Part shown: positions 1 to 11,640 of the stretch, piece by piece | Layout: each line of letters begins with the position of its first letter | Position numbering within the stretch: the stretch's first letter is position 1 | Origin: Promethearchaeota archaeon | GTDB taxonomy: Archaea; Asgardarchaeota; Lokiarchaeia; Sigyniarchaeales; SOKP01 | Direction of reading: 5' to 3' | Assembly (NCBI GenBank): GCA_048941015.1 | Contig: JBHLNZ010000087.1 | Coordinates: 1 to 11,640 of the forward strand | Length of the DNA stretch: 11,640 bases | Made by a program: the position numbers and the translations under genes | The notes under the pieces: model-generated | Database searches by the model: none | Seen by the model: the letters and a program-made list of their open reading frames with translations, nothing else | What the model was told of the DNA's origin: nothing

Positions 1-870
1 CGTTTTTTAAAGCAATGGCAATCTAATCAAATAGATAAGAAAATATTTGACGGTTGGAAGTATGGAATTGATACTAGTTTAATACATAATCAACGAGGGA
101 GAAAATTTGATTATCCTCAATACATTGCAAATGAGGGAATTATAGGTTTTGAAACTCATGTTGGTTGTCCCAATAAATGTCCTTATTGTATTGAAGCAAA
201 TACTCAAGTATTTTTTAAAAAAATCCCAAACATAATAGAAGAATTGAAATATTTAGTAAATCAAGGTTATAATCATTTCCACACATGCGATACGGAATTT
301 AATACAAATTTAAATTACTCAATAGAATTCTGTGAAGCCTTAATTGAACATAAGTTAAATATGAGATGGGCGTTATATATGAAGCCCTATCCTTATAATG
401 AATATCTGTTTCAAGTATTACACGATTCAAATGCTTATCTAATAACACTTTCGGTAGATAGTGATGAACGAATTCAGGCTTTAAATAATTACTCGTATAA
501 AGATTTGGCTAAAATTATCGAATTTTGTAATGAATATGAAATTGATTTAGCAATTGACCTATTAACAGGATATCCTGACGAATCTCTTGAGTCAACAAAA
601 AAATGTCTAAAATTTTTTGAGAACAATCCTCCTAAAACAGTAGGAATAAGTTTTTATTATCGAATATATAAAAATACAGAATTGGCAGAATTAATTCAAA
701 AGGATCCTAACTTACAAACAGATTTAATTACATCCTACACAAATAATAAGAATTACTTATTCCCTATATTTTATAACAATCTCAACCAACAGACTTTAGA
801 AGAATTAATCTCTGATAATGATTTATTTCGAATTGCTGGATTAACTCCAGGAGTAAATTATCAACTATAA
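1..870 (+). CDS. Radical SAM enzyme, probably B12-binding/class B-like; 5' end truncated by the window edge
   Basis: Frame +1 is open from base 1 (RFLKQWQSNQIDKK...GFETHVGCPNKCPYCIEAN...), so the ORF track start at 244 is internal. The CxxxCxxC [4Fe-4S] motif CPNKCPYC is at 166-189. The ET..GCP..C.YC context and the later LLTGYPDES motif are typical of B12-dependent radical SAM proteins. Confidence 0.85.
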   Translation, partial: RFLKQWQSNQIDKKIFDGWKYGIDTSLIHNQRGRKFDYPQYIANEGIIGFETHVGCPNKCPYCIEANTQVFFKKIPNIIEELKYLVNQGYNHFHTCDTEFNTNLNYSIEFCEALIEHKLNMRWALYMKPYPYNEYLFQVLHDSNAYLITLSVDSDERIQALNNYSYKDLAKIIEFCNEYEIDLAIDLLTGYPDESLESTKKCLKFFENNPPKTVGISFYYRIYKNTELAELIQKDPNLQTDLITSYTNNKNYLFPIFYNNLNQQTLEELISDNDLFRIAGLTPGVNYQL

Positions 871-882
871 TGATTAAAATGT

Positions 883-1680
883 TTAAATCAATTGTTTTTG
901 TATATTTAACTTTTTAATTTCAACAACCTTATAATAATGTAAATAAATCTGAAATTCTTGTAAAAATTGGTTTAAAATACTTATTGAAACGAGAGGAATT
1001 TGATTATTATTAAGTCTTATGGCATTTTCTTCAATTGTCACCATAATAGGGATTAATTTTAATGGCAAGTGCTTTTTTATAAAAGGATCTATCCCTAATA
1101 ATTTATAAATTAATCTTGAAAATGCATCAGGATTTTTCTTTAAAGCAACGACGCGTTGATATTGAAGATTTGCTGCTTTATTTATAGAGCTATATAAATC
1201 TTTATGCCTCCATTGTTTTGCATCAATTAATAAAATATGTTTACCATAAATTCCTATTACGTCAATTTCATACTTCTTTTGACCAGTTTTATATTTTAAA
1301 TTTGATTTATCGGAAAATCTAAAGTTTTTTATTGATTCATATTCATTTCGTACTAATATTTCCTGAATTAATGCTTCAAATCCACTAAAATCTAATAATT
1401 CTGAAATTTTTTTAAGTTCAATATCAAGATATTTGATGGATTCAGCAACAAATTTAATCTTATTGATTGATATATAGTCCGTATAATTTCCACGCTTTTT
1501 TTCAATAAATTCAAAATTATCCAAAAATTCATTCAATTCATAATTATTAAATTTTCTTAAGTTATTAATCTCTGAAATTTCATACCAAATTTCAGATACT
1601 TCATTGTCTGTTGCTCTTAAGATTTCATATATCTCATAAAAAAATCGTTTTATAAATGTCGGAGAAAATCGATCTAACAT
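883..1680 (-). CDS. PD-(D/E)xK restriction-endonuclease-like protein (Mrr_cat/NERD-like)
   Basis: 265 aa ORF with the helix motif FEALIQEIL, then EIDVIG and LLIDAKQW, matching the E...D...(D/E)xK catalytic arrangement. Converges on the radical SAM gene with a 12-bp gap. Confidence 0.7.
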   Translation of the reverse strand: MLDRFSPTFIKRFFYEIYEILRATDNEVSEIWYEISEINNLRKFNNYELNEFLDNFEFIEKKRGNYTDYISINKIKFVAESIKYLDIELKKISELLDFSGFEALIQEILVRNEYESIKNFRFSDKSNLKYKTGQKKYEIDVIGIYGKHILLIDAKQWRHKDLYSSINKAANLQYQRVVALKKNPDAFSRLIYKLLGIDPFIKKHLPLKLIPIMVTIEENAIRLNNNQIPLVSISILNQFLQEFQIYLHYYKVVEIKKLNIQKQLI

Positions 1681-1765
1681 AAAACTAATGATTTTAGTTA
1701 TTAATAGAAATGAGATATAAAAAAATAATAATGAATAGAGACTAATAAAAAACTAAATTTTATGG

Positions 1766-2473
1766 CTAATCTTTTATTTTAATTGAGAGGTCAAAATAAG
1801 AATCCTCTTTTTTTTTGGAAACATAAATTTTTTCAACATTACACTCTACTGGTGTTTTTAATTCCCTCTCTAGAACTCCCTCAGTAATGCCACATGCGAT
1901 ATATATATGATATATGTAATCCTCAGAATTTTCTAAAAATAAAGAGTTTTTAAATCGATAAGTTGCTTTTTTCTCTTTAATATTTGAATTTAAAACTGAA
2001 ATTTCAATATTAGGTTGAAATATATCATAAGTAGGGTAAAAATCTTTAAATACTTGAAGATGAATTGTCGAAATTGGATGACCTTTAAAACTTTTCAATT
2101 GTTTATACACTTTAGGACCAAAGGCAAAATCAATTTTATTTACTCCCATTTTCCCTATTTCTTTGAATGCATGCTCTTTATTAGGAAAAAACTCTTTTAA
2201 ACCCATTAAAAGTGATTTATAATATGATAAAACCGTTTTATTTGGAAGATAACTTGATGTAGCACTGAAATATAATTTATATGCTCCAATTTTTCTAGTA
2301 AATACAAGATTTTTGAGTTCAAGTATAGAGACATATTTAGAAACGGTGTTTCTTGAATAACTTTTCAAATCTGCAATATCTGTAATGGTCATCCCTCCGG
2401 GATGATTTCTTATGCTTTCCAGTATCTCAAATTCGTATTCAATACCGGTTCCCTTTTTATTATTACGGCTCAT
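1766..2473 (-). CDS. Winged-HTH transcriptional regulator with a C-terminal V4R/HNOB/Bet3-like domain
   Basis: N-terminal wHTH (ILESIRNHPGGMTITDIADLKSYSRNTVSKYVSILELKNLVFTRKIGAYKLY). The C-terminal half has AFKEIGKMG and YIACGITEGVLERELKTPVECNVE, resembling V4R-fold domains. The HTH call is firm; the V4R call is moderate. Confidence 0.7.
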   Translation of the reverse strand: MSRNNKKGTGIEYEFEILESIRNHPGGMTITDIADLKSYSRNTVSKYVSILELKNLVFTRKIGAYKLYFSATSSYLPNKTVLSYYKSLLMGLKEFFPNKEHAFKEIGKMGVNKIDFAFGPKVYKQLKSFKGHPISTIHLQVFKDFYPTYDIFQPNIEISVLNSNIKEKKATYRFKNSLFLENSEDYIYHIYIACGITEGVLERELKTPVECNVEKIYVSKKKEDSYFDLSIKIKD

Positions 2474-2674
2474 GAATTCATCATTATTTGGTAAATTGGC
2501 ATTTATTTATAATCTTTATTCTTATTATTCTATTAATTTACTAAATAATTTTTTTTTTTTACATTTAATTAACTTCTGTAACGTCTAGAAATAAGTTTAA
2601 TTCTTTCTCAGTAAATTCAGATCTCAATATAATAAGTACAAGACTCTTTTTGAGATAATTTTATTACAATGATA

Positions 2675-2712
2675 AAAAATTAGAGATGATTTTTTGAAGA
2701 AAAATTTAAATA
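2675..2712 (+). promoter_or_regulatory. Archaeal promoter of CD36-like gene 1: upstream box, BRE and TATA
   Basis: GAAAAA (2699-2704) followed by TTTAAATA (2705-2712). The box AAAAATTAGAGATGAT (2675-2690) starts 30 nt before the TATA. The same elements and spacing occur upstream of paralogue 2. Confidence 0.65.
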
Positions 2713-2734
2713 TCACCGAAATTTTAATTTAAAT

Positions 2735-2862
2735 TAGCAAACATTTGATCAACAGTACTGCTCACCCTAAAACAGTAAGCGATTAATTTGTTGATTTTAA
2801 ATGTTTTACTTGGTGAAAAAAAAAATAAAAACTTTGTTATCCTTTAAACGGGAGAAACAATT
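2735..2862 (+). promoter_or_regulatory. Putative structured 5' leader of CD36-like gene 1
   Basis: AAACATTT (2739-2746) can pair with AAATGTTT (2799-2806), and GATCAACAG (2747-2755) with TTGTTGATT (2788-2796). A second hairpin TTGTT-a-TCCT...GGGA-ga-AACAA (2834-2860) covers the SD-like GGGAG. Homologous to 5703-5823. Confidence 0.5.
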
Positions 2863-5310
2863 ATGTCAGAGATAAAAAAGAAAAAATCAATTGGATCTCC
2901 AATTGGAAAGAAGAAAGTTCCTAAGCGACCCAGTAAATTAAAAACAATAAGCGCAATTACTCTTTTAGCTCTTGGGGTTGTCTTAATGCCAACTGGCTTT
3001 CTTTTAAGTGATATTATTCAGGGCGAAATTGATAAGGGGGTTGCGGAACAAGTTCAAGTTCCGCATCCCCATTCATCTGAATACGAAGAATGGGAATCAA
3101 ATGATTATGAGGACGCGCCCGAGCTTTATAAATCATTTTACTTTTGGGATTTAACTAATCCTGAAGAATTTTTAGCAGGGAATACACCAAATTACGTAGA
3201 AGTTGGACCTTTTGTTTTCCGTAACTATAAATACAAGTATGACGTTGATTTTAGCGACAATAAAGATGAGGTTTCCTACAAGGAATATAATTATTTCGTT
3301 CAAGTGGGAGGGGAAGATATTTCAAAAGTAAATATAACTAATATAAATCCCGCTTATATGGGATCTGTAGAATTAGCAGGAGGCACAGAAGAGGAATTAA
3401 TGAAACTAGTTTTCCCGATTTCTCTTGACTTATTAGTGAATATCTTTGAAGAAGATTTTCCTAAAAGAATGGCAGAAGAAGTTTACACATATGACGGTGT
3501 CCTCGATTTAACTGCTGACGCATTATGGATTCAAATCAATGATTTACTTGGAGAATCTTTTGCCGACCTCGCTGCAGTACCTCTTGCAACTATTCTTATG
3601 ACTTTAACGCCCTTTGAAAATATGGTAGCATTGCTGGAAGATTCTATGCCTACAGTACAGGAAATTATATATGAGAAATGGGCAAATGATTATTTTCCCG
3701 ACCTTGAAATAGATATGTCAATTTTATTTCAAATCGATCCTGATAATCCCCCTGACGGATTGGAAGGAATATACTATGATGTACTTAATTTCCTATTTGA
3801 CCAAATTCCTGATCTCGGAATAGCTCTTGGAAGTCTGATGGCACCTGGTTTCCAAGAAGCGAGCAACGATTTATTAAACGAAATGTGTAGTGAAACTGGA
3901 GAAGGTATTGATGTAGATTGGTACCGATGTGGTATTTCAGGTACTGATCCCAAAGATATTAGTCTTGTTGACCGTAGAGTAGTACCTGGTGGTACTGGTC
4001 TTACTTTTGAACAAGTCCAAGCTCTCTGGGATAAAACTAACCCTAATTCACTTACAGGCATGGATTATGAGTTAGGACAAAGGCTATGGTTTGACGCAAT
4101 GGAAGACCCTAGTAAGTTAGACGACATTAAAGCTGAATTTCCATTTTTAAATGGCAAGGATGATGTGATAGGTTATATCTTGGAATGGGTCAATGATGTT
4201 TGTACCACATGGGGAGTAAATGCACTCGAATTCCAAATGAAGGAATATTGGAATTGTTTTGTGTATACTACGCGAACAGTTGAAGAATGGCTTTTCACTG
4301 CTAATGATACTGCTGTATATTATCATTCTAATTACTACCAAAGAAATTTCGATCGTGCTTATATTGGATTTTTACCAAAGTTTTTTGGTCATTGTCAAAA
4401 TACTTTGGAAGCTGAAGCAAATAAAGCTGTAGCAAAATACACTATTAAAACGGGGAGAGATGATGCTAAAGATGTTGGTGAGACTATTGAACGAAATGGT
4501 CAAGATAAAATGTATATATGGGCGGAACCTATTGAAATCGAGGGAACAGATGGTATGCAATTTGGACCTGATGTAACTGAAGAGGATACTCTCAAAGTAT
4601 TCTCCCGAGATCTATTGAGAACGGTTGAGTTGGAATATGATGAACCTGATGAAATATATGATATAGATCTACTACGATTTGAACTTTCAGAAGATCTTTT
4701 TGAACCTAATCCAACTTATTTAATGGATACTCAATTAATCAATGCAGCTCCAGTTGCAAATCTGCTATTGGGAGTAAATGCACCTGTTATGATAAGTAAA
4801 CCTCATTTTCTCGGCGCAGATATCTCTATACTAAAAGGTGTTAATGGAATGAATCCTAATAGTGATTATCATGATACTTATATTGATGTAGAACCAATAA
4901 CTGGACTTACTATGAACGCAAAACAACGAATTCAAATGAACTTAGATGTATCCCCCTCTGGAGTGTACTTAAAAGACGTCAATAGGACAATAATACCAAT
5001 ATATTGGTGTGAGGATAGTGGGGAAATCTCAGAAGATTTGGCAGAAACATTTAAAGAGCTTGTCTATGGTGCGATTGAATTAAAGGAAACCGTCCCCTTA
5101 ATGGGACTTGCTGCAGGCGCAGCTCTCTGTATTCCTGGAGCTGCCTTAACGACGTCCCAAACAATCAAAAGAAGAAAGATTAAAAAAGCAGGTTTGGCTA
5201 AAGACGATAAATTAAAACAAAAAGGTAAAATTACAAAACGAAAAGTTTTAGAAGATAAAAAAGCTCCAAACCTTAAAACTAGCGAAGTTTCTGAATCCAA
5301 GAGCGAATAA
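2863..5310 (+). CDS. CD36/SR-BI/LIMP-2 family (class B scavenger receptor-like) two-TM membrane protein, paralogue 1 (815 aa)
   Basis: Basic N-tail, TM1 (~aa 29-49), large acidic ectodomain, TM2 (PLMGLAAGAALCIPGAAL) and a Lys-rich C-tail. Family motifs appear in the expected order: FYFWDLTNPEEFLAGNTPNYVEVGPFVFR, ITNINP, TRTVEEWLF, YTIKTGRDD, IEGTDGMQFGP, APVMISKPHFLGAD, HDTYIDVEPITGLTMNAKQRIQMN, IIPIYW. Confidence 0.9.
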   Translation: MSEIKKKKSIGSPIGKKKVPKRPSKLKTISAITLLALGVVLMPTGFLLSDIIQGEIDKGVAEQVQVPHPHSSEYEEWESNDYEDAPELYKSFYFWDLTNPEEFLAGNTPNYVEVGPFVFRNYKYKYDVDFSDNKDEVSYKEYNYFVQVGGEDISKVNITNINPAYMGSVELAGGTEEELMKLVFPISLDLLVNIFEEDFPKRMAEEVYTYDGVLDLTADALWIQINDLLGESFADLAAVPLATILMTLTPFENMVALLEDSMPTVQEIIYEKWANDYFPDLEIDMSILFQIDPDNPPDGLEGIYYDVLNFLFDQIPDLGIALGSLMAPGFQEASNDLLNEMCSETGEGIDVDWYRCGISGTDPKDISLVDRRVVPGGTGLTFEQVQALWDKTNPNSLTGMDYELGQRLWFDAMEDPSKLDDIKAEFPFLNGKDDVIGYILEWVNDVCTTWGVNALEFQMKEYWNCFVYTTRTVEEWLFTANDTAVYYHSNYYQRNFDRAYIGFLPKFFGHCQNTLEAEANKAVAKYTIKTGRDDAKDVGETIERNGQDKMYIWAEPIEIEGTDGMQFGPDVTEEDTLKVFSRDLLRTVELEYDEPDEIYDIDLLRFELSEDLFEPNPTYLMDTQLINAAPVANLLLGVNAPVMISKPHFLGADISILKGVNGMNPNSDYHDTYIDVEPITGLTMNAKQRIQMNLDVSPSGVYLKDVNRTIIPIYWCEDSGEISEDLAETFKELVYGAIELKETVPLMGLAAGAALCIPGAALTTSQTIKRRKIKKAGLAKDDKLKQKGKITKRKVLEDKKAPNLKTSEVSESKSE

Positions 5311-5320
5311 TTCACCTAAT

Positions 5321-5346
5321 GGGAATTTAAATTCCCTTTTTTTTTT
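5321..5346 (+). terminator. Hairpin + T10 terminator of paralogue 1
   Basis: GGGAATTTAAATTCCC (perfect inverted repeat, 5321-5336) directly followed by 10 T, 10 nt after the stop codon. An equivalent element follows paralogue 2. Confidence 0.8.
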
Positions 5347-5642
5347 CACATTCATATTAAACAAATCTAAAAAGAAGTACTTATGATATGATAGTTGCAA
5401 TAAGATTTTTTTTAACAATAAAAGACATCACAATTTTAATATTCTATTCGCAACGCTTATCTAAATTCCCTTTTAGTTTTTTATTTTGAAAATTATTGAT
5501 TTTATAAGTAAAATAAGAGTTTTTTTTCTTATATAATTAAGTTCTGATGATATTAGAGAATATTTTAGATTATTCATTTTATATTAAGATTTAAAAAAAA
5601 TAGGAATAATCTATTTTTTAATATAGTAGGATTAGGTTTAAG

Positions 5643-5680
5643 AAAAATTAGAGATTATCACTCAAAGAAAAATTTATATA
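5643..5680 (+). promoter_or_regulatory. Archaeal promoter of CD36-like gene 2: upstream box, BRE and TATA
   Basis: AAAAATTAGAGATTAT (5643-5658), then GAAAAA (5667-5672) and TTTATATA (5673-5680). Spacing is identical to the first copy. Confidence 0.65.
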
Positions 5681-5702
5681 TTATTGAATTCTATTTTTAA
5701 AT

Positions 5703-5823
5703 TAGTAAAATGTTTGATCAACAGTATAGCTCACCATTTATTTATATGTGATGAGTTGCTGGTATTAAATGTTTTACTAGGTGAAAAAAAAAGATTGTTA
5801 TCCTTTAAACGGGGGAAACAATT
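5703..5823 (+). promoter_or_regulatory. Putative structured 5' leader of CD36-like gene 2
   Basis: TAGTAAAATGTTT (5703-5715) pairs with AAATGTTTTACTA (5767-5779) over 13 bp with two G-U pairs. Inner pairings CAGTA/TGCTG and GCTCA/TGAGT are also possible. The hairpin ATTGTT...AACAAT covers the SD-like GGGGG. Confidence 0.5.
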
Positions 5824-8526
5824 ATGTCAGAGATAAAAAAGAAAAAATCAATTGGATCTCCAATTGGAAAGAAGAAAGTACTTAAGCGACCCAGTAAATT
5901 AAAAACAATAAGCGCTATTTCTCTTTTAGCTCTTGGGGTCGTCTTAATGCCAAGTGGCTTTCTTTTAAGTGATATTATTCAGGGCGAAATAGATAAAGGG
6001 GTAGCGGATTATGTCAAAGTTCCGCATCCTCATTCCTCTGAATACGATGAATGGGTATCAAACGATTATGACGACGCACCTGAGTACTATAGAACATATT
6101 ATTTATGGGACTTAACTAATCCTGATGAATTTTTAGCAGGAAATAAGCCGATATATCAGGAAGTTGGTCCTTTTGTTTTCCGAGAGATAATAACCAAATA
6201 TGATATTGATTGGAGTGACGACAAAGAAGAAGTAGCTTATAAGGAATACTCCACATATTATCAAGTGTCTAACCCAAAAATCTCAGAAGTGAATATTACT
6301 AACATAAATCCAGCATATTTAGGAGCCTTAACACTTTCAGGCGGGGAAGACAGTGATTTTATTAGACTCATGATCCCGATAGTCTTGTCGGAAATTAAGG
6401 ATATATTCTCAGAAGAGATGGATGCTGTAATGGCTGATGTCTTAACTGAAGAAGGAGTTACAAATTTAATGAACGAAGCTTTACCAGATGTCGTCAGTAA
6501 AATGATAGATGATTTCATCGTCCAGCTCCCTGAAGTTGTTGATGATCTACTCGATTCTTTACTCGGTCCTTTACTTAGTGATCTTTTTGGTATTCTTTTT
6601 GGTTGGGTCATCGATTTGTTTATGGATTTTGCTACAGAGATGATTAATAATCTAAAAGATGATTTAGGACCAGGATTGGCTAAATTATTAGGTGATTTAA
6701 TACCTCCAGATATGACATTAGCTTTAATGGAGGACGTCATGGCGGATATCTCAGCAGAGGACATTATGTATTATGAATGGGCTAATGATTATTTCCCTGA
6801 AATTGAAGTTGACTTAACAGATACGATGTTATATCTTAGAAATAACTTAAAAACGGATGATCTTCGGAAATTAATATATGATGTAGCCGAGATATTTGCT
6901 GAGGATTATTCATCAATAGAAACTCTACTTCTATACGCAGGAGATATGATGTCATTAATAAACTGGCTTATAGACCCTTTAATCCCTCTTATTTTTGATT
7001 TACTTGGGGATCTTGGAGCACAAGCACTCATGGAAACGATGATGACCAGAATGATCCGAGATATAAGTGCTGGTTTGGTAGACTCTGAAGGGAGTAAAGA
7101 CGGTGTAGGAGTTGACATAGACGGACGAGAACCATATAATTATCCTGGTAAGCAAGCTGATTTAAACATCAGTATGCATTCTAAAGGTGGATCAGGACTG
7201 AACCTGGAGCAATGTCATGCTCTATGGGATAAAAGTAACCCTAATTCACTTACCGGAATGAAATATGTAGATAATAAGATATGGTATGAAGCATTAGATG
7301 GTAATCAGGAGAGTAAAAATTCCTTAATGACCGAATTTGAAATAGAACCAGAACAATTAGAATTAATCTTGGACTGGATTGATGTAAGTTGTAACGATTG
7401 GGTAATAAATGTGGTTGAATGGTCTTTGGATGATTGGAATAGTGGTTTTGTCGTTACACGTACAGCTGAAGAATGGCTTTTCACAGCTAATGATACAGCT
7501 GTATATGAATATTGTGAATATTATGAAGAAGACACTGACAAAGCATTAATCGGCTTTTTTGATAATTGTCATAATGAGATTGAAGCTGAAGAAGCAGAAG
7601 TTCCAAAATATACAATTAAAACAGGGAGGGATGATATAAGTGAAGTTGGCCAAGTTGTAGAATACAATGGTCAAGAAGAAATCAATATCTGGGCAGAACC
7701 TATTGAAGTTGAGGGTACCCTTGGTACACAATTCGCACCCGGTGTCTCCGAAGAAGACGATCTTAAAGCATTTAATATCGATTTGATGAGAGTTGTTGAA
7801 TTGGAATACGATGAACCCGCAGAAATATATGGTATAGAATTACTTAATTATGAACTGGCGGAGGATACTTTTTCACCAGATCCATTATATTTTCAGGATA
7901 CTGAGGGACTTGCTAATTTAGAAGTCATTGAAAAGTATCAAGATGTGCCTGTTAGAGTTAGTAAACCTCATCTACTCGGTACACCTGCTTATATACAAGA
8001 AGGTGTAATTGGAATGTTACCTCAAGGTAATATTCATGATACTCACATAAACGTGGAACCGATAACAGGTCTCGTTATGGACGCAGCTATGAGAGCTCAA
8101 GTTAACTTTGAAGTAAATCCCACTGAAATATATTTACCAAATATCTCAAATACGATAATGCCTATTCTTTGGATGGAAGTTAGTGGGGAAATAACCGAAG
8201 AATTGGCAGAGCGATTTAAAGAACTCGTCTATGGCGCGATGGAATTAAAAGAAACAGTTCCCTTAGTGGGACTGGCAGCAGGCGCGGCTCTCTGTGTTCC
8301 TGGTGCTGCCTTAACAACATCCCAAACCACTAAAAGACGAAAGATTAAGAAAGCGAGATTGGCTAAAGGCGACAAATTAGCACAACAAAAAGGTATAATT
8401 ACAAAACGTAAAGTTTTAGGCGATTCAAAAGCTCCAAACCTTAAGAACGACGGTATTTCTAAGCCAGCGAGCTCTAGTGCTCCTATGCTTAAAAATGGCG
8501 GAGTTCCTGATTCCAAGAGCGATTAA
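5824..8526 (+). CDS. CD36/SR-BI/LIMP-2 family two-TM membrane protein, paralogue 2 (900 aa)
   Basis: Same topology and motifs as paralogue 1: YYLWDLTNPDEFLAGNKPIYQEVGPFVFRE, TRTAEEWLF, YTIKTGRDD, VEGTLGTQFAP, VPVRVSKPHLLG, HDTHINVEPITGLVMDAAMRAQVN, IMPILW. The termini are near-identical to paralogue 1. Confidence 0.9.
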   Translation: MSEIKKKKSIGSPIGKKKVLKRPSKLKTISAISLLALGVVLMPSGFLLSDIIQGEIDKGVADYVKVPHPHSSEYDEWVSNDYDDAPEYYRTYYLWDLTNPDEFLAGNKPIYQEVGPFVFREIITKYDIDWSDDKEEVAYKEYSTYYQVSNPKISEVNITNINPAYLGALTLSGGEDSDFIRLMIPIVLSEIKDIFSEEMDAVMADVLTEEGVTNLMNEALPDVVSKMIDDFIVQLPEVVDDLLDSLLGPLLSDLFGILFGWVIDLFMDFATEMINNLKDDLGPGLAKLLGDLIPPDMTLALMEDVMADISAEDIMYYEWANDYFPEIEVDLTDTMLYLRNNLKTDDLRKLIYDVAEIFAEDYSSIETLLLYAGDMMSLINWLIDPLIPLIFDLLGDLGAQALMETMMTRMIRDISAGLVDSEGSKDGVGVDIDGREPYNYPGKQADLNISMHSKGGSGLNLEQCHALWDKSNPNSLTGMKYVDNKIWYEALDGNQESKNSLMTEFEIEPEQLELILDWIDVSCNDWVINVVEWSLDDWNSGFVVTRTAEEWLFTANDTAVYEYCEYYEEDTDKALIGFFDNCHNEIEAEEAEVPKYTIKTGRDDISEVGQVVEYNGQEEINIWAEPIEVEGTLGTQFAPGVSEEDDLKAFNIDLMRVVELEYDEPAEIYGIELLNYELAEDTFSPDPLYFQDTEGLANLEVIEKYQDVPVRVSKPHLLGTPAYIQEGVIGMLPQGNIHDTHINVEPITGLVMDAAMRAQVNFEVNPTEIYLPNISNTIMPILWMEVSGEITEELAERFKELVYGAMELKETVPLVGLAAGAALCVPGAALTTSQTTKRRKIKKARLAKGDKLAQQKGIITKRKVLGDSKAPNLKNDGISKPASSSAPMLKNGGVPDSKSD
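8431..8523 (+). repeat. Degenerate 48-bp (16-aa) tandem duplication in the C-tail of paralogue 2
   Basis: APNLKNDGISKPASSS / APMLKNGGVPDSKSD, with GCTCC starting at 8431 and 8479. Paralogue 1 has a single unit (APNLKTSEVSESKSE). Confidence 0.7.
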
Positions 8527-8536
8527 GTCACCTTTT

Positions 8537-8562
8537 GGGAATTATTATTCCCTTTTTTTTTT
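8537..8562 (+). terminator. Hairpin + T10 terminator of paralogue 2
   Basis: GGGAAT-TATT-ATTCCC (8537-8552) followed by 10 T, 10 nt after the stop. The stem is conserved with copy 1 while the loop differs. Confidence 0.8.
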
Positions 8563-8917
8563 CACATTCAAACTAAACGTAAGTAAAAAGAAATATTTAT
8601 AATAGGAAAAATTGTAATTAGGTCTCTTTTAAAAAACTTCTCAATTTTAATATATTAATAATAATCTTTTTTTAAATTCCTATTAATCTTATATTTGGAA
8701 GATCATTCACAAAATAAAATGAAAATATTGTGGTTTTATAAAACTATCATAATTTTGTTGCTATGAGTATTTAGAACAAATTCTGGTTTGTTTTATGTAA
8801 GAAATTTTAAAAAAATACTTGATGGATGGAATATAAATTAAGTAATAATTTAGTAATTGAGAGAGAAATAAAAATGATGAAATTTAAAATAAATCAAAAC
8901 AAACAGAGAAAGCAATT

Positions 8918-9433
8918 TTGAATATTATTAAAGGGGATTTTAGGTTGAGCAGAAATAATGATGAAATTATTAGAAAATATCTCCCATCAGATGTAGCTAC
9001 TAAAAGTGGATTCAAGTCTTTTGATGAAAATAAGATATATAGGAGTCTTTTAAAAGAAACTACCTTAAATTATGAAGCTGCTGAACAAATTACTAAAACT
9101 GTTTTAAGGAGGATTATATCTTCCGAAATCGGGTTTCTATCAGGACCGCATATTAGAGAAATCGTATGCTCTGTTTTATCAGAGATGGGATATGAAGAAG
9201 AAAGAAAACAGTATACCAGAATAGGAAGACCAATGGCAGATTTAAAGAAAATTTGTGAAGAATATTTAAAAAAAATAATTGAATTATCCAAAATGAATTT
9301 ACCCAAACAAGCCTTTCTTCGGAGGAGGAGGAAGATTCGAAAAGAATTCTTATATTGTATTTCTAGCTGGGATTTAAGAGAATTTACTGATGTGGTAAAG
9401 ATAAGTAAGAATTTTTCATTTAAATTAGATTAA
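8918..9433 (+). CDS. Stand-alone ATP-cone domain protein resembling the N-terminus of archaeal NrdD; true start may be the TTG at 8945
   Basis: FDENKIYRSLLKET...AEQITKTVLRRIISSEIGFLSGPHIREIVCSVLSEMGYEEERKQYTRIGRP matches the ATP-cone pattern FD..KI..sl..E ... IRE.V...L plus the following YTR.G.P. SD-like AGGGGA at 8932-8937 precedes the in-frame TTG at 8945. Confidence 0.75.
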   Translation: MNIIKGDFRLSRNNDEIIRKYLPSDVATKSGFKSFDENKIYRSLLKETTLNYEAAEQITKTVLRRIISSEIGFLSGPHIREIVCSVLSEMGYEEERKQYTRIGRPMADLKKICEEYLKKIIELSKMNLPKQAFLRRRRKIRKEFLYCISSWDLREFTDVVKISKNFSFKLD

Positions 9434-9725
9434 TTTAAATTTATTTTAAATATATCTTTGACTTCTATCGAAAAAAATGGTCAATATTGTTAGAAATTAT
9501 TTTTAAAAATTTGTCATAATTCAAAAATTTAATATTTAAAATTTGATTCTTGACTCTTTTGAATAATTCAAATCTTATATAAATTAAAAATAAATAAGGT
9601 AACTATTTTATATATTTTAAAGCAAGATAGATATTTAATAAGACTACTTTTAGGATTGAAATAGAAAGGTTTAATTAAAAACTAAATAAAGATTAAAGAG
9701 TTATAGGAATATTTATGGAAAAGTT

Positions 9726-11141
9726 ATGACAGAGCATGAAAAAAGCCCTATCATTAAATCAATTGTCTTAAGTATTTTTGACGAGGAGGGTCCCACACCT
9801 AAAGTATATTGGCCAAATATAATGGAAGAAAGTAGTTTACTTCAAATAGCAATGAAGACAATTAGTCTATTGATGGGAGATGAAACATATCAAGATGGTG
9901 AGGATCTAAATATTAATTATTTTGGCATCCTGCCTTTCCCTGATCTAAAAATGAGCGGACTCACATACTTTTTTCTTATAGCAGATGAAAAAGCTCGAGG
10001 TCAAGCGAAAGCAGCTACTATAACGGTGTTAATAAATGATGATAACAAAAGTTTTTTTCATGAGAATATGAAATATTTGAGGGTATTAATCGATAAGGCA
10101 GCCACTCAAATACAAAACACAAAATTAATCAATGAATATAAACAAATCATTGATAAAGTAAGAGAACACTTAATCGACTTTTGTAATGATTTGAAAGATC
10201 CTTTTTCTTCTAAAAGAAAGATAAAAATAGTATATACTGGCTTAGATAGAGCTGGTAAAACAAGTTTTCTCCTCGCAGTTAAAAAAAAGTATTCTGAAAT
10301 TATAAAGGCACTACCCACAAAAGGAGTAGAAAGATCTGAGGAAAAAATTTTTGAGGAACAAAACAGCCAGATGACAATATGGGATCTTGGGGGTCAAAAA
10401 CGATATAGGGAGAAATATCTTGAACAAAGTAAATATTATCTTTATAATATTGATTTGCTATTTTATGTTATTGATATTCAAGATTCCAAAGAGAGAATAG
10501 ACCAATCATTGGAGCTTTTTATTAGAATAATTAAATCTTTAATAGAATTGGATGAATTCCCTCCAATTGTCGTTTGTTTTAATAAATATGATCCAGACTT
10601 AAAATATTCGGAAGAGATAAATAAAAATATATCTTATGCTACCAACGAGATAAAGAAGAATTCAGATAAATTCTTCGTTAAAATTTTTCGTACTAGCATT
10701 TTCGATTATTGGAGCCTCATTTCAGCTTATTCCTATGGACTTTCTCAGTTAAGCCCCAATCGAGAATTCTTTAAAAAACAATTAAAATTCTTCGCAGAAA
10801 AGACAAATGCAGATGCTTTATTGCTTTTAAATGAGAATGGTATTATATTATCCAATTATTCCAAAAACGAGATTTCAAGAAAAGTATTCGAAATATCTGC
10901 CCCTCATTTTCAAACATTATATAAAACATTTAAAGAATTTAAATTGCTTAAAGAAGATTTCATAGTATCTTCAGGAATTACTACCGAAACTAAGAATGTT
11001 ATATTTAAAAAAATTAAAGTTGATAAATATAATTTATATTTACTTTTTTTTATTGAAGAATATTTTAATATTAAAACAATTGATAAATATTTACCGGACT
11101 TTTCTAAAACTCTTGTTGATTTAATAGAAACTTATATTTAA
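9726..11141 (+). CDS. Multidomain small GTPase: N-terminal longin/uDENN-like domain, Arf/Rag-like G domain, C-terminal roadblock-like domain
   Basis: G1 GLDRAGKTS (aa 172-180, nt 10239-10265), G2 PTKG, G3 WDLGGQ, G4 NKYD, G5-like TSI. The N-terminal SIVLSIFDEEGPTPKVYWP resembles the first strands of uDENN/longin domains. The C-terminal ADALLLLNENGIILS is roadblock-like. The G domain is firm; the flanking domain calls are moderate. Confidence 0.85.
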   Translation: MTEHEKSPIIKSIVLSIFDEEGPTPKVYWPNIMEESSLLQIAMKTISLLMGDETYQDGEDLNINYFGILPFPDLKMSGLTYFFLIADEKARGQAKAATITVLINDDNKSFFHENMKYLRVLIDKAATQIQNTKLINEYKQIIDKVREHLIDFCNDLKDPFSSKRKIKIVYTGLDRAGKTSFLLAVKKKYSEIIKALPTKGVERSEEKIFEEQNSQMTIWDLGGQKRYREKYLEQSKYYLYNIDLLFYVIDIQDSKERIDQSLELFIRIIKSLIELDEFPPIVVCFNKYDPDLKYSEEINKNISYATNEIKKNSDKFFVKIFRTSIFDYWSLISAYSYGLSQLSPNREFFKKQLKFFAEKTNADALLLLNENGIILSNYSKNEISRKVFEISAPHFQTLYKTFKEFKLLKEDFIVSSGITTETKNVIFKKIKVDKYNLYLLFFIEEYFNIKTIDKYLPDFSKTLVDLIETYI

Positions 11142-11239
11142 ATGAAAAAAAAGAAATTTTTCTTTGAATATAAATAAAAATTAGAATTTTTATTAATTTA
11201 ATATAGTAGATTTGAAAAGATTATAAAACCGTTCTAATT

Positions 11240-11640
11240 TTGATATATAGAATTATTCTTATCGATGGGACTAATGGGGTATCTTTATTGGAAGTATCTT
11301 TTAAAAAAATCCAAAAGAAAACAGAAAATAATCTTCTTTCAGGTTTTTTTAACGATATTAATCATGTTATTAAAAATATTCAAGATTTAATTTCTAAAGA
11401 AAAAAATCTAAATGATTTGACTAGAATTTTTGAATATGAAGATTCCACATTAGTAATCTCTTATCATCCTCAATCAAAAATACTATTTTGTTCAATTTCA
11501 GATGCTGATGATGACACTGATCAAATTAAAATGGCATTACATAAAATAGGTATTAGATTTTGGAAAAAACACCATTCAGATTTGAAATTATTTAGAGAAA
11601 CGACCGAAAAAAATAGATTTCACACTTTTATTGTGGATGT
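11240..11640 (+). CDS. Longin-like domain protein, 3' end truncated by the window edge (not in the ORF track)
   Basis: TTG at 11240 opens a frame with no stop to the window end: MIYRIILIDGTNGVSLLEVSF...NLLSGFFNDI...FEYEDSTLVISYHPQSKILFCSISDADDDTDQIKMALHKIGIRFWKKH. This fits the longin beta-beta-alpha-beta-beta-beta-alpha pattern. An in-frame TGA at 11213 limits upstream extension. Confidence 0.7.
   Translation, partial: MIYRIILIDGTNGVSLLEVSFKKIQKKTENNLLSGFFNDINHVIKNIQDLISKEKNLNDLTRIFEYEDSTLVISYHPQSKILFCSISDADDDTDQIKMALHKIGIRFWKKHHSDLKLFRETTEKNRFHTFIVD

Follow-up and report, generated by a model that had tools for sequence, protein, structure and literature searches.

The window analyzed here is the entire 11.6-kb contig (11,640 nucleotides) of a MAG that is 95% complete and 5% contaminated. 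It contains two consecutive genes, A and B, which are listed in Table 1 together with the features that surround them. The first-pass annotation had described these genes as intron-less and full-length, and both are indeed present, without interruption, at exactly the coordinates that it assigned.

Table 1. Features of the CD36-family locus, with coordinates in the window
Feature	Coordinates	Strand	Basis or remark
Winged-helix regulator-like gene (P0193, 235 aa), divergent from A	1766-2473	-	N-terminal wHTH
Upstream region of A, duplicated before B (5645-5823)	2680-2862	+	~85% identity between both
BRE/TATA-like element AAAAATTTAAATA	2700-2712	+	in the A upstream region; promoter function not shown
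GGGAG ribosome-binding-like site	2850-2854	+	sequence reading; before A
CD36-family gene A (P0001, 815 aa)	2863-5310	+	uninterrupted ORF
A N-terminal membrane helix (residues ~29-52), preceded by basic cytoplasmic tail 1-28	2947-3018	+	hydropathy, charge
A helical apex insert, residues 166-460; animal CD36/LIMP-2 lack it	3358-4242	+	
A conserved block in insert (residues ~376-450), common to long-form protist CD36 proteins	3988-4212	+	insert-only HMM
A C-terminal membrane helix (residues ~744-766), followed by Lys/Arg-rich tail	5092-5160	+	hydropathy peak 1.83
Terminator-like hairpin + T10 after A	5321-5346	+	
CD36-family gene B (P0002, 900 aa), old paralogue of A	5824-8526	+	uninterrupted ORF
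B N-terminal membrane helix	5908-5979	+	hydropathy; residues 1-60 95% identical to A
B helical apex insert (residues 166-535), ~75 residues longer than that of A	6319-7428	+	
B C-terminal membrane helix	8257-8325	+	hydropathy
Terminator-like hairpin + T10 after B	8537-8562	+	

The Pfam CD36 profile (PF01130) matched both products, with scores of 262.5 bits for A and 250.4 bits for B against a cut-off of 26.5. Positions ~3-457 of the 463 in the profile were covered in two stretches (~3-150 and 151-457), because a helical insert of 290-370 residues interrupts the match. Sequence comparison gave E values of 1.8e-36 with LIMP-2 and 5e-32 with CD36. The CD36-family motifs that had been claimed were all located in order in A, namely LTNPEEFLAG..EVGPFVFR at residues 97-120, GTDGMQF.P at 561-569, ISKPH at 644-648, and HDTYIDVEPITG...R.Q.N at 669-693, and B has equivalents; the two proteins share 49% identity overall. 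A and B are genuine CD36/class B scavenger-receptor family proteins of a Loki-type Asgard archaeon, and the original reading of CD36/SR-BI/LIMP-2 homologues in an Asgard archaeal genome is supported, including by the profile comparison that had been proposed as its check.

Hydropathy analysis placed hydrophobic helices at residues ~24-52 and ~744-766 of A and at ~24-52 and ~812-834 of B, and the predicted model of A contains an unbroken helix from residue 25 to 64. The tails are basic (pI above 10), with 18 Lys and Arg among the 53 residues of the C-terminal tail of A, and the intervening ectodomain, of 701 aa in A and 769 aa in B, is acidic (pI 4.05). The two-transmembrane topology inferred previously is thus borne out by hydropathy at both ends, by charge, and by the terminal helices of the model. 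Given that the tails are short and strongly basic, they are cytoplasmic by the positive-inside rule.

The alignment with the Atlas SR-BI model spans residues 24-767. In the structure comparison suggested by the first-pass annotation, the barrel core was matched, with 376 of 394 LIMP-2 residues superposed at 2.4 Å, and the ectodomain has the asymmetric β-barrel fold of the family. As modeled, the ectodomain is a complete CD36 asymmetric β-barrel that carries an enlarged all-helical apex. Since nearly all LIMP-2 residues have a partner in the model, helices equivalent to the LIMP-2 bundle are probably kept, but the apex has ~290-370 further helical residues on top of these. The two to three conserved ectodomain disulfides of animal members, which lie outside the Pfam definition, were not found. 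Ectodomain cysteines number six in A and four in B, and only two columns hold Cys in 18 of 24 Asgard sequences, those of A position 385 and C511. The former is Val in A and Cys464 in B, so the sole partly conserved pair is missing from A; the cysteines are otherwise unconserved.

The all-helical insert, which had escaped the first-pass annotation, lies at the ligand-binding apex, at Pfam position ~150. It gives A and B the long-form SR-B architecture of protists, in which the ectodomain exceeds 500 aa and is enlarged by helices placed between the N-terminal strands and the hinge. The inserts of A and B are only 34% identical (dN 0.63), and that of B includes an extra hydrophobic helix at residues 245-263. 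When an insert-only HMM was compared with non-Asgard proteins, 27 of 49 long ones scored above all 585 shuffled controls, reaching 45.7 bits and always matching at the same block, whose pattern is sG[IL]s.e.c..LW...nP.SLt...W..A......L...F.ls..Ql..iL.W. Five of 68 shorter rows also exceeded the shuffles; four of these were N-terminal fragments whose match to the Asgard profile is otherwise strong, and one was a genuine short form (7.4 bits), so that no more than 0-1 of 64 genuine short forms score. The remainder of the insert, outside this ~70-residue block, was not alignable to the long-form protist proteins. The apex enlargement holds a block homologous to long-form protist receptors, including those of Amoebozoa. 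The published view is that apex expansions are independent and lineage-specific (PMC10715195), which the common block contradicts at least in part.

Immediately upstream of the genes, the BRE/TATA element AAAAATTTAWATA is present at 2700-2712 and 5668-5680, 150 and 144 nt 5′ of the respective ATGs; these are the only two matches to the pattern in the window, where 0.2 would be expected. The earlier claim that both genes stand behind BRE/TATA promoters holds insofar as an element precedes each gene, but a promoter role has not been shown and there are no transcript data. Moreover, the two copies are not independent, because both fall within the duplicated segment. A scan for σ70 promoters returned 32 sites versus 30.3 in shuffled sequences, no excess, as expected for an archaeon, and no Rfam families were found in the window. 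In the absence of transcript data, A and B are predicted to be separate transcription units, each with its own upstream element and its own terminator.

Comparison of the two genes revealed an uneven pattern of divergence. The 5′ 300 nt, non-coding DNA included, are 91% identical, and dS is 0.16 in codons 1-60 and about 1.65 in codons 86-460. In the tree described below, B is sister to P0034 (97/97 support) and not to A. On these sequence relationships, A and B are old paralogues. Gene conversion has homogenized their promoter/5′ ends and their 3′ ends, while the ectodomains, the apex above all, have diverged.

The divergent gene upstream of A has a winged-helix domain for which the HTH_IclR profile scored 22.3 bits against a cut-off of 22. 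Orthologues that are 54-64% identical lie ~0.1-4 kb from a CD36 gene, and all 15 of 15 gave HTH_IclR, MarR, HTH_24, MarR_2, and HTH_11 matches at the N terminus; a profile of the family matched IclR (PDB 1mkm) with an E value of 3e-5. Family f1 has 20 CD36-positive genomes (G000 included), and at least 17 of them have the winged-helix and CD36 genes as neighbors; in the same genus the pair was found on contigs of up to 114 kb. Many genomes in which no CD36 gene was detected also have the winged-helix family (72 versus 29 of 400). The ~170 C-terminal residues (70-235) gave no Pfam match even at an E value of 10 and no PDB match; a language model offered only a weak lead to V4R/MetOD1, with a score of 0.80, a level often reached by chance. 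The adjacent protein is inferred to be the likely transcriptional regulator.

Other neighbors were considered and set aside. The small ORF at 8918-9433 downstream of B shows no homology to the ORF that follows P0020, and the radical SAM, NERD-like, and GTPase genes are not kept beside CD36 genes elsewhere. Linkage to PIG-L and MoCF is confined to another subclade, and no consistent linkage to lipid-metabolism genes was found near CD36 genes.

With an 11.6-kb contig, a MAG contamination estimate of 5%, and no read-level check, it must be asked whether contaminating eukaryotic DNA, or a chimera, was misbinned into an archaeal MAG, as the first-pass annotation recognized when it named this as grounds for refutation. 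The genes themselves, however, are intron-less and tightly spaced and end in hairpins with T-runs, and they share the contig with an Asgard-type GTPase gene as well as the winged-helix gene. Orthologous winged-helix–CD36 pairs occur on Asgard contigs of 100+ kb, and homologues are found on contigs of up to 504 kb named Promethearchaeota. Composition also fits the genome (GC 0.294): A and B, although slightly raised in GC and GC3, fall at the 95th-97th percentile of its own ORFs and are therefore not compositional outliers. A foreign or chimeric origin of the contig is effectively refuted, and the archaeal, likely Asgard, context that had been proposed is that of an Asgard contig.

Searches detected CD36 homologues in 29 of 400 Asgard genomes (~7%), representing 11 of 85 genera. 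In the same genus, a CD36 gene was present in five of 41 other genomes, and these carry a different subclade with 38-42% identity, which implies that within-Asgard transfer or differential loss has occurred. A phylogeny of 79 sequences over 440 core columns was constructed under a site-heterogeneous maximum likelihood model (IQ-TREE, LG+C20 PMSF) and left unrooted. Its eukaryotic members, from at least five supergroups and only in smaller part named, from 30 cluster look-ups, were the best matches to the Asgard profile, and their sampling is consequently biased. All 29 Asgard sequences formed one group apart from the eukaryotes (UFBoot 90, SH-aLRT 97, 86% of bootstrap trees) and were not nested within any single eukaryotic clade, the placement that the first-pass annotation had said would indicate horizontal transfer. 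Within the group, a Loki-type clade (100/100), to which A and B belong, and a Heimdall-type clade (92/74) both track taxonomic family codes. A first FastTree topology, in which Heimdall-type sequences were interleaved with some eukaryotes, was not reproduced under the site-heterogeneous model and was taken to be a model artefact.

These data bear on whether the genes, though genuinely Asgard, were acquired long ago by horizontal transfer, with a (stem) eukaryote such as a phagotrophic protist with long-form receptors as the donor, and then spread among Asgard archaea. The patchy distribution, the different subclades inside one genus, and the slightly raised GC and GC3 of A and B would fit such a transfer, as would the short stem to the Asgard group (0.11), the unresolved eukaryotic backbone, and the identity of the best non-Asgard matches, which are long-form protist proteins with the common apex block. 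Yet the single Asgard group stands outside Amoebozoa and every other named eukaryotic clade, an Amoebozoa-containing clade of 16 excludes the Asgard sequences at 94/88, and Asgard branches are shorter than eukaryotic ones. In addition, the split into Loki-type and Heimdall-type sequences follows taxonomy, which fits descent predating the split of those lineages. On current species trees, that split predates eukaryotes. The tree has no root and does not resolve the eukaryotic backbone, so acquisition from a stem eukaryote long ago is not excluded; we consider it possible, if on the unlikely side, and if it were true the genes would say nothing about the pre-eukaryotic toolkit. The preferred reading is that a receptor family regarded as eukaryote-only probably has its roots in the archaeal relatives of eukaryotes. 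In the most likely history, the Asgard lineage had it before the origin of eukaryotes, and it was then lost many times and exchanged to some extent within Asgard archaea.

The closest known systems are the vertebrate receptors LIMP-2/SCARB2, CD36, and SR-BI/SCARB1 (PF01130; PDB 4F7B, 4Q4F, 4TW0, 5LGD). A and B differ from these in their archaeal host, in an ectodomain that is ~300-370 residues longer through the helical apex expansion and strongly acidic, in lacking the animal disulfide pattern, and in Lys-rich tails without recognizable eukaryotic sorting motifs; their ligand is not known. The long-form protist homologues (for example of the Amoebozoa Luapelamoeba, Endostelium, Cavostelium, and Dracoamoeba) are of the same length class (740-870 aa) and have their apex expansion, with the homologous block, at the same position, but they lie on the opposite side of the Asgard/eukaryote branch. 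Dictyostelium LmpA-C are long-form and, by the literature, act in phagocytosis; they were outside the compared set, and their likeness is by proxy. The Heimdall/Kariarchaeaceae-type homologues (455-1648 aa) have very variable inserts, ranging from short forms of ~500 aa to giants above 1300 aa. The Mycobacterium smegmatis protein LmcA (PDB 7N3V; DUF3068/Pfam PorA family) is only 11% identical, has no Pfam CD36 match, and bears a single protruding helix in place of the helical apex.

Handling of lipids or particles is inferred by analogy, without ligand, tunnel, expression, or localization data. The precedent is provided by the tunnels of LIMP-2, CD36, and SR-BI and the cavities of LmcA (PMC10715195, PMC8972800). 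By reference to these relatives, the apex may bind a hydrophobic ligand or a lipid-bearing particle, vesicle, or partner-cell surface, and an internal tunnel of the barrel would pass lipid between the apex ligand and the outer face of the membrane. A and B may prefer different ligands. Alternatively, their main role could be to adhere to or recognize syntrophic partner cells, vesicles, viruses, or surfaces through the enlarged apex, while the barrel moves no lipid. In favor of this, no other part is as enlarged or diverges as fast as the apex, B has an additional hydrophobic helix there, and in eukaryotes proteins and particles are bound at this site (GCase, PfEMP1, HDL; PMC10715195). That the barrel core is nearly fully retained, and that most of the 56 columns invariant across the family lie in the core, nonetheless argues for a functional barrel and not a mere stalk, and binding and lipid transfer are coupled in known relatives; a mainly adhesive role without lipid movement is accordingly judged unlikely. 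An outward role, in which the proteins would deliver or mature lipids or lipoglycans of the envelope at the cell surface, following the function in lipoglycan biosynthesis proposed for LmcA, is more doubtful still: in sequence and fold A and B are far nearer to LIMP-2 and CD36, and PIG-L linkage is missing from the window and from other subclades.

With moderate confidence, the locus is therefore read as a whole as two independently transcribed tandem CD36-family genes encoding a barrel with a helical apex, with apex ligand binding, a lipid tunnel, and winged-helix regulation inferred, and with pre-eukaryotic presence in Asgard archaea. More tentatively, and short of an even chance, long-form class B scavenger receptors would have been present in the Asgard ancestors of eukaryotes and vertically inherited, the short animal form with its three-helix bundle being a secondary reduction.

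CD36, SR-BI, and LIMP-2 play central parts in the uptake of lipids, the recognition of particles, phagocytosis, and the biology of the lysosome. In the one pan-eukaryote survey found, the family is followed back as far as the last eukaryotic common ancestor but not beyond it, and no paper describing archaeal CD36 homologues was found in the literature. With homologues in two major Asgard lineages, a membrane receptor joins the eukaryotic signature proteins, and the apex module shared with protists challenges an independent origin of apex expansions in each lineage. The tandem pair, with converted ends and diverged heads, may serve as a natural experiment in ligand specificity. Should vertical inheritance of the long form be correct, a device on the cell surface that captures lipids or lipid-bearing particles would be older than the eukaryotic cell, and its use in phagocytosis and at the lysosome would have come later. 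The genes also offer a testable handle on lipid exchange or scavenging by Asgard cells that live in close contact with partner cells, a question of direct relevance to the archaeal-to-bacterial membrane transition in eukaryogenesis.

Both adjacent open reading frames, here called A and B, scored above the curated cut-off of 26.5 bits for the Pfam CD36 profile, PF01130 (262.5 bits for A and 250.4 bits for B), and both matched the PDB chains of LIMP-2 (E 1.8e-36) and CD36 (E 5e-32) from sequence alone. These matches bear out the first-pass annotation, which had proposed two homologues of CD36, SR-BI and LIMP-2 and a Pfam search as a check; the family motifs that it listed were all present in the claimed order. 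A and B are CD36 family members by all testable criteria except the animal-type disulfide pattern, which is absent from both. Each protein begins with a Lys/Arg-rich tail of 28 residues followed by a membrane helix and ends with a second membrane helix followed by a Lys/Arg-rich tail. The pI of the tails exceeds 10, and that of the middle part (701 residues in A and 769 in B) is 4.05; the positive-inside rule places the tails in the cytoplasm and the large domain outside.

Coordinates of the features discussed (contig of A and B unless another contig or locus is named)
Feature	Position	Strand	Description
NERD-like ORF	883-1680	-	265 aa
Winged-helix gene	1766-2473	-	235 aa; divergent from A; N-terminal HTH_IclR, MarR and HTH_24 matches
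A	2863-5310	+	815 aa; CD36 family
B	5824-8526	+	900 aa; CD36 family; same strand as A
Hydrophobic apex helix of B	6556-6612		B residues 245-263
ATP-cone-like ORF	8918-9433	+	171 aa
Rag-like GTPase gene	9726-11141	+	471 aa
Second winged-helix copy, same genome	C48:33638-34315
Homologue of 171-aa ORF	L017:891-1169		on a 271-kb contig
HGSNAT-like gene	L018:14584-15714		Acyl_transf_3 membrane acetyltransferase
Adaptin_N/HEAT gene	L019:2011-4944		977 aa

The PF01130 match falls into two stretches (profile positions ~3-150 and 151-457) separated by ~290 residues in A and ~370 in B, and this split was present in every Asgard homologue found. In an AlphaFold2 model of A based on 24 Asgard homologues (pLDDT 79.7, pTM 0.70), the insert (residues ~163-463) was wholly helical. 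The split match and the all-helical insert of the model together indicate that the full CD36 barrel is kept and that the extra material is placed at the membrane-distal apex, which is the ligand-binding end of eukaryotic SR-B proteins (PMC10715195). Structure comparison with the insert folded alone (pLDDT 76.7, pTM 0.75) revealed no recognisable solved counterpart. Nearest to A and B in architecture are long-form protist receptors. Within the insert of B lies a strongly hydrophobic helix, absent from A, whose hydropathy (1.73) equals that of the membrane anchors and which could contact lipid or insert into a membrane as part of the head.

The genes are really archaeal, as the first-pass annotation had supposed in calling the host a likely Asgard. 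The window makes up one complete contig (C33, 11,640 bp) of a MAG (3.59 Mb, 144 contigs) that is 95% complete and 5% contaminated. A and B are high in GC (0.364 and 0.370 against 0.294 for the genome; GC3 0.25 and 0.27), at the 95th-98th percentile of the genome's own long ORFs, but within the distribution. Contamination as the source of the contig is effectively excluded. Among 5.8 billion proteins searched, 30 homologues of 470-980 aa were recovered; each of them has PF01130, and the named ones came from MAGs labelled Promethearchaeota (Asgard), Hermod-, Hod- or Lokiarchaeota. A scan of species-representative genomes yielded 16 loci, every one in an Asgard MAG, on contigs of up to 504 kb. 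Gene neighbourhoods examined on a 271-kb and a 138-kb contig have a prokaryotic layout, with ribosomal protein eS30 among the neighbours. Genes around A and B themselves encode a radical SAM protein, a NERD-like and a winged-helix protein, and an N-terminally extended RagA/Gtr1-like GTPase, the last being a typical Asgard gene. Within the phylum, the distribution is patchy: PF01130 was found in 29 of 400 genomes and 11 of 85 genera, in 19 of the 134 genomes of the same family and 5 of 41 other genomes of the same genus, and in none of 14 control genomes.

An HMM built from the Asgard insert only (A residues 166-460) was used to examine apex expansions outside Asgard. Of 49 long (>=650 aa) non-Asgard proteins, 27 scored above all 585 shuffled control sequences (maximum 5.1 bits), with a best score of 45.7 bits (E 3e-13 for 1,000 targets). 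Each time the match was to one and the same ~70-residue block within the target's own apex expansion. Five of 68 shorter rows also exceeded the shuffles, comprising one genuine short form (7.4 bits) and four N-terminal fragments whose agreement with the Asgard profile is otherwise strong, so that at most one of 64 genuine short forms scores. On alignment, the pattern sG[IL]s...LW...P.SL...W..A...L...F.ls..Ql..iL.W was common to Loki-type, Kariarchaeaceae, amoebozoan (other than Dictyostelium) and other protist proteins. A survey of eukaryotic SR-B proteins, which does not mention prokaryotes, regards apex expansions as independent, lineage-specific additions to an ancestral three-helix bundle (PMC10715195). 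The common block is an argument for at least some of the expansion being ancestral to both the Asgard and the long-form eukaryotic proteins. Apex size is extremely labile within Asgard too, as the Heimdall/Kariarchaeaceae-type homologues P0043, P0047, P0049 and P0052 illustrate: some Heimdall-type proteins reach 1,333-1,648 aa through apex insertions of ~600-1,000 residues, and near relatives in that clade have only 455-517 aa.

Against 1.84 billion cluster representatives, the Asgard profile matched 6,376 proteins at E <=1e-3 and 1,063 at E <=1e-30. Some 50 Asgard entries headed the list, followed by three groups: long-form eukaryotic proteins of 740-870 aa, the named ones from the amoebozoans Luapelamoeba, Endostelium, Dracoamoeba and Cavostelium; proteins of Pygsuia, Ancoracysta, Tetradesmus and Leptophrys; and typical ~500-aa forms. 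A tree of 79 sequences was inferred from the barrel core (440 columns, insert left out; IQ-TREE LG+C20+F+G4, PMSF), its eukaryotic members having been picked as best matches to the Asgard profile and one of its 29 Asgard members, P0075, having been assigned from gene context. A single branch separated all 29 (UFBoot 90, SH-aLRT 97, in 86% of bootstrap trees), which divide into Loki-type (100/100) and Heimdall-type (92/74) clades matching the taxonomic family codes of the carrier genomes. The Asgard group lies outside the Amoebozoa-containing clade (94/88) and every other named eukaryotic group, and the nesting within one eukaryotic clade by which transfer was to be recognised was not seen. The tree is unrooted and its eukaryotic backbone unresolved. 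Placed on the Loki stem, the root would produce the topology (Loki, (Heimdall, eukaryotes)) that vertical descent predicts; placed among eukaryotes, it would mean ancient transfer into Asgard. We lean towards a vertical or pre-eukaryotic origin of the Asgard genes and consider ancient eukaryote-to-Asgard transfer rather unlikely.

Over their full length, A and B share 49% identity, which reaches 95% over A residues 1-60 and 85% over residues 736-790 and falls to 57% in the C-terminal half of the barrel and 34% in the insert. The barrel of A is nearer to homologue P0003 of another genome (60%), and that of B to P0009 and P0013 (68%). The closest partner in the phylogeny is P0003 for A (94/78) and P0034 for B (97/97). 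The duplication is therefore older than these genomes. Synonymous divergence is 0.16 over codons 1-60, 0.47 over 61-85, ~1.65 over 86-460 and ~1.0 over 461-735, dropping at the 3' end to 0.69 and then 0.45. Identity is 91% over the 300 nt covering the leader and first 85 codons and ~85% over ~200 nt of DNA further upstream. Such a profile is the signature of gene conversion at both ends, which maintains the similarity of promoter, leader, membrane anchors and tails as the ectodomains drift apart. Each gene has its own upstream AAAAATTTAWATA element (the only 2 matches in the window against 0.2 expected, and copies of each other), a GGGAG/GGGGG site 8 nt 5' of the ATG, and a hairpin with T10 3' of the stop codon. 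A and B look like two separate transcription units, which remains unverified.

The winged-helix protein matched IclR 1mkm in a profile comparison (E 3e-5); its C-terminal domain of ~170 residues is unassigned, with only a weak language-model lead to a V4R/MetOD1-like sensor. Its orthologues, 54-64% identical and so better conserved than the accompanying CD36 genes, lie 0.1-0.3 kb downstream of a CD36 gene or, in other orientations, at a distance of up to 4 kb. At least 17 of the family's 20 CD36-positive genomes, this one included, show the linkage; no other neighbour of the CD36 genes is conserved. Five of the genomes with the linkage belong to the same genus, and their CD36 genes are of another subclade (38-42% identical to A and B), indicating that the pairing outlived receptor gene replacement or differential loss. 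Multi-copy in this archaeal family (70 of 134 genomes, with as many as 7 copies each and a second one here), the winged-helix proteins occur also in genomes without detected CD36 and are nearly absent from the rest of the phylum (1 of 266). The link suggests regulation without proving it.

The Rag-like gene lies two genes downstream of B, a pairing not conserved elsewhere. Its product has a Gtr1/RagA-type domain (E 4e-24, with Arf, Roc and Ras matches) behind a ~150-residue extension with a weak Folliculin-family match (PF11704, E 5.5e-4, below cut-off), and is a Rag-like GTPase with a possible longin-type front end. The ATP-cone match of the 171-aa ORF is also below cut-off (E 1.3e-3); a 46% identical homologue lies ~9 kb upstream of a CD36 gene, a loose synteny. 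The NERD match is sub-threshold (E 5.5e-4), and the GC of that ORF (0.234) is the window minimum, at the 1st percentile of the genome's long ORFs. The Adaptin_N/HEAT and HGSNAT-like genes were each sighted once near a CD36 gene in other Asgard MAGs. Eukaryotic relatives of these proteins belong to vesicle coats and lysosomes; the proximity may be coincidence.

LIMP-2, CD36 and SR-BI bind at the apex and pass fatty acids, cholesterol esters or phospholipids through a tunnel (PMC10715195, PMC8972800), and LmcA has lipid-sized cavities (PMC8972800). For A and B, the family, fold, topology and host are established, as are the paralogy and the enlarged apex with its common block. Analogy with LIMP-2, CD36, SR-BI and LmcA suggests that the apex of A and B may take hold of a hydrophobic ligand or lipid-bearing surface and that the barrel may deliver lipid to the membrane's outer face or take it from there. 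Ligand preference would differ between A and B, and the winged-helix protein would control their expression. Tunnel and transfer are inferred, and a purely adhesive or recognition role, or an outward, envelope-lipid role, is a rival to this proposed lipid handling. No paper was found that mentions scavenger receptors, CD36 or LIMP-2 alongside archaea, Asgard or otherwise, and two recent large surveys of what Asgard archaea contributed to eukaryotes leave CD36-family proteins unmentioned; automatic labels already exist in public databases, as Pfam hits and as ‘CD36 family protein’ on one Heimdallarchaeota record. The CD36 family is known; what is new is its host domain and the implication for the history of the family.
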